This document shows positions 1-64,000 of a stretch of 64,000 nucleotides of DNA, in pieces (position 1 is the stretch's first letter; each line of letters opens with the position of its first letter). The stretch lies in IMG/VR virus record IMGVR_UViG_3300011269_000001; one strand, written 5' to 3'. Made by a program: the position numbers and the translations under genes. The notes under the pieces were generated by a model. That model saw nothing but the letters and a program-made list of their open reading frames with translations. It made no database searches and was not told where the DNA came from. The stretch comes from a virus.

Positions 1-1
1 G

Positions 2-1927
2 GGAGATAGAAAGCATCGCGAAAATCGATATCTGCTGCAAGCAACAAGGCTTACCGGGAAGAAGGCTCCTGCAGCTGCTCAGGTCAAAGCTTATCTTCGG
101 GCTGCCAGAACCGGTGGTTCGATGCTTTACAACACGATGCCCGATGCGCCGACTCCTAGCCATTGGCGGACCATGGGTGGTTTTGTCAACCCTGAGACGA
201 ATTTGAATTTACACGGTAATGTCGGTCACGAATCTCAACACAGCGTCTACGGACAGCTTTCTCAGAACATTGGCCAAAAGGGAATGCGGGAAGTAGTTGA
301 CCGGACCATTGGTTCCTTGGATGAAAAGCATCGCCAGGCCCTGGATAAAATCATGGCCACAAAGCGCTATGCGTATACCCCGGAGCAAGCGCCCGAGGAA
401 AACCTGGCCTACGTCCATAACTACCTTCAGGACCCGGTGATGCGGGCGGGGGTTCATCGGCATCATGGCCTGAATGAGCAAGAAGGTCGGGAGTTGGTAC
501 AAGACGTCCGTCGGGCCTGGCAGCAGATGCAACGGTACGCCCAGACTCTGAAGCCCAAAGATATCGGGCCTCACATCTGGGCCGACCCCAAGCTCAACAA
601 GACCGAAGAGCTTCGCGACTGGGCCAAGCATCACGGTGCCGACCTGACCAAGCGCAGCGAGGTCCTGCTTCGAGACCCTTCGCGTGGCAAGCCCGAAGAG
701 AAGGAAGACCTTGCCCAGGACCTGATGGGATTCAGCGAACATGCTGACGCCGTCATGGCCGCAGCAAAATTCCTATCCGGAGGCAAAGAAATCAACGAGG
801 AAGAATTCCGTCGTTATCTCTGGGTTCACGACAACGATATCGAGGCCGCTGCTCTGGCAGCCTATGGCTTGGAAATCAACGAAGCCAACCTGAAGGCTCT
901 GAAGGGTTTGCTGGAGATTCGTGACCTCGGGAAGAAGGAAAAGATTTGGGACTACGACCCGCACGTGGTCGCCGCGGTCCCTGAAGGCGAGAAAACGGCC
1001 CGTGAGGTTGAAGCAGCTCTCCGTGCCGGCAACGTGAAGCAACTTGAACTCAAGGGCAAGCACAGTAAAGGCGCCCTTATGGTTTGGGCTCCACATGGTG
1101 GCGATACCTATCTTCTGAAGCCCGGGTCCGGTAAGCCGAGTCCGGCAAAGGGGGTCAAGGAAGAACGCGCCAGCCAGTCCCAGCGCGAGGCAGCATTCGC
1201 CCACGTGGCCCGGAATTGGGACCTGGAACAGTATCTTCCCAGTGCCGACCTGATTATCGTCGAAGACAAAAAGGACGGCCAGAAGGTAATCAAAGAATAC
1301 GCAGCCATCAAATTCCTGGGCATCGGCTGGAAAAATCTTGACAAGACCCGGAGTAAGACCCCGAACCTGGGTCGCATGGCCATGACCAAGTACCTCCGGA
1401 ACGGGAGTCTGCACAAGTGGGCTGTTCTCGACTGGGTGCTCGGGAATCCGGACCGCCACAGCCAGAATCTGATGATTTCTAACGAGGAAATGGGTAGCCG
1501 GTTGATGCTCATTGACCACGGCTCCGCGTTTGCCGGACAGAGCTTCGACCCCGTCCACGACGAGAGTAGCTTCACACCCTATTACCTTCGGATTTGGAAT
1601 TCGGACTCACGTAAGAATTTCAACCTCCTGAATCCAGAAGAGCGTTTCAAGGTCATGCCCCGGACCAATCACTTCAGCGAAGACCTCCTGAGGGTTTGGT
1701 TGCAGGGTATCAACGAGCATGAACTGGAATCAACACTGCTGCGCTATGGCCTGAACCCCGATGCTGAAGTTGGGCGCCTGCAGTTGGTCAAGACCTTGGC
1801 TCTCTCAATGCCGGTTGATGAAGCCATCAATCAGATTTGGTCCGGGATGTACGGTGACCCGACTCACCAGGCCACGGCAGAGGAATTGACCGGACAAGCC
1901 GAACCGGTGGAGAACTTGGTTCGCTAG
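2..1927 (+). CDS. Large putative virion-associated multidomain protein, 5'-truncated; HExxH motif plus C-terminal PI3/PI4-kinase/HipA-like atypical kinase domain
   Basis: Frame is open from base 2, upstream of the ATG at 122. GHESQH zincin-like motif. Kinase motifs YLLKP, QREAAF, LDWVLGNPDRHSQNLMI (catalytic loop) and LIDHGSAF (DFG equivalent). Confidence 0.7.
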   Translation, partial: GDRKHRENRYLLQATRLTGKKAPAAAQVKAYLRAARTGGSMLYNTMPDAPTPSHWRTMGGFVNPETNLNLHGNVGHESQHSVYGQLSQNIGQKGMREVVDRTIGSLDEKHRQALDKIMATKRYAYTPEQAPEENLAYVHNYLQDPVMRAGVHRHHGLNEQEGRELVQDVRRAWQQMQRYAQTLKPKDIGPHIWADPKLNKTEELRDWAKHHGADLTKRSEVLLRDPSRGKPEEKEDLAQDLMGFSEHADAVMAAAKFLSGGKEINEEEFRRYLWVHDNDIEAAALAAYGLEINEANLKALKGLLEIRDLGKKEKIWDYDPHVVAAVPEGEKTAREVEAALRAGNVKQLELKGKHSKGALMVWAPHGGDTYLLKPGSGKPSPAKGVKEERASQSQREAAFAHVARNWDLEQYLPSADLIIVEDKKDGQKVIKEYAAIKFLGIGWKNLDKTRSKTPNLGRMAMTKYLRNGSLHKWAVLDWVLGNPDRHSQNLMISNEEMGSRLMLIDHGSAFAGQSFDPVHDESSFTPYYLRIWNSDSRKNFNLLNPEERFKVMPRTNHFSEDLLRVWLQGINEHELESTLLRYGLNPDAEVGRLQLVKTLALSMPVDEAINQIWSGMYGDPTHQATAEELTGQAEPVENLVR

Positions 1928-2205
1928 TAGCCGTCGTCTGGACCCAAGTCGCCAGTGAATACACGGCACTTGAGGCAAGCCGGCATTTCGCCCTCGTACG
2001 GGTCAAACTTGGTTGCTTCGATTATCTGAACCTTGGTTACCGGCTTCGGGTTGCACTTGCAATCCCAGGGTTCGTTCCGGGTGTTGTCTCGAAACTCCGC
2101 TCGGTCCTTGAAAATCTCCGGATGCCAGGTATCCGAGACGTGCGCGTAGACTCCGAAGCCAACCAACTGACCTTCGTGGAAGACGTTAAAGTAAGTCCGA
2201 CTCAT
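1924..2205 (-). CDS. Hypothetical protein with Cys pairs
   Basis: ATG at 2205 overlaps the stop of the upstream gene (ATGA). CKC and CLKC motifs. Confidence 0.5.
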   Translation of the reverse strand: MSRTYFNVFHEGQLVGFGVYAHVSDTWHPEIFKDRAEFRDNTRNEPWDCKCNPKPVTKVQIIEATKFDPYEGEMPACLKCRVFTGDLGPDDGY

Positions 2206-2582
2206 GGTCGTGGGTGCGGCTTTACGAACTGGCATTTGCCGTTGTGATTTTCGTCCAGGCTGCAGACCAGAGCGTTCCACTGACCGCAGTACTCGCAGTT
2301 CTTGGTCTGCAGGCAGGAACCGACAGCATGACCATACTCATCGTAGACGGCCAGCTTGTGACCCTGGTGATTGGCGAAGAATTGGAGCTTGTTGCGGTCT
2401 ATTTCGAGGATTTCCCGGCCGTCATCGTCTATCTTGGCAAGCGCAGCTAGGGTATCGGCGTTCTTAATCAGGTCCTGAAGCCCCGGGACATCGTAGTAAG
2501 AGGAGTCGTGATTGTTGATGTACCGGAAGGAGCCATCTTCCAGGTCGCAGGTCAGGCAACGGATATCGTATTTTGTGCTCAC
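2202..2582 (-). CDS. Hypothetical protein, putative zinc-binding (CxxC)
   Basis: CLTC and CEYC; translationally coupled to both neighbours. Confidence 0.55.
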   Translation of the reverse strand: MSTKYDIRCLTCDLEDGSFRYINNHDSSYYDVPGLQDLIKNADTLAALAKIDDDGREILEIDRNKLQFFANHQGHKLAVYDEYGHAVGSCLQTKNCEYCGQWNALVCSLDENHNGKCQFVKPHPRP

Positions 2583-3253
2583 TTGGGAAAGTCTTTCGTC
2601 TTGAGTTTGGTTATGAGACGATGCCCCTTCTTATCGAAGAGAGTCTCTAATGGACGCCCCACCAACCCCTCTGCCATTTGCTTTGAATCGACGGCGCACT
2701 TCGACTTGAAGCCGTTCCAGACCATCACGGTCGCATCTTCCAGCGTCATCTCACCAAACGATGGCACGACGTCCAGACCCAGCTTTGCCGCAACATCGCA
2801 AACGTTTTCGTAGTTGAGCCACCACTTGCCGTCCACGAGCACGTCAAAGACAATCAGCTTCTTGGTAGTTGAGTACCCGCCACCTTTTTGAATTCCTGCT
2901 CCGTATCCTTCGCCGTAAATGACTACGTCGATATCCTTGAGTCCGGTGTACTCAAAGCCTCCACCTTCGCGGTCCCATTCGTCTGGAGGAAATGCAACTC
3001 GGACTTTTTCTGGCGTCACATTCTCGTAGAGCCACTTTACGAGGTCTGCGTGTATCTGTGCGTTGTCAGTCTTGCCGCCGAAGCTCAGCTTTCCATCTTT
3101 CCAGATGCAACGGATATTGGTACCGTCTATCTTCTCGGTCCAATGCCACGTTTTTAGCAACGAATAGGTTCGGTTCTTCAGCTCGCCCACACGAACCTTG
3201 AACGTCTTTTCATCCCGTTCGTAAAGCGTTTCTATCTTGTGATACTCGCTCAT
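2579..3253 (-). CDS. ATP-dependent RNA ligase (Rnl2-like nucleotidyltransferase domain)
   Basis: Motif I TEKIDGTN, III YGEGYG, IIIa VFDV, IV EGLV, V KLK. Start placed at MSEYHKIETL (ATG 3253). Confidence 0.85.
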   Translation of the reverse strand: MSEYHKIETLYERDEKTFKVRVGELKNRTYSLLKTWHWTEKIDGTNIRCIWKDGKLSFGGKTDNAQIHADLVKWLYENVTPEKVRVAFPPDEWDREGGGFEYTGLKDIDVVIYGEGYGAGIQKGGGYSTTKKLIVFDVLVDGKWWLNYENVCDVAAKLGLDVVPSFGEMTLEDATVMVWNGFKSKCAVDSKQMAEGLVGRPLETLFDKKGHRLITKLKTKDFPK

Positions 3254-3275
3254 TTGCGCTCCGAACCTTGTTGTT

Positions 3276-3683
3276 TCATTTTGCCCTACTATGGGCTCGG
3301 TGATACTTGCGGTTCTTTTCCCGGGCCTGCTCTCGATGCGAATAGCACCACACGGTTCTATCAACCGTTGGCGAGACGACACCTATCGGGCACATGACGC
3401 AGAGACCGTCGCGCTTGCGGGCGTGGTACTTGTTGTAACTCCACTCCCAACAATATTTCCGATTTTTGATAGTATGAGGCATGCACCGCTGTTGACCGGG
3501 GATATGTCTTTGGTCACAGCTGTGGCAGAGACCTTGGTGATAGCGGCTCTTGGACCACCGGCGCCAGCGGAATCTTGCCTTGAGCAAGTGCTTGCTGCAG
3601 ATGCTATAGCCGTTCAGCTTGTCTGCGGAACACTGCGGACACTTCACTTTGGCTTTGAAGGCCTTGATGAAAATAGGACTCAT
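3276..3683 (-). CDS. Cys/His-rich basic hypothetical protein with repeated CxxC...CxxH units
   Basis: Three CxxC...CxxH repeats; ATG at 3683 is coupled to the upstream stop. Confidence 0.5.
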   Translation of the reverse strand: MSPIFIKAFKAKVKCPQCSADKLNGYSICSKHLLKARFRWRRWSKSRYHQGLCHSCDQRHIPGQQRCMPHTIKNRKYCWEWSYNKYHARKRDGLCVMCPIGVVSPTVDRTVWCYSHREQAREKNRKYHRAHSRAK

Positions 3684-3901
3684 GATGCAATCTTCCTTCC
3701 CGGGACATCTTCTCCGCTGTGCGCGCCGAGGATATCTACCCAACTAGGGCTTATGATTTCTCCACCCAGGCGAGCCGGCGTGCTGTGCACGAAAACGTCA
3801 ACGCGGATGTCGTCGTGAACGATGTCGACGATGTAGACCTTTTTGTCATTCAAGGTCTCTGGGATTCGGGCAATCCGCTCTTTCAATTCTCCGACGGTCA
3901 T
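3680..3901 (-). CDS. Small hypothetical phage protein (MTVGELKE type)
   Basis: Typical short phage ORF N-terminus; operon position. Confidence 0.5.
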   Translation of the reverse strand: MTVGELKERIARIPETLNDKKVYIVDIVHDDIRVDVFVHSTPARLGGEIISPSWVDILGAHSGEDVPGRKIAS

Positions 3902-3905
3902 AGAG

Positions 3906-4556
3906 TCAATCCACCTTGTATTCTTCGTCCGGACCCAGGCCTAGGTACTCACGCCAGTAGACCCAGCGGTCTTCTTTAATGAAACCCCAGTGACGGAAAT
4001 GCGGTCCGGTAATAACCAAGGTCCAAGCCGGGGTTGGTGGACCAGACACAAAGGAACCGTTGGCGTCCCAACCGTAGTCCTTCGAGAACAGAATCACCCG
4101 ATGAATGTGGCTAGCTGGTCTGCGGACAATCTCTCCCGGAAAGACCGGGGTGCCTTCCTTCTGGTACCGATTACCTGGACCGCCGTCAACGCTTGGGGGC
4201 ACGAAGCCCCATTCTTGGTCAAAGTAGCCGCCGCGGAGGATGATGCTGGTGAAATCGAACGGATGGTCGTGCGGGTCCGGGTCGTCGTCGCTGCGGAGAA
4301 TGTGATGCAGGTAGATACTGTGGCCGGAACTGGTATTAAAGTGGAATCTCTTTTCCGGACTGACTGCCAAAGCGTGGCGGTTGCGCCAGAGGAAGAAGCG
4401 CCGCAGGTAGACAACCTTCTCCCCGTTCACGACTTTGGTGATTTCGAAGTACGGGAGCAGGGCCATCAGCACCCGCTCTATTCCAAGCTGGAGAATGAGG
4501 ATGGTCAGGAAGGCCGCCACCCCCACGAGACTAAGAATTATCCAGAGCAGAATCAT
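3906..4556 (-). CDS. Membrane-anchored cupin-fold protein
   Basis: N-terminal hydrophobic helix; YLHHILRSDDDPDPHDHPFDFTSIILRGGY and HIHRV...WTLVITG cupin-like His motifs. Confidence 0.6.
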   Translation of the reverse strand: MILLWIILSLVGVAAFLTILILQLGIERVLMALLPYFEITKVVNGEKVVYLRRFFLWRNRHALAVSPEKRFHFNTSSGHSIYLHHILRSDDDPDPHDHPFDFTSIILRGGYFDQEWGFVPPSVDGGPGNRYQKEGTPVFPGEIVRRPASHIHRVILFSKDYGWDANGSFVSGPPTPAWTLVITGPHFRHWGFIKEDRWVYWREYLGLGPDEEYKVD

Positions 4557-4559
4557 GGT

Positions 4560-5000
4560 TCATTCACATTTCGGACAGAAGTTGGCGTCGCCGCCCAAGA
4601 GGCCAACGTATATTTTGGTTGGACCACCGCAGACCGTGCAAACCTTGGATTTGGCGTTTGCCGGGATGACTTTTTTGGCAGGGGCTGAAGTCGACGGTAG
4701 GGTGGATGATGCTGCTGGAGCACTGCTGTAGAGTCGGCCCGCGCCGCCGGGGAGCGGCGGCAATACATTCTGGGTTCCTTGGAACTCAGTGATAGCAAAG
4801 ACCGCGTCGACATCGTACTTGTACTTTTTGATTTCCGACCAGGTATTGTTTTTTAGGATGCGGTATTGGAGTTCAACTTGGGCGTTGGTCAAGCCAGGAT
4901 TTCCGGGCAGAAGAGTCAACGAGACAATATAGAGAACCTCGTTCCTCTTGTTGGTGTAATAGTACCCGGTCTTGATGTCTTTGGCTGTCAGCGTGGCCAT
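4560..5000 (-). CDS. Hypothetical protein with C-terminal zinc ribbon
   Basis: CTVC...CPKC at the C-terminus. Confidence 0.55.
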   Translation of the reverse strand: MATLTAKDIKTGYYYTNKRNEVLYIVSLTLLPGNPGLTNAQVELQYRILKNNTWSEIKKYKYDVDAVFAITEFQGTQNVLPPLPGGAGRLYSSAPAASSTLPSTSAPAKKVIPANAKSKVCTVCGGPTKIYVGLLGGDANFCPKCE

Positions 5001-5001
5001 T

Positions 5002-5445
5002 TTAGTGTCCAGGCTTCAGCAAGAAGCTTGCCAACTTGTCCACCAGATTCTCGTTCTTGGTAACCAGGAATTCGATGCGTTCCCGGAGTTTTTTATTCTC
5101 TTCCAAGGAGGCTTCGTACCTGGCCTTGTAGCTGTTCCCGACCTTTGCTTTGATGGGGCGATTGGGAATCCGATATGCCGTGTTCTTGGCGTTGGTCTCG
5201 GCATTGAGGACTTGGTCGCTGTCGTCCAGCCGACCAGCCTTGGCTAATTCACTCAGGGCACGGTAGATGGGCTGGGCTCGGCGCTTGCCCTCGGTGACGC
5301 TGACTAGGTCGCTGCCATAGAAGTAGACGATAACATCTTCTGCAGTCCCGCAACCGCCCATCCGATGAAGGGCCTCGTAGACGTCATCGTTGCTGACGCT
5401 GAACGGATTCTTGGTCGCGTAGGTGGTTTTCGAAGCATCGGTCAT
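5002..5445 (-). CDS. Hypothetical protein, possible winged-HTH plus coiled coil
   Basis: IYRALSELAKAGRL helix pattern and C-terminal heptads. Confidence 0.45.
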   Translation of the reverse strand: MTDASKTTYATKNPFSVSNDDVYEALHRMGGCGTAEDVIVYFYGSDLVSVTEGKRRAQPIYRALSELAKAGRLDDSDQVLNAETNAKNTAYRIPNRPIKAKVGNSYKARYEASLEENKKLRERIEFLVTKNENLVDKLASFLLKPGH

Positions 5446-5786
5446 GCTTTCCTCAATGGCTGGATGCGGTGGTCACAGTTTTGGTATGGGCTCAGACCAA
5501 TGCTGTTGATGAGAACCTTGGTAAGAACATTGCCGGTCTTGCCAAAGGTGCGTCCACCAATGGCCGGGGTCCACGTTCCCTCGGGGAGGTCTCCATCGAT
5601 ATCGATTTCAGCGTCGACACCGCCTTCGACTTTCTTCAGGGTCGCGGAACCGATTTTCTTCTGGGGGTCGAAACCCAGCGTGACCCATACTGGGCCATCT
5701 TCCAATTCCACTCCCGCGGGGTCGAAGGTTTCGCCCTGGCTGTCGGGCACTTCATCAAGGTTTAGGACTCGGACTGTGAATTTCAT
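5442..5786 (-). CDS. Hypothetical protein (weak resemblance to the HK97-type prohead protease fold)
   Basis: DSQGETF, PV..GFD...IG and SIGL..P pattern; catalytic His not evident. Confidence 0.35.
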   Translation of the reverse strand: MKFTVRVLNLDEVPDSQGETFDPAGVELEDGPVWVTLGFDPQKKIGSATLKKVEGGVDAEIDIDGDLPEGTWTPAIGGRTFGKTGNVLTKVLINSIGLSPYQNCDHRIQPLRKA

Positions 5787-6097
5787 GTGATGGGCTTCTC
5801 CCCTTTGGCGATGCGGTATCGGTCAGTCATGGCCTTGGCGTCCTTGAGGTCTTTTCCGGTGCGGCTGCGCAACATCCGGATAGCGTCGATGACCCGACCA
5901 TCGTCGACAAGCCCCCGTTCGACCTCACTGAGGGTATAATCGCAGCGGGCTACCATGGCCATGATTCGATTCCGGGCCTCGGCAAGAAAGGTCACATCTT
6001 CGGGGCTACCTTCGAACGCGGCCCAGCCCAAGGTATCGATAACCAAGTCGCGGAGCTTCAGTACCGACTCTTCGTATTTTTCTCGTGTCTCGCTCAT
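5783..6097 (-). CDS. Protein with ribosomal bL12 (L7/L12) C-terminal-like domain
   Basis: GRVIDAIRMLRSRTGKDLKDAKAMTD matches the bL12-CTD pattern K(I/V)xxIKxxRxxTGLGLKEAKxxV(D/E). Confidence 0.65.
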   Translation of the reverse strand: MSETREKYEESVLKLRDLVIDTLGWAAFEGSPEDVTFLAEARNRIMAMVARCDYTLSEVERGLVDDGRVIDAIRMLRSRTGKDLKDAKAMTDRYRIAKGEKPIT

Positions 6098-6396
6098 GTG
6101 TTCATCCTCAGGTAATCTCGCACGGCCTCGGCGCCTTCGGTCTTGACTTGTCCCTGGCGGAAAACTTCTTCATCAGCTCTGCGAGCATACTCCGGTATGA
6201 TGCGGGTGTCAACCGGAGTCAGTGGCTTGGGGGCATGAGCTAGGACCAGGTCCCGGAGTTTTACCCAGGCGGTATCTTCCGCGGTCACAGCTGATTCATA
6301 CGCCCGCGAGCCTCCGAATCGATAGAGGATTTGAGCCTCGATGAGAAGGTCTCGGATGGAATCCAATTCCTTGAGTGCGGCGCCGGTTGGAGTCAT
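6094..6396 (-). CDS. Hypothetical protein
   Basis: Coupled to the downstream gene; start uncertain (ATG 6396 or GTG 6489). Confidence 0.4.
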   Translation of the reverse strand: MTPTGAALKELDSIRDLLIEAQILYRFGGSRAYESAVTAEDTAWVKLRDLVLAHAPKPLTPVDTRIIPEYARRADEEVFRQGQVKTEGAEAVRDYLRMNT

Positions 6397-6767
6397 GACA
6401 GACCAGCCTGCAACTTGTTCAGGAACGCCTGGGCCTCGTGTTCTTGGTCGAAGAACCCGACGTAGTAAATACCCTTCAACACGAACCACTGACCTCTGGC
6501 TGTTTTTTTCAACGTGTACATTCAGTCCTCAACACCGGTTAGACTACGTAAGTGCCGGCCAGCACTGTATTTTCCTGATGGCGAGCTGTACAATCCGTAG
6601 CCGAACGATTCCTGACTCGGTACCCCAGTGCCCCGCTGAAGCCGGCGGTGAAAATGTTAAAGGTCGCTGTTAATTCAGTTCCCGGGGGCTGTCAACCCCC
6701 TGCGGCTTTCGCCTGGGTAATAGTCTCCTCGCAGAAACTCCGACCTCCGAAAACGATGTCAAAAATA

Positions 6768-6911
6768 TGGGTGGACACTGGCAGGAATCGAACCCGCTCC
6801 AGCCCTGTAGGGGCTAAGGCTCCAGGCCTTGAACGATGACGTCAACCCGTCCGGAAAGACCTTAAAGACAGGGTCTGCAGTTTTCTCATTCTGCTTCACC
6901 CTGTGCGTCCA
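6768..6911 (-). ncRNA. tRNA-like structured RNA (T-arm plus acceptor-like 3' end); possibly the acceptor piece of a permuted tmRNA
   Basis: Minus strand GCGGG-TTCGATT-CCTGC T-arm followed by CAGTGTCC-A-CCCA; three further hairpins; no canonical anticodon arm; own promoter just upstream. Confidence 0.55.
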
Positions 6912-6930
6912 GTCCTCAGTTCCGAGACCC

Positions 6931-6959
6931 CTTTTAGCAGGCAAAAATAAAGAAGTCAA
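6931..6959 (-). promoter_or_regulatory. Sigma70-like promoter for the tRNA-like RNA
   Basis: TTGACT-17 nt-TAAAAG with TG extension on the minus strand. Confidence 0.5.
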
Positions 6960-6968
6960 GCGCGGCGG

Positions 6969-6975
6969 CAATCTT
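6969..6975 (+). promoter_or_regulatory. Putative late-promoter motif CAATCTT
   Basis: Recurs upstream of + strand virion genes (also 8190, 13077, 16578, 17606, 18994, 37353, 50498, 52312, 57617, 60177). Confidence 0.55.
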
Positions 6976-7019
6976 CTTCTTTGCGAGAACCTGGTCTATC
7001 CTGTACGGGGGAGTAGCAG

Positions 7020-7337
7020 ATGATTGAAATCGACGAACGCCAGCTTGACGGGAAACCGAAGAAAGTCGGGACCCTGCATGGGAAACCTGTACTACTTTTT
7101 CGCACCAAGGGCGGTTTCTACATGAATGTCATCATGAAGAACGGTGCCCCGGAGTGGATTGGGACCGGACCTCACGCGGCTGTTTGCCGTTACGTCAGCA
7201 AGCTCCGTGAACCCGAAGTGGTCTGGACCGAGTTGTCGAAGTCTGATTGGGTCGACCCAGCGCATTTTACCGAAATGATTCCCAAGTATCAGGAACTGAC
7301 AGACCGCTGCAACGAGCTGTATCAGCTCAACAAGTAG
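7020..7337 (+). CDS. Hypothetical protein in virion island
   Basis: GGGGAG RBS; first gene after CAATCTT. Confidence 0.6.
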   Translation: MIEIDERQLDGKPKKVGTLHGKPVLLFRTKGGFYMNVIMKNGAPEWIGTGPHAAVCRYVSKLREPEVVWTELSKSDWVDPAHFTEMIPKYQELTDRCNELYQLNK

Positions 7338-7345
7338 GTCCCGCC

Positions 7346-8182
7346 GTGGCCAGACAAAGACCGTTTCAGATTCAAACGGAGATTCCGTCTGAGGCACTTC
7401 TGTTTGATGCTGATGCTTTCGACACTCAGATACGGTCGCAGGGCGTAAAGCTCGACCATTTCATCGCCATGCGGTGTCCGGTCGGGATGACAGACCTCGA
7501 CGATGACCGCCGACCTCATCACGACCACGTCAGCTGTAGCAACGGGTACCTGTACAAGAACGTTGGCACCATCACCTGCCTGCTGACCTCGAATCAGAAG
7601 ACCAGCCAGCAAGACGAAGTCGGTATCATGGACCACGCCACGTTCAACATGACGGCCCCGCGGACCTACGATGACCAGGAGAACAAGCTGGTCAATATCG
7701 CTCCTTTTGACAGATTCTTTATCCACGAGGACAATGTCGTGGTCATCTACTGGCAGCTGTTCCTTGCGCACCAGAGCGGCCAGGAACGGTTGAACTTCCC
7801 GGTTGTGGAGGTGATTCGGCTCGTGGACGCCAAAGGTCGTGAATATCTTTCCGGCTGTGACTTTGATATCATCCAGGGCCAGGTCGTCTGGAAAAGCCAG
7901 AACCGGCCTGGAGTTGACCCTGAGACCGGTCGGGGCCTGGTCTGCTCCATCCGCTACACCTACCGGCCGTTCTTCTACGTGGGCCCGATTCTCCACGACG
8001 TCCGGGTGGCAATGAACATCGACCAGCAGACCGGGGAATCAAAAATAATTCGTATGCCACAGTCAGCCCTGGTCCACCGTGAATTCGTGTTCTTGAATGA
8101 ACAACACGACCATGAGGCCAAAGACAGTACCAGCGCCCGGCAGATGTACGGGCCTGCCCAAGGTGGATTCGGTCCCAAGTAA
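7346..8182 (+). CDS. Putative neck / head-closure protein
   Basis: MRCPVG...CSNGY motif and YTYRPFFYV resemble neck proteins of SPO1/Twort-like myoviruses; GTG start at 7346 inferred. Confidence 0.5.
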   Translation: MARQRPFQIQTEIPSEALLFDADAFDTQIRSQGVKLDHFIAMRCPVGMTDLDDDRRPHHDHVSCSNGYLYKNVGTITCLLTSNQKTSQQDEVGIMDHATFNMTAPRTYDDQENKLVNIAPFDRFFIHEDNVVVIYWQLFLAHQSGQERLNFPVVEVIRLVDAKGREYLSGCDFDIIQGQVVWKSQNRPGVDPETGRGLVCSIRYTYRPFFYVGPILHDVRVAMNIDQQTGESKIIRMPQSALVHREFVFLNEQHDHEAKDSTSARQMYGPAQGGFGPK

Positions 8183-8202
8183 TTGGTGGCAATCTTCTTG
8201 GT

Positions 8203-9072
8203 GTGGACCCACGCCAACATCGCTTTCTGATAGCAACCCTCGGTTCTGATGGCGCTGCTGCCTTACTCAAGGCCGCGGAGCGTTCCCGGCCTCTTGGCAA
8301 TGCCATAATCCCCCGTGCTATCCTGGCTTGGCTTGGTCTCGCCGCCCGTTTTGAGCACGACGGGGAGCTGCCGGGCAACCCCGGAACCCATGTTATTTTC
8401 AGAAAATCTGAATCCGGGTTCAGCGGCACTATCAGGGTCAACGACGAAACCTATACCTTCCAGGACGCTAATCTCTACCGGGTAGCTGCAGGTATTGGAG
8501 TAGCTCTGGGAGCTGATTCTTCCCCTCTGAGCGAAGAGCTTCGAGACCTGGACCTGGTCAAGCTTGGCCGAACTCTTGATGCTCTCGTGGTGACCGGGGA
8601 ACTGAGGAAGACTCAGCTCCCAAAGACCGGACTGCGATTGGACCGAGCAGGAATTCTAACTGACTCAAAAATTTTAGCCACGGCTAATAGGGCAACTCGC
8701 AAGGCTGAACTTCCCGGCCAGACCGCGAAGCCCATCCAGCAACAGGGTCCGATTGCAGCCGAGGTCCCGAAAAAGCAGCCCAAGCAAGTCCAATCGAATC
8801 TCCCGAAGAAAGCCGGGGCCGTCAAGCTCCCGAAGACCCCTAGCCTCAAAGTTGGCAAATCCGAGGCCCGGCGACTCTGTGAGTTCTGCGACCGGCCGCA
8901 ATTTAAGGCCGACAAGTTCATCGGCTGCGCCTGTCTTCAGGACCTGGCCAAAAGTATCAACACCACGGCCTTTGGCGACGGATATGTTCTGGAGTTCAAG
9001 GGCCGGGAATGGGATGAGGATTCAGTGAGACTTCTCATTCAAACCTTGCGAGGAGAGTCCAGTGGCACGTAA
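8203..9072 (+). CDS. Hypothetical virion (head-internal?) protein
   Basis: GTG 6 nt after CAATCTT; several x-K-[AS] motifs; C-terminal CxxC...CxC. Confidence 0.6.
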   Translation: MDPRQHRFLIATLGSDGAAALLKAAERSRPLGNAIIPRAILAWLGLAARFEHDGELPGNPGTHVIFRKSESGFSGTIRVNDETYTFQDANLYRVAAGIGVALGADSSPLSEELRDLDLVKLGRTLDALVVTGELRKTQLPKTGLRLDRAGILTDSKILATANRATRKAELPGQTAKPIQQQGPIAAEVPKKQPKQVQSNLPKKAGAVKLPKTPSLKVGKSEARRLCEFCDRPQFKADKFIGCACLQDLAKSINTTAFGDGYVLEFKGREWDEDSVRLLIQTLRGESSGT

Positions 9073-9466
9073 GATTAACCCGCCCCGTTGGCTGGGCCGC
9101 CCGATAGTCGACCCTCATCACGCCAACGTCCTGGAGCGCAATGCAGCTGCCCATGAGTTCTTGCACGGCCACCGGCGTGAAGACGCCGAACGAAAGGCTC
9201 ATGAGGATTATCGGAAGGAATTCCATGAGAAGGCCGCTGGCCATCATCTCCAGGGCATGAAGATTGCCCAGGCTGCCGGCGAGCCTAACCATGCCCACAA
9301 GCATCGTCTTCTCTATGACCTGCACATGAAGGCTCTTAATCTTGACCCTATGGCAGCTGTACCGGCGCAGATTCAAGCCCACGCTGAGCAGAATCCCGGC
9401 CGGGCCACGTTTTACAAGTTTCACCCACACAAAGGGGACTTGTTCCTCTTTGAACCGAAAGAGTAA
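9062..9466 (+). CDS. His-rich hypothetical protein
   Basis: GAGGAG RBS, GTG start, co-oriented in operon. Confidence 0.6.
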   Translation: MARKINPPRWLGRPIVDPHHANVLERNAAAHEFLHGHRREDAERKAHEDYRKEFHEKAAGHHLQGMKIAQAAGEPNHAHKHRLLYDLHMKALNLDPMAAVPAQIQAHAEQNPGRATFYKFHPHKGDLFLFEPKE

Positions 9467-9468
9467 CC

Positions 9469-10479
9469 ATGGCAAGCGTATTCACAGAAAACAACTGGCA
9501 ACAGCTGACTCCGCTGCCGACTCCCCGGGCAGTGACCTGGGCTTTGGCCCGTCAGTGGCCGGGACAGGCAAACGCTATCTATCAGGTCGGCGGCTTCAGA
9601 GGTACCGGCACCCCGACTACAGCCGGCTACACCGCTGACATCGAAAGAACCCCCGTCAACGGAGATGGAACCCTCGGCCAGCCAGTAGTTGCTGGACAGA
9701 TTCCGGTCGGCGCCCGAGGTAACTGCGGTGCTACCATCTACAACGACAGACTCTACATCATCACCGGCGACGGCCCCGGGGCTGGCGTCATCAGTTGGTT
9801 CTGTTGGGGAAACATCCAAGGTGACGGTTCTATCTCTCAGATGAGTTTTGTCCAACTCCCGGAGCAGTTTGCCGGCTCTCGATTGGTTGTAGCTAACGGG
9901 TGGATTTACATCATCGGCGGTACCTTTGCTCCGGCAAACTTTGGGAACGGGAACATCTACAGTGCCCCGATTTACAGCGACGGGTCCCCAGGTCCTTTCC
10001 AGGTCATCAGTACTCCTCTACCGACTGGCAACATTGGCCTTGGCCACTCGACAGTTTTTGAGAAGGGCGGATATCTCTACCTTGCCGGTGGCCTCAACGG
10101 ATTCGGTGGTGTCTTCAACGCTTCTGCGGGAATTTGGAGTGCACGCGTACAGGCCAATGGACAACTTGACCCCTGGGTTTCGCTCGGGGCCATGAGTACC
10201 CCCCGTTGGCGCCATGGCGTCGTAGTTGTAGACGACCAGATTTTCTGGGGCGGCGGCAACGCCGGCAACCCCCTGGCCACGGTTTTATCCAGTGTCGACA
10301 CGGCGTATCGCGAAGGGGAGGGACAGTTGTCAAAGCTTCGAGTCCTTACGAATCCACTTCCGGCAGCCCTCAGAAACTGTCGACTGATGGAAGTGAACGG
10401 AATCATCTACAGCATCGGCGGTGCCGACGGAACAAACACAGCTCTGGCCGCGGTGAACGCCCTTAGTGTTAAGTGGTAA
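9469..10479 (+). CDS. Kelch-repeat beta-propeller protein
   Basis: Repeated IYxxGG units (IYQVGG, IYIIGG, LYLAGG, IFWGGG, IYSIGG) with W...(L/M)xxPR blade motifs. Confidence 0.8.
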   Translation: MASVFTENNWQQLTPLPTPRAVTWALARQWPGQANAIYQVGGFRGTGTPTTAGYTADIERTPVNGDGTLGQPVVAGQIPVGARGNCGATIYNDRLYIITGDGPGAGVISWFCWGNIQGDGSISQMSFVQLPEQFAGSRLVVANGWIYIIGGTFAPANFGNGNIYSAPIYSDGSPGPFQVISTPLPTGNIGLGHSTVFEKGGYLYLAGGLNGFGGVFNASAGIWSARVQANGQLDPWVSLGAMSTPRWRHGVVVVDDQIFWGGGNAGNPLATVLSSVDTAYREGEGQLSKLRVLTNPLPAALRNCRLMEVNGIIYSIGGADGTNTALAAVNALSVKW

Positions 10480-10480
10480 C

Positions 10481-10762
10481 ATGAGAATTGAAACACTTAA
10501 ATATTTTCGGAGCCTAATCAAAGCCACGTTGGAAGGGAAGTTCGGTGGCGATACTTTTGAGCTGCCACCCGAGCACCGGGCCGGGATGCGAGTGCCCAAA
10601 GGCGGCAGTTCCTGTGCAAACTGCAAATTTCTAGTTCCTGGTAACAAGTGCAAGAACGAGTACTGGGTGGCATGGCACGGTGGTGACAACAAGATTCCGG
10701 CTCCGGCAGATGAATATTGCTCGGATTTTTACGAGCCTCGTCGTGGTACAATGGAGAAATAG
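10481..10762 (+). CDS. Small Cys-containing hypothetical protein
   Basis: SCANCKF...C...YCSDF. Confidence 0.55.
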   Translation: MRIETLKYFRSLIKATLEGKFGGDTFELPPEHRAGMRVPKGGSSCANCKFLVPGNKCKNEYWVAWHGGDNKIPAPADEYCSDFYEPRRGTMEK

Positions 10763-10763
10763 A

Positions 10764-11022
10764 ATGTTCGAATACAAAGGCTACAAGTTTGAGGTCAAGG
10801 AAACGCGCGGGTTTTCTCTCTGGAATCCGGACCCGATGACCGGTGGGGTGAATGGCGAATTTCGAGTCACCGACAACGGCGCATGGTTTTACTTCGGTCA
10901 GTCTGAACTCGGCTTCACTTTTTCCACAGACCCTGAAGATGCTGCGCACATGCAGCGCGTGCTCATTGAGAGAGCGCTTATGGCCGTTGAACCACCGATG
11001 GTCAGGCGCGACGATTTCAACT

Positions 11023-11024
<2 letters not shown>
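10764..11024 (+). CDS. Hypothetical protein
   Basis: GGAG RBS before ATG 10764. Confidence 0.45.
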
Positions 11025-11452
<428 letters not shown>

Positions 11453-11456
<4 letters not shown>

Positions 11457-12373
11457 TTCCCTGCATTGCCGACAAAGAATCCGCCTGGTGCAGGTTCACC
11501 AAGGAGAACATTCCCGGTAGCTTTGACGCCTGGGCCAACATGAAAATCATTCGGTATATAAGGTCCAATGACTTTGGGATTCTGGCTCCCGGCCAGGACG
11601 GCAACCGAAATTCCTAGTTGTCCAAGACCCCGGGTCTTGTCGTTCCTGATGACGAAATCAAACCAGGTCTCGGGGATACCCTTCTGCTCCTGTTCGCTGG
11701 CATGGCCTTTGACCCCGACTTCCGGCCTCGACTCAACTTCGACGTTCTGAATCTTGACGGTCATGCCCCCGACCCTTTTGACTTCAAGGAGTTCGTTCCT
11801 GAATCGCCCGTCGCTGATGATGACCATGGACGGGGGAAGAATACCTTCAAAGTCAAAGATTCCTCGTTCCCGGTAGTAACCGTATCCGCCTTCCAGCAGG
11901 TCAGCCGCGGCACGAAGAGCGAAGCGTATCCAGAGGTTCTTGTCCACGGCTCGACCAAACTCCGTACCTAGGGTCTGCAAGGCCACCCGGGGGCTGAGTC
12001 CAACAACTTCGTTTATGAATGTTTTTGGAACAGCTAGACGTCTGACTAGGTAGAACCAATCGGTCAATTTATTCCGTTTGGGGCCATCAAGATTCATCTC
12101 ATCAAGGAAATCGTGTCTATGGTTAAGGAACCGGTCATACGATTCTTGCCAAAAAGCGGTTGAGTTTTGAAGGCTAGGTTCGTGGATAGCGTTTCGAGAT
12201 TCGCTGGGTCCCCAGAGTTGGTCGTTGGAAAAAAGAAAAATCTTTTGGGCGAAGCGCTTCATCGGGTCGGCGAGACTCAACTTGATGGCTCCGTAGTCCT
12301 TCACCAGGAAGTCGGCGACTGTATCCTTGCCGCTACCTGCCTGTCCAACGAGAATTAGAATCGGGGTACTCAT
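11453..12373 (-). CDS. Deoxynucleoside monophosphate kinase
   Basis: P-loop GQAGSGKDT, SLADPMK, PRVALQTLGTEFGR, ISDGRFRNE, HASE; start at MSTPILIL. Confidence 0.9.
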
Positions 12374-12496
12374 TTCTGTTCTCCTATCCATTTCGTCCAA
12401 CAAGTTCTGCAACCGCACCGGGGCTCGCGCTTGCCCTGGTACTTATTGGCATAGGAACATTTTTCTTTCTTTGCTTTCATTTGTACTTCCTCCTAC

Positions 12497-12567
12497 TGCC
12501 ACGGCGCCGAGTCGAACGGCGGTCTTCCCACCTATAAGACGGGGCTCTGCCCTTGAGCTACCGTAGC
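12497..12567 (-). tRNA. tRNA-Ile(TAT)
   Basis: GCTACGG/CCGTGGC acceptor with A73, CCCGT-CTTATAG-GTGGG anticodon arm, CGCCG-TTCGACT-CGGCG T-arm; 71 nt, one base short at the D/anticodon junction. Confidence 0.75.
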
Positions 12568-12575
12568 CAACCCCT

Positions 12576-12779
12576 CTAAACTTTGTGAGTCACCTTGATT
12601 GTGACCCCGAAACGGTCTCCAATTTGCAGCTTGTCCCAATCCCCAGGTAGCACTGGTATTTCCAGCGTCTTCAATCCGAAGATTCGGTCACCAACGAGAG
12701 CAGTAACGGAAACGGAGAAGACGTTTATTCCGGTGTCGCCGGTGATGTGCTTGCTGTCAACAATGTATTCAATGTTCAT
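12576..12779 (-). CDS. Small hypothetical protein
   Basis: Coupled start/stop with the upstream gene. Confidence 0.5.
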   Translation of the reverse strand: MNIEYIVDSKHITGDTGINVFSVSVTALVGDRIFGLKTLEIPVLPGDWDKLQIGDRFGVTIKVTHKV

Positions 12780-13045
12780 TGGACTTCCACCAATTCTTGT
12801 TTGGGAGTGGCAAAATTCAGCTCCAGGGATGCTTCGAAAAGAGAGTTGAGTGTGGTCTCGTCAAAGAGTTCTTTCGAAACCAGGACCTCGATGCGGCTGG
12901 CGCCATATCCGGTCCACCGCTGCTGTTGGGTCTCGGGGACGGGAATCAAGGAGAACCAATAAGATTGCTGGAAGTTTCCCTTGGTGTCCTTGTATTGCTG
13001 CGAGAACTTCGTATCCACGCGGAACTTGTAGGCGATGGTGAACAT
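12776..13045 (-). CDS. Small hypothetical protein
   Basis: AAGGA RBS and ATG. Confidence 0.5.
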   Translation of the reverse strand: MFTIAYKFRVDTKFSQQYKDTKGNFQQSYWFSLIPVPETQQQRWTGYGASRIEVLVSKELFDETTLNSLFEASLELNFATPKQELVEVQ

Positions 13046-13102
13046 TGACGTTTCCTTTCATTGTCGGGGCTGGCGACAATCTTTGAGAGTATAATACCAC
13101 AG

Positions 13103-14524
13103 GTGGCCAACCGAATGCACGTCTACATTTCCTGGGAGTCGGATACATTCCACGATGAGCTTCAGTCTACCATCATGGCGAACGATGCTGAAGCCATCCG
13201 ACACCTAAATCAGCGTGCTGAGCACTCCAACCTGATTTGGTCTAGCTGGTCTGCCGCCCGCGGCGGCTCGATTATTTTTCTGAGCGCCGGTCGGGGCCTG
13301 GCCGATATAGAGGCTGCACATCTTGGGGAGCTTCCGAACATTCATCAACAGTACGGCGACGACCTCGGCCAGAAAGTCAGTGTCGGTGTCGGTACCAACC
13401 CCTTTGAGGCTGACAGAGCCCGAAAGTTTGCCTGGAAGTTGGGTGGCGACAGAATTATTATCTTCGAAGAAGGCCTGGAAGACTTCAGCCATACCGAAGA
13501 GGAATCCGCAGAACTTTCGAAGGCCGAGACTTGGCAGGACCTGACCCCGGAACAGAAGTCTGAGTTCAGGCGCCAGTACCGTGAGGACATCCAGAAGCTA
13601 GCCAAGATGGAATTCCCGATGGCTGCGGTTCGTGACGGCCAAAAATATGAAATCCTCGGCCCGCTAAGTAACGTCCAGGGTCAGTGGGGTTCTGACCACA
13701 TTGTCCTTGCCAAGTCCGAAGACGGGAAAAAACATTTTCTCGACGCCCGTGAATTGTGCACCGATGGACAACCCCTGGTCCGGCCGGCTCCGCCCCGGTT
13801 TGGCTACCTGTTCAAGGCCGATGAACCCGGTCGCCACATCCCCAGTAGGCCCGCGGCACCGGCGAAGCCAACGATGTCCGGCGAGCACGAAGAGGCTCAA
13901 GTCGCCCAGCAGGCAGCCGAGGCCCAGCAAGCTGCGGTACCGGAGCAGACCGATGCCGGTGAAGGATTCCTTGGCCAGTTGAAGGCTCTGGCTGATGGAC
14001 AGCAGGACCAGGACAGCCAGGCTGTTCAGGACGATGCCGGCGATGACCGTGCAGAAGTTAAAGCTACGGTGGTGAAGATTCTCAAGGACATCCAGGCTAA
14101 GAGTCCGAACCTGAACGAAATCCGCGAGAAGGACCCGGACCTCTACAATTCCATCTCCGGACTGGTCAAGGTGCTCATCACCATGACCCGGGAACTTGTC
14201 AAGGAACAACCGCAGCAAGCGGCCCAGCCGACTCAGAAGGAAGAATTAGACCCGGCTCATCCACCGCCGGAAGGTAGCCGGGTCCTGGATAAAGAGGACA
14301 TCGAGAAAGCTGCACTTCCGATGCCCAAGGCTCCGACTCGACACGAACTCAACCTCCCTGTTGGTAGTCAGAAAGATTCCTCGCCTGGTGGTAGCCAGGA
14401 TGCCGGTAAGCTCAAGGTCCAAGACCCGAAGACCGGCAAAGAGAAATGGCGCAGCGTTCGTGCCGGTCTTGTCATGGACCCCGGCGGTGCCCCGACTTCC
14501 AGCCGCAATCCATCAGGAGAGTAA
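13103..14524 (+). CDS. Acidic putative head-internal protein; N-terminal degenerate GGDEF/cyclase-like fold possible
   Basis: Follows CAATCTT (13077); start GTG 13103 or ATG 13115; VSVGVG...EADRA...AxKxGGDRI resembles the end of a GGDEF-like fold; LxK[AS] motifs. Confidence 0.55.
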   Translation: MANRMHVYISWESDTFHDELQSTIMANDAEAIRHLNQRAEHSNLIWSSWSAARGGSIIFLSAGRGLADIEAAHLGELPNIHQQYGDDLGQKVSVGVGTNPFEADRARKFAWKLGGDRIIIFEEGLEDFSHTEEESAELSKAETWQDLTPEQKSEFRRQYREDIQKLAKMEFPMAAVRDGQKYEILGPLSNVQGQWGSDHIVLAKSEDGKKHFLDARELCTDGQPLVRPAPPRFGYLFKADEPGRHIPSRPAAPAKPTMSGEHEEAQVAQQAAEAQQAAVPEQTDAGEGFLGQLKALADGQQDQDSQAVQDDAGDDRAEVKATVVKILKDIQAKSPNLNEIREKDPDLYNSISGLVKVLITMTRELVKEQPQQAAQPTQKEELDPAHPPPEGSRVLDKEDIEKAALPMPKAPTRHELNLPVGSQKDSSPGGSQDAGKLKVQDPKTGKEKWRSVRAGLVMDPGGAPTSSRNPSGE

Positions 14525-14711
14525 TCGTGTGGAAAGGTTGGCCGCGAGACATCAAAGGGTTTTTGTGGGCAGTTTTTATCATGGTCGTTCTCCTTGCTGC
14601 TGTGCCGTTTATTTGGTCTGTAGACTGGCGCTGTAAACGGCGGGAAAAGCGGGGCCAGTCATTATATACATAAATTTTGACATCTCCGACATTCTCAAGC
14701 TCGGGGAAGAA

Positions 14712-15488
14712 TTGCGCCCCAAAGCCCAGGAAGTGTTCAGCGATGCCATGCGCGACCTCAGTGCACAAGCCCACGCTCACCTTCTTGAGCAGGTACAGAG
14801 CAAGCTCCATTCCACGAGACAGAAGTACATCGACGCCCTGAGATTTGAGCAAGTCGAAGACGGGGCCTGGCTTATAACCCTGGAACCGAGTGCTCTCTGG
14901 ATTGAGGAAGGTATTCCTGCCAACCGGGAGATGATTGACGACCTCCTGAAGAGTAAAAAGGCCAAGATGTCCAAAGACGGGAGCCGGTACCTGTCTGTGC
15001 CGATGCAACACAACAAGGGTCCGTCGCAGCAGACCCCGGCTCAACAGGACCTGACTGCTACTCTCAAGTCTGAACTCAAGCGCCGGAACATCCCTTACGG
15101 GAAGATTGAAAAGGATAGCGCCGGTAATCCCAAGGTTGGGCTCCTGCACAAATTCGACATCCGTCACGGGCCGATGAAGACCGCTCACGGGCCTGGTCAA
15201 GGTAAGGGGCTCATCGGCCAGGTCCGCCAGGGGTCGAGCGGGATTCCATTTCTACAGGGAGTCCGTGTCTATCAGAAACCGGTTAAGGACAAGACCGGAA
15301 AGACCAGTGTCCAGCGCTCAATCATGACCTTCCGGACCGTGAGCAGCAAGCAGAAGGGCAGCGGCAAATGGGTCCATCCGGGCCTGACGCCAAAACATTT
15401 CTTCGAAGAAACCGCGGATTGGGCGCTTCAGGAATGGGAACGTCGCATCAAGGACAAAGTCCTCGATTCCCTGGTCAAGAATCTTTAA
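14712..15488 (+). CDS. Putative neck / tail-completion protein
   Basis: LLKSKKAKMSKDGSRYLSVP and TFRTVSSK...WVHPG resemble SPO1/Twort-like neck proteins; frame is open back to 14637, so the real start may be further upstream. Confidence 0.55.
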   Translation: MRPKAQEVFSDAMRDLSAQAHAHLLEQVQSKLHSTRQKYIDALRFEQVEDGAWLITLEPSALWIEEGIPANREMIDDLLKSKKAKMSKDGSRYLSVPMQHNKGPSQQTPAQQDLTATLKSELKRRNIPYGKIEKDSAGNPKVGLLHKFDIRHGPMKTAHGPGQGKGLIGQVRQGSSGIPFLQGVRVYQKPVKDKTGKTSVQRSIMTFRTVSSKQKGSGKWVHPGLTPKHFFEETADWALQEWERRIKDKVLDSLVKNL

Positions 15489-15808
15489 CTGTTCTTGGTG
15501 ATGATGTTCTTGAGCCGGGTGTAAGACGTCTGCAGGACGTCCATCAGGTCATTGATTGAAATCCGGTCGTAGGGATAGGCGGTGTTGAATCCCTGTGCCT
15601 GGGCTCCCAGGACCTGGATGATGATACTGGCTGTGTTCCGAAGCCAATCGGCTCGATATCCTTCCGGCTTCTTCCCGGCTCGTAGCTCTGACGCCATGTT
15701 CTCCCGCTGGATGACTCCCCATCGGAGTTTGGTGCCTTCGTCTGTCACCAGCTTAAATAAAACTTCGGTCGCGAACTGCATTTCTTTTTCCGAGTGCGGT
15801 GTTTCCAT
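15485..15808 (-). CDS. Hypothetical protein
   Basis: Single inverted gene; TGTGGTAAGAT extended -10-like element just upstream. Confidence 0.5.
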   Translation of the reverse strand: METPHSEKEMQFATEVLFKLVTDEGTKLRWGVIQRENMASELRAGKKPEGYRADWLRNTASIIIQVLGAQAQGFNTAYPYDRISINDLMDVLQTSYTRLKNIITKNS

Positions 15809-15901
15809 AGGGGAACAATCTTACCACAGAGGCCGTGAATACATACTTTCAGTATGCTTTGCGGGAATGAACAAATCCTCTAAGTGAAATAGCAGGCTGA
15901 G

Positions 15902-16555
15902 ATGCGAGATTCAATACCAGAATCATTTACAGAAGCCCCCGGCGTCAAATTTCCTTCAACCGTTGCATGGATGGGCGGCTCGATTTCAACAAGGGAACCA
16001 GTATATCTGCCTGGAAGCATACAACCAATTTCCTTGACCACGGCCGGCGCGGTTCGGACAAAACAGACAAATGTTACTCCTGTATATGCCCCTAGTCTAT
16101 TGACGAACTCCACGACAAGTCCCTCAAATTTGTTTGTGATTGAATCTGGTCCAACCAAACAGACAATTTTACGGGCAATAATTATCAATTTCTCTGGTAC
16201 CCAGACAACAGCGGGGATAAGGACTATATCTTTTACAAGAACTACGACCGCTTCTGTTGGCGGCGTCTTTGTCCCAAGTAGATACGACAACGGTGACGCA
16301 AATTTCTCTGGAATTTTTAGGGCGCTACCGTCGGTCCTAGGCACATTAGACCAAGGGGTTGGTTTCGATGTTGATTTTTTTGTACCGGCTACTATCACGG
16401 CAGCCTTTGCGCCAATAGTTGTTGACTTCACTCTCGGGGGCAGCATCAAGGGTCTCGTAATACCCATCGGCACTTCAAATGGAATCTTGGTTCGAGACAG
16501 CGGAGCCCCTGGAGCCACAAACCTAAGCCTGGTGCTGATATTCACAGAAGAATAA
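15902..16555 (+). CDS. Beta-rich hypothetical (possibly structural) protein
   Basis: Thr/Ser/Gly-rich 217 aa ORF; visibly more AT-rich than flanking genes. Confidence 0.5.
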   Translation: MRDSIPESFTEAPGVKFPSTVAWMGGSISTREPVYLPGSIQPISLTTAGAVRTKQTNVTPVYAPSLLTNSTTSPSNLFVIESGPTKQTILRAIIINFSGTQTTAGIRTISFTRTTTASVGGVFVPSRYDNGDANFSGIFRALPSVLGTLDQGVGFDVDFFVPATITAAFAPIVVDFTLGGSIKGLVIPIGTSNGILVRDSGAPGATNLSLVLIFTEE

Positions 16556-16591
16556 AATCCACACCACTACGAGGGAGCAATCTTCTAGTGT

Positions 16592-17602
16592 ATGGCCCCA
16601 GGAAGCACCCCACTCGCGCCCAATCTCAGTACCACTGAAGTCCAGGGAATCTTTCAGGGTGATATCATCATCCGGAAGGCCCTGACTGCGGCTATTGCTG
16701 ACATCAGGGCCAATCCCCAGTTGCTGGATTATGTCTGGGCAGGTCTTCCCAAGGACTCTCTGTCTTCCAAGGAATACGGACAGCTGGAACTTTCCGAGGC
16801 CAAGAAGTGGATTCTGCAACATGAATTCCCGGTCAAGATGGCCCCGGCCCCGCAAGAAGGTCGGTGGCATTGTCTCACCATCCAACTTGTTGGCAGCCAG
16901 GAAATCGAAGCCGAATCTACGCTCTCGGACGTCCACTATACCCCCAGCGAGTTGAATGACAGCAGCTGGCCGACGTACGCCGGACCTTTTACTCCGCTTG
17001 GCTACAATCCCGCCACGGGAATCATCACCGCTCCGCCGGGGGTTGTCAATCCATTTGCCCTGACCACGAATATGTTCATCGTGGATAGATTCGGGAAAGC
17101 GTTTCCAATCACCACGGTCAACGACGACGGAACCTTCGGCGTAGCTCCTGGGACTGAGACAGATTTCACCGGCGCCATTATCAAGACAGAGCGCCCGGGA
17201 TTCATTACCTCCTTGGAGTCTTCGAGCTTCAGGGAAACGTACCGAATCGGAGTCCATACCGGTTCCGAGCCCGTGTATCTTTTCTGGTTGCACAGTGTCC
17301 TGGTCTTCATCCTGCTCCGGTACAAGCAAGTCTTTCTGGAGGCTCGCGGATTCGAGCGGACGACTATCAGCAGCAGTGACTTTGCCCGGGACCCGAATTT
17401 CGAAATATATGAGGGCGTCTACAGTCGGTACGTGACCGTGACCGGATATTGTCGCAACTTCTGGCCGAAGTTCACCGACCTCCGCATCAGCACCACGGTT
17501 CCTGAAATCATGACCGATGGCGGTAGCAAGAGCCCGTCGAACGTGAATCCGAATACTGAGCTTTGGTTCATGGACCAAGATGCTCTGACTCCGAAGAAGT
17601 AG
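16592..17602 (+). CDS. Putative tail terminator / tail-completion protein
   Basis: Position upstream of the sheath; YRIGVHT...LFWLHSVLVFILLRYK pattern; ATG 7 nt after CAATCTT. Confidence 0.5.
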   Translation: MAPGSTPLAPNLSTTEVQGIFQGDIIIRKALTAAIADIRANPQLLDYVWAGLPKDSLSSKEYGQLELSEAKKWILQHEFPVKMAPAPQEGRWHCLTIQLVGSQEIEAESTLSDVHYTPSELNDSSWPTYAGPFTPLGYNPATGIITAPPGVVNPFALTTNMFIVDRFGKAFPITTVNDDGTFGVAPGTETDFTGAIIKTERPGFITSLESSSFRETYRIGVHTGSEPVYLFWLHSVLVFILLRYKQVFLEARGFERTTISSSDFARDPNFEIYEGVYSRYVTVTGYCRNFWPKFTDLRISTTVPEIMTDGGSKSPSNVNPNTELWFMDQDALTPKK

Positions 17603-17618
17603 GCGCAATCTTCTACCC

Positions 17619-20600
17619 ATGGACTCGATTGCGCCCCAGCCTCAGACTCAGCCTTTGCTCGGCGGCGGAACCTTCGGAATCATGTCCGCGGAAAAGCCTC
17701 TATACCCGAGTCTGGCGCCACACGGTCACGAAGCGCTCGGCAAAATATTAAAGCGCCATGGACTTCAATTCCAGGAAACTCACGGTCGCTACCAGGAACC
17801 TGAGCGCGCGTATATCATCCACGGCATCCAACCCGACTTCCTCCGGTACCTGGGCAAGCTTTTCGGCCAGGAGTCTGTAGTCCACAGCCAAGACGGACAG
17901 CACCGACTCATTTACACGAACGGTCCCCACGAGGGCAAGTATCACCCGCAAGACGTTCAGAATCCGGTGGAGATGTTCCAAGACCACCCGGATGACTATT
18001 ATACGCACGTCCCCGGCCAAGGGTACGCCCGCATCAACTTTGATTGGAACCGACTTCATCCCCTGGTCGAGACCGGTGTCCGCAAGGATGAGTACACCAT
18101 TGAAGAAGCAGTTGCTATCCTCAGAAAGCATTTTGCTCATGCGAAGTTTCAGCCTCACCCGCACGCATACAGCTGGCATGACGGTCACACCGACCATCAC
18201 CTGGAGGTCAATGACCCGCTAGGTAAAGCCGACCCAGTGCATCCGCACATGAGCCAACCAGAACCTCCTGTGGCTCCGAAGAATTTCGAGAACGAGCAGG
18301 CCATGGCCCCGGGCGGCGCGACCTACCATCAGTTCGCGGCCCCATACGGTCAGGTGACTCCGGCTCAGCAGACCAATCTCCGACACTACCGATATGAAGG
18401 CAAGCTCCCGCAGATTGAAGACCTAGTCAAGCGCCACGGCTACCAGACCTACTATGCCGGCGGCCGGTACGGGAAACCGGACCTTGCCAGGAAGAATTAT
18501 AACACCGGGCACCTGATGGTTTATGACCCGACTCCGGGTAGTGGTGGCGACTTCAAAGACGAAGAGTACAACCGCGGTTGGCGACAGATTCACGAACTCA
18601 GTCACGCTCTGACCTATCCCGAATTAAATAAAATCTACGGCGAGGGTCGACGCATCGGCAAGCTCGGTACCCACCGAAACCTCCGGGAAGCTCTCCGGGC
18701 CGTGCACTGGGAATGGTTGGCGGCTCACAAGCAGCGAGAACTCAGTAACCAACTCGGGGTCCCGATGAGTGACGAGGACTTCCACCGGGAGCTGAATACG
18801 GTCATGCACGATGCCGCGCATCGGGCCGTGACGGGACAATTCACCGAACCCGGGGGCGAAGGCTTTACACCCCACAGCCACAAGATTCCCTTGGCTACGG
18901 CGTTGGACATGGTCCGCGACCACGCTGTCCGTCTTGGGCTCAAGGGCATGGAAGACACGCTGAAGAAGCCGCTGCTTCGAAGCGAGCAGAACACAATCTT
19001 AAAGAGTAACGAGGAGACTGCTGTGGCCGATGAGAAAACCTTTAGTCCCGAGGAAGTGAGAAATATTCTTCTCGGCTTCACTCAAGAACGCATCGCAAAG
19101 ATGGAACAGTCTCTCGTCGACCTCCGACAGCGAGAACTCAAGAAGGCTGTCCCCCCGCAGAGTAGAACCCCGGGTCAGACCGCTGTCAGTTCCGGCATTG
19201 ATGATATTCCCCCTGGCGCTCTTGAAGCAGCCGGCAGAAAGTCCGAGCTGGAGAAAGTGACTCCCCCGGGTCGCGAGGAACAAGTCCGGAAACTGAAGCA
19301 AAAGCCCGGTATCGACAATCCCTGGGCGGTGGCTTGGTCTTCGTACAACAAAGACAAGAAAAAGGCTGAATACTCTTCAGAGGAGTATCACAAAGATGAA
19401 GTCAGTGTCAGTGTCAGCGAGTCCTCGGGCGAGAGCCCTGAGATTCGTGTCCGCACCAAGAAGACTGCTCAGACCGATACTCATACCGGCCAGATGCAGG
19501 CTGAGGCTATTTCTCTGGCTGAGAAAGAACCCCGGGACAGGAAAGCGTATCTGAAAAGCATTGCTCATTCCGTGAGAACTCACTACGCCACCGGCGCTGG
19601 ACCTAAGCGTCTGCAGAGCCAACATTCCATCACCCCGCGTGAGTTTCATGAGATTCTTTCCGGGACACATACTCAGAAAGCAGAAGCCGGCCCGAGTCCT
19701 CATGAGTCCATGGGGGCTGAGACCGGTTCTGGGACTCTGGCGGCTAGCGAAAAGTCTGTTGGCGAGCCGATGAAGAAAAACATCACCGGACCGGCGAGCC
19801 CAATCACCAGCACCGCGGCATCACTGGAACCAGGCGGAGCCACGGGGCCATTCCTGGCCATGGCTGAAAAAGGACCGAGCAGCCCAGAAGAGCATAAGCT
19901 TCGAATCGCCCGGCAGACCGGCAAGATGCCCAAGGAGATGGTAGGTGTCATGGGCGGCCCGTCTAAAGAACAAGCCGCACGAACTATTGCTGAGGATAAA
20001 GCAAAGCGGGCAAAGGAAGCCAAGAAAACTGAACTCCAAGGTTGGAAGGGCCACGACAAGCACAACGAGGTCGACAAAGAAGGTGTCCTGCCCAAAGACG
20101 CGGAGCCCAGGCTCTACCAGCGCGATACCGCAACTGGCAGTGGCGGGAAAATTATCGACAACCGGAAGAATGTCGGCAAGACTGAACCCAAGGCCGAAAA
20201 GCCAAACATGCCCAGAGATTACACCGCGGCAGGCGTTATCAATGCCCGCGGGGCACAAAAAGCCGAACCCCCGATGGCTAAGCCACCGAGTGGTAAAAAT
20301 CCAGCTACTAACATTTCGGCCAGTAAACCTGCGGCCCCAAAGGCTGGGGGAATGCCGGCTGGTGGCGGTGGAATAAAGACCGGGGGAATGCGCATGCCCG
20401 GGCTTAGAGTCAACACCGGTGGCGTGAATATCGGTGGCCCGATGGCCATGAAGTCCGAAGCGGAAATGAAGAAGTTCATCGGTGGTATGTCCGGTAGTTC
20501 AGGCGTCAGTAGTCCTCGTCTCTTTTCTCGGCCGAACAAGCCCTTCAGGCAAGGCGTTGGCCCGATGCAACCGACTGCGACCCAACCGGCTCCGGCTCCA

Positions 20601-21059
20601 GGTGCTGTACAGAAGGGTGATTTCGGTCTCGACCCAACAGGTCGTCCGGCAACTCTTCCTCCACGTGAGGCTCCGGCACAGAGACCGACTCGTCCTGCTT
20701 CTGAATTCAAACTTCCCCCGAAGCAAACATATACTACTCCTCCGGCTCTTCAAAGAAAGCCCCCGGTCCAAAAGGCCCTGGCAGCTGGGGCTGGCGGGGG
20801 CGCTGCACCCAGCGCTCAAACCGGCATGAGGCCAGCCGGTCAAGTAAGTCAGAGCAGTCGGCAAATCCTGAAGCATGGTGAGATGCCGGCTCATAAACCA
20901 GGAATCTTCGGCCGGATGAAAGACCGTCACCTGGCTCAGCCACCTGAGGATTTGAGTCACCTTAACGCACCGCCTCCGGCCAATGCACCACGAATTACAA
21001 GTCGTGCCCGGGCTGTCGGAGCAATACCTGCCGTTCAGAGTCCGGTGAAAGCGCCTTAA
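17619..21059 (+). CDS. Large putative head-internal protein: DUF3293-like N-terminus, HExxH domain, low-complexity C-terminal half
   Basis: FGIMSAE...GRYQEPERAY...FGQESV; IHELSHAL zincin motif; many K-[AS] motifs; internal CAATCTT, GAGGAG and in-frame GTG at 19023. Confidence 0.6.
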   Translation: MDSIAPQPQTQPLLGGGTFGIMSAEKPLYPSLAPHGHEALGKILKRHGLQFQETHGRYQEPERAYIIHGIQPDFLRYLGKLFGQESVVHSQDGQHRLIYTNGPHEGKYHPQDVQNPVEMFQDHPDDYYTHVPGQGYARINFDWNRLHPLVETGVRKDEYTIEEAVAILRKHFAHAKFQPHPHAYSWHDGHTDHHLEVNDPLGKADPVHPHMSQPEPPVAPKNFENEQAMAPGGATYHQFAAPYGQVTPAQQTNLRHYRYEGKLPQIEDLVKRHGYQTYYAGGRYGKPDLARKNYNTGHLMVYDPTPGSGGDFKDEEYNRGWRQIHELSHALTYPELNKIYGEGRRIGKLGTHRNLREALRAVHWEWLAAHKQRELSNQLGVPMSDEDFHRELNTVMHDAAHRAVTGQFTEPGGEGFTPHSHKIPLATALDMVRDHAVRLGLKGMEDTLKKPLLRSEQNTILKSNEETAVADEKTFSPEEVRNILLGFTQERIAKMEQSLVDLRQRELKKAVPPQSRTPGQTAVSSGIDDIPPGALEAAGRKSELEKVTPPGREEQVRKLKQKPGIDNPWAVAWSSYNKDKKKAEYSSEEYHKDEVSVSVSESSGESPEIRVRTKKTAQTDTHTGQMQAEAISLAEKEPRDRKAYLKSIAHSVRTHYATGAGPKRLQSQHSITPREFHEILSGTHTQKAEAGPSPHESMGAETGSGTLAASEKSVGEPMKKNITGPASPITSTAASLEPGGATGPFLAMAEKGPSSPEEHKLRIARQTGKMPKEMVGVMGGPSKEQAARTIAEDKAKRAKEAKKTELQGWKGHDKHNEVDKEGVLPKDAEPRLYQRDTATGSGGKIIDNRKNVGKTEPKAEKPNMPRDYTAAGVINARGAQKAEPPMAKPPSGKNPATNISASKPAAPKAGGMPAGGGGIKTGGMRMPGLRVNTGGVNIGGPMAMKSEAEMKKFIGGMSGSSGVSSPRLFSRPNKPFRQGVGPMQPTATQPAPAPGAVQKGDFGLDPTGRPATLPPREAPAQRPTRPASEFKLPPKQTYTTPPALQRKPPVQKALAAGAGGGAAPSAQTGMRPAGQVSQSSRQILKHGEMPAHKPGIFGRMKDRHLAQPPEDLSHLNAPPPANAPRITSRARAVGAIPAVQSPVKAP

Positions 21060-21088
21060 TCTTTATCATGCTGGGAGAAATGTAGACC

Positions 21089-23677
21089 ATGGCACAAAGC
21101 TTTATTACAGACCAAGGCACCCTGATAATCCCAGGCGGTTATCCGTCTATTCGAGTTCAGACCGCGGCCAGTGGTCTTGCGACCTCCGGCGTCATCATGC
21201 TCGTCGGCGAAGCTGACCAAGGCCCGGACTTTACGCTTGAAACAGACCTGGAGACAACCTCCGCCTTCGGTCCTGACCAGCTGTCCTCAGTGGTGGCGAA
21301 GTACAAGAGCGGCAACTTGGTTGATGGATTCCGTGCCGCTGCTCAGGCCTCGAACGACCCGCAGATTACCGGTGCTCCGTCCAGAATCATCCTCGTCAAG
21401 ACGAACCCCAGTACCAAAGCCAGTGCCACGGCCCTGACCTGGGGTGCGTTGACTTGGACCCTGGCTGACCGTAGCTTCGGCAAGCTCGGGAACCTCATCA
21501 GCTTTACTGTCACCGCGGCTACTTCCGAAGTTGTTCCCACGACCGGTTCCTTTACCTGGATTCCGAACGCCGGGACTACGGCATACAATGTCCGTATCAA
21601 CGGCGGTGCTGCACTGACCAGCGGTAACTTGGCTGCGAATACTTCTCCTGCTGCCTTCGTGGCGGCAATCGGTGGTCTTGCCGGTATCACGGCTATCGGC
21701 GGTGCTGACAGAGGCATTCTCGCAGCTGCTGCCGGAACCCTGGCAGTTGTAGCCAACCCCGGCGGTGCCGGTGTCACGGTTGTCACCGTCACCCGGAGCA
21801 TCAACTTCGACGTAATCCCGACGGCCGGCGATACAATGATTATCCCCCTCGGCTCTGTAATCGCCGGGGCCGGTAGCGCAAACGTCGGTGCATACGTTGT
21901 CACGGCTGCAACGGCAACGGTCATCACCGCACAAAAACTCAGTGACGCCGGTGCTGCGGCCCCGGTTCCTGGAACCATTACCAATCCCGTCAACGTGGCT
22001 GCGGCTGCTGTCGTGGCTACGACAGATGTTCAAGCCAAGGCTCCGGTTACGGTCAGCCTCGCGGCTGCAAATCCTGTCGACGGTATCGGCAAGTCTCTGG
22101 AAATCAGCGAACTGACGACCGGCACGGACCTGCTCAGTCGCAGCACCTTCGCTCTCGGCGTACTGCCTGTGACCTGGGTCAGTAAGGCCCTCAGCCCCCA
22201 GAACCTGGTCTCTGCGACCGAATACCGGGCTACTTATACCGGCAGCCGTCAGGTCGACAACGTCCTTGAGACCTTGACTGCGGGCGGCGAAATTGCCTTG
22301 CTGATGAGCTATAAGGGCACGACCGCCACTGTCACCATTACTGCCACAACCTTCAGCACCACGGTCACCGGCGGCACCGGTGCCGGCTTCAGTATCAACC
22401 TCAGGGATTACCCGACCATCAACGACCTGGTGAAGTTCATCAACGCCCAGACCGGTTATACGGCAGCAGTCGGTACCGCGGTCCTCGGACAGATTGTCCT
22501 CACGACCCCGGGTGCGAACATCGGCCAAGCTGCTCTGACGGCTCTCGACCAGGGTACCTTCGGCATCTGCTCGACCCAGGGTGTTCAAAACGGCCGCATC
22601 AAGATTGACAGCTTCCGGTTCTTCAACGCCATCAACAACAACAGCGTCCTACTGCAGACCGGCACGGGTCTCTTCCCGACGCAGGCGACTGCCGGCGTTC
22701 CTCAGCCCACGGCCCTGACCTTCTTGGCCGGTGGAGCCAAGGGTGGAACCACGGCCGTGAACTACAACGCGGCAATCGACGCCCTCCAGAAGGCCCGCGG
22801 AAACTTCGTCGTCCCCCTCATCAGCCGTGACGCGACACTGGATATTGCCGATGGTCTGACGGAAACGACCAGCACCTATACTATCGACGCGGCTAACGCG
22901 TATACGAATACTCACTGTCTGACAATGTCCACGCTGAAACGGCGTCGGAACCGTCAATGCTTCCTCAGCAAGGAAGATACGTTCCTGAACCAGAAGCTCG
23001 CGGCGGCAAACATCGCCAGCTTCCGGGCTGCGATGTGCTTCCAGGACCCGAAGGTCGTGGCAGCCAGCACCGGCAATATCACTCAGTTCCAGCCCTGGAT
23101 TACGGCCTGCGTTGCAGCCGGCATGCAAGCCGCTGGATTCCGTCTCGCCATCGTCAACAAACAGTTGAACATCTCCGGACTCGTGAACCGTGCCGGCGAC
23201 TTCAACGACAAAGACGACACCGCGATGGAAGACGCTCTGAACAACGGTCTGCTTCCTGCCCGTCGTGCCGTTACCGGTGGATTTACTTGGGTCAGCGACC
23301 AGACGACTTACGGTAAGGACAACAACTTCGTCTTCAATAGCATCCAGGCCGTGTATACGGCTGACGTCATCGCCCTGACCACTGCTCAACAGATGGAAGC
23401 CCAGATTGTCGGCCAGTCGGTCGCTGATATCAGCGCCCCGATTGCACTGTCTATGCTGGAAGCCATCATGGGGAACTTCCTCCGGCTCAAGCTCATTGCC
23501 CCCAGCGATGATGCCCCGAAGGGTTTCAAGAACGCAGCCGTGGCCATCATCGGCGGCAAGGCTCTCCGTGTGGACGTGGAAATCAAGCTCGCGACGGCAA
23601 TCTACTTCGTGCCTATCAGCTTCCTGGTCAGTCCAGTGAATCAATCGGCCGGCTCCAGCAGCGGACCTACGAGATAA
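21089..23677 (+). CDS. Tail sheath protein
   Basis: N-terminal IIPGGYPSI...LVGEADQGP; C-terminal sheath domain (WVSDQTTY...NSIQ...AIYFVPI); LAGGAKG motif; directly upstream of the tube gene. Confidence 0.9.
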   Translation: MAQSFITDQGTLIIPGGYPSIRVQTAASGLATSGVIMLVGEADQGPDFTLETDLETTSAFGPDQLSSVVAKYKSGNLVDGFRAAAQASNDPQITGAPSRIILVKTNPSTKASATALTWGALTWTLADRSFGKLGNLISFTVTAATSEVVPTTGSFTWIPNAGTTAYNVRINGGAALTSGNLAANTSPAAFVAAIGGLAGITAIGGADRGILAAAAGTLAVVANPGGAGVTVVTVTRSINFDVIPTAGDTMIIPLGSVIAGAGSANVGAYVVTAATATVITAQKLSDAGAAAPVPGTITNPVNVAAAAVVATTDVQAKAPVTVSLAAANPVDGIGKSLEISELTTGTDLLSRSTFALGVLPVTWVSKALSPQNLVSATEYRATYTGSRQVDNVLETLTAGGEIALLMSYKGTTATVTITATTFSTTVTGGTGAGFSINLRDYPTINDLVKFINAQTGYTAAVGTAVLGQIVLTTPGANIGQAALTALDQGTFGICSTQGVQNGRIKIDSFRFFNAINNNSVLLQTGTGLFPTQATAGVPQPTALTFLAGGAKGGTTAVNYNAAIDALQKARGNFVVPLISRDATLDIADGLTETTSTYTIDAANAYTNTHCLTMSTLKRRRNRQCFLSKEDTFLNQKLAAANIASFRAAMCFQDPKVVAASTGNITQFQPWITACVAAGMQAAGFRLAIVNKQLNISGLVNRAGDFNDKDDTAMEDALNNGLLPARRAVTGGFTWVSDQTTYGKDNNFVFNSIQAVYTADVIALTTAQQMEAQIVGQSVADISAPIALSMLEAIMGNFLRLKLIAPSDDAPKGFKNAAVAIIGGKALRVDVEIKLATAIYFVPISFLVSPVNQSAGSSSGPTR

Positions 23678-23695
23678 GTGAAGGGGTAAGATAAA

Positions 23696-24169
23696 ATGGC
23701 TCCACCGAAAGTCCTACATGGTGCCCGCGCACAGCTGATGATTGTCGACCCGAATACCGGGGACAGCAAAGTCGTGGGCATCTTCAACAACGTCTCGTAC
23801 AGTCTCATCTACGACGCGCAGCCAGTTTTTATCCTCGGTCGCTTCAGCGCCGCGGAAATTGGTTACACGGCGATGGAACCGATTCAAGTCACGGCCACAG
23901 GCTGGAGAGTTGTGAATGCCGGCCCGCATCGGGTCGCGAAAGTCCCCCGGCTACAAGACCTCATCCGCCACGAGTACTGCGAATTGGCTCTCTTTGACCG
24001 CCAGACGAACCAACGCGTGGCCAAGATTCACGGCCTCCGACCGACTGGGTATTCAACGACGGTCACGTCCCGTCAGTTGGAAGAGATTACCGTTACATGG
24101 ATGGGTCTGTTACTTGACGACGAGGACACGGACAACGTCGAGGGCACCGGCGCAAGCGACTTACCGTAA
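23696..24169 (+). CDS. Tail tube protein
   Basis: 157 aa beta-rich ORF immediately after the sheath (VGIFNNVSY...PVFILGRFSAAEI). Confidence 0.8.
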   Translation: MAPPKVLHGARAQLMIVDPNTGDSKVVGIFNNVSYSLIYDAQPVFILGRFSAAEIGYTAMEPIQVTATGWRVVNAGPHRVAKVPRLQDLIRHEYCELALFDRQTNQRVAKIHGLRPTGYSTTVTSRQLEEITVTWMGLLLDDEDTDNVEGTGASDLP

Positions 24170-24173
24170 AATT

Positions 24174-24213
24174 AAGAGAAAGGCATTCAAATAGTCTTGA
24201 ATGCCTTTCTCTT
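24174..24213. terminator. Probably bidirectional intrinsic terminator
   Basis: Perfect 17-bp inverted repeat AAGAGAAAGGCATTCAA/TTGAATGCCTTTCTCTT with 6-nt loop, between the convergent tube gene and repeat array. Confidence 0.85.
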
Positions 24214-24215
24214 TT

Positions 24216-24478
24216 ACCATGCTAAGTCCGGGCCACGCCGGGCCGCTCCTCACCGAACCCTGCTCCGCCTAGCCTGCTTTGATGTGCTTCGCCTTGCTTT
24301 GCCCTACCAAGCCAGGCCGCGCCTTGCCTTGCCTGCTTTGATTTGCCCTGCTCAGCCTAGCCTAGCTGCTCCTAGCCGGGCCAAGCCTGCTTTGCTAGTC
24401 CTTGCCCTGCCTGCTTTGTCATTGCTCTGCTCGACCACGCCATGCCTTACCCGACCGCGCCACGCCCGGCCTGCTTTG
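24216..24478 (-). repeat. Non-CRISPR putative guide-RNA array: 5 units of CAAAGCAGGC plus (NN-GGY/AGC/GGA)n
   Basis: GCCTGCTTTG on + at 24272, 24331, 24385, 24409 and 24469; strict 5-nt periodicity between them. Confidence 0.85.
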
Positions 24479-24482
24479 AAAA

Positions 24483-24932
24483 CTACTTTTGTGACTTCCG
24501 AGACTGCAACGACTTCCGTGCCTTTGCTACTTCCTGTCGAATTGCGGCAAGTTCCTTCAGAGTCTTATACTTCTCACCAGCTCGTTCGTATTCCTCCAAT
24601 GCTTGAGCCAGGAATGCCGCCCGTTTCTGCGCGTTGCTCAAGACGCTAACAAGTGTGACGTATCCTTCCTTTCCACGGGAGACGATTGGTGATACATAGG
24701 TTTGTTCTTCTCTGCCGTCAGGGTAGGTGACCCGAACTTCCGTGATGATTTCTCGGGCCTGCCAGAGTCTGTACTCGCGACCGGCAACAGTATCATCCCA
24801 CTCGAATCTGGAGTGCAGGGCACTGTCAGGATGACTTTCTGCCCAATCCACGACAACCTCGGGCTTGAGGCCACCATGTTTTTCGTAGAGCTTAGATAGC
24901 TCATCTACAATGGCTTGCGATTTCTTGTTCAT
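24483..24932 (-). CDS. Accessory protein of the RAMP/array cassette (all-helical, unknown function)
   Basis: GAGGAG RBS, ATGA overlap with the RAMP-like gene; LKPEVVVDWA..PDSALHSRFEWDDTVAGREYRLWQAREII motif. Confidence 0.75.
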   Translation of the reverse strand: MNKKSQAIVDELSKLYEKHGGLKPEVVVDWAESHPDSALHSRFEWDDTVAGREYRLWQAREIITEVRVTYPDGREEQTYVSPIVSRGKEGYVTLVSVLSNAQKRAAFLAQALEEYERAGEKYKTLKELAAIRQEVAKARKSLQSRKSQK

Positions 24933-25582
24933 TTTGTCTCCTCTGTTTTTGCGATTCTGAAAGTGCCCCAACCCATGCCGGCTGAGTCTGTGGAATCGGG
25001 ACGGCCGGCGCCGATACCGACCTGCATACCCATTCGTGCAAGTAGATTTGTCACGTCGGTCAAAGTGAATTGGTCCGCGTCATAACAAATCTTCGGATTT
25101 GCTTCCCAGCCCTCGGTCCACATGGGTCTTGGTCTGATGTCAGCAACACCCGTCTCATTACGAACGGCGAAGTCTGTGCGGATTGGCTCGCCTTTAGTAA
25201 TCTTGACCAGGGGTTGAATCCCGAACCGGTCTCGTTCGTAGCCATCAGGCACCACGAAGATACTGAGCTTGGCGAGAGTCATTTTGAAATTCACTAGCCG
25301 ACAGGTAGAAATCAGCCCTCCCCGAAATGCGCTGGCCGGAATTCCTGCCCAGCCTTCTTCAGAGAAGTGGGTTGCTTCTTTGAAGCAAAGGTCGAAATCT
25401 TTTGCCTCTCTTTTGCCCTTCTTGGCTGTACTGCCTGCCGCTTGAGTTTTGGCCATACCTTCTAGGGCCCGTTGAGAAAACTTGTTCTGAACCATCGGGG
25501 CGGTACCGATGATTTTGAACGCTGCGGTTAACAGATTGGGAGGGGTAATCGCAACGGCTTCGCTCTTGTTTTTGAATGCCAT
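24929..25582 (-). CDS. Stand-alone Cas7/RAMP-superfamily-like protein
   Basis: KIIGTAPMV first strand, GIPASAFRGGL (RAMP IP.S..KG..), thumb-like region VRNETGVADIRPRP, C-terminal G-rich loop GIGAGRP...GMGWGTF. Confidence 0.8.
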   Translation of the reverse strand: MAFKNKSEAVAITPPNLLTAAFKIIGTAPMVQNKFSQRALEGMAKTQAAGSTAKKGKREAKDFDLCFKEATHFSEEGWAGIPASAFRGGLISTCRLVNFKMTLAKLSIFVVPDGYERDRFGIQPLVKITKGEPIRTDFAVRNETGVADIRPRPMWTEGWEANPKICYDADQFTLTDVTNLLARMGMQVGIGAGRPDSTDSAGMGWGTFRIAKTEETK

Positions 25583-25608
25583 TTCAGTTGGCTCCTTTGA
25601 TTTTTAGG

Positions 25609-25647
25609 ATACTAACACAGTCCCAAACGGAAATCAACTGTGATTTC
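25609..25647 (-). promoter_or_regulatory. Sigma70-like promoter of the RAMP cassette with overlapping palindrome
   Basis: TTGATT-17 nt-TAGTAT with TG extension; GAAATCA-ACTG-TGATTTC inverted repeat (25630-25647) covers the -35. Confidence 0.6.
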
Positions 25648-25934
25648 AAAACGATAGAGCATCGGCTTTTTACGGCAGTGCTCTACCATTTTTTCAGCAA
25701 CGGTTTCGATGAGATGCAAAGGACAGCTGAAAAGAAACGGTTGAAAGAAACAGCCTCAAAACTTCTTCACGACCGACTCGGGGAATTAGGGCTTACTCTT
25801 GGCCCGGACCTGTTCACGGACATTGAGAAGCGGTAAGCCAGCGTCGATGCCAGTTCCGGTGGACCTTCAGTGCCCGCCGGCTCCCGAACAAGCGCTCACA
25901 ATCCAGGCATTGTCGCCCACGGCCCGTGCGCCTT

Positions 25935-26303
25935 TCAGCCTGACCCTCCGGATGCGCTTGCTTTCCGGAAGTGCCAGACAAGCTTGCGCAGCCGTGCCTC
26001 AGTACTGGGTTCAATTCCCAGTGCCAGCAATGCCCCGACCTCGGGTTCATAGACACCGGTGATTCTGACGTACTTAATCCCACGCCTGTCAAGTGCCGTA
26101 GCCAATAATTCCATTGGCCCGGCTTCGGCTTGGAGGGCAATGAATGCAGTCCTGGAATCAGGAGCCAGGCCAAGGACACCAGACTCTCCGGCGGCATGGC
26201 CTATCATCACCATCTTCATCTCAGGTGCGAGGTCTTCGCGGACCAGGCAATAGTGCCTTGCCTCCCGGCTGCCCTCGCCCTTTTCAGCAGGTACCGTTCC
26301 CAT
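25935..26303 (-). CDS. Peptidyl-tRNA hydrolase 2 (Pth2)-like protein
   Basis: YCLVREDL...IGHAA, IAL.A...LL, YVRI...EP...ALGIEP pattern of the Pth2 fold. Confidence 0.6.
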   Translation of the reverse strand: MGTVPAEKGEGSREARHYCLVREDLAPEMKMVMIGHAAGESGVLGLAPDSRTAFIALQAEAGPMELLATALDRRGIKYVRITGVYEPEVGALLALGIEPSTEARLRKLVWHFRKASASGGSG

Positions 26304-26304
26304 T

Positions 26305-26487
26305 TTACCGCCCTCCGGGTAGCCAGGTCCCCACGATGGTCTCGAACATCATCTTCTCCCGGAGCGCTTCGCCTTTCATCATCAGCGCCGCAAACTTGTT
26401 GGATTCCTCTCGTAGACGTTCGTTCTCTAGGGTGAGCCTTTGGTTCTCCAGTCGAAGACTTCGAAGCTCATATCGAAGCTCATCCAT
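26305..26487 (-). CDS. Small coiled-coil hypothetical protein
   Basis: GGAG RBS; heptads. Confidence 0.45.
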   Translation of the reverse strand: MDELRYELRSLRLENQRLTLENERLREESNKFAALMMKGEALREKMMFETIVGTWLPGGR

Positions 26488-26770
26488 TGCTGGCTCCTGC
26501 CTGCGACTTCATGAAGTTGTCGTAGAGGTCCCGGACGGCCTTGTTGGTATCGAAGAGAACTTTGAAATCTGGATTTGGGTCGATATCCGACTTAATTTTT
26601 TTGGCAGTATGCGCGCCGTACCTTTTGACAAGGTCAGATTTTTCTTTCTCTTCTGCCCCATAGTGCAAAGTCACTTCGAGAAGAACGCCGGTCAACCGCC
26701 AGACAGCCACCCGTGGTCCGACCGTATTCAACTCTCTGATGAACGCGTCTTCGATTGTCTGGAAGTCCAT
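26480..26770 (-). CDS. Hypothetical protein
   Basis: Operon position. Confidence 0.5.
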   Translation of the reverse strand: MDFQTIEDAFIRELNTVGPRVAVWRLTGVLLEVTLHYGAEEKEKSDLVKRYGAHTAKKIKSDIDPNPDFKVLFDTNKAVRDLYDNFMKSQAGASNG

Positions 26771-26773
26771 TTA

Positions 26774-27457
26774 TTAGTCCTTTTCTATAGCGGCCCCGTC
26801 GGGGGTGAATTTTACCAAGATGAAATCGCTTTCGCCGGCGCCGTTTTTTGGAAAGACCCGATAACTGTTCTTTGAATGAGGCTCGATTACCATCAACCGT
26901 CCGGGTCCATAATACCTAATCAGCTCATCCCGTTTGAGGCCCGGCTCCGAAGCTCCGACGCGGTATCCGGTGCTGCATTCGATGCCCAGGTTTCTGTCGG
27001 TGGCCCATCCCAACACTTCTTCAATTGACATAACCCGACTCCATCCGGGAAGTCCGATATTGGGGGCAAGGGCACCGTGATGGTCCATCCTGGAAAGGTC
27101 GACTCGGAGTCGAGTCACTTCTTCGAGCAGGTCATCGAAGATGGCACTGTGGAGGTAGACCCGATTGTACTCCCGAGCCCACTTGCACCAGTCCGGGCTG
27201 AAGCGTTCCGGCGGCCAATTTCTCATGATGCGCTGCCACTCGGCTTCTTCTACTTCCTTGGATATTGAATCCGTGGCCTTTAAGCGTATTGTCCGGAGGA
27301 ACGAGCCGTGAATAGCAAGCTTGGCATCTACTATCGGCCAACAATCCTTGCCGGACAGGTCCACCAAAGTCCCGAGGAGATTTTCAATCAGCCGGACGGA
27401 TTCTACTGGACCGACCTTGAGCAATTCATCGACGTACGCGCTTTCGACTGTTTTCAT
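26774..27457 (-). CDS. Hypothetical protein
   Basis: 227 aa ORF with GGAG RBS. Confidence 0.5.
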   Translation of the reverse strand: MKTVESAYVDELLKVGPVESVRLIENLLGTLVDLSGKDCWPIVDAKLAIHGSFLRTIRLKATDSISKEVEEAEWQRIMRNWPPERFSPDWCKWAREYNRVYLHSAIFDDLLEEVTRLRVDLSRMDHHGALAPNIGLPGWSRVMSIEEVLGWATDRNLGIECSTGYRVGASEPGLKRDELIRYYGPGRLMVIEPHSKNSYRVFPKNGAGESDFILVKFTPDGAAIEKD

Positions 27458-27462
27458 TGTCT

Positions 27463-27717
27463 CTACTCCCTATACTTGCTATCTTGTAACTCAATCCAAT
27501 GGTCGCCGTCTGTGGCTTTTTTGATTTTGACAAAGCTATGGATTCTCACAGCTGCTGGCAGGCTTTCGCGCGTGAGTGGTTCTTGTCCGGAGCCGTTGAC
27601 CAGCCGTACCAACAGGTCGTAGCTTTCCCGGCTGGCATGGCGGTCATGGACCTTGAGCACAAGTACGGTTGTGGAAATAAGAATAGCCACCACCTGGAGA
27701 GTCAGGGCCAAGTCCAT
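27463..27717 (-). CDS. Small membrane-anchored hypothetical protein
   Basis: N-terminal hydrophobic helix; AAGGA RBS. Confidence 0.45.
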   Translation of the reverse strand: MDLALTLQVVAILISTTVLVLKVHDRHASRESYDLLVRLVNGSGQEPLTRESLPAAVRIHSFVKIKKATDGDHWIELQDSKYRE

Positions 27718-27770
27718 TTATGCTGGTCCTTTCTTTGGACATTGCGCCCACGAACACAGGCAATGATGTG

Positions 27771-29051
27771 CTACCCTTTGACGCACAAAACTCCCTTTAG
27801 CGTGTGGACCACCTCCACCAGGTCTTTCTGGGCTTCCATGACGGCGTCGATGGGCTTATACGCGCCCGGGGTCTCGTCCAGGACGTCAACATCCTTCCGG
27901 CATTCGACCCCGGCAGTGGCCTGGGCGTGGTCTTCGAGACTAAAAGTCTTCCGGGCCTGGGTCCGGGACATGATTCTCCCGGCTCCGTGGCTGCAGCTCT
28001 GGAAGGACTCCTTGTTACCCAGGCCCCGGACGATGTAGCTTCTGGAACCCATGGACCCGGGAATGATACCCCAATCACCGACGCGAGCCCTCACAGCTCC
28101 CTTGCGTGTCACTAATACATTCTCCCCAAAATGGTGTTCGCGAGTCACATAGTTGTGATGGCAATTGACGAACATCGGCCCGACACCAGCAGCCAGGTCC
28201 AGGCCATTGTAGACTCTGTGCACCCGGTCCGGATATTTTTCCGCGAAGACGTTCACCACTGCCATGGCCATGATGATGCGGTTCGAGGACGCGTAGTCCT
28301 GAGCCCAGGTCACGGCCTCCCAATAGTCCTGAAAGTGCTCGGTATCCTCCGGCAGGTAAGCCAGGTCCTGGTCCGGCAGATTGACGAACCACCGGCGCAT
28401 GTCTTCCCGGGCCAGGTTGATGAAATAGGTGCCGATTTTGTTTCCCGGCCCGCGGCTTCCGGAGTGAAGCATTATCCAGACATTCTGCTCTTCGTCCAGA
28501 CAGACCTCGATGAAGTGGTTCCCGGTGCCGAGGGTGCCCAGGTGATTGTCGGCACGGCCGTGCAAAATCTGGGGATGTTTGGTAACGATGTCGTGGTACC
28601 GGAGAACCAGAGGCCCGTCCCAGAAACCATTCAGAATCAACTTCGGGACACTGTGCCAGGCCCCGCGGTCGCCGTCCTGGCCGTTGCTTGTCCGCCCATG
28701 CGGGACCCGGCGCTCAATCTCCTGACGTATTCCAGCTAGACTGTCCGGGAGGTCTGAGGCCTTCAGTGGCAGCTGAATCGCCATCATCCCGCAGCCAATG
28801 TCCACGCCCACGGCCGCGGGAATGACAGCACCACGGGTGGCGATAACCGTACCCACGGTTGAACCACGACCCGAGTGCACGTCCGGCATCACAGCCAGGT
28901 GCCGGTGGATGAACGGCATCGAAGCCAACTTCCGGAGCTGTTCCTGGGCCTCGGCTTCGAACAGAACACCCCGGGTCCAGTGCTTGACCGGGACCTTCAT
29001 CGCCGGCTGTGTTGCCGTTATCTGGAAGGCGTCGAAATTGGCTTCGGTCAT
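27771..29051 (-). CDS. rtcB: RtcB RNA ligase (3'-phosphate/5'-OH)
   Basis: AVMPDVHSG, VGVDIGCGM, LGTLGTGNHFIE, HSGSRG, CHHNY, TRKGA, IPGSMG, SHGAGR, DETPGAYK. Confidence 0.96.
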   Translation of the reverse strand: MTEANFDAFQITATQPAMKVPVKHWTRGVLFEAEAQEQLRKLASMPFIHRHLAVMPDVHSGRGSTVGTVIATRGAVIPAAVGVDIGCGMMAIQLPLKASDLPDSLAGIRQEIERRVPHGRTSNGQDGDRGAWHSVPKLILNGFWDGPLVLRYHDIVTKHPQILHGRADNHLGTLGTGNHFIEVCLDEEQNVWIMLHSGSRGPGNKIGTYFINLAREDMRRWFVNLPDQDLAYLPEDTEHFQDYWEAVTWAQDYASSNRIIMAMAVVNVFAEKYPDRVHRVYNGLDLAAGVGPMFVNCHHNYVTREHHFGENVLVTRKGAVRARVGDWGIIPGSMGSRSYIVRGLGNKESFQSCSHGAGRIMSRTQARKTFSLEDHAQATAGVECRKDVDVLDETPGAYKPIDAVMEAQKDLVEVVHTLKGVLCVKG

Positions 29052-29208
29052 GGCCCGAACCAATTTTTTGGAAGTAGAGCCACCACTCCACAGAGAATCA
29101 AGACGAATACGAAGAATCCGCCGAGAATTACGGCCTCTTCAATCTTTTCCTCGCGGGTCAGCTCTTTTTGAGGCAGGTTCGGGTCGGGATTCGGGCCGTT
29201 GAAGTCCA

Positions 29209-29580
29209 TTAGAACCATTCCTCAGGGTTAAGGTAACCACCTTTGGGGTGGCGCTTGGAGTTGGGCTCGGTTGGAATTTCCCCAGCCCATGACCGTATGT
29301 TCCAAGATGATGGTCCCAGGAGAGGGAGTTCAAACTTGACTGGAAGTGGGACGAAGCCATGGTCGAATTGATTAACCCAGCAGACCATTTCCAGGGGCAT
29401 CTTGCGCCAACGCTGGATGCCCCAGAACCTGAAACCAACACCGGTGGTCCCAACGCTGACGTTAGGCAGTTTTCTGCTGGCAGCAAAGTAGACTGGGCAG
29501 TTCAGGCCCTTACCGGGGCTGCCGTTGTCAATGTCTTCGCGGGTGATTTCGATTTCTACTGAGGGCGGCTGACTGGTCAT
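29209..29580 (-). CDS. Hypothetical protein
   Basis: EITREDIDNG...CPV..A pattern; coupled start. Confidence 0.5.
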   Translation of the reverse strand: MTSQPPSVEIEITREDIDNGSPGKGLNCPVYFAASRKLPNVSVGTTGVGFRFWGIQRWRKMPLEMVCWVNQFDHGFVPLPVKFELPLLGPSSWNIRSWAGEIPTEPNSKRHPKGGYLNPEEWF

Positions 29581-29846
29581 GAGTGCGCCGCGTAGATGAG
29601 CAGAACCGCTAGCACCAGGGCCGTGACGGCGATAATCTGCTTCAGGGTTTCTTTTATTTCTGGGTCCACGCCGGTATTGTACCAGAAACTACCGCCCGGA
29701 GTCCAGCTCCCTGAGGTTAGCGGGATGTACTCTGACCCTGATTCCACGTTCAAGCTTGACTTCCACGTAGTCGCCCCGGGTGTCAGTACCGAAGGCGGTG
29801 ATTTCCACGGCAGCACCTTCGGGGTGACAGTAAACCTTCTCTCCAA
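29577..29846 (-). CDS. Hypothetical membrane protein
   Basis: C-terminal hydrophobic helix. Confidence 0.4.
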   Translation of the reverse strand: MERRFTVTPKVLPWKSPPSVLTPGATTWKSSLNVESGSEYIPLTSGSWTPGGSFWYNTGVDPEIKETLKQIIAVTALVLAVLLIYAAHS

Positions 29847-29858
29847 CTTTGAATGGAT

Positions 29859-31796
29859 TCATGATGCCTTCCTTATCTTAAGCTGCTTCGCCTTACCGGT
29901 CAACCGCTCAATCAGGTCATTCAGGACCTGGACCGTCTCTTCAACCTTGTTGCCGTCCGAGGCCGCGTCCACGACCACGGCCTTGGCGGCAATCAGTTCC
30001 GCGATGTCCATGTCGATGGTCTCGGGCGCCAGCAGCTTCCACACGTTTACGCTCTGCTTCTGTCCGATGCGGTGAACCCGGTCTTCAGCCTGTTGCATAT
30101 CCGCCGGATTCCAGCCCTGCTCCACGAAGGCGACGTTGCTGGCTGCCGTCAGCGTGATTCCGACTCCGCCAGCCTTGAGGCTGCAGACGATGAGCCGGCA
30201 TGTGGGGTCATTCTGGAACCGGTCGACGTTGTTCTGTCGAACTTCCACGTCGTCATCGCCGCGGACCGAGGCACAGCCTGGGAAGGTCTTGACCAGAAGT
30301 TCTTGGATGTCCCGGTGATGGGCAAAGAGGACCAACTTCTCCCCGGACTCCAGGAAGTTCTCGACCCACTCCCGGACGCCTTCAATCTTGCCCCGGGCTG
30401 CTAACTGTTTCAGGGTCTCGATTTTGACCAGGTGCTCAGCCCGGACCGCAGCTGTCACATTGCCACCGGTCCTGGCGAGGTAGGCGATGAGATTGGCCTC
30501 GGCGCTGAGGTACTCGCTGAGATTGCTGAGCTGAATCTCGACTGTGGTCTTTACCTTGGCGGGAAGCTCTGGGAGAACATCCTTCTTCAGCCGGCGGATG
30601 TAGCAGCTGGCCCGGCAGTTGCGGTTCAGAACATCCAGGTCCCGGGGCTCGCCAAATTCCGTCCCGAAGCCGTTCTTGACCGCGTGAGCGTGGTGGTACC
30701 AGAGCTGATTGAAGCCACCGACATCCTCTAGGCGACCGATGATGTCCAGGGGGCTGATAATTTCCGCCGGCCGATTCAGGAACGGGGTGCCGGTGAGAAT
30801 CATCCGGATTCGGACGTTGCGGGCAAGCTTCTTGCTGGCGACCGTCCGCTTGGCCCGGTAGTTCTTGAGCAGGTGGCCCTCGTCGAAGATGACGGCGGCA
30901 GGATTCATCGCCACCAGGCGCCCCAGGTGCTCGCCGCGAATCAGGGCATCGTAGTGGATGATGGTCACGTCCGCGTTGTAGCTCCCGGGCTCGCCGTTCA
31001 GGACTTCAATGCTCTTGCCGGGCAACCACTTCGAGGTCTCGCGTGCCCAATTCAGCTTGAGGCTCTTCGGGCAGACGATGACGGCCGGGTAGCTGTTGGT
31101 GTCGGCGATGGTCGCCAGGGCTTGAACCGTCTTCCCGAGGCCCATCTCGTCAGCGATGATGACTCGCTCGTGCCGGGAAGCGTAGGCGACGCCAGCCTTC
31201 TGGAAGGGTCGAAGCTCGCCACCCAGGCCCGCGACCGTATGTTCGGCCGTTGCGGCGCTGCTGGCCTTGATGACGGCCTGGGTCGACTCCAGGGACTGAG
31301 TCCAGAGGTCGATGACCTCGTCGCCGACCTCGATTTCGAAGTTCCGGCAGAGATTGTTCAGGGGCTCCACGGCGACCAGGCTGTAGGGCACGGTCCAGGA
31401 AAGGGTTTCTTTATTCCAGCGACGGCCCGGAATGCCCTTGACGGCTGCCAGAAGCTCGGCAAAGCGCTTGTCGCGGCGCTCCCAGCCCACCGTAAAAACG
31501 CCATCCTTGTAGCTGATGGTACGAACGGGCTCAGATTGGGCCGGAGGAGGGGGAGGGACGGGAATCTCGCTGTAGAGGCAGCCAGAGGCCTCCAATTGAC
31601 CCCTGTACTTGCGAATCATCCGGTGAACTGCCACCAATTGCTTCGGGGACCATTTCTCGACCGGAATCGAGGCCATTTTCCGGCCGAAACCGGTGTCCAG
31701 GCCGTTGAAGCCCATGCCGTCTTCGGACCGGGCGCCGTCGCAGACACCGGCCAGGCTCTGGACCGCGGCGTAGAGGAGAGTAGGGTCGTAACTCAT
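29859..31796 (-). CDS. SNF2-family (HARP/SMARCAL1-like) helicase/ATPase
   Basis: LRPFQ, IADEMGLGKT, DEGH, LTGTP, GGVGITLT, QAEDRVHRIGQ; HARP-like IPGRRWN..W segment. Confidence 0.93.
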   Translation of the reverse strand: MSYDPTLLYAAVQSLAGVCDGARSEDGMGFNGLDTGFGRKMASIPVEKWSPKQLVAVHRMIRKYRGQLEASGCLYSEIPVPPPPPAQSEPVRTISYKDGVFTVGWERRDKRFAELLAAVKGIPGRRWNKETLSWTVPYSLVAVEPLNNLCRNFEIEVGDEVIDLWTQSLESTQAVIKASSAATAEHTVAGLGGELRPFQKAGVAYASRHERVIIADEMGLGKTVQALATIADTNSYPAVIVCPKSLKLNWARETSKWLPGKSIEVLNGEPGSYNADVTIIHYDALIRGEHLGRLVAMNPAAVIFDEGHLLKNYRAKRTVASKKLARNVRIRMILTGTPFLNRPAEIISPLDIIGRLEDVGGFNQLWYHHAHAVKNGFGTEFGEPRDLDVLNRNCRASCYIRRLKKDVLPELPAKVKTTVEIQLSNLSEYLSAEANLIAYLARTGGNVTAAVRAEHLVKIETLKQLAARGKIEGVREWVENFLESGEKLVLFAHHRDIQELLVKTFPGCASVRGDDDVEVRQNNVDRFQNDPTCRLIVCSLKAGGVGITLTAASNVAFVEQGWNPADMQQAEDRVHRIGQKQSVNVWKLLAPETIDMDIAELIAAKAVVVDAASDGNKVEETVQVLNDLIERLTGKAKQLKIRKAS

Positions 31797-32074
31797 GACC
31801 CAGAAATATTATTTTCCGGCGCCGATGTCAAGCGCCCGTTCATAGACAAAGAAACATCCCTGGTCATCCCAGCGTCGGGTAACCACACCGGTCTCAATCC
31901 TGATGAAATACACACCCTTGCGGTCCCAGCGACGGACTAAAATGCTCTTCTGTTCAGTTGGTGTTAGAAAAACCCCACTTTTGCGGAAATTCGGTACCAC
32001 GGGTGCCAATTACCAGAACAAAATCGCCCAGATACAGGTATAATGGGTCAGGTGGTGACCCGTCATGCCCATGG

Positions 32075-32516
32075 CTATCCTCCGTAGATTCTGTGGATGA
32101 TTCGCATCCACCATTGGAACTGCGGTCGGGGTGGTTTTTCTTCGGTCGGGATTTTTAAGAATTCGTGCCGGTGCCAGAAATCCTCTCGGGCGCGGTAACT
32201 AGCCTTGGTTTCGCCAAGATACTTGCCTACGCCCCAACGGAAGGTGACACATTCCATGATTGGACAGAGGTCTTCGATTTGAAGTGCCGAGCCCTCGCAC
32301 TCAGCGCTACTTTTCAAAAGATAGCCGGACGTTTTCAAGGCGTCGAGAAGTGGTTGCAATTTCTTTGCCTGTTCCTCGTACCTTGCCTTCTCCTCGGAGG
32401 TCGGGGGCCGGGGCGGGAATAGGCGGTCTTTGATTGCCCATCGCAAATCCGAGAGCGTGGGCTCCACCTGGTACCACCACCAACGTTTGAGCTTCCAGAT
32501 GGGGCCGAACATCATT
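32075..32516 (-). CDS. Hypothetical protein
   Basis: ORF in minus-strand block; start uncertain. Confidence 0.35.
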
Positions 32517-32687
32517 GGTCTCTTCTGTGTTGCTTGGGGCAAATGGGGCCGCAGTGCCATATCACTGGGCGGTTAATGGTACCAGTACAGTAGGCCGTGA
32601 ACAGCGGACAGGTTTCTCCGCACTCCTCGCAGACGATGGTGTCACCACTATCATCTGCAAACATTTCACTACTCTTGGATTCTTCCA

Positions 32688-33053
32688 TCATAACTTGGTC
32701 TTGTTGTGTTGAAAGGAACCCAAACCGTCCTGAAGTGCTTTTCGCGCGCCTTCAGTAAGAAGGTTGTTCAAAAGAGATTGTTGAACGTCTTTTTCTTTCA
32801 GTAGGACCTTGACACGTTTTCCTTGAGGAGCGCCGGGGTCCGTGGAAATGAGTCGGTATTTTTGACCAATGGGCTCGTCATCAGAAATGGTGTGGAACTG
32901 ATATCCAGACCGTTTTAGTTCGTGCAAACGAGCACCATAGCGGACGCCAGCAACTGTTTCCATTTCTTTCCAGCTGTGCCACAAGCAATCCTTCATGAGA
33001 TGGAAAAGGCGCTCACGTGCAGGTTTTAACAATCGACCGAAATTTGTACTCAT
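32688..33053 (-). CDS. HTH DNA-binding protein
   Basis: RYGARLHELKRSGY winged-HTH pattern. Confidence 0.55.
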   Translation of the reverse strand: MSTNFGRLLKPARERLFHLMKDCLWHSWKEMETVAGVRYGARLHELKRSGYQFHTISDDEPIGQKYRLISTDPGAPQGKRVKVLLKEKDVQQSLLNNLLTEGARKALQDGLGSFQHNKTKL

Positions 33054-33063
33054 CGTCTTTTGC

Positions 33064-33258
33064 TTAGTTCTGTTTCCGGTCAAGCTTCTGCTGGAAGTGT
33101 TTCACAAGAGCATCCTGGCCTTCACCAATCTGAGTCAAAAGGTCAGCCGCCCTTGAGTCAAACTTTCTTACCTCTTGAGCAGACTTCTGCGTGCGAACAG
33201 AGACATCTTGGTTGTTCGCCCACTCGCTTGCGAAATGTTGAAATTGTTCTTTCGTCAT
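33064..33258 (-). CDS. Small hypothetical protein
   Basis: Operon position. Confidence 0.4.
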   Translation of the reverse strand: MTKEQFQHFASEWANNQDVSVRTQKSAQEVRKFDSRAADLLTQIGEGQDALVKHFQQKLDRKQN

Positions 33259-33551
33259 TTTCTCATATCTCCTGCTGCTGAACCGAGCAAAAATGCAGCC
33301 ATGACCAGCGAGGTCATCGCTACGATGGTCTTAGCCAAGGGCTCCCAATGAGCCAATAGCCATGCCATCCATGGGTCACCGCCAATCATCGCTGCCGATA
33401 ATACCAGAAGCAAGGAAAATTGCCAAGACCACCACGACTCCCACGGTCGCCTTGAGTATCGGCGCCCAGTTAGCAAGCTCGAAAGCCTGTATCCGGTCCA
33501 TCACTTCCGCAGGAGTGGGCAGCCACATAGCGCGCAGGTAGGTTTCAGCCT

Positions 33552-34061
33552 TCAAGCCTTTTTGCCGCCGTGTCTGAAAGACCTTGTTTTATTATATTCG
33601 TGTTTAACTCTGACGGCTTTTTCGAGGTCAATTCCGTATCTGCCAGCCAGGTCACCAATGCGAATCAAGACGTCAGCAAGCTCAGCCGGGATGCCCTCGG
33701 GCTTCTCGATGCCGTTCTTGTCCGTGGACGTGTACTCGTGGCTCGGGGCATGACCGGCTCGGAACTCCTCAACAGCCTCGGCGACTTCTGTGACCACGAG
33801 CATCATTTTTTCGAGGACTTTTAACTCGTTGATGTGCTGTATCTGGCGGTCGATAATGCTTAGGAGAAACTTTACATGGGCGCTATCAACTCCAATGCTT
33901 TGGTCTGTCAGAATCCGGATGTTTTTCAACTTCACGTTTTCGACGGCGGAAATGCTCACCGGTAGGTCAGGCCACCAGCCTTTCGTTCGAGCTAAGCCGT
34001 AGGAGTTGTCCACCATTTCCTTGACCGTGAGTCGATTTTCGTCGGGGATATCTTTTTTCAT
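33552..34061 (-). CDS. MazG-like NTP pyrophosphohydrolase
   Basis: KGWW, LVVTEVAEAVEEFR, ELADVLIRIGDL, KHEYNKTR..RHGGK. Confidence 0.85.
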   Translation of the reverse strand: MKKDIPDENRLTVKEMVDNSYGLARTKGWWPDLPVSISAVENVKLKNIRILTDQSIGVDSAHVKFLLSIIDRQIQHINELKVLEKMMLVVTEVAEAVEEFRAGHAPSHEYTSTDKNGIEKPEGIPAELADVLIRIGDLAGRYGIDLEKAVRVKHEYNKTRSFRHGGKKA

Positions 34062-34064
34062 GGT

Positions 34065-34325
34065 TTAGTTCCTCAGGGCCGCAATCAGGCCTCGTTCAAG
34101 TTCCTTCTTGGCCTTGTCGGCCTCAGTCAAAAGTACTCCGTGGGCAATTTTGTCAGCTTCCCTGAATGATGGGAAGGTACCCAGGCGCTCACCGATAAGA
34201 CCGTGGCCAAGCATCAGGTCGAATTTGCCTCTGAGGTCATCGAAGACCGACAAATAGATGCGACCCACGTTGATGTAGAGACAACGGCAGCCGCATTCAC
34301 AGTACCGCCAATTGAGTTTGTTCAT
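34065..34325 (-). CDS. Hypothetical protein
   Basis: CECGC motif; coupled start. Confidence 0.45.
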   Translation of the reverse strand: MNKLNWRYCECGCRCLYINVGRIYLSVFDDLRGKFDLMLGHGLIGERLGTFPSFREADKIAHGVLLTEADKAKKELERGLIAALRN

Positions 34326-34660
34326 CGGGGAAGCTTTCCAGGCTTGTAGGGGTAAAAATTCTCATCCGACACTTTCCTGTTCACGTGAGAAGTAAGCTCG
34401 CGGTTCCAGCGGGCAGCGTCCCAAGCCATCCCCATTGCGCAGAGGGCGTTCACAATGGCGCCGGCCCGGTCGAGGAAATGGATATTGCAGAACGGTCGAA
34501 CGTCTTCTGGTTTGATGGTGAAGGGACGTCTTTGCTGCCAGGCCCCCGAGCTGATATTGTTCCCGAGGATAAGAGTCAGGTTCTCGGCAACGACCTTTAC
34601 CAGTTCCTCGCGGTTCTTGCCTTTGAAGAAGTTAGGATATTCCCACATAGGGTCTATCAT
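34322..34660 (-). CDS. Hypothetical protein
   Basis: Start at MIDPMWEY inferred from GGAGG RBS. Confidence 0.4.
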   Translation of the reverse strand: MIDPMWEYPNFFKGKNREELVKVVAENLTLILGNNISSGAWQQRRPFTIKPEDVRPFCNIHFLDRAGAIVNALCAMGMAWDAARWNRELTSHVNRKVSDENFYPYKPGKLPR

Positions 34661-34891
34661 TTTCGAGACCTCCACCAGGTCCGAAGGCGCTTGAATTGCC
34701 GGCCGGACCATCGGACCAGCTTGACGAGGTCCAGGGTTCTTTCTACGAAGAACTTTATCACTTCGTAGAACGCTACTGGAGCCCAGCACAGGAAGACGAA
34801 GGCAACTCCGGAATCTTCAACAAAAACAATTGCGGCCCGAACTTCTTCAGAAACATGGAGCGCGTCAAGGAGCGCGCTAGAGGCATGGAAC

Positions 34892-35332
34892 ATGGTGACG
34901 AGAGTATACCAGAATGCCCGAAACCGTCAAACCTTGAACCCCGGCGCCGGTTGTGGTATCATGCCGTCCGTGGCCATCAAATTCAAAAAAATAAAACCCG
35001 GCATGATTCTCTACGACCGGCGCCGGGATACGATGGGCAACACCCGGATGATGACCATCCGCGAGTGGCCGGTGGAAATCTTCACCGTAGACCCGGTGAC
35101 CTGGACCGCGGTGGTTAGCTGGAACCATAATTACCGGCAGATTTACGACGAGAGTAGACTCACCAGGCTCTATTCCTGGAGCATGTACGACCCCGGCGTG
35201 GTGGTCAAGACATTGACGACTGGCCAGGTTGTTAGGGTCAGCCGCAAGCCCGGGAAGAAAGCCATCCGGGCTGCTTCGGTGGCAGACGCCGCCTGGTCTG
35301 AAATGATGCCGGTGCCGAAAAGTCATGACTGA
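34892..35332 (+). CDS. Hypothetical protein
   Basis: First gene of a + strand accessory island; start uncertain. Confidence 0.45.
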   Translation: MVTRVYQNARNRQTLNPGAGCGIMPSVAIKFKKIKPGMILYDRRRDTMGNTRMMTIREWPVEIFTVDPVTWTAVVSWNHNYRQIYDESRLTRLYSWSMYDPGVVVKTLTTGQVVRVSRKPGKKAIRAASVADAAWSEMMPVPKSHD

Positions 35333-35750
35333 AACCAAAATTGAAGGCGATAATTTCACCGACGAAGAGCTTGTAGAGCTTCGCAGCGAACTGAGTGCTA
35401 CCGAATACTATGTCAGAACGCCGGTGGGAAAACTCGTAGCCAGGTTTATCAGGACCCTGTTTTGGTACAAACAGGTCACGGCATACCGGCAAGCATTAAG
35501 ACAGGAAGACCAACAAGCCTTCAAGAAAACACTGGAAATCCTCGAAGACCGCATTGTGGAACTGAAAAATAAACTTGCTGAGACCCAAGCCAGCGTCACC
35601 GGGATTCAGAAAGACGGGACTCGGTACGTGGAAGAAATCCGAGCCCTGAAAAAGCTGGAAGAGTACCTTCGGGAAGAGTGGAATTGCGTAGTACAGGCCG
35701 ATGACGCCAAGCCCATCTTTGATGAACTGAAAAGAATCCGCGAAACGTGA
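35325..35750 (+). CDS. Coiled-coil hypothetical protein
   Basis: Heptad-rich; overlapping start. Confidence 0.5.
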   Translation: MTETKIEGDNFTDEELVELRSELSATEYYVRTPVGKLVARFIRTLFWYKQVTAYRQALRQEDQQAFKKTLEILEDRIVELKNKLAETQASVTGIQKDGTRYVEEIRALKKLEEYLREEWNCVVQADDAKPIFDELKRIRET

Positions 35751-35751
35751 T

Positions 35752-36177
35752 ATGATAGGTACCAATCATGTCATTTGGGGATATCCCCAACCGCATCTTT
35801 TCCGGGCGTCCGACTATGGAGCAAAGATGAAAAAGAAAAGTGTAGCTGAAAAAATTGCCGTCATTAGGAAGAACCAGACGACTACGATTGAGAACTTGGT
35901 TCACAAATTGGCGATGCACGGCAATGCGCATCCAGAAATCTTCATCACGGCCCTTCGGAACGCTAACGTAATAACTATACACGGCAATTTGACAGATTTC
36001 TTCAAGGCCTTCTGTGCCCCGGAACCCAAACCCGGTGCTGAAGAGGTCCTGGAATCCTTGATGGATTATTTCGCCCGTGTACAGGTCAAGCGGCGCACCG
36101 CTCTACGGAAACGCTTCTATTCCGAGGAATTGACCGAGTCCCAACGGAAGCAGGATGCCCTGGAGCGCGAAGAATGA
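35752..36177 (+). CDS. Hypothetical protein
   Basis: Operon position; start may be MKKKS. Confidence 0.45.
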   Translation: MIGTNHVIWGYPQPHLFRASDYGAKMKKKSVAEKIAVIRKNQTTTIENLVHKLAMHGNAHPEIFITALRNANVITIHGNLTDFFKAFCAPEPKPGAEEVLESLMDYFARVQVKRRTALRKRFYSEELTESQRKQDALEREE

Positions 36178-36590
36178 GAGTCTACGTTGCTGGAAGTTTT
36201 GGTGAAATCCCCGCGGTCCGACATATCCAGGCTCTGGTCGCGGCCGCCGGCCATGAAATCACCCATGACTGGACCACGTTCCCGGTGGAGAAGCTCAAGT
36301 TTACCGGCGAAGCTCTCCATGAATTCTTGAAGAGTAGCGCTGATGCGGATTTCGACGGGGTCTGGAGAGCCGATGCGGTTCTGCTCCTTAACGACCCGAA
36401 GTGCTGTGCCACGTACTCGGAACTTGGGTTCGCACTTGCTTGGGGCAAGACAACGTTCGTGGTCGGCCGGGCTCTTCGCGAAAATATCTTTTTTAACATG
36501 GACGGGGTCTATCACTTCGTTAGTGCCGAAGAAGCCATCAAAGCCATGAGCATCTGGGAAGAAGAGAATCCAACTAAGGTTCGCAGATGA
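36174..36590 (+). CDS. Nucleoside 2-deoxyribosyltransferase-like protein
   Basis: RVYVAG, GHEITHDW, DFDGVWRADAVLLL, SELGFALAWGK. Confidence 0.8.
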   Translation: MRVYVAGSFGEIPAVRHIQALVAAAGHEITHDWTTFPVEKLKFTGEALHEFLKSSADADFDGVWRADAVLLLNDPKCCATYSELGFALAWGKTTFVVGRALRENIFFNMDGVYHFVSAEEAIKAMSIWEEENPTKVRR

Positions 36591-36997
36591 CCAAGAAGTT
36601 AACTCTAGCTTGGGCCGCAGGGTTCATAGATGGTGAAGGCTGTTTGCACGTTTGCAGAGGCCTTGGCAATGGTTTCGTCAGTCACGTGCCTGTTCTTACA
36701 GTTTCCCAATTAAGCCGTGGCCCACTTGAGCTGTTGCAGGTCATCTTCAACGGTGGCAATATTGGAGTTCAGAAAACCAAAAATACCAAGCAAGGTTGGC
36801 AATGGAGATTACGTGGCCAAGCTCTTTTCCCTGCGCTCAAGCGCCTTTTGCCTTATTTGACTGTTAAAAAAGCAGAAGCCGGTTTCCTATTGCAGAATGA
36901 AAGTTTATGGCCTGTGAATCTCAGAAGGAAGAAGCTCTCACTTGAGATAAAGCAGCAAAGAGAATGGGTTTGGAAAACCATGAAGGAGATGAAATGA
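36587..36997 (+). CDS. LAGLIDADG homing endonuclease (single motif)
   Basis: LAWAAGFIDGEGC, LTVSQ, LLPYLTVKK. Confidence 0.85.
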   Translation: MTKKLTLAWAAGFIDGEGCLHVCRGLGNGFVSHVPVLTVSQLSRGPLELLQVIFNGGNIGVQKTKNTKQGWQWRLRGQALFPALKRLLPYLTVKKAEAGFLLQNESLWPVNLRRKKLSLEIKQQREWVWKTMKEMK

Positions 36998-37124
36998 GCA
37001 GCTTTGCAGAAATCGGCGAATTGCTTTTCGACATCATCGTCATCCTCGGGGTTGCCTGGATTGCAACTGCCTTCGTCTTCGTCGTCGGGCTCAATCTCGG
37101 AAAGCTTTATAGGACCTTGACGAA

Positions 37125-37349
37125 ATGAGCTTCGTGTTCCCATGTGCAGTCTGCCTGGAGGCAATTCCTTTTCACTCCAACGCGGACCTGGAAGAATACG
37201 TAGGAGGTCGTCATCCAAGCAAGGTTCGGTGCAACGCCTGCGCGGAAGTAGAACTACGTTTCCCGGTCCTATTCCATTGGGTTCTGAAGATGATTGAAAA
37301 TCGTGTCCGGAAGGCCCTGGACGGACACGAGCTTTGGCACCACGACTAG
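37125..37349 (+). CDS. Small zinc-finger hypothetical protein
   Basis: CAVC...CNAC. Confidence 0.45.
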   Translation: MSFVFPCAVCLEAIPFHSNADLEEYVGGRHPSKVRCNACAEVELRFPVLFHWVLKMIENRVRKALDGHELWHHD

Positions 37350-37484
37350 AGACAATCTTCAACCCCATGGGCGGCGTCACCCTTATTGACCACCTTGAGA
37401 AAATATACGGGGCTACTCCAAAGGCGTGGCCCTTTTCTTTTTCACCCTGGTAGAGACAATCTATTCCCTAGGTGAGGAGACCCT

Positions 37485-37826
37485 ATGGAGCTTCCAGAGC
37501 TGTTGACCAGTCACGAGACCCGACTCCAACGCGTAGAAGAAGCATCACGGGAAGTAGCTGTTAAGATTGGTGAATACGGTGTCAAGATTGACAACCTCGG
37601 TACCCAGCTGCAGAACGGTTTCCATGAGATATCCACCCAGACAAAAGCCATCGGCGAAGCCGTCGGCAAGCATCTCCCCAGAATTGAAGCCCTCGAAGAC
37701 CTGGAGCAGAGACGCCGGAAGAGGGTCCGCGGTCTCAAGAAGTTCATAGTCCCCTTACTCATTGCCGGTGCCGGAGCTGTCAGTACCAAGCTCGGGACCG
37801 TAGTTGTCGACTGGTTCAGCCGATGA
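37485..37826 (+). CDS. Coiled-coil protein with C-terminal TM helix (XhlA/holin-like architecture)
   Basis: HETRLQRVE...RIEALED heptads plus hydrophobic tail; GAGGAG RBS. Confidence 0.5.
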   Translation: MELPELLTSHETRLQRVEEASREVAVKIGEYGVKIDNLGTQLQNGFHEISTQTKAIGEAVGKHLPRIEALEDLEQRRRKRVRGLKKFIVPLLIAGAGAVSTKLGTVVVDWFSR

Positions 37827-38083
37827 GATACACCGAAGAGAAATTGGTTTTTGGCATCGGCACTGCCCTGATGATGATGGCCAGCTGGCTGCTGACCAAG
37901 AGATATCCGGAACTGGCTGTGAGCTTGTCGACCCTCAATGGCGGCCTGATGGCGGTCTACGCCATCTTTGCTGGGGCGCACGTCAGTAACAAGTGGGTTG
38001 ACTCAAAGACCGGCAAGACCTACGACGAAGATATTGCCGCCGACAACCGGGCCCAGGCCCAGGACCTCAGCGACTACAAGTAA
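37823..38083 (+). CDS. Putative holin-like 2-TM membrane protein
   Basis: Two hydrophobic helices and a charged C-terminus. Confidence 0.45.
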   Translation: MRYTEEKLVFGIGTALMMMASWLLTKRYPELAVSLSTLNGGLMAVYAIFAGAHVSNKWVDSKTGKTYDEDIAADNRAQAQDLSDYK

Positions 38084-38150
38084 TTTGTTCCGGACATAAT
38101 CTAATATTTATGTGGTCATTTCACCACTCCCTTTGGTGGAGCACCTGAAT

Positions 38151-39032
38151 ATGAAAGCTGCCGCTTTTGCCCTGTCCCTGTTCTTGGCTTTTCCGACGCT
38201 AGCCCAGACGACTACCGAAACCCCCAAGCCGACTCCAGCCGAGCAAAAGAAAAAGGTCGAAGAGACCAAGAAAAAGGTTGAAGAGGCCAAAGAGAAGGCC
38301 GACGAAGCCTCTCGCCAGGCTGCCAAGGCTCAGAAAGAGCTTGACGAAGCCTCCAAGAAAGATGACTCCTTCCCGGAGAAAGTCACCCTGGAAATCGAAG
38401 ACATCGACGACAGCACCGCCGGTCCCTTCATCGACAAGATTGAGGAAATCAAAAAGGGTGGGACCACGAAGGAACTCTGGATTCGCATCCACAGCTTTGG
38501 CGGGGTCATCGACAGCGGCGAGAAGATGATTGATGCCATCGAGAATGCCGGCATCCCGACTGTCTGTGTGGCGGACCACAAGGCCATGTCCATGGCATTT
38601 TACATCCTCCAGGCCTGTGACCGGAGATTGATGACCAAGCGCACCGTGCTCATGATTCACGAACCCGCGGGCGGAGCCCGGGGCAATGCGACCCAGATGG
38701 GGATGATTGCTGACTACCTGACCAAGACCCACCGAGCTATCCTGGAAATGGCAGCCCGGAAAATGGACCTGAGCGTCGACCAGATTATCGCCAAAGCTGG
38801 CCCGACGGCATGGTTCCTGACCTGGCAAGAAGCTGTTGACCACAAGGCCGTCGACGGTACCGTTGATAGCCGGGAAATTCCTCCGACCCTGAAGGTCGAG
38901 GCCAAGATGGACTTCCTCCGCATGCTTTTCGGATTCAAATCCTGCATGGACAAGAACGGGGAAATGACCTGTAAGGAAAATCCAAGACCAGGGGTATCTG
39001 ACCCGAAGTTTTACATACAGGAACAGAGGTAA
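38151..39032 (+). CDS. ClpP-family serine protease with N-terminal signal peptide
   Basis: IRIHSFGG.I..G, AMSMA (Ser), LMIHEP (His), WFLT.QEAV...VD; MKAAAFALSLFLAFPTLA signal sequence and coiled coil. Confidence 0.8.
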   Translation: MKAAAFALSLFLAFPTLAQTTTETPKPTPAEQKKKVEETKKKVEEAKEKADEASRQAAKAQKELDEASKKDDSFPEKVTLEIEDIDDSTAGPFIDKIEEIKKGGTTKELWIRIHSFGGVIDSGEKMIDAIENAGIPTVCVADHKAMSMAFYILQACDRRLMTKRTVLMIHEPAGGARGNATQMGMIADYLTKTHRAILEMAARKMDLSVDQIIAKAGPTAWFLTWQEAVDHKAVDGTVDSREIPPTLKVEAKMDFLRMLFGFKSCMDKNGEMTCKENPRPGVSDPKFYIQEQR

Positions 39033-39040
39033 AAATCCCA

Positions 39041-39337
39041 ATGAAAAATCTCATCGCGGCGCTACTGACCGTCGCTAGCCTCAGCATCGGCTGTCACAAG
39101 ACCTCGGCCAGACACGAATTCACCATGGAAGATGCCTGCCGGAAGTTCTACCGGCTCAACGAGTCCAGTCTCAACCTTCACCGGCACATTTCGCTTGAAC
39201 AGTATTTGCCAATCTGCATGGAGTACTCTGAAGAAGCCAAAAGACAATTGCCGCCTGAGGAATGGAAACGGCAGTTGGTCTGCGTTGAGAAGGGCGATAA
39301 TCAACTCGACATCGCGGTGTGCATCAACGGGAAGTAA
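39041..39337 (+). CDS. Putative lipoprotein
   Basis: MKNLIAALLTVASLSIGC lipobox-like sequence. Confidence 0.6.
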   Translation: MKNLIAALLTVASLSIGCHKTSARHEFTMEDACRKFYRLNESSLNLHRHISLEQYLPICMEYSEEAKRQLPPEEWKRQLVCVEKGDNQLDIAVCINGK

Positions 39338-39408
39338 TCTTCTTCTCTGATGAACTCACGTCTTCCAAGGCTGCACCCTAGTCCGCGACCATAATCGGTC
39401 GCCAATCC

Positions 39409-39480
39409 CTAGGTGTACGTCAATGGTAGACTACCGGCGTCGGAAGCCGGAGGCTTTGGGTTCGAGTCCCAACACCTAGA
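39409..39480 (+). tRNA. tRNA-Pro(CGG)
   Basis: CTAGGTG/CACCTAG-A acceptor, CCGGC-GTCGGAA-GCCGG anticodon arm, TTGGG-TTCGAGT-CCCAA T-arm. Confidence 0.88.
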
Positions 39481-39697
39481 ATTCCCGTTGTAGATTGACA
39501 CCAGTAAAGTGTAGATTTCCCACCTTTTGATGTATCAATCTACATTAGTCCAACTCACTAACCTAAGGAGTTGGACTATGTACAAAAGACCGTGTCGGCG
39601 ATGCCAGGGCAAGAGATTCTGTGAACTGCGTTATATTGGGATGTTCCCGCGGGGAATTTACTGCGACCGTTGCTGGCGGCAGCAATCTAAAGTGTCT

Positions 39698-39766
39698 GGG
39701 CTGAGTACTGGGGTACAGAAACGCCTTGCAAGCGATTCGCGCTGGGTTCAATTCCCAGTCGGTCCA
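39698..39766 (+). tRNA. tRNA-Ala(TGC) with reduced D-arm
   Basis: GGGCTGA/TCGGTCC-A acceptor with G3-U70, CGC-CTTGCAA-GCG anticodon arm, CTGGG-TTCAATT-CCCAG T-arm; 69 nt. Confidence 0.75.
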
Positions 39767-40215
39767 CTCGGAGGTGAGTTGAAGGCCTGGTACCGGGTCC
39801 CGAACTCAAGGTCCGCGGCGTAGTATCCCTTTTCCCACCAATGGTCGTGGTCGGTTGAAATCCCCGCTTCCAGGTGATGGAGCAACTCGTGCAGCAAGGC
39901 GCTGCCGGTATTGTTCAGCTCTATCTTGTTCTGCAGATAAGCGCCGACAGCCACAACCGGACCTCGCGAAGTATTGGCGTACCACGAATAGTCGGTTCGG
40001 ACGTGGATGCTAACCCCGGAGAATACTGGACAGAACTTCTCTCGGGGCAGGATGTGCCGACGGTCCAGAATCTCCCGGGCCAAGTCGAAGTCAAAGTCGA
40101 TGGCGGACTGGGGAATAGGGAACTCGGATTTGATGAGATTAACGCAGGGGCTAATCCGGAGGTACTTTGTCGGGACGCAACTAACCAGTAGGAGGAAGGC
40201 TAGGAGGAGTCTCAT
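39748..40215 (-). CDS. Putative lipoprotein with HExxH metallopeptidase motif
   Basis: MRLLLAFLLLVSC lipobox; ALLHELLHHLE. Confidence 0.6.
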   Translation of the reverse strand: MRLLLAFLLLVSCVPTKYLRISPCVNLIKSEFPIPQSAIDFDFDLAREILDRRHILPREKFCPVFSGVSIHVRTDYSWYANTSRGPVVAVGAYLQNKIELNNTGSALLHELLHHLEAGISTDHDHWWEKGYYAADLEFGTRYQAFNSPPSGPTGN

Positions 40216-40519
40216 CTGGGATTCCTTGCTGATTTGAGTCGACTATGCTGGGGACAACACGCAAGTTCGGTCTACTTTCTTTGTAGACGTAGGTCTCGTG
40301 TTGGCAGAAGTTGGCGATTTGCCGCAGGCAGGTTTCCTCGAAGACCGTGCCAGCGTTCGGGAAAAAGGCATACCGGCGCCAAGCCCCGAACCACTTGACC
40401 TGGCCAAGGGTGAAACCACCGGCCTGCAGGGGGTCCACGTTCCAGATTTCAGTCTTCCTGCCGAGGGGTTTATTCAGCTTCTGGAAGTGTATGAACGGTC
40501 CTTCGTTTTTAGTGTTCAT
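40181..40519 (-). CDS. Hypothetical phage protein
   Basis: KTEIWNV...LGQVKWFGAWRRYAFFP...F...CL..IA.F pattern. Confidence 0.55.
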   Translation of the reverse strand: MNTKNEGPFIHFQKLNKPLGRKTEIWNVDPLQAGGFTLGQVKWFGAWRRYAFFPNAGTVFEETCLRQIANFCQHETYVYKESRPNLRVVPSIVDSNQQGIPDETPPSLPPTG

Positions 40520-40881
40520 CGGTTTAGCTTTTCCCTTTGATGGCAGGCATTTCGGTCCACACAGACTCGCTTTAAGCCACCATGGTGGTCCCCTTTAGTG
40601 ACCAAGTCCACCGGCACCTGGGGCAGCTGGCAGTCTTCGCACTTCCAAAAGCCACAGTGTTCTTCTTTGGTGGTTTGCTTTTCGATGATGTGAACCTTCA
40701 ATCCAGACTCTCTCAAAGCCTTGAGCCGATAGGTCTGTTCGCTAGGGGGCGGGCGGGCGTCGAAGTATGTTACCTCGACCTCGATGCCATGCACCGCCAA
40801 GACCTGCTCGAAGAGTTGAACCAAGGTTGACTTGCCGCTGGCGGTTACGCCCCGAATCTCGACGACAATTTCATTTTCCAT
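40516..40881 (-). CDS. Small P-loop-containing hypothetical protein
   Basis: GVTASGKST. Confidence 0.5.
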   Translation of the reverse strand: MENEIVVEIRGVTASGKSTLVQLFEQVLAVHGIEVEVTYFDARPPPSEQTYRLKALRESGLKVHIIEKQTTKEEHCGFWKCEDCQLPQVPVDLVTKGDHHGGLKRVCVDRNACHQREKLNR

Positions 40882-40913
40882 TAGTGTCCACCAAGGGTTT
40901 GAAAGAATATCTT

Positions 40914-41240
40914 TTAGGCATTGTCGAAATCCAAAGACACCAGCCTAAGTACCACGTAGTTGTACGCGTTCTGGACCACTTTTTCAACCGCCGCTTGTTC
41001 ATCAGGACTGTACGAAATCTCGCAGGCTACGTCCATGATGTCATCGTCGTCGACGGCGTCATGGGCCTTGGCTTCGCAACAAAAACTTGTATGCCCAGTA
41101 CGTAGTCTTTCGACCGTGAATCTGCCCCCGGCTTTGATGACAGCCATGGCCTTGTCAAAAAGTTCCTGCGAATCTGTCGTATGGCTTACGCTTATCTGAA
41201 GCCCGCGCGGGGGCACGAATCTGGTGAATGGGATTTCCAT
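40914..41240 (-). CDS. Hypothetical protein
   Basis: GGAG RBS before ATG 41240 (MEIPFTRF). Confidence 0.5.
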   Translation of the reverse strand: MEIPFTRFVPPRGLQISVSHTTDSQELFDKAMAVIKAGGRFTVERLRTGHTSFCCEAKAHDAVDDDDIMDVACEISYSPDEQAAVEKVVQNAYNYVVLRLVSLDFDNA

Positions 41241-41385
41241 AGCTACTCCGAGTGTCGGGTTTCGGTGACGGTGACAGTCTTCAGGCGTCGTAGCCACTGG
41301 AAAAATCGAACCACCCATAATACCGCTAGTCCGCTCCAGAAGACTGCTACTACACCCCAAAGGACCCAGAGAAGCTTATAGTTCG

Positions 41386-41703
41386 TCATGAATCTTCCTG
41401 GCGAAATACGTTCCCGGTCTTCTTCAGCTGTTTCTCTTCATACGGGGCGACCACGACCCGGTAGAACTCTGCGCTGACGTTCTGCAGGACCCCGGTGACC
41501 AGGGCAATCATCCAGTACCGGGTCGGGATGAGCATGATTTCGTTCACCAGCCGGCTGATGGAGTAATTCAGGTCCCCGGCGACGAGGCCATGCTCCCGCT
41601 GGTGCGAGGCCAGACCAGTGCCTTCGTACTTGATTAGGTTCGCCAGTTCACTGATGTGAAGGTCCAGCCGGGCTCTTCGTTTTTGGTCAACGTAAGGCAT
41701 CAA
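41386..41703 (-). CDS. Conserved-looking phage hypothetical protein
   Basis: MPYV...GDLNY.I...EFYR....PYE..K...G.V pattern. Confidence 0.6.
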   Translation of the reverse strand: MMPYVDQKRRARLDLHISELANLIKYEGTGLASHQREHGLVAGDLNYSISRLVNEIMLIPTRYWMIALVTGVLQNVSAEFYRVVVAPYEEKQLKKTGNVFRQEDS

Positions 41704-42932
41704 TCCTCCTCGGGCGGTTCAGACATGCTGAATCCGGCTGCGTGGCGCTTGATGACCGGTGGCGTCCAGCCATCGTCCCGAGCCAGGCTATAGACCTCGG
41801 CCAGGGTGACGCCATTTTTGAAAATACTTTGCTCTGACATCGTGGGGCTGATGATGCCACGGAGGCTGAGACTTATCATGTCTCTAAATGGGCTCTTTCC
41901 GGTCAGGCGGTGGTAAATCTCCCCAGCTCTCTGAGCGCTTAGGCCCTCGACCTTGGTAACAACGCTGAGCCTGCCCGGGCGGAGGATAGCCTCATCCAGG
42001 TCCTGTCGCTTGGCGTTTGTCGTGGCCACGATGCGGATGTCCAGGAGCGAGCCGAGGATGCCGTCGCCGAAGTTCAACATGTTCGTGATGCTGTCCATGT
42101 TATCAGCTGCCCGCGGGGCCAGGACTTCATCAGCGTCTTCGACGATGAAGACTATCGGGACTTCTGGACTTCCCTTCTTCTTGAGCTTGAGCAGGGCCGG
42201 GATTGTACCCGGCTGGGCCAGACGAGCAATCAGGTTCGCCGGCACAATGACGAAAGTGGCGTCTTTGATTTCATCCAGTAGACCCCGGATAAGGTACGTC
42301 TTCCCGGTACCAGGGGGTCCGTCGAAGATGGCGATTCTGCCGGCCGGCGTCCGGGCCCTGATGTCAGCCACAACCCGGTCATAATCGGCGATGGTCTGGG
42401 GCATGTAATTGCCACGCTCCAGGGGAATGCCGGCGATGCCCATGGACGTGAAGCCAGGACCCTCCCGGGTCTCAATGACCACGTGCACGCGGCCCGGAGG
42501 CGGAGCATCGGAGAGATATGTTTTGAAGAAGTTGATGAACAGGTCTGCGTATTCTCGGTCGTTAGTGACAACTTCTGCGGTCACGTGGATGTCGCCGTCA
42601 AACATCAGGGTCACGGCGCCACGGGCAAAAGAGTAGAAAACCCTCAGCTCCTGGCCGCCGCGGACCGAGATATCATCGGTGATGAGCGTTAGCTTCCGGG
42701 GGCCTTCATGGTGCTCTTGTCTGCTTTCAAAGGCCACGCGAAGTTCATCGAAACCTGGACCGGTGAGATTACCTTCGACTTGAACTCGCATCTTTGCCGG
42801 GGCACCGACCAGAGCCTGCTGCGCCAGAGCCTGCTCAACCCAGCTGAGGTCCATGTAGCCATCACCGAGGGGTACGATGACGCCGGCTTCCCACCAATTC
42901 ATAGTCGGGGTGATGTCAGCAATTTTCATCAT
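41700..42932 (-). CDS. AAA+ ATPase (BCS1-like)
   Basis: Walker A DGPPGTGKT, Walker B IVEDAD, LNFGDG, ATTN, AILRPGRL; start moved downstream of the tRNA. Confidence 0.88.
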   Translation of the reverse strand: MMKIADITPTMNWWEAGVIVPLGDGYMDLSWVEQALAQQALVGAPAKMRVQVEGNLTGPGFDELRVAFESRQEHHEGPRKLTLITDDISVRGGQELRVFYSFARGAVTLMFDGDIHVTAEVVTNDREYADLFINFFKTYLSDAPPPGRVHVVIETREGPGFTSMGIAGIPLERGNYMPQTIADYDRVVADIRARTPAGRIAIFDGPPGTGKTYLIRGLLDEIKDATFVIVPANLIARLAQPGTIPALLKLKKKGSPEVPIVFIVEDADEVLAPRAADNMDSITNMLNFGDGILGSLLDIRIVATTNAKRQDLDEAILRPGRLSVVTKVEGLSAQRAGEIYHRLTGKSPFRDMISLSLRGIISPTMSEQSIFKNGVTLAEVYSLARDDGWTPPVIKRHAAGFSMSEPPEED

Positions 42933-43058
42933 GGAACACTCCTGTGGAATATGGTCGTTTATCGGATATGCCAGGTCCCAGGGTCGGATGTCCCGCACCT
43001 GCCGCCGGAAGGTGCCCTGAGATGTTGACTTGTAAGGTGGGGGTGAACAACTCATCGT

Positions 43059-43130
43059 TGACCTCACTCGGATTCGAACCGAGGTTACCGGCTTGAAAGA
43101 CCAGCGTCCTAACCGCTAGACGATGAGGCC
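43059..43130 (-). tRNA. tRNA-Glu(TTC)
   Basis: GGCCTCA/TGAGGTC acceptor, CTGGT-CTTTCAA-GCCGG anticodon arm, CTCGG-TTCGAAT-CCGAG T-arm. Confidence 0.92.
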
Positions 43131-43139
43131 ATTTTATCA

Positions 43140-43562
43140 TCATGCGTACTGTTCCGTAAGCTCAACGTTTCTCAGCTCTTCCCCGGTCCGGGCAAATTTT
43201 TCTTCAAGCTCGGATAGCTCTTTCCGGAGTCGAATTTCTTTTTCCTGGAAAGTCTTCAGAAGAGCTTGGAGGGCTTCCTTTCGGGTCTTGAAATGACGGT
43301 CGTTCCACCAGTCAAACTCAAGCAGTGCACGCCAACCCTCGTCTGAACGCCCAGTGGCCCTACCATCATGGTGAATCATCCACTCGTTGACAATGTCTAC
43401 TCCGGCAACAGGGTCTTCAGGATAAAGTTCTCTCCAGGTAGTGTTTTTGTGGTAGACGGCAAGGCCTTCCTCGACTCTGCCAAAGTAAGGTTCAACCTTG
43501 AACCACCGGACCTCGTAGCGGTCAATCGGCTCGATGGGAATCTCAAAGGGCGGTGGCGTCAT
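43140..43562 (-). CDS. Hypothetical protein
   Basis: GGAG RBS before ATG 43562. Confidence 0.45.
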   Translation of the reverse strand: MTPPPFEIPIEPIDRYEVRWFKVEPYFGRVEEGLAVYHKNTTWRELYPEDPVAGVDIVNEWMIHHDGRATGRSDEGWRALLEFDWWNDRHFKTRKEALQALLKTFQEKEIRLRKELSELEEKFARTGEELRNVELTEQYA

Positions 43563-43573
43563 TGTTCTGGCTC

Positions 43574-43951
43574 CTATTTTGAGCAAGTATACTTGTATAG
43601 CAAACCGATTTCAAGCGGGGACGCGTTGCTTTTTAATTGGTTTGCTCGCCATGAAATGACTCGAACGTTTCCTTTTACGTAACCCTTGGTGTTGTCGATT
43701 CTATCAACTGATGGAGTGGAATCCGAACGCTTACCACCAAGTTTACTTAATTTGATGTGTGGAAAGACTGGGCAAAATTCTGGAATGACGATGTCGTCTA
43801 AGTCTATAGAAAATTCTCGACCCTGTTTCTGGGCGCTATTTCGAGCGCCGACATACATGCACATTTCGGGGTGAGCTTGTCGCCACCTTTGTGTAATCAT
43901 ACGTGCTTCTTGAGGATGGTCTCTTCTCCACTTTGTTGCGCTACTTTTCAT
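43574..43951 (-). CDS. HNH-like (beta-beta-alpha-Me) endonuclease
   Basis: IPEFCPVF...PSVDRIDNTKGYVKGNVRVISWRANQLK. Confidence 0.8.
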   Translation of the reverse strand: MKSSATKWRRDHPQEARMITQRWRQAHPEMCMYVGARNSAQKQGREFSIDLDDIVIPEFCPVFPHIKLSKLGGKRSDSTPSVDRIDNTKGYVKGNVRVISWRANQLKSNASPLEIGLLYKYTCSK

Positions 43952-44205
43952 TGTTCTGGCTCCCAGCTGTCAGGGTCTTCTTCGGACCTGATTCTTACGA
44001 TGAGGTCGGCGATTGTCACCACAACCCAGGTTCTGTTCATAGGCATTTGCTTCCCGGTCTCAAGGCTTATCATTCCGGCTTCCATCATGGCCCGGAACTC
44101 TTCCCGGGATAAATTTATTGTAAAGTCCTCGGGAAGCTTGGCGCCCCGCTCCAGGCAGCGAATCAGTTCATCCTCGATGGCGTCAAAGATGGGATTTTGG
44201 GACAT
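43948..44205 (-). CDS. Hypothetical protein
   Basis: Coupled to the HNH gene. Confidence 0.45.
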   Translation of the reverse strand: MSQNPIFDAIEDELIRCLERGAKLPEDFTINLSREEFRAMMEAGMISLETGKQMPMNRTWVVVTIADLIVRIRSEEDPDSWEPEQ

Positions 44206-44598
44206 TTCAGAGCAATGTTACCACAGACTCAGGAGCGCAGTCGGGCCAATGCTGGCGTCGGTGATTATTTATTTTCCAGACCGTGCGGGTGGCACGCTGC
44301 TCCGTGCGAGCCCTGTTCATTTTGACCCAGAGTTGCCAGCACCGGGGACAGCCGGGCTTGAAACCAAAAGTCGTGGCCAGTCTCTTCCATTCGCCTTTAG
44401 TCATTCCTGTGCCGGTTCATGGAGGTCCAATTACTTTCCGATGTCGTAGTTCTGGATGTGCGACGCGCTGATGTTTGTTCAACTTCTCGAAGAGTCTACG
44501 AAGTACTACTCGAAAACTTTGGACCCCTAAAAACGGCGAGGTCATGGTACGGATTCCCTTGATTCGGTCCATCAGGTCCTGGCAACGCTGACACTGCA

Positions 44599-44925
44599 TC
44601 AGTCTATATTGACGAAAACGAGGGGTGGCGCCTTCTCTTCAAGGTTACTGCCTAAACCCAGGACTCTGAGACTGTAGACACTGTTTTGGGTCTTAAACTC
44701 GTATCGGACCCATTGGTCTTTCCCGGACACCGTTGCTTCAAGCCTGTTCACTTCTTGGACTTCGGAAGTTGTCACCACCCGGAGCGTAGCTTCTGGATTC
44801 AACGGCTTGGCGTACATGTGGAACGTTCTTCCAACTTCAGGCGGATAGTAATAAGTTCCCTCGACTTCGGGTGTCCGGAGAGCGCTGGGGTTCTTGCCGT
44901 CAAGGCGCTTGAGGATGCCTGTCAT
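44599..44925 (-). CDS. Hypothetical protein
   Basis: Start at MTGILKRL (GGAG RBS); TTSEV...FKTQNSVYSL motif. Confidence 0.5.
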   Translation of the reverse strand: MTGILKRLDGKNPSALRTPEVEGTYYYPPEVGRTFHMYAKPLNPEATLRVVTTSEVQEVNRLEATVSGKDQWVRYEFKTQNSVYSLRVLGLGSNLEEKAPPLVFVNID

Positions 44926-45166
44926 ATTTTTCTCCAGACATTTGAAAGAGCGAGCAGGACCAAGAAAGTGTATAGCGTCAAAAACCAGAAAAACTGAGGA
45001 TGATTCGGACTGAAGGCGGCCGACTGCCATATCCTTTGCATCAAGGTCAATGGCTTCGCTCGCGCAAACCCGGCCAAGACCAGGGCGTGGTCAAAAGAAC
45101 AGACCTCTGTCTCGAAGTCCCCACCGCTCATGGTTGCGGGCTTGCCGCAAATTCTGCAAGAAATGC

Positions 45167-45664
45167 TCATGATTTCTCCAAGAATTTTGTTCTGTTGAGT
45201 TGAGCGAATTCGCCAAAGGCCTGGACTGCGGCAAGATTGTACGCTCTAGCTGCAGTTAGTTCGGCGTCGAAACGGCCTAAGTATTCGAGGTATCCATCAA
45301 TCTGAATTTGAGCAAGCCACTTACGATTTGCTTTATCCCAGCAAACGCCTTTGAACTGACTGGATGTTCCTAAATGTTTACGTTGATTGCGTTGGTTCTG
45401 CTGGCGAGTAGCCATCCGCAAATTATCCTTGGTACAGTTTAATCCATTTCCGTCTCGATGGTCAACTTCTGGGTCGCCGGGCCCTAGGCCAAGAACTTCT
45501 CGGTGAAGAGGAAAACGAGTCTGTTTACCGTGATATTTAACACTGCGCACCGCATAGCCAGTTCGACGATTGCGTTGAAAACTCCATTTGTATTGGTTGA
45601 CCCAATTAAAATCCTCATCGTCAATGATGGCTACCTGCCCCTGGCTCAATGGGATTGTTTTCAT
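45167..45664 (-). CDS. HNH-AP2 homing endonuclease
   Basis: VDHRDGNGLNCTKDNLRMATRQQNQRN (HNH) plus SQFKGVCWDK..KWLAQI...LGRF....AARAYN (AP2). Confidence 0.9.
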   Translation of the reverse strand: MKTIPLSQGQVAIIDDEDFNWVNQYKWSFQRNRRTGYAVRSVKYHGKQTRFPLHREVLGLGPGDPEVDHRDGNGLNCTKDNLRMATRQQNQRNQRKHLGTSSQFKGVCWDKANRKWLAQIQIDGYLEYLGRFDAELTAARAYNLAAVQAFGEFAQLNRTKFLEKS

Positions 45665-45668
45665 GAAG

Positions 45669-46025
45669 CTATTTGGCAAGACTCTGCAGGATACGTTCAT
45701 GAGTTTCCTTCTCGGTGACGGCCCTGAGCACGGCGTCGTAGTCCTTGCCGTGGGCTAAGACCTGGTGTCGGTTGCCCTGGTCAATGGTCAAGATGACATC
45801 GCCTTCCGGGATACCAAACCATTCCGGGGCCTCGACGTCGTGTCGAATCTTCTTAAGGTTGTTCTTGTACCAGCGAGCCTTGGGGCCGAAAAGCTTCTTG
45901 GCCATCCGTGTGGCCTGACTCTTGTTAGTGGCCAAGGGCTCTTCACGCGGAATCTCGGCCTCAGCCGGGGCGACGATGCTCGACGTAGGCTGTTCAACTT
46001 CCGGGAGTTCGAGGAGTTTGTTCAT
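45669..46025 (-). CDS. Hypothetical protein
   Basis: Operon position. Confidence 0.45.
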   Translation of the reverse strand: MNKLLELPEVEQPTSSIVAPAEAEIPREEPLATNKSQATRMAKKLFGPKARWYKNNLKKIRHDVEAPEWFGIPEGDVILTIDQGNRHQVLAHGKDYDAVLRAVTEKETHERILQSLAK

Positions 46026-46143
46026 CGCAGGTACCTTCCGACTACACTCAGGAGAGCGAAGAAGATAATGAGTGTGACCAAGCTCACGAAAATGTTGAAG
46101 AGAATCTCCTTGAACAAAGCCCAGATTGTAAACAGGTACTTTT

Positions 46144-46686
46144 TCATTGTTTCACCAGTCGTTCGACTACAGCTTGAAAATCTGCCACCATTCTACTCTC
46201 TTCCCGGGGATTTCTCAAGGCGTAAGCAGGATGGAAGGTAGGCATCAAGGGGATGTCTCGCCATTGCTTCCAGTAGCCTCGGGTCCTGGTGATGGCTACG
46301 GCTTCCCCGAGGAGGGTTTCGGCGGCAAGCTTCCCGAGCGTCACGATGACCCGGGGTTGGATGATGCCAATCTGTGCCGCCAGAAACCCGGCGCAGGCAT
46401 TGACTTCGGCTGGCTCTGGGACTCGGTTCTTCGGCGGCCGGCACTTGACCACGTTGGCGATATACGGCTCCGGGGCGCCGACGTTTTTTAATATTTTCCT
46501 GAGCAACGCCCCCGACCGACCCACGAACGGCAAGCCCTGCAGGTCTTCCTCCGCTCCAGGCCCTTCACCGACAAGCATCAGTTCTGCGGTCTCTGGCCCC
46601 GAGCCGAAGACAATGTTGGTCCGGCCGGCGTGGAGCTTGCAGCGCTGGCAGTTGCCGAGGATGTTTCGAAGGTCGGTGAGATTCAT
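46144..46686 (-). CDS. Uracil-DNA glycosylase family 4
   Basis: CQRCKL, VGEGPG.EED..G.PFVG, NVVKCRPP.NR, TFHPAY.LR. Confidence 0.93.
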   Translation of the reverse strand: MNLTDLRNILGNCQRCKLHAGRTNIVFGSGPETAELMLVGEGPGAEEDLQGLPFVGRSGALLRKILKNVGAPEPYIANVVKCRPPKNRVPEPAEVNACAGFLAAQIGIIQPRVIVTLGKLAAETLLGEAVAITRTRGYWKQWRDIPLMPTFHPAYALRNPREESRMVADFQAVVERLVKQ

Positions 46687-46715
46687 CTACTAATCCGCTA
46701 CTAATTTCCTGGAAA

Positions 46716-47102
46716 TTAGGACTTCTTTCCCTTGGCTGCATCTTCCAGCATTTTCACGACTATTGCCGGCTTGAGGCCGGTGATTTTGGAAATCCTCTGG
46801 GTTGAGATGCCGCCTTGACGCATTCTCTCCACGAAGACCATTAACCAGTGGACCGCGGTCGGGATACGGAGGAATCGCTCCAGGTCGCCAACGGCGGCGC
46901 ATAGTTCTTCGAAAGCTTTCTTCTCAGCAAGCTTGACTTCCTCGTTCTCGCCTGGGGTCAACATTCGGTATTGAGCGTCTTTCCAGGTTCTATATGGTAC
47001 CCCAAAGGCCTCAATCTCTTGTGCGCTCAAGGACCCGTTCAAGAGCCGGAAGAAACACAACTCCAGGAAGTTGGTATGAATGGCTTTTATCCGTTTCCAC
47101 AT
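46716..47102 (-). CDS. Hypothetical protein, possible C-terminal HTH
   Basis: GISTQRISKITGL pattern. Confidence 0.4.
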   Translation of the reverse strand: MWKRIKAIHTNFLELCFFRLLNGSLSAQEIEAFGVPYRTWKDAQYRMLTPGENEEVKLAEKKAFEELCAAVGDLERFLRIPTAVHWLMVFVERMRQGGISTQRISKITGLKPAIVVKMLEDAAKGKKS

Positions 47103-47557
47103 AACGCTTTCTTCTTTCTTACAGCTGTCCTGGGACCGCAATGTTTGCAGATTTCTGCCTTGGCGTTGTGAGCTAACCTGTCACAAGCCTCATTGAAAGT
47201 ATCTCCGGAGTGGCCGGGAACCCAACGGGTCTTGGCATTAAGTAAGGCGGCGAAGGAACGGACCGCGGTGGCAAGGTGCAGGTTTTTCTTGATGCGGTTC
47301 GTGCCCGAGGCCGCACCGAGAACATACTCGCTATCGGATACCAATTCGACCTGTTCCTGGGGGTGCAGGCGCCGGAAGAGATAGGCAGCATTGAGACCTT
47401 CAAGGGCGGCCTTCAATTCCATGGCGTTGTTTGTCGTCTCCGGGTCACTGCCGTATCCACAGGTAATCGGGACCCTATCGTGGACGAGGTAATATGCCCA
47501 CCCACCAGGCTTCCCTCCACCAGCATGACTGCTGCCATCGGTATAGACCGATATCAT
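47087..47557 (-). CDS. rnhA: Ribonuclease HI
   Basis: YTDGSS, GGWA, TTNNAMEL, SDSEYV, WVPGHSG..NE.CD.LA. Confidence 0.93.
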   Translation of the reverse strand: MISVYTDGSSHAGGGKPGGWAYYLVHDRVPITCGYGSDPETTNNAMELKAALEGLNAAYLFRRLHPQEQVELVSDSEYVLGAASGTNRIKKNLHLATAVRSFAALLNAKTRWVPGHSGDTFNEACDRLAHNAKAEICKHCGPRTAVRKKKALCGNG

Positions 47558-47751
47558 AGACGAGCCTTGGCTACTTCTGGGAATTCCATTTCCCGGACGC
47601 GGCCCGGAAAGACGCGCCCGTCGAACTCAGCGTCGACAACGACTCCGCCGCAGTACTGGCACCAACGCACAACCGTATCCCCCTGGAAATAGCCACCGTA
47701 GGTACGGTAGATTTCGACCAGAGAATGTTCGCCACCCTTACAGGGTTTCAT
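47554..47751 (-). CDS. Small hypothetical protein
   Basis: VVRWCQYCG motif. Confidence 0.45.
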   Translation of the reverse strand: MKPCKGGEHSLVEIYRTYGGYFQGDTVVRWCQYCGGVVVDAEFDGRVFPGRVREMEFPEVAKARL

Positions 47752-47758
47752 AGGGCGC

Positions 47759-48244
47759 TCAATTCAAGAATCCAGTCTCGGGAATTTGAGTGACAAAGAC
47801 GCCCTTCTCGTCGTTGCCCGGCAGGTCCTTTTCAGCAATCCAGGCCGCATCCCGGAATGCAGCCACGAGACCAGGCTGTTCGAGCAGTACTGGCTCCAGA
47901 GCCGCGTTCACGGTCCCCTCGGGGACGTTCGGATAGTCTTCTGCCGTGTACTGGGCTTCGACGATGGTCAGGTACTTGACGTGGCGGTTCTGGGACATCG
48001 GCAAATAGCTTTCCGGCATGTTCTTGGCCCGGAGGATTGACCACAGACTCAGGAGCGCAGCGTCCAGGTCCAGGAAGGCCTCGTTCGCGGTCATGATTTT
48101 GAGCAACGTGTCGGCCTCGGGTAGCTCTGGCTTCTTGCCCTCCCTGACAATTTGCCTCATCGCTCGCGTGAGAAGGATTCGAAGCATCTGCCGCAGGGCG
48201 GTCAGCTGCATCTGCGTGAGCTTAGCTAATCGCATCATCGCCAT
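47759..48244 (-). CDS. Hypothetical protein
   Basis: Operon position. Confidence 0.5.
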   Translation of the reverse strand: MAMMRLAKLTQMQLTALRQMLRILLTRAMRQIVREGKKPELPEADTLLKIMTANEAFLDLDAALLSLWSILRAKNMPESYLPMSQNRHVKYLTIVEAQYTAEDYPNVPEGTVNAALEPVLLEQPGLVAAFRDAAWIAEKDLPGNDEKGVFVTQIPETGFLN

Positions 48245-48490
48245 CAGCTTAACCGTCCTTCCACAATGTCGCCGTCAAGCCAACCGTGTTCTTCGATTCG
48301 CATGCCTTGGCTTCGAATCGCTGGCTCATTGTAGCACCACTCCAGAGTCTTGTTCGCATCTTCCTGTCGACAGAATCGGACGGCGTCTAGGTGATTATGC
48401 ACCCAAGTGCTTCCAGGACAATTATTGCCACCCCAGTACATTGGCGCTGCCCCCGGGATACGATACCTCACGATGACCCAGGCAAAGGAC

Positions 48491-48877
48491 CTACCCATTG
48501 GTCGAAAGCTCCTTGGCTCGGCGCTCGAACTCAGCGCTCCGGAGAACCTGGGTCTGAGCGGCGTTGTCATCCCCGCGCTTCTGGAACATCTTGGCCAGAG
48601 ACAGAGCCTGCGCAGACTTCTTCTGGAAGGTCAAGGCCGTGACCTTGCCTTCAATCTTGCCCCGGGCCCATTCGCTGAGTAGATGAACCAAGAATGCGGC
48701 TTTGATTTTCTGGCCAGCGGCTACCGGGTCCGGGGCTGTCAGCAGGGCCTTGAGCTTGGCGTCAAAACGTTCATCGACACCGGTCCCGTCGCCGGCTTCG
48801 TCGTATTCACGGTTCATGGCCTGAAGTTCCTTGCGCAGGGCCGTGGTGTACTTCTGGATTTCGCGCTTGGTCTTCAT
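48491..48877 (-). CDS. Hypothetical protein
   Basis: Start at MKTKREIQ, coupled to the upstream stop. Confidence 0.45.
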   Translation of the reverse strand: MKTKREIQKYTTALRKELQAMNREYDEAGDGTGVDERFDAKLKALLTAPDPVAAGQKIKAAFLVHLLSEWARGKIEGKVTALTFQKKSAQALSLAKMFQKRGDDNAAQTQVLRSAEFERRAKELSTNG

Positions 48878-49119
48878 AGGTCGCAGAGTGTATTCCAGCC
48901 GTCGGTTCCACCGGACTCGTTGGGAAGAAACATAGAAAGTCCGCCGAACTTCCAACGCTCCTCTTTTGCATTCAGGTAGATTTCCACTCGACCCACCAGC
49001 CTGCCGGTTGGTGAACACACCATCAGGTAGCCGCGCCAGTCACTTGCTTTCAAGAATGTCGTCGGCATCCCGATGAAGGTTTCAATTTTCTTTTTTAGTT
49101 CGGCGTATGGTTTAGCCAT
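48874..49119 (-). CDS. Hypothetical protein
   Basis: Coupled genes. Confidence 0.4.
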   Translation of the reverse strand: MAKPYAELKKKIETFIGMPTTFLKASDWRGYLMVCSPTGRLVGRVEIYLNAKEERWKFGGLSMFLPNESGGTDGWNTLCDL

Positions 49120-49316
49120 TGCATTCCTCCAAAAATCTTCCGGTACTCTTCCAGGTCGTACGTGTACTTGGCGATGGTGTCACCACTAATGAGAATTCCT
49201 TCCCAGTAGAAACCCCATGGACGTCTCATCTCGTGATAGTCCGCGAGGAGATTCTCAATCGCGTATACCTCGGGCCAGCTGCCGTTGTCAACCGGTCTGA
49301 TAGATGGGATGCTCAT
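49095..49316 (-). CDS. Hypothetical protein
   Basis: Coupled genes. Confidence 0.4.
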   Translation of the reverse strand: MSIPSIRPVDNGSWPEVYAIENLLADYHEMRRPWGFYWEGILISGDTIAKYTYDLEEYRKIFGGMQWLNHTPN

Positions 49317-49684
49317 GGCCCGCCACTGTCGTCAGGAAGCTGCACGTTGTTCAGGGCCTTGGCGGCGATTCCCCGGGCTTTGATGTTGCGGTCCACGCAA
49401 CTGAGGGTCGCGTCATTCAAGGTATCAAGCACATCCATCACGGCCATGTGCATGTCGAAGTTGTTGTTGTCGTAGTGACTGACCTGGCTTCTGAGGTCTT
49501 CGATGTTGCTCTTCGCTTCCTTTAGCTCCTCGGCTGCGCGCACGTAGTCTTTGGCAATGACCTTGAGTCTCGTCTCGGCCAGAGCCGACATGCCCACGGT
49601 CCCGAGGGCGAGACCGCCGATAAATATTCCTGCAAAAGTCAAATTTTTCATTTTACCCTCATGGAACAGGTCTGATTGTGACAC
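49313..49684 (-). CDS. Membrane-anchored coiled-coil protein
   Basis: N-terminal TM helix plus heptads. Confidence 0.45.
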   Translation of the reverse strand: MSQSDLFHEGKMKNLTFAGIFIGGLALGTVGMSALAETRLKVIAKDYVRAAEELKEAKSNIEDLRSQVSHYDNNNFDMHMAVMDVLDTLNDATLSCVDRNIKARGIAAKALNNVQLPDDSGGP

Positions 49685-49906
49685 TTCGCGGTCCGGATTT
49701 TGACTTGGCGGTGTTCAATCATCATGGCTGCCAGCAACGCGGCAATGATGATGACCAGAATCGATTCAACCAACCCACTGCGACTCATCTCTTTTCCTGC
49801 GACATTGGACGGGAAGCCAAAGTGAACTGCAATCGAATTTGCTTCATCATCATGGCGGCCAACAGCACGGCAATGATGATAACCAGTACAGCCTCAAAGC
49901 GCCTGT

Positions 49907-50359
49907 TCATTTTTTCCTTCCAAAGGGTAAGTCTTGACCGTGTAGGTCTACCCATTTGTCAATGTACTGTATGCTATCTGCAACCAGCTGTCTATGGACC
50001 CGGCCATGCCAGCGATTTTTCTTAGGTTTTGGGATGAGAAATCGACCTATCGTTTCCATTAGTTCTTCTTGAATGAGGACATGATGCCAGTAGTGACTGA
50101 ACTCGTGAGCAACTGTCAACCAGGAGAGCATGCTCGTGTCATAGTGAATGGTTCGTGTCTTCCCTCGGTAGAAACTATGACTGGCTTTCATGGGGTCGCC
50201 GTCAATAAAAATAATTTTGGGTCTTCGCAGCCGCGCCCAACGACTGAGACGATGGACTACGGCCACGGCTTCCTTGGGTTGGCAGCCGGTACGATGAGCC
50301 CTCGGGTACGCGGCCCAAAGCTGAGCATCATAGTGCGGAGCAAAAGCGATTCGGGCCAT
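49907..50359 (-). CDS. SprT-like HExxH metalloprotein
   Basis: TVAHEFSHYWH...WHG; start uncertain. Confidence 0.55.
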   Translation of the reverse strand: MARIAFAPHYDAQLWAAYPRAHRTGCQPKEAVAVVHRLSRWARLRRPKIIFIDGDPMKASHSFYRGKTRTIHYDTSMLSWLTVAHEFSHYWHHVLIQEELMETIGRFLIPKPKKNRWHGRVHRQLVADSIQYIDKWVDLHGQDLPFGRKK

Positions 50360-50582
50360 GTGGTATACTCTCTGCATGATACCAGACTCTGAAGTCAGAG
50401 ACAACCTTCTTAATTGGTCGGAAGCTGCCCGGGCTTTATACGGCGGCCGTTACGAACACTTCAAAAGTCTTCTGAAAGAACAGTCCGAGACCAGAGACAA
50501 TCTTCTTCTTGACGGGTCCTCCACCGCCAACCCTGGCGAAGACTTTCCTGAGGACCTGAAACAACCCCCAGAAGAGGTTTTT

Positions 50583-50828
50583 ATGGCCAAGAAGGTTCAT
50601 ATAGTACCAGTTTTCGAGATTCGTCCCCGCGAAGGATGCGATGACAAGATTTCCACCGGCGCCAATACCAGAGTCTTCATGGACGGTAAGCCGTTAGGTA
50701 ATTGTCGTTCTATTACGGTCCACGCTGAGGCTGGGAAACTCACCACCATCAAACTTGAGCTTTGGGGTATTCTCAAAGCCAAGGTCATGGGCAAGCCAGA
50801 AGTTCAAGTCAAAACCATCGAGGTATAA
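50583..50828 (+). CDS. Small beta-rich protein at the start of the tail module
   Basis: GAGG RBS before ATG 50583; follows CAATCTT at 50498. Confidence 0.55.
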   Translation: MAKKVHIVPVFEIRPREGCDDKISTGANTRVFMDGKPLGNCRSITVHAEAGKLTTIKLELWGILKAKVMGKPEVQVKTIEV

Positions 50829-50830
50829 CC

Positions 50831-51232
50831 ATGGCATTTACAGATGAGAAGCAGTCCTTCACCATCAACACCACCGGGGAAATCACCGGCCAACAGTTTC
50901 CGGGCAAGTTCACGGTCCGGATGAAGCTTGCACACCGAGACAATCTCCGTCGGGACCAGTTCCGCCGAGACCTTCTGGGTCCAGGCGCTCCTGATGCCAG
51001 CGTAGAAGCCAATCGGATTGCTACCGTTTTCTCCAAGATTTGGATTCACCTCACCGAAGCCCCGACTTGGTGGAAAGAAGCCAGCAACGGCCTTGACCTT
51101 GTCGACGAGGCTCCGGTCTCGGCTGTCTATGACGGTATTCTCAAGCTCGAAAGAGAAGCTTTCGAAGCCCTGAAGAAGGACGCGGCCGGGGCCAAAGACG
51201 AGTTGAAGACCACCGTCGAGAAAGCTGCCTAA
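50831..51232 (+). CDS. Tail assembly chaperone (G-like)
   Basis: GAGG RBS; GKFTVR...LTEAPTWW...VY motif; upstream of the tape measure gene. Confidence 0.7.
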   Translation: MAFTDEKQSFTINTTGEITGQQFPGKFTVRMKLAHRDNLRRDQFRRDLLGPGAPDASVEANRIATVFSKIWIHLTEAPTWWKEASNGLDLVDEAPVSAVYDGILKLEREAFEALKKDAAGAKDELKTTVEKAA

Positions 51233-51261
51233 CTTAGTCGTACCTCAGGTACGGGAAAGTT

Positions 51262-51750
51262 ATGAAATGCGAAGGGTCGGTCTGCAAGCGAAGGCACGAC
51301 AATGGTACTGGACATAGTTGGAGATATGAAAACAGTGGAGGCTGCATTGAATGTAGAAAAGTTTACGACAGGTCTCCTCCCAAAAGAGCTTACGATAAGG
51401 TTCGGCAATCTTCGCCCGAGGACCTAGCTCGCAGAAAAGTCTACAACGCTTCGCCTAAGGGGCAATTCTACCAATACCGAGCCCGCGCCAAAAAGAACTG
51501 TCTCGTTTTTAATTTAACGCGTGAGGAATTCTCCCAACTAACCGACAGTCCTTGTGTCTACTGCGACAATTTTTTCAACAATAAACCTCATGGTGGTCTT
51601 GACAGAATAGACAACGCTCAGGGGTATACCGCCAGTAACGTAGTGCCGTGTTGTTGGTTTTGCAATAAACTGAAGGGCAGTCAGTTTACCTATGCAGAAA
51701 CTCTAGCCATGATTCATGTCCTAGTCCTTCTGCGCAAAAAAGTATGTTAA
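51262..51750 (+). CDS. HNH-like endonuclease inserted in the tail module
   Basis: CVYC...GLDRIDNAQGYTASNVVPCCWFCNKLKG; AT-richer than neighbours. Confidence 0.8.
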   Translation: MKCEGSVCKRRHDNGTGHSWRYENSGGCIECRKVYDRSPPKRAYDKVRQSSPEDLARRKVYNASPKGQFYQYRARAKKNCLVFNLTREEFSQLTDSPCVYCDNFFNNKPHGGLDRIDNAQGYTASNVVPCCWFCNKLKGSQFTYAETLAMIHVLVLLRKKVC

Positions 51751-52328
51751 TGAATTACGGAGATTCACTCAAGCTAGTCGCCCTCCGGAACGTTATCAAG
51801 CAAGACGGGGACGACTACAATCTCCGTTTCATCTTTCGCTGGTTCAGCGAAAAGTTTCATGTCCCACTGCATCTGGTCGAACGCCTTCCTCTTCACGAGG
51901 TACTTCTGAATTACTGGGAGCGCGTCTACGAGGAAATGAAAGATGAGGACCGTCAGAAGGAACTGGCAGAACTCATCGAATCCGAAGAAGAACGTTTCGC
52001 CCGTTTCATCAAAGAAGACTTTGAGGACGTGGAGCGCGAGGAGTTTGCGAAGATAGCTGCTGAGGAAGAGGAGCGTCGGTTCAAGAAAAAGAGAAAGGCT
52101 CAAAAGTTCGCTGAGGTCGTCAAGCTAGACCCCAACGCCCCGAGACCGTTGCGACCAGCTCCGGTCGGTGAAGAGACAGACCTCCCGACGGTGAAGGCCC
52201 CACGTCTCGAACTTCCTCCAGATATTACCATGACTTTCGTGGATGAACTCCCTGAGGAAGAACTCGATGGGCCGGGCAAATTCAATCCTCCGAAAAAAGA
52301 CCGTCCGGGGACAATCTTACTACCGTAG
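51744..52328 (+). CDS. Tail assembly chaperone (T-like) / pre-tape-measure protein
   Basis: LRFIFRWFSEKFHVPL..VE.LP...VL..YWE pattern with acidic tail; directly before the tape measure gene. Confidence 0.55.
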   Translation: MLMNYGDSLKLVALRNVIKQDGDDYNLRFIFRWFSEKFHVPLHLVERLPLHEVLLNYWERVYEEMKDEDRQKELAELIESEEERFARFIKEDFEDVEREEFAKIAAEEEERRFKKKRKAQKFAEVVKLDPNAPRPLRPAPVGEETDLPTVKAPRLELPPDITMTFVDELPEEELDGPGKFNPPKKDRPGTILLP

Positions 52329-52355
52329 GCGCCTTCTCAGGGGAAGTGCCGACTC

Positions 52356-54779
52356 ATGCCCGAATCCAAACAATTAAAATTTTCTTTTGCCGTTGACGAA
52401 GCCAGCGCCCAACGAGTCAAGAACATTCTGCGTGAGCTTACGCAGGAAGCGGAGAAGTTTGCCAACGCCCTCAAAGGTGCCCAAGGCCCTGGTGGTGGCG
52501 GCGGAAGCCCATTTTTCGGCGGTGGTAACGTCGGAGCTGTGCCCTCAGGGGCCCAAACGGTTGGTCGTGGCGGAGCCCAACAGGCGGGCCGCGTCGGGGC
52601 CTTTTCCTTGGAATCGGTCACGGCTTTTAAGAATTTGTCTGTCCAAGGCCAAGACTCTCTCCGGCAGTTGGGGGCCTCGGTCCGCCAGTCTGTATCAGAA
52701 CAACGGTCTCAATTTGAAAGCCTCAACCGAGCTGTTCTTGAACTGACCTCCAATTACCGGAACCTTCAGGGAATGATGGGTGCCGGAGTGCCGGGTCCGG
52801 GGGCAACCAGTGCGACCGCGCCGGGAGCCTTTACTTATGTACCCGGTGGAGGTAGCACAGCTGCCACGGCCGCGGCTCTTGGGGCTCCAGGAGCACCGGC
52901 GCCCCCGGGCGGCGGAGGCCGAGTTGCTGGTGTAGCCGCTGCAGCCGCAGGTGGGGGCGGAGCCGCTGGGTTCGGTCTTGCGGCCCTGAGACGATTGGCA
53001 GCACCGGCTGCGGGCATCGGACTCATCGGGGACGTCGGTAAAGAATTCCAGTCCCAATATTTCCAGGACGTCCGGGCAGCTGCTCGTCACGCTCAAGCCT
53101 TCGGAACCCTGGCTGTAGAAACCCGTAAGGGCGACCTTTCAAATCTTGCCGCAATCCAAATGATTCGGCGCGAGAACCCTGAATTCTTCCAGACAGATGA
53201 CCTAAAACTTGCCATGAGAGCCGGGAAGATTCCGGGCTTCATGATGGGGCTGGTGACCAGACCCGCCGGAGCCTTCCGGGACATGTCCGACATCGAAGTT
53301 GAGGCAGAAGTCAAAGAAGCTCAGAGAAAATTTATTGAGCAGAAGAAACAGTCCATGCCAGACCTCATGGAAAGGCTTGGCACCTTCACTGAACAAGCTG
53401 AGGGGAACCTGGGGATGATGCGCCGGATGCAGATGGGTGAAGTTCCCATGCTGCAGATGTTCAGGCGTAACGCTGCCTTCAGCCGTGGTGAAGTCACCGG
53501 TGCTTTTGAATCAGTCCGTGGTGGTGGTTTGGGATTCGCCAACCGCAACATGGGTGCAGTCTTGGGGGCAATGACCGGGGGCATGGGTGCCGGCGCCGCG
53601 GGGCAGATTCTAACCGCTGCCGCCCCGGGTGGTCGCGCGAGCCGATTCCTGGCATCCTTCGGGGGGCTGGACGCGGTCGCGGCTGAACGTGCTGGCATCG
53701 CCGCCGGGGCACAACTTCAGACCGGGGGCCCGATTGTCAGCGGTGTGCCATTTGCTGATGCGATGACAAGATTTGGTTTCGGCCGTGGCTCAGCCATGGA
53801 CACTGTCACGGCCGGATACACTGGCCAGGCATTGGCAGGCCTAAAGAGTATTGGCGGCGGCGCGGACCCAATGGGCCGTGGCATCAGGATTCTGACCGCA
53901 GAACGGGTTCTGGGACCAGGTACCAGCATTGCGTCCCGAGACTATCTGACTAACATCAGCACCCATCCAGAGCTTATTTCCCAGGCCATGAGCGCCCAAG
54001 ACGGGACAGAACCTCCTGAACTCCGGATGCGGGGAATTACCTGGTCGCAGGTAAGGAATTTCTACCAGCAATCCACTTCCCAAGACCTCAGGGCTAGAAT
54101 TCCGGGCATCTTCAGTGGCTCCGACAAAGTCTCGACATCGATGAACAAACTTTTCGATGTCTACGGCGGCGATATCACAGCCTTCCGACGTGGCGAGGTT
54201 GGCAGAGGTAAGACGTTTTCCTCTGTGAATGAAGCCCGGGTGGCCATTGGTGCCGGACTCCAGGCAGTCTTCCCGCAGACCGTTGAAGGCGACCTCCAGG
54301 CTCAGCGGATGTCAGATATATTATTTGCTCAAGACCCAACGCTTCGGCTCGGCGCCGGAGGAGCACCGAGGGGTCGTCGTGGGGTCAGCGGCGGACAGTC
54401 AGCAGATTATCTGAAACGAACCCGGACCGCAGCTGAAACATCTCAACTTGAACTCTTGGCCGGTGCCGGCGGAGAGGGAACGGGCATCTCGCCAGCATCT
54501 CTTGCCGCCAGTATGAAAGAAGGGCAGAAACTCTTCAAGGAGATGGGAAACATCAGCACGACCGCCGCTTCCGGGGCCAACTCTCTAGCAGCTTTTACAG
54601 CGGCCGTAGATAAGGCGACCCCGGCTCTCTTGAGGCTCGGTGGAGATGTCAAAGGTGCGGCTGCGTTTGAAGCCGACCTGAAGCGTCGTCGACAGGAAGA
54701 AATAGCCCAGCAGATGAAGAATGAGAAGGCAAGCTCTCAACGTCCCGAAGAAAATACCACATACCTCGGGACACCTTAA
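52356..54779 (+). CDS. Tape measure protein
   Basis: Ala/Gly-rich helical 807 aa ORF between the chaperones and the hub. Confidence 0.7.
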   Translation: MPESKQLKFSFAVDEASAQRVKNILRELTQEAEKFANALKGAQGPGGGGGSPFFGGGNVGAVPSGAQTVGRGGAQQAGRVGAFSLESVTAFKNLSVQGQDSLRQLGASVRQSVSEQRSQFESLNRAVLELTSNYRNLQGMMGAGVPGPGATSATAPGAFTYVPGGGSTAATAAALGAPGAPAPPGGGGRVAGVAAAAAGGGGAAGFGLAALRRLAAPAAGIGLIGDVGKEFQSQYFQDVRAAARHAQAFGTLAVETRKGDLSNLAAIQMIRRENPEFFQTDDLKLAMRAGKIPGFMMGLVTRPAGAFRDMSDIEVEAEVKEAQRKFIEQKKQSMPDLMERLGTFTEQAEGNLGMMRRMQMGEVPMLQMFRRNAAFSRGEVTGAFESVRGGGLGFANRNMGAVLGAMTGGMGAGAAGQILTAAAPGGRASRFLASFGGLDAVAAERAGIAAGAQLQTGGPIVSGVPFADAMTRFGFGRGSAMDTVTAGYTGQALAGLKSIGGGADPMGRGIRILTAERVLGPGTSIASRDYLTNISTHPELISQAMSAQDGTEPPELRMRGITWSQVRNFYQQSTSQDLRARIPGIFSGSDKVSTSMNKLFDVYGGDITAFRRGEVGRGKTFSSVNEARVAIGAGLQAVFPQTVEGDLQAQRMSDILFAQDPTLRLGAGGAPRGRRGVSGGQSADYLKRTRTAAETSQLELLAGAGGEGTGISPASLAASMKEGQKLFKEMGNISTTAASGANSLAAFTAAVDKATPALLRLGGDVKGAAAFEADLKRRRQEEIAQQMKNEKASSQRPEENTTYLGTP

Positions 54780-54785
54780 CCGGCC

Positions 54786-56645
54786 ATGGCAAGTTTCGAT
54801 ATCAGCCAAGACTTCGTTACCCGAGGGGATAACTTTCCCAGTCCGGAAAAGTTTGCCAGCGTAGCACCCTCATGGGTGCTTTGTGTCGTTCGCTTCAAAC
54901 ACGCGGTGACCTTTTCCCGTGACCTGGAGCAGAGTGCCTCGTTGGATGGTTCAGAAGCTGCAGCAGAGCGTGGTGACCCGTTGATAATCAGTAGCGATTG
55001 TCTGACGGTAAACACGACCACGACTAAAGAGAGTCATGTTTCTAACCTGGCCGCGACTCTGATTCAAGGAGATGTCAATTACCTGACGGAAATCATGCCC
55101 GGTGACTGGCTCTTCTGCTGGATGCACAATAGCGAAGAAGATAGCACAGATATCATCAGCAGGATTCAGAGGAAACAGGCTTGTAACAATTTCAGAGACG
55201 GGCTGAAATTTGTCGGCAGAGTCTATTCTATCCGAAAGATGCTGGCCGTAGACGCCGCCGGTAAGAAGACTGCCCGCTATCAGCTCGTCGGGACCGGTTT
55301 CACTGAACTAGATTCTGAAGTTTTCTTCGACCCTGACTTGGTGAATGCGGAGCAGACTATCAGAACCTGGTTGGGTCGACTGGGTAGGGATATTGACAAT
55401 TTCCTGAGTCAAGACGGCCTTGATATCAATCTTGCCATCCCCTCCTTGGTGGAAACATTCTTTGGCCGAGGAGTCCCCAGAGCCGTGGCTGTACCAGATG
55501 GTGAAACCAGGCTCCAACAGGTTACCGGTCTGACGGAAGGTCTTGGTGACGCCCCATTTGCTTACGTAGTACCAAAGACCGTGGGAAGTCTCATGGGCAA
55601 GACCGCCAGGGCTCATAGCCAGAGCGGGATTCTAGCATACGCCGACCTCCTGGAAGCAATCTACGGTGTGCAAAAATATTCAAACCAGAGCGACCAACTG
55701 TCGTTTGGCCCATTCATTCCAGACGGAATTACCGAACAACCGTTTAATCAGCGCAAGACCGGGAAGAAGATGATGGGGCTTTTCCTCTCTCAAATTCCTC
55801 AGTGGACTGGCAAATCAGTGTGGAGCATTCTTCATCAGTACCTGAATCCAAGCGTCAACGAGATGTATACCTGCCTGAGAGTAAACCCAGAAGGTCAGGT
55901 CATGCCGACCCTTGTGGTCCGACAGCTACCCTTCAGTTCAAAAATCCTGGAAAGGGTCCTGCGCAACCACCCGGACGTGACAGTGACGACATTCCTGGAA
56001 CTTCCCCGTTGGACAACACCAGACTATCTCGTACAGACATTTGACATCGGTCGTGGCAACACATCCAGGTTCAATTTTGTCCACATCATTGGCCAGGCTC
56101 CGGTGCAGTCAGAAGCCTTCAATGCCACTGCTCAGCTGATTCGCTCCCCGCCGGTGCGCGATGACCAAGACATCAGACGTTCTGGCCTGAGAATGTACAA
56201 TGAAACCGTGGCCGTGGGCGTAGAACTTCAACGCCGAGGACCGACAGAGTGGATTCAGTTCCGAAGCGACATGCTCATGGGTCACCATCTGACCCTGCAA
56301 GGCACCATGACCTTGTTCGGAATCCAGTCCCCAATCGTTGAGGGAGACAATTTTGAGTTTGGCGGAGTTGTTTTTCATATTGAATCCGTGGCCCACTCCT
56401 GTTTCCTCGACGCTGAAGGCCGGAAGAAGTTTCAGACCACCTTGACTCTGTCCAATGGAGTGAACCCACGGTTCGTGGACAATTTTGTAAACCAGGGAAT
56501 ACTTTCGGACAAGAATATCTTCGTCGGACTGAGACCTGAGGAGTTAATCGACCAGAATCCGAGCCGAAGCTACGAAGGTCGTGACAAAGTCCCCGACCCC
56601 GATGATGCCGCTGAAGTTGATATCCAAAGACCGCCCCCGACTTAG
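54786..56645 (+). CDS. Baseplate hub protein
   Basis: Position; GRVYSIR, LVVRQLPF, GTMTLFG...IVEGD...FHIESVAHS...TTLTLSNG hub-like pattern. Confidence 0.7.
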   Translation: MASFDISQDFVTRGDNFPSPEKFASVAPSWVLCVVRFKHAVTFSRDLEQSASLDGSEAAAERGDPLIISSDCLTVNTTTTKESHVSNLAATLIQGDVNYLTEIMPGDWLFCWMHNSEEDSTDIISRIQRKQACNNFRDGLKFVGRVYSIRKMLAVDAAGKKTARYQLVGTGFTELDSEVFFDPDLVNAEQTIRTWLGRLGRDIDNFLSQDGLDINLAIPSLVETFFGRGVPRAVAVPDGETRLQQVTGLTEGLGDAPFAYVVPKTVGSLMGKTARAHSQSGILAYADLLEAIYGVQKYSNQSDQLSFGPFIPDGITEQPFNQRKTGKKMMGLFLSQIPQWTGKSVWSILHQYLNPSVNEMYTCLRVNPEGQVMPTLVVRQLPFSSKILERVLRNHPDVTVTTFLELPRWTTPDYLVQTFDIGRGNTSRFNFVHIIGQAPVQSEAFNATAQLIRSPPVRDDQDIRRSGLRMYNETVAVGVELQRRGPTEWIQFRSDMLMGHHLTLQGTMTLFGIQSPIVEGDNFEFGGVVFHIESVAHSCFLDAEGRKKFQTTLTLSNGVNPRFVDNFVNQGILSDKNIFVGLRPEELIDQNPSRSYEGRDKVPDPDDAAEVDIQRPPPT

Positions 56646-56647
56646 CC

Positions 56648-57616
56648 ATGAAACTAATTGATGGAACAGTTGTACCCAGTCATCTTTCGGTCCGGAACAC
56701 AGCCAGACCTGAAGCCAGTGGAATGCAATCCAACTTCGCCCTGCGTCAAGGTGAAGTCGTTGACGTTCTCTATCCCGATGACCCCCGCAATGTCAGCAAA
56801 AAGTTCATCGAATACAAAGTCCACGTGCAGCACCGGGATGCAACTGGATGGGTTGGAATCGACTACAACAATTGCTTTCTGATGAGCACCTTCGGGGGCA
56901 TTGCCGACAAGCTTCGGTACACTTTCCGGAAGAGCACCAAACAACAAAACCAGGACCCGGCCAATACCCCCAGCCTTGGCTCAAAGGTCATTATCCTCTG
57001 TATCAACGGTCTGCAGACCAATGCGGTCATTCTCGGCGGCATCAGAGATGCCCAGGAACAGGTGAAAGACACCAGGGCTGATGGTCACAATTTCTTTTTT
57101 GAGTTCAACGGCCTGCAGATGAAAATAGACGATGCCGGTGAATTCACCGTCTTCATGAGGGGCAAGACAAAGGCTGACGGGACCCTGGACCCCAGCGTTA
57201 CCGCCGGTGGCAGCAGCATCGCCATGACCAAAGACGGGAACGTTACTGTCGCCACTCCCGGGAATAGCCAGCTGATTCGGCTCAACAACACCAACAACAA
57301 GATAGAAATCAACGCCAGCCAGGAACTAGACCTCAACGTCAGCGGTCCTTCGTTCATCAAGTCCACAGGCCTCCAGGTTGGCGCCGGCACAGATGCTATG
57401 CCCAGGTTCACGACCTACCGAAACGCCCAGGCGAACTTGCACAGCGCTTTGACTTCTGGATTACGACAACTGGCACAGGCAATCAGCACCTCGACCCTGA
57501 ACCCTCCGACGGCCAAAACAACCTTTGCAGCAGCTTGCTTGGCCATGATTCAAGCCATCCAGAGCTTTGAACAAAACGCTGCCAGCTACCAATCGACCAA
57601 GAACACCAACGACTAG
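56648..57616 (+). CDS. Baseplate central spike (gp5/gpV-like)
   Basis: N-terminal OB-fold pattern (GEVVDV...GSKVIILCING....AVILGG) followed by beta-strand repeats. Confidence 0.7.
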   Translation: MKLIDGTVVPSHLSVRNTARPEASGMQSNFALRQGEVVDVLYPDDPRNVSKKFIEYKVHVQHRDATGWVGIDYNNCFLMSTFGGIADKLRYTFRKSTKQQNQDPANTPSLGSKVIILCINGLQTNAVILGGIRDAQEQVKDTRADGHNFFFEFNGLQMKIDDAGEFTVFMRGKTKADGTLDPSVTAGGSSIAMTKDGNVTVATPGNSQLIRLNNTNNKIEINASQELDLNVSGPSFIKSTGLQVGAGTDAMPRFTTYRNAQANLHSALTSGLRQLAQAISTSTLNPPTAKTTFAAACLAMIQAIQSFEQNAASYQSTKNTND

Positions 57617-57630
57617 CAATCTTTAAGAAT

Positions 57631-60132
57631 ATGCCAGATACCTCCTCAGTCGACCCTAAATTTGGGTCAGCCGACCTAGCGGCCCGGAACGTAACCACTC
57701 AGATTCCTAACAGTGGTATTGGTGGAACTCTGGATGACCCTTTCTGGCAGGTTTCAGACATTGTCGGTACGCGCTGGAACAAGGTCTTCCCGTATCAGTT
57801 ACTCATTATCAAAAAGAATGGAAGCGGGTACGACGTCAGAGATGACCAAAAATTCACTCTCCCCATTCCCCCGACCGACCTCACCATCAGCACCCCGTTT
57901 GCCATTACCACGGTGCCTACCCTCGGGGGAATCGTGGAAGAGCACAACGCTGCCCCACTACGTACCATCACTATCCGTGGCACAACCGGCGTCAACCCGC
58001 TTAAAGGTGCTGCTCCACAGTCTCAACGTCTGAGTATCCCCGACGCTATCTTCGCCGGAACCTTGAATGCGGCCCGAGCAGCAGCCAGCCAGGGCCTGAC
58101 AGCTATCAAAGGCCCGACGACAACCCCGAACGTTATCCCGGACGGGGACTTTGCCGGTGCCCCGGGGCAAATAACCGGATACTATCAGTTTCAGTTGCTC
58201 CGAAAGTTCTTTGAAGCATACATTACTCTGAAGAAGTCGGCTGCCGGCCGTGACTTCCGTCTGGCTTTCGCCATCTGGAAGGACCCGGCTGTTTACCTGG
58301 TGACGCCGGTGGTATTCGATGTCATCCGAAACGGTACTTCCCCTTTCGAGTACACGTACAACATTCAGTTCCGAGCCTGGAAGAGAATCAGAATCGGTGA
58401 AGGTCCGACTCCGTTCACCAGAACCCCGACCATCAGAGACCCGAATGCCCTGGCTCAGTCGCTGAATCGACTGGAAGCCGCTCGTCGAGCTGTACAGAAA
58501 TCCAAAGACGCTATCAGAGCCGTGCGCGCGGACGTCGATGCGTCTCTGTTTCAACCGCTCCGAGGTGTAGTCCTCTTCATCAAAGACATTCTCGGAGTAC
58601 CTATCACCATCGCAGACCTGCCGGCGAATATTGCCCGGGACATGAAAGAACCTATCCTAGAAGCCGTTGGCCTGGATACTTTTCCCGCGGCTATTGGAAA
58701 ATCTTTTACCGATATCGGACCGAACGTCAGACGTGAATTCGCAACGCTCCTGCAACAAATCCGGGACCTCAGTGTCATTACCGGCAAAGCTCAAACCGGT
58801 ACCGCTCAGCAAGTAAATGCTCAGCAGGATATTTCCGGAGCTTCTGCCCCGAATAAGGTTTTCAACAATCCTGACGATAACTTTGGCTTTTTCAGCCTTA
58901 TCCAGGTCGGGCTCTTGAACATCCCCCCGACAACCACCAGGGCAATTTCAACTGAAAGGGCAAGAGTCCAAAAATTCACCCGAAAGGACTTCGAAAACCA
59001 ACGTGATGGCTTCCAGTCCGTGCTCGATGATTTCTCGGACTTTGTCGGAGCCGGCCATCCAACCTACACCAAGACCTTCAATCGACCCACTGTCACCACG
59101 ACCCGGACTCCGACGTCCGATGACTTCGACGTCATCTTCAACCTAAATCAAATTATCCTCGAAACGAACCGTCTCGCGGCTTCCGGGACTATCGATGACC
59201 GGAACTTCTTGAGTGCCTTGGACTTTATTGCCGGCCTGGCCACGAAATCCGGTATCGCCTTCAAGGTTCCGACGTCAAAGTTCTCGGTGCCGATGCCCTA
59301 TCAATACACTCTGGAACAACTCTCTGCACGGTATCTTGGGACCCCGGACCGGTGGCACGAAATTGCCGCCCTCAATGGTCTCAGGGCTCCGTACATAGAC
59401 GAAATCGGATTTGACCTGGCTCTGATAGCTAACGGAAATGGAAGTCAGGTTGTTGTCTCTGTGGCTACGAACTTGTTCGTCGGCCAGGGAATATACATCA
59501 GCAGCACGGCCACTCCTCGGGAAAGGCGGCGCATCACCGGCATTGAGAAGGTCAACGACAGCTACTTCGTCGTTTCTCTGGACGGTGTCGCAAATCTTGA
59601 CCGGTACACGGTTTTGGCATCGGCGGTTATCCATGCCTTCTTGCCGGATACCGTCAACTCGCAGATGCAGGTCTTCATCCCCAGTGACGAGCAACCCAGC
59701 GAAAACGATTTCAAGGCCAAGTCAATTCCCGGAGTTGATGAGCTTGATGACTTGGTGCGTATCGGCGGTATCGACTTGCTCCTGACCCCTCTCGGGGACC
59801 TGGTCATAACCCCAGACGGCGACACCCGCCTGGCGGTAGGGATGACAAATATTATTCAGCAAGCCCGGCTGGCAATTGCCACACCCCGCGGTAGTCTACT
59901 TCATCATCCGGAATTTGGAATCGGCATCATCATCGGCACGAGTATCGCCGACCTCAGCGCCCAAGACCTCTTTGATTCCACAAAGAAACTCTTCGCCAAC
60001 AACCCCACCTTTACCGGGGTCCAGTCTGCGTCCGTGCTTCTGAACGGACCCGTGGCCAGAATAGCTCTGTCAGTCGGTATCGCCGGGACCAATCGTAATT
60101 TGCCCCTGACTTTCGACATCAACCGGTTTTAA
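57631..60132 (+). CDS. Fused baseplate protein (tube-initiator-like, LysM-like and gp25-like wedge domains)
   Basis: TLPIPP.DL...T.PTLGG...I.GTTG; TLEQLSARYLGTPDRWHEIAALNGL..P; NIIQQARLAIATPRGSLLHHPEFG. Confidence 0.7.
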   Translation: MPDTSSVDPKFGSADLAARNVTTQIPNSGIGGTLDDPFWQVSDIVGTRWNKVFPYQLLIIKKNGSGYDVRDDQKFTLPIPPTDLTISTPFAITTVPTLGGIVEEHNAAPLRTITIRGTTGVNPLKGAAPQSQRLSIPDAIFAGTLNAARAAASQGLTAIKGPTTTPNVIPDGDFAGAPGQITGYYQFQLLRKFFEAYITLKKSAAGRDFRLAFAIWKDPAVYLVTPVVFDVIRNGTSPFEYTYNIQFRAWKRIRIGEGPTPFTRTPTIRDPNALAQSLNRLEAARRAVQKSKDAIRAVRADVDASLFQPLRGVVLFIKDILGVPITIADLPANIARDMKEPILEAVGLDTFPAAIGKSFTDIGPNVRREFATLLQQIRDLSVITGKAQTGTAQQVNAQQDISGASAPNKVFNNPDDNFGFFSLIQVGLLNIPPTTTRAISTERARVQKFTRKDFENQRDGFQSVLDDFSDFVGAGHPTYTKTFNRPTVTTTRTPTSDDFDVIFNLNQIILETNRLAASGTIDDRNFLSALDFIAGLATKSGIAFKVPTSKFSVPMPYQYTLEQLSARYLGTPDRWHEIAALNGLRAPYIDEIGFDLALIANGNGSQVVVSVATNLFVGQGIYISSTATPRERRRITGIEKVNDSYFVVSLDGVANLDRYTVLASAVIHAFLPDTVNSQMQVFIPSDEQPSENDFKAKSIPGVDELDDLVRIGGIDLLLTPLGDLVITPDGDTRLAVGMTNIIQQARLAIATPRGSLLHHPEFGIGIIIGTSIADLSAQDLFDSTKKLFANNPTFTGVQSASVLLNGPVARIALSVGIAGTNRNLPLTFDINRF

Positions 60133-60149
60133 TCCTCAGTCAAATCCTT

Positions 60150-60171
60150 TACCTCAGCTTTTGCTGAGGTA
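60150..60171 (+). terminator. Hairpin between wedge and baseplate-J genes
   Basis: TACCTCAGC-TTTT-GCTGAGGTA 9-bp stem; no strong U-tract. Confidence 0.4.
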
Positions 60172-60211
60172 CGCGGCAATCTTGATGATTAGCCCCTCAG
60201 AAAACTAACTC

Positions 60212-63200
60212 ATGGCCACAATCCCAGTCCCACGTTCGTTTAGCCAGATAGTTGGAGACATGCTGGACGCGTTGACCTCGCGTTTCGGCATCCCCAGCGT
60301 CAAGGTCGGGTCCCCGACCCTGGCAATCATTGAGGCAGCGGCTCAATCTGACCTCCGAAGCAGCCAAGACCTGTTCCAACTACTGGATTCTACGAGCTTG
60401 GACCGTGCCGAAGGCCTGGCATTGGACCGGATTGGTGCCGATGAGGACCGGCCTCGAATCAAAGAGACTCCGTCCAGCGGCCCGGTGAGCATCAGCGACA
60501 CCTCTTTCACGAAGGTGGCGACAAAAATATTTCAAGGCCTCCCGGCGCCTATCATCGGGTCTACGGTTATTTTCGTGGTAGCTGGTACAAGCCTCACGGG
60601 CTTTGTTGTCGGCTCGAATCCAGGTCCAGGAACCTCTGGTAGCATCTACATCGGCCGTGGGACGACCAACTATGAGGGCCCACTGTTCTACAACCGCATT
60701 GACGACTTCACGTCTTACGTGGCTATCAATTTGGTTGCCGGGACAAACAAATTTCACAACCTCGGCGAAACCGTCATCTTGGCCCAGGGCGGAAACCGAA
60801 CCGTCGGTGCTGGGACCCTGGTTCAAACCCCTCAGGGTAACATCAACAGCAGTGTTCAGTTCGCAACTCAATTCTCGGCCGTGGTACCGGACGGTGAGAC
60901 CCAGATAACCGGTGTCACGGTCATCTGTCAGCAGAATGGTGTCATCGGCAATATTGTTGCCAGTGCCATCAGCTCTTTTATTTCTTCCCCGTTTGTCGGA
61001 GCTTCGGTCACCAACACGGTGCCATTCACTAACGGACTTCCTGAAGAAGACGACCCGACTTTCCGAGAATCAATTCGAAACGTCAGAGCCTCCAGGGCCA
61101 AAGGCACAGCCTTGGCCATCAAGACCGGCGTCACCGGCGTCACGGCTCTGGATGAGAACAAGAGAGTTATCAGTGCTTCCATCATCACCCCTCAAGGTCT
61201 TCCGGCAACGTTGTTTATTGACGACGGAACCGGATACGAGGAAAAAGATATTGGTATCGCTTTCGAGACCTTGGCCGACCAGGCCGTAGGTGGTGAGCAA
61301 TTCTTCCAACTCGCGGCATCCAAGCCAGTAGCTAAAGCCTTCACCATGACCACCAACAGTGCTCCGTTCGCATTGGTCAACGGCTCTAAGTTAGCGGTTC
61401 GTAGCGGTGGCATTATCACCAAACATACTTTTACGGCCGCCGGTCAATTCAGGGCCATCGGTAATGCTAGCGCGTTTGAAGTGGTAGCGGACGTCAACGC
61501 TGACCCGACGATTGGATTTAACGCCAGAACGGCAAATGGCGGCACCCAGGTTGTCCTTGTCTCCAGAACTGACGTCAACGAGGATGTTGAAGTTCTAGCT
61601 CCGGGTGGTACGGACATCGACGCTAACCTGATTCTCGGCTTCCCAGCTGGGCGCGTAGACACTCTGAGACTGTACAAGAACGACAGACTCCTGTTCAAGG
61701 ACGGCTTTGTGGCTACCCTGAACAGCAATCCCCAGAGCCTCTGGGGCGCAATGTCCAGCGGTGAAACCCTCATCCTGACCGTTGACGGTACCGCGCTCCC
61801 AGGCACTGTCACGTTTACGGATTCAGACTTCATCAACGCCGGCACTGTCTACAGTACTTTGTCGAATACGAACACTATCGCATCTTGGGCAGCGGTCATC
61901 AACTTCAAAATCCCCGGTGTCACAGCCAGCGTTCAAGCCGGGCTATTGAACATCGTCAGCAATCTGGGAGCTAACGTCCGAGCAGCTGTCAACATAACCG
62001 GTGGGACTCTGGTCAGCAAGGGCATGTTCAATGCGACCTTGGTCCTGGGCCTGGCCAACGACTACAGTCTTGACAGAAACCTTGGACAGTTGAGACTCGC
62101 CAACAATAATATTCTTGCCGTCGGCGACCGATTGACTGCCGGTAGCCCAAACACTCGGGCCTTCGTACAGACCTCGACTCTGACTACGGTAAATTTAGTC
62201 AACCCGGCAGAACTTTGGTTCGTAGTCGATGGCGCAGCTGCCTTGGTCAAGACCGGTATCAACAACTCGACTGCCATCACCGTCGCCAGCGTGGCCACTA
62301 TGGCCTGGGGGCAGAGAATTCGGGTCACTGCTACGCCGGCGGTGTTCATCAACGCGGCAGCCGGTAACTGGGCAATTTTTAATGACCCGAACTTTGTGGC
62401 CGCAAATCGCGGGGCCTGGCGTATTGCCAACGTTGACCCGGTAGGCGGCTTCATCGAAATTGAACGGCCGACGAGCTGGGCTTCGCCACAGGCTTCTATC
62501 ACCTTGACTCAGGCTGGTCTTTTCATCGTCAACACTCTGGCAGAAGTTCAGAAGATAGTCATCCCCATCGGGAACAACTATACAGCCACCACTCTAGCCA
62601 CGAGTATCAACTCTCAGTTGGTCGGTGGAACGGCGGCTGTCTTCAGGACCAATACCCTCAGGGTCAGGACCAATACCTTTGCCACAACCGGCGATGTCGC
62701 CCTCGTGGCCCAGAACCTTGAGGCCCAAAAGCTTACCTTCACGACCGGTAACTCTATCCCGAATCTCAGTAGTCACCTGGCTTCGGCAATTGCAGCTCGT
62801 CGTGAGTACGGTACGACTCCATTCACTGTGAATTCGGTGACGTCTTCTACCGGAGCCAACAACTTTACGGTCAGCGCCCTCGGCAACATCTTCAGCGGTG
62901 CTCAGGAAGCCAGCCGCAAGAATCTGCCTGATGATGCTATCAACTATACCGCGCAAACTGTTGCCTTTACGGTTGGCGGCACCTTGACCGGCGGGACCAG
63001 CGGTGCCACGGCAACTATTGCTGCGAACAACAATAGCGGCACCACAGGAACTTTGTATTTGACAGGCCGTAGTGGAACTTTCATCGGCGGGGAAATCATC
63101 ACCGGTAGTATTACCGGCTCCGCGACTTCAGTAGCACCGGGAAGCTACCTGGCAGGTCGCTGGGGTAAGTCGGCATTTACCAGCGCAATTCAATCCATTT

Positions 63201-64000
63201 CCGGAACCACAGTTAACCTCCGTCGTTCCGTGATTCAAGGAGAGTGGCTGCCTCAAGACCGCCTGTATCCCGCGGCTCCTTTTGCTCTTAATGGCCAAGG
63301 CATCCTGACGACAATCGTCGACGGTGACGCTGTCAGCAAGAGATTCGTAGTAAATATGTTCCGTCGCGGTAAGCCGGCCACGACGGTATACGGGGCCACG
63401 GTTGCTATCAAGGACGCTGACAACAGCAATAAATCCTTGGCCGCAGCTTTTGGGACTAGCTTTGACTGGACTGATTTTGCGGTATTCATGCGCGGTCGCA
63501 CGAAGTCTCACGGTAGCCCTGACAATTCCAAGACCGGCCTCTGGCGTTATGGGCGTTCGGGTCCGGAAGGCAACGTGGCCCGGTTGGCTTACAACTATCC
63601 GATTGCACCGTCATCCCCGGTCTCGGTGGTCACCGATACTTTTACCGACGGGAACATCAACCTCACCATCAGATTGCCTAGCGGACCGGCTCGAACCGGA
63701 ACTACTATCCGCAACAGTACCAACGTTGGCGTAGCCTTTCAGACGTTTACCGGTGGCACCGGACTCTATTCGGTCATTTACGTCCTCGGGTTCCCGATTT
63801 CGACGGCGAGCAGGACCACGAACGTCACCACCCTAACCTTGACGCTCGCGGGTTCTATCACCAACCACGGACTCTTGACCGGGAACCAGATTTTTGTCAA
63901 CAGTACGAACGTCAACTTCAGTTCTGGTATCTTCACCATCACTGCTGTCACCGCGACCACGGTCCAATACACAGAAACTGCAGCCGACCAAGTCGCGACT
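60212..64000 (+). CDS. Baseplate J-like wedge protein with very long extension (3'-truncated; absent from the ORF track)
   Basis: Manual translation: MATIPVPRSFSQIVGDMLDALTSRFG...DRAEGLALDRIG...EEDDPTFRESIRNVRASRAKGTALAIK. The ORF track lists no closed ORF in this frame, consistent with about 1263 open codons to the window end. Confidence 0.8.
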   Translation, partial: MATIPVPRSFSQIVGDMLDALTSRFGIPSVKVGSPTLAIIEAAAQSDLRSSQDLFQLLDSTSLDRAEGLALDRIGADEDRPRIKETPSSGPVSISDTSFTKVATKIFQGLPAPIIGSTVIFVVAGTSLTGFVVGSNPGPGTSGSIYIGRGTTNYEGPLFYNRIDDFTSYVAINLVAGTNKFHNLGETVILAQGGNRTVGAGTLVQTPQGNINSSVQFATQFSAVVPDGETQITGVTVICQQNGVIGNIVASAISSFISSPFVGASVTNTVPFTNGLPEEDDPTFRESIRNVRASRAKGTALAIKTGVTGVTALDENKRVISASIITPQGLPATLFIDDGTGYEEKDIGIAFETLADQAVGGEQFFQLAASKPVAKAFTMTTNSAPFALVNGSKLAVRSGGIITKHTFTAAGQFRAIGNASAFEVVADVNADPTIGFNARTANGGTQVVLVSRTDVNEDVEVLAPGGTDIDANLILGFPAGRVDTLRLYKNDRLLFKDGFVATLNSNPQSLWGAMSSGETLILTVDGTALPGTVTFTDSDFINAGTVYSTLSNTNTIASWAAVINFKIPGVTASVQAGLLNIVSNLGANVRAAVNITGGTLVSKGMFNATLVLGLANDYSLDRNLGQLRLANNNILAVGDRLTAGSPNTRAFVQTSTLTTVNLVNPAELWFVVDGAAALVKTGINNSTAITVASVATMAWGQRIRVTATPAVFINAAAGNWAIFNDPNFVAANRGAWRIANVDPVGGFIEIERPTSWASPQASITLTQAGLFIVNTLAEVQKIVIPIGNNYTATTLATSINSQLVGGTAAVFRTNTLRVRTNTFATTGDVALVAQNLEAQKLTFTTGNSIPNLSSHLASAIAARREYGTTPFTVNSVTSSTGANNFTVSALGNIFSGAQEASRKNLPDDAINYTAQTVAFTVGGTLTGGTSGATATIAANNNSGTTGTLYLTGRSGTFIGGEIITGSITGSATSVAPGSYLAGRWGKSAFTSAIQSISGTTVNLRRSVIQGEWLPQDRLYPAAPFALNGQGILTTIVDGDAVSKRFVVNMFRRGKPATTVYGATVAIKDADNSNKSLAAAFGTSFDWTDFAVFMRGRTKSHGSPDNSKTGLWRYGRSGPEGNVARLAYNYPIAPSSPVSVVTDTFTDGNINLTIRLPSGPARTGTTIRNSTNVGVAFQTFTGGTGLYSVIYVLGFPISTASRTTNVTTLTLTLAGSITNHGLLTGNQIFVNSTNVNFSSGIFTITAVTATTVQYTETAADQVAT

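Follow-up and report, generated by a model that had tools for sequence, protein, structure and literature searches.

The window analyzed here (the whole 64,000-nt stretch of DNA) belongs to a phage of ~165 kb, with longest assemblies of ~164.9 kb from three sources, that is marked as contractile tailed by its sheath, tube, and baseplate genes. On the plus strand, a tail sheath gene (positions 21089 to 23677; phrog_279, E = 1.2e-28) lies upstream of a tail-tube gene (23696 to 24169) encoding 157 aa and matching the Phi812 tail tube (PF26461; score, 0.98; TM, 0.88). Convergent with the tube gene, on the minus strand, are a gene with a RAMP fold that we call vipr (24929 to 25582), an accessory (vap-like) gene (24483 to 24932) coupled to it by ATGA, and a staggered array of GGY/NN pentamers (24214 to 24478) that begins 4 nt past the accessory-gene stop. 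A perfect 17-bp hairpin (24174 to 24213), formed by an inverted repeat between the tube gene and the array, is likely a bidirectional terminator; a terminator scan made no call there. Just upstream of the sheath gene, positions 17619 to 21059 encode a protein of 1146 aa that has no PHROG match and whose long C-terminal part is low in complexity and rich in Lys, Pro, and Ala. Genes for an RtcB RNA ligase (27771 to 29063) and an SNF2-type helicase (29859 to 31796) lie upstream of, and on the same strand as, the two-gene operon; nothing seen ties them to it.

The vipr product (P0001; 217 aa) was recognized from its predicted structure and PHROG membership as a stand-alone RAMP fold with a C-terminal glycine-rich loop (G-loop); Pfam and PDB sequence searches returned nothing. 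It fits the description of VIPR effectors as solo RAMP proteins of ~20 to 25 kDa built from an RRM core, a thumb, and a G-loop. All 50 structural matches listed for the model (pLDDT, 88.8) were CRISPR-Cas effector or RAMP entries, the best among them having Z = 11.0 and an rmsd of 3.6 over 152 aligned residues, and Foldseek matched the model to Csm complexes at E = 1e-5. P0001 falls in phrog_4652 (E = 6.5e-12), the same family as the Vipr of coliphage SUSP1 (E = 1.4e-96), which was picked by its position among four guide tracts and by residue numbering. Profile alignment of the two proteins with hhalign (probability, 79.8; E = 1.5e-5; 52 columns) brought the G-loops into register, and the SUSP1 thumb residue R138 and G-loop residue R179 align to R152 and R194, which are invariant in the P0001 clade. 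SUSP1 G-loop residues D177 and W178 are not conserved in that clade, where they are replaced by A/E and G, respectively. In the accessible text of the VIPR papers, D177 is the residue that reads the triplet's first G, and its replacement here may be related to a tolerance of AGC and GGA triplets. In the P0001 G-loop (25030 to 24960), an insertion that contains an invariant Trp comes after the Ala/Glu at the D177 position, in an alignment of low identity.

The accessory protein (P0002; 149 aa) is mostly helical and belongs to phrog_15946 (E = 2.4e-20), a family common to the vipr neighbors of mycobacteriophage Quico and cyanophage Cy-LDV1; a homologue is present in 25 of 27 loci of the clade. 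SUSP1 Vap1 belongs to another family (phrog_5926) and has no BLAST similarity to P0002. Fold searches with P0002 were uninformative, giving only generic coiled-coil matches and unnamed viral clusters and barely covering the N-terminal domain, and no nuclease motif or fold was found. A candidate sigma70-like promoter of the operon (TTGATT-17 nt-TAGTAT; 25609 to 25637, minus strand), picked by eye, is weak, with 8 of 12 consensus bases, and falls under the threshold of the promoter scanner. A short palindrome with AAATCA/TGATTT-like arms (25630 to 25647) overlies the putative -35 element, and arms of similar sequence, separated by a longer spacer, lie just after position 2911 of a related locus (L035), upstream of an endonuclease VII (EndoVII) promoter; the pair is possibly a shared operator, or chance. 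No cas gene, cas operon, or CRISPR direct repeats with contiguous spacers were found within 10 kb on each side.

The array comprises five units on the minus strand, which a sequence-only reading had described and which direct re-reading of the letters confirmed. Unit 1 (24411 to 24471) holds 10 pentamers, a 1-nt insertion, and junction pentamers; unit 2 (24387 to 24411) holds 5 pentamers; unit 3 (24333 to 24387) and unit 4 (24274 to 24333) hold 9 and 10 pentamers, each with 2 junction pentamers; and unit 5 (24214 to 24274) holds 10 pentamers, a 1-nt insertion, and 2 more pentamers. Counting junctions, four units therefore have 11 to 12 pentamers and one has 5. Four in-phase runs of 8 to 10 pentamers occur in the array, and the longest run in 50 shuffles of the whole window was ≤6. 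Triplets among the 42 array pentamers are few in kind (GGC, 25; AGC, 7; GGT, 6; GGA, 4), and the NN positions use 15 of the 16 possible dinucleotides. The earlier claim of a pentamer code with information in NN only agrees with the published VIPR code. The final one or two NN of units recur across units (aa, ag, and ct) and may carry little information. Predicted RNA structure in the region did not exceed that of shuffles (z = -0.28), and Rfam gave no credible match.

Five copies of a 10-nt handle (24478, 24418, 24394, 24340, and 24281, minus strand) lie in the window, all in the array, and had been taken for a constant, separate element. Unit spacings of 24, 54, and 59 all equal 5n - 1, and the spacing of 60 includes the 1-nt insertion, so the handle is better read as the end of the preceding unit. 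It is two terminal pentamers (NN = aa and ag) that share 1 nt with the first G of the next unit, a staggered junction at which successive guides overlap by 1 nt at the sequence level. Unit 2, with 5 pentamers against 9 to 16 repeats in published guides (bioRxiv 10.64898/2026.04.26.720920, accessible text), is probably too short for guide action, and we infer that it is a deletion remnant or a spacer. Related arrays had been proposed as a place to look for unit gain or loss; none was seen, as 13 other assembled loci of the same phage population carry the array of the window without any change (14 of 14 copies). A seemingly longer spacing in two of these loci (L047 and L048) was a gene-calling difference and not a change in the array.

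This architecture is that of VIPR, the recently described RNA-guided gene silencing of bacterial viruses (bioRxiv 10.64898/2026.04.26.720920; structures in bioRxiv 10.64898/2026.04.26.720927). In the accessible text of the VIPR papers, experiments established that NN is informative and that 1 nt is skipped at the wobble position (bioRxiv 10.64898/2026.04.26.720920); in SUSP1, one Vipr binds each pentamer with the triplet hidden and NN paired to double-stranded DNA, pairing skips one base, usually the wobble base, and transcription is silenced without a PAM. Guides of published staggered vrRNA arrays likewise overlap by 1 nt (fig. S18 of the first preprint, as far as its accessible parts show). 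The RAMP fold and the PHROG shared with SUSP1 Vipr, together with a two-gene locus and a GGY/NN array without adjacent cas genes, make us highly confident that the locus is a VIPR system, guide-RNA array included. By gene content it is a VIPR system outside type II, because its accessory protein is not Vap1.

Like published staggered VIPR systems, the locus is phage encoded, pairs a solo RAMP gene with one accessory gene, and carries 9- to 12-repeat GGY/NN tracts with 1-nt overlaps and a putative wobble-aligned reading that skips 1 nt; it differs in that 11 of its 42 triplets are AGC or GGA. The type II system of SUSP1 shares the Vipr PHROG and the aligned thumb and G-loop arginines but has a phrog_5926 accessory protein where this locus has phrog_15946, retains the D177 and W178 that are replaced in P0001, and ends each guide with a conserved structured 3′ tail, whereas the units here abut without tails. 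Vipr proteins of Cy-LDV1 (BK059895) and Quico (NC_028751) are 62% and 30% identical to P0001, with the same accessory family and staggered arrays, but those loci lie near repressor genes in phages of 47 to 59 kb, whereas this one follows the tube gene of a ~165-kb contractile-tailed phage. Class 1 CRISPR RAMPs (Csm3, Cmr, and Cas7) share the fold (Z up to 11) and the principle of a filament on RNA; they differ from this locus, which has predicted noncontiguous pairing and neither CRISPR repeats and spacers nor a cas operon. Pentamer runs are present in 23 of 27 clade loci, and xGCA-then-GGY junctions in these relatives are spaced 5n - 1 in 62 of 82 cases; the junction in the present array is a longer fixed motif. 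Two loci (L030 and L031, near 5001 to 5900) have Vipr and accessory homologues without a canonical pentamer run of at least 4 nearby, which suggests that the array was lost or that the repeat is noncanonical. Two others (L021 and L023, position 4781, minus strand) have, in addition to their downstream arrays, a run of pentamers that lies upstream of vipr and on the strand opposite to it.

Unit 5 spells the end of the phage's own adjacent tube gene. Read antisense with the skipped base at codon position 3, its NN1 to NN9 give Gly-Thr-Gly-Ala-Ser-Asp/Glu-Leu-Pro-stop, and its near-cognate footprint (24143 to 24168, plus strand) covers the last eight tube codons and the stop codon, on the strand opposite the array and 45 bp past it. 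The match is complete at the peptide level (9 of 9) and reaches 15 of 18 NN bases in the DNA (83% over 9 NN). It was first noticed by eye and then tested (post hoc): the peptide match was equaled by 4 of 20000 order shuffles, an expectation of 0.0035 over all 8 guide/orientation tests (P ~ 0.004). Targets spelled at gaps of 0 to 3 nt had been predicted to stand out against shuffles; in the window this held at a gap of 1 for unit 5 (equaled in 15 of 300 shuffles; P = 0.05) and not at gaps of 0, 2, or 3, which gave no target signal (136 to 299 of 300 for unit 5). The idea that a one-base gap would skip codon wobble positions is a published VIPR rule, and the sole target signal found here is at gap 1 and codon aligned. 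Among 119 other tube homologues, the best agreement with unit 5 was 6 of 9 positions, so unit 5 points at its own lineage.

The mismatches fall on two codons, Ser154 (AGC in the gene; TC in the guide) and Leu156 (TTA in the gene; CT in the guide). With AGY at 49% among Ser codons and TTR at 15% among Leu codons, a difference at both sites could arise by chance ~7% of the time; for TTA itself, the share among Leu codons of plus-strand genes is 2%. All three kin with 85 to 89% identical tubes have TCC at Ser154, as the guide expects, and one of them also has CTG at Leu156 and matches NN1 to NN7 at 14 of 14 bases. Among tube genes, a 7-NN pattern of unit 5 matched only that of the kin phage L035. 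The closest kin lacking VIPR (L040, L045, and L046) also have AGC and TTA; the two codons are thus not specific to VIPR carriers, and a simple story of self versus non-self is weakened. This suggests that kin of this type are spared by unit 5, either as escapees or through codons older than the guide. The self match of 83% lies above the published threshold of 80%, and the accessible VIPR literature yielded no data on mismatch tolerance.

Searches beyond the tube gene gave little. No tube allele matching unit 5 at 18 of 18 bases was present in the viral, metagenome, and genome collections searched; its two exact patterns were absent from viral contigs, and its exact matches elsewhere (11 in metagenomes and 4 in genomes) included no tube homologue. 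Read with the 1-nt skip, unit 1 matched nothing exactly in the viral or genome contigs, nor did unit 3 in the viral contigs. Three 18-base matches of unit 4 in viral contigs did not reach the 10th NN and were treated as chance, and the scores of unit 1 at gap 0 (16 of 20; P = 0.06) and unit 4 at gap 1 (P = 0.04 to 0.075) were at chance level over 28 tests. Peptide-level scans with units 1, 3, and 4 found nothing in the window, kin loci, or fetched proteins. None of 174 guide/orientation tests within 5 kb was significant in 27 other clade loci; the pattern of unit 5 is therefore not general over that distance.

We consider the link between unit 5 and the tube end probably real, and we put the joint reading, a VIPR system with a real link of unit 5 to the tube end, at a probability of about three in four. 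Under the mechanism that we propose, the operon would be transcribed from the minus strand, and the array would be cut at the 1-nt-overlap junctions into vrRNAs of ~55 to 60 nt, by analogy with published staggered arrays. By homology to SUSP1, one Vipr subunit would sit on each pentamer, hiding the triplet and presenting NN; the NNs would base pair with double-stranded DNA while leaving every third base unpaired, and the bound gene would be silenced. Unit 5 would be aimed at the tube 3′ end of close kin in which the same Ser is encoded by TCN and the same Leu by CTN. The phage's own AGC and TTA, which change codon positions 1 and 2 and leave the protein the same, would break 3 of 18 pairings and may confer self-immunity. 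That kin targeting with self-avoidance is the purpose of unit 5 we regard as an even bet.

The position of the module bears on what else unit 5 could do. Homology of kin to the window stops exactly at the tube stop (24169), and directly after that stop kin carry EndoVII genes (PF02945) in L040 (2490 to 3086), L046 (799 to 1395), L045, and the more distant L035 (3022 to 3798; another EndoVII), with an EndoVII remnant in L069 (~1297 to 1413). Kin with an identical tube protein have an EndoVII gene, and no VIPR, in the VIPR position, and both alleles occur together in one sample (JGI 3300009089; VIPR-bearing L006 and EndoVII-bearing L045). Extended -10 boxes of the kin EndoVII genes lie 56 and 75 nt past the tube stop. 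L040-type tubes differ from that of the window at synonymous sites only (29 to 33), with 28 such sites of the L040 tube in positions 222 to 453, and synonymous divergence of this kind is expected beside a homing endonuclease. In L035, a GIY-YIG gene is also present, between the sheath and tube genes. Tentatively, and at somewhat less than even odds, we suggest that the VIPR module sits in a homing-endonuclease slot and that one of its guides is directed at the flanking conserved gene end of sister phages, with the carrier and escapees immune through Ser/Leu swaps, possibly as an RNA-guided competition of alleles for one locus. As in intronless homing of the T4 SegF type (class defined in PMC12724721), the module lies beside a conserved gene containing the recognition site and a synonymous polymorphism would protect the carrier; the resemblance goes no further, since recognition here would be RNA guided and no nuclease was identified in the module.

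The homology break, the EndoVII genes with their -10 boxes, the synonymous divergence of the L040 tube, and the shared sample also speak for a variant in which the same VIPR system uses unit 5 to contest the slot itself, by silencing or blocking the free-standing EndoVII of kin, a putative homing endonuclease, or by spreading the VIPR module in the manner of intronless homing. This variant overlaps with kin targeting. We hold it to be unlikely, as the EndoVII core promoter is downstream of the unit 5 footprint, the EndoVII genes contain no match to units 1, 3, and 4, the accessory protein has no identified nuclease motif or fold (in uninformative fold searches), and the tube stop, the end of the late operon, is a natural module boundary anyway. 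Coincidence, with all guides aimed at unsampled elements such as satellites or prophages, draws on the post hoc nature of the observation, the DNA-level P value of only 0.05, and the lack of such a pattern for any other unit in the window. It is improbable given the peptide-level expectation over all tests and a match that keeps the reading frame of the neighboring gene, extends over its stop codon, and fits the codons used by kin.

Deliberate binding of the phage's own tube 3′ end, which could dampen transcription of late genes, insulate the two convergent operons from each other, or shield the site from an endonuclease of kin, would fit an own allele that ties for best among known tube alleles (15 of 18) and a site 45 bp from the array and above the 80% cutoff. 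It gives no reason for mismatches lying exactly at Ser and Leu codons and pointing toward the codons of kin; moreover, the VIPR papers, in their accessible parts, report no self-targets at 80%, and self-match scores fall below rival-match scores (bioRxiv 10.64898/2026.10.15.759431, accessible text). We judge self-binding to be distinctly improbable. That the array is a translated low-complexity open reading frame or a slippage repeat can be dismissed, although one plus-strand frame (24197 to 24649; antisense to the accessory gene and uncalled by gene callers in these assemblies) is open across it: all three minus-strand frames contain stops, codon selection cannot account for a 5-nt period whose phase is reset by 1 nt, the NN dinucleotides vary without constraint, arrays of this grammar adjoin Vipr homologues in 23 of 27 loci, and such arrays have been shown elsewhere, in the accessible text of bioRxiv 10.64898/2026.04.26.720920, to be protein-bound small RNAs. 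Kin targeting by a VIPR guide remains our preferred account of unit 5.

Serine, leucine, and arginine have codons that differ at positions 1 and 2. The VIPR papers argue, in their accessible parts, that targets cannot escape through synonymous changes when the wobble base is skipped. The anti-satellite VIPR of SUSP1 (Vipr and Vap1) is the subject of a preprint whose accessible text already reports guides matching rivals better than self and says that escape needs a nonsynonymous change; a word search of that text found no passage on Ser/Leu synonymous escape or on homing (bioRxiv 10.64898/2026.10.15.759431). The array grammar was likewise published in 2026 and is not a discovery of this study. 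What is new is a unit that spells the carrier's own adjacent tube end; the accessible VIPR literature showed no guide directed at a structural gene of its own carrier with six-fold Ser/Leu differences. If the kin-targeting account is true, six-fold Ser/Leu swaps are a synonymous route out of a wobble-skipping code, and the locus looks like a natural case, in which exactly such swaps separate self from target. It would also connect VIPR with a contest between sister phages over a homing-endonuclease site. The staggered, non-type-II branch, for which processing and the accessory protein are uncharacterized in the accessible VIPR papers, gains here a directly testable guide/target pair. Elsewhere in the tube gene, a four-base polymorphism at 23800 to 23803 (codons 35 and 36) among L005, L041, L045, and L046 switches Ser36 between AGT and TCG, a further six-fold Ser swap that segregates within the population, and leaves the protein unchanged.
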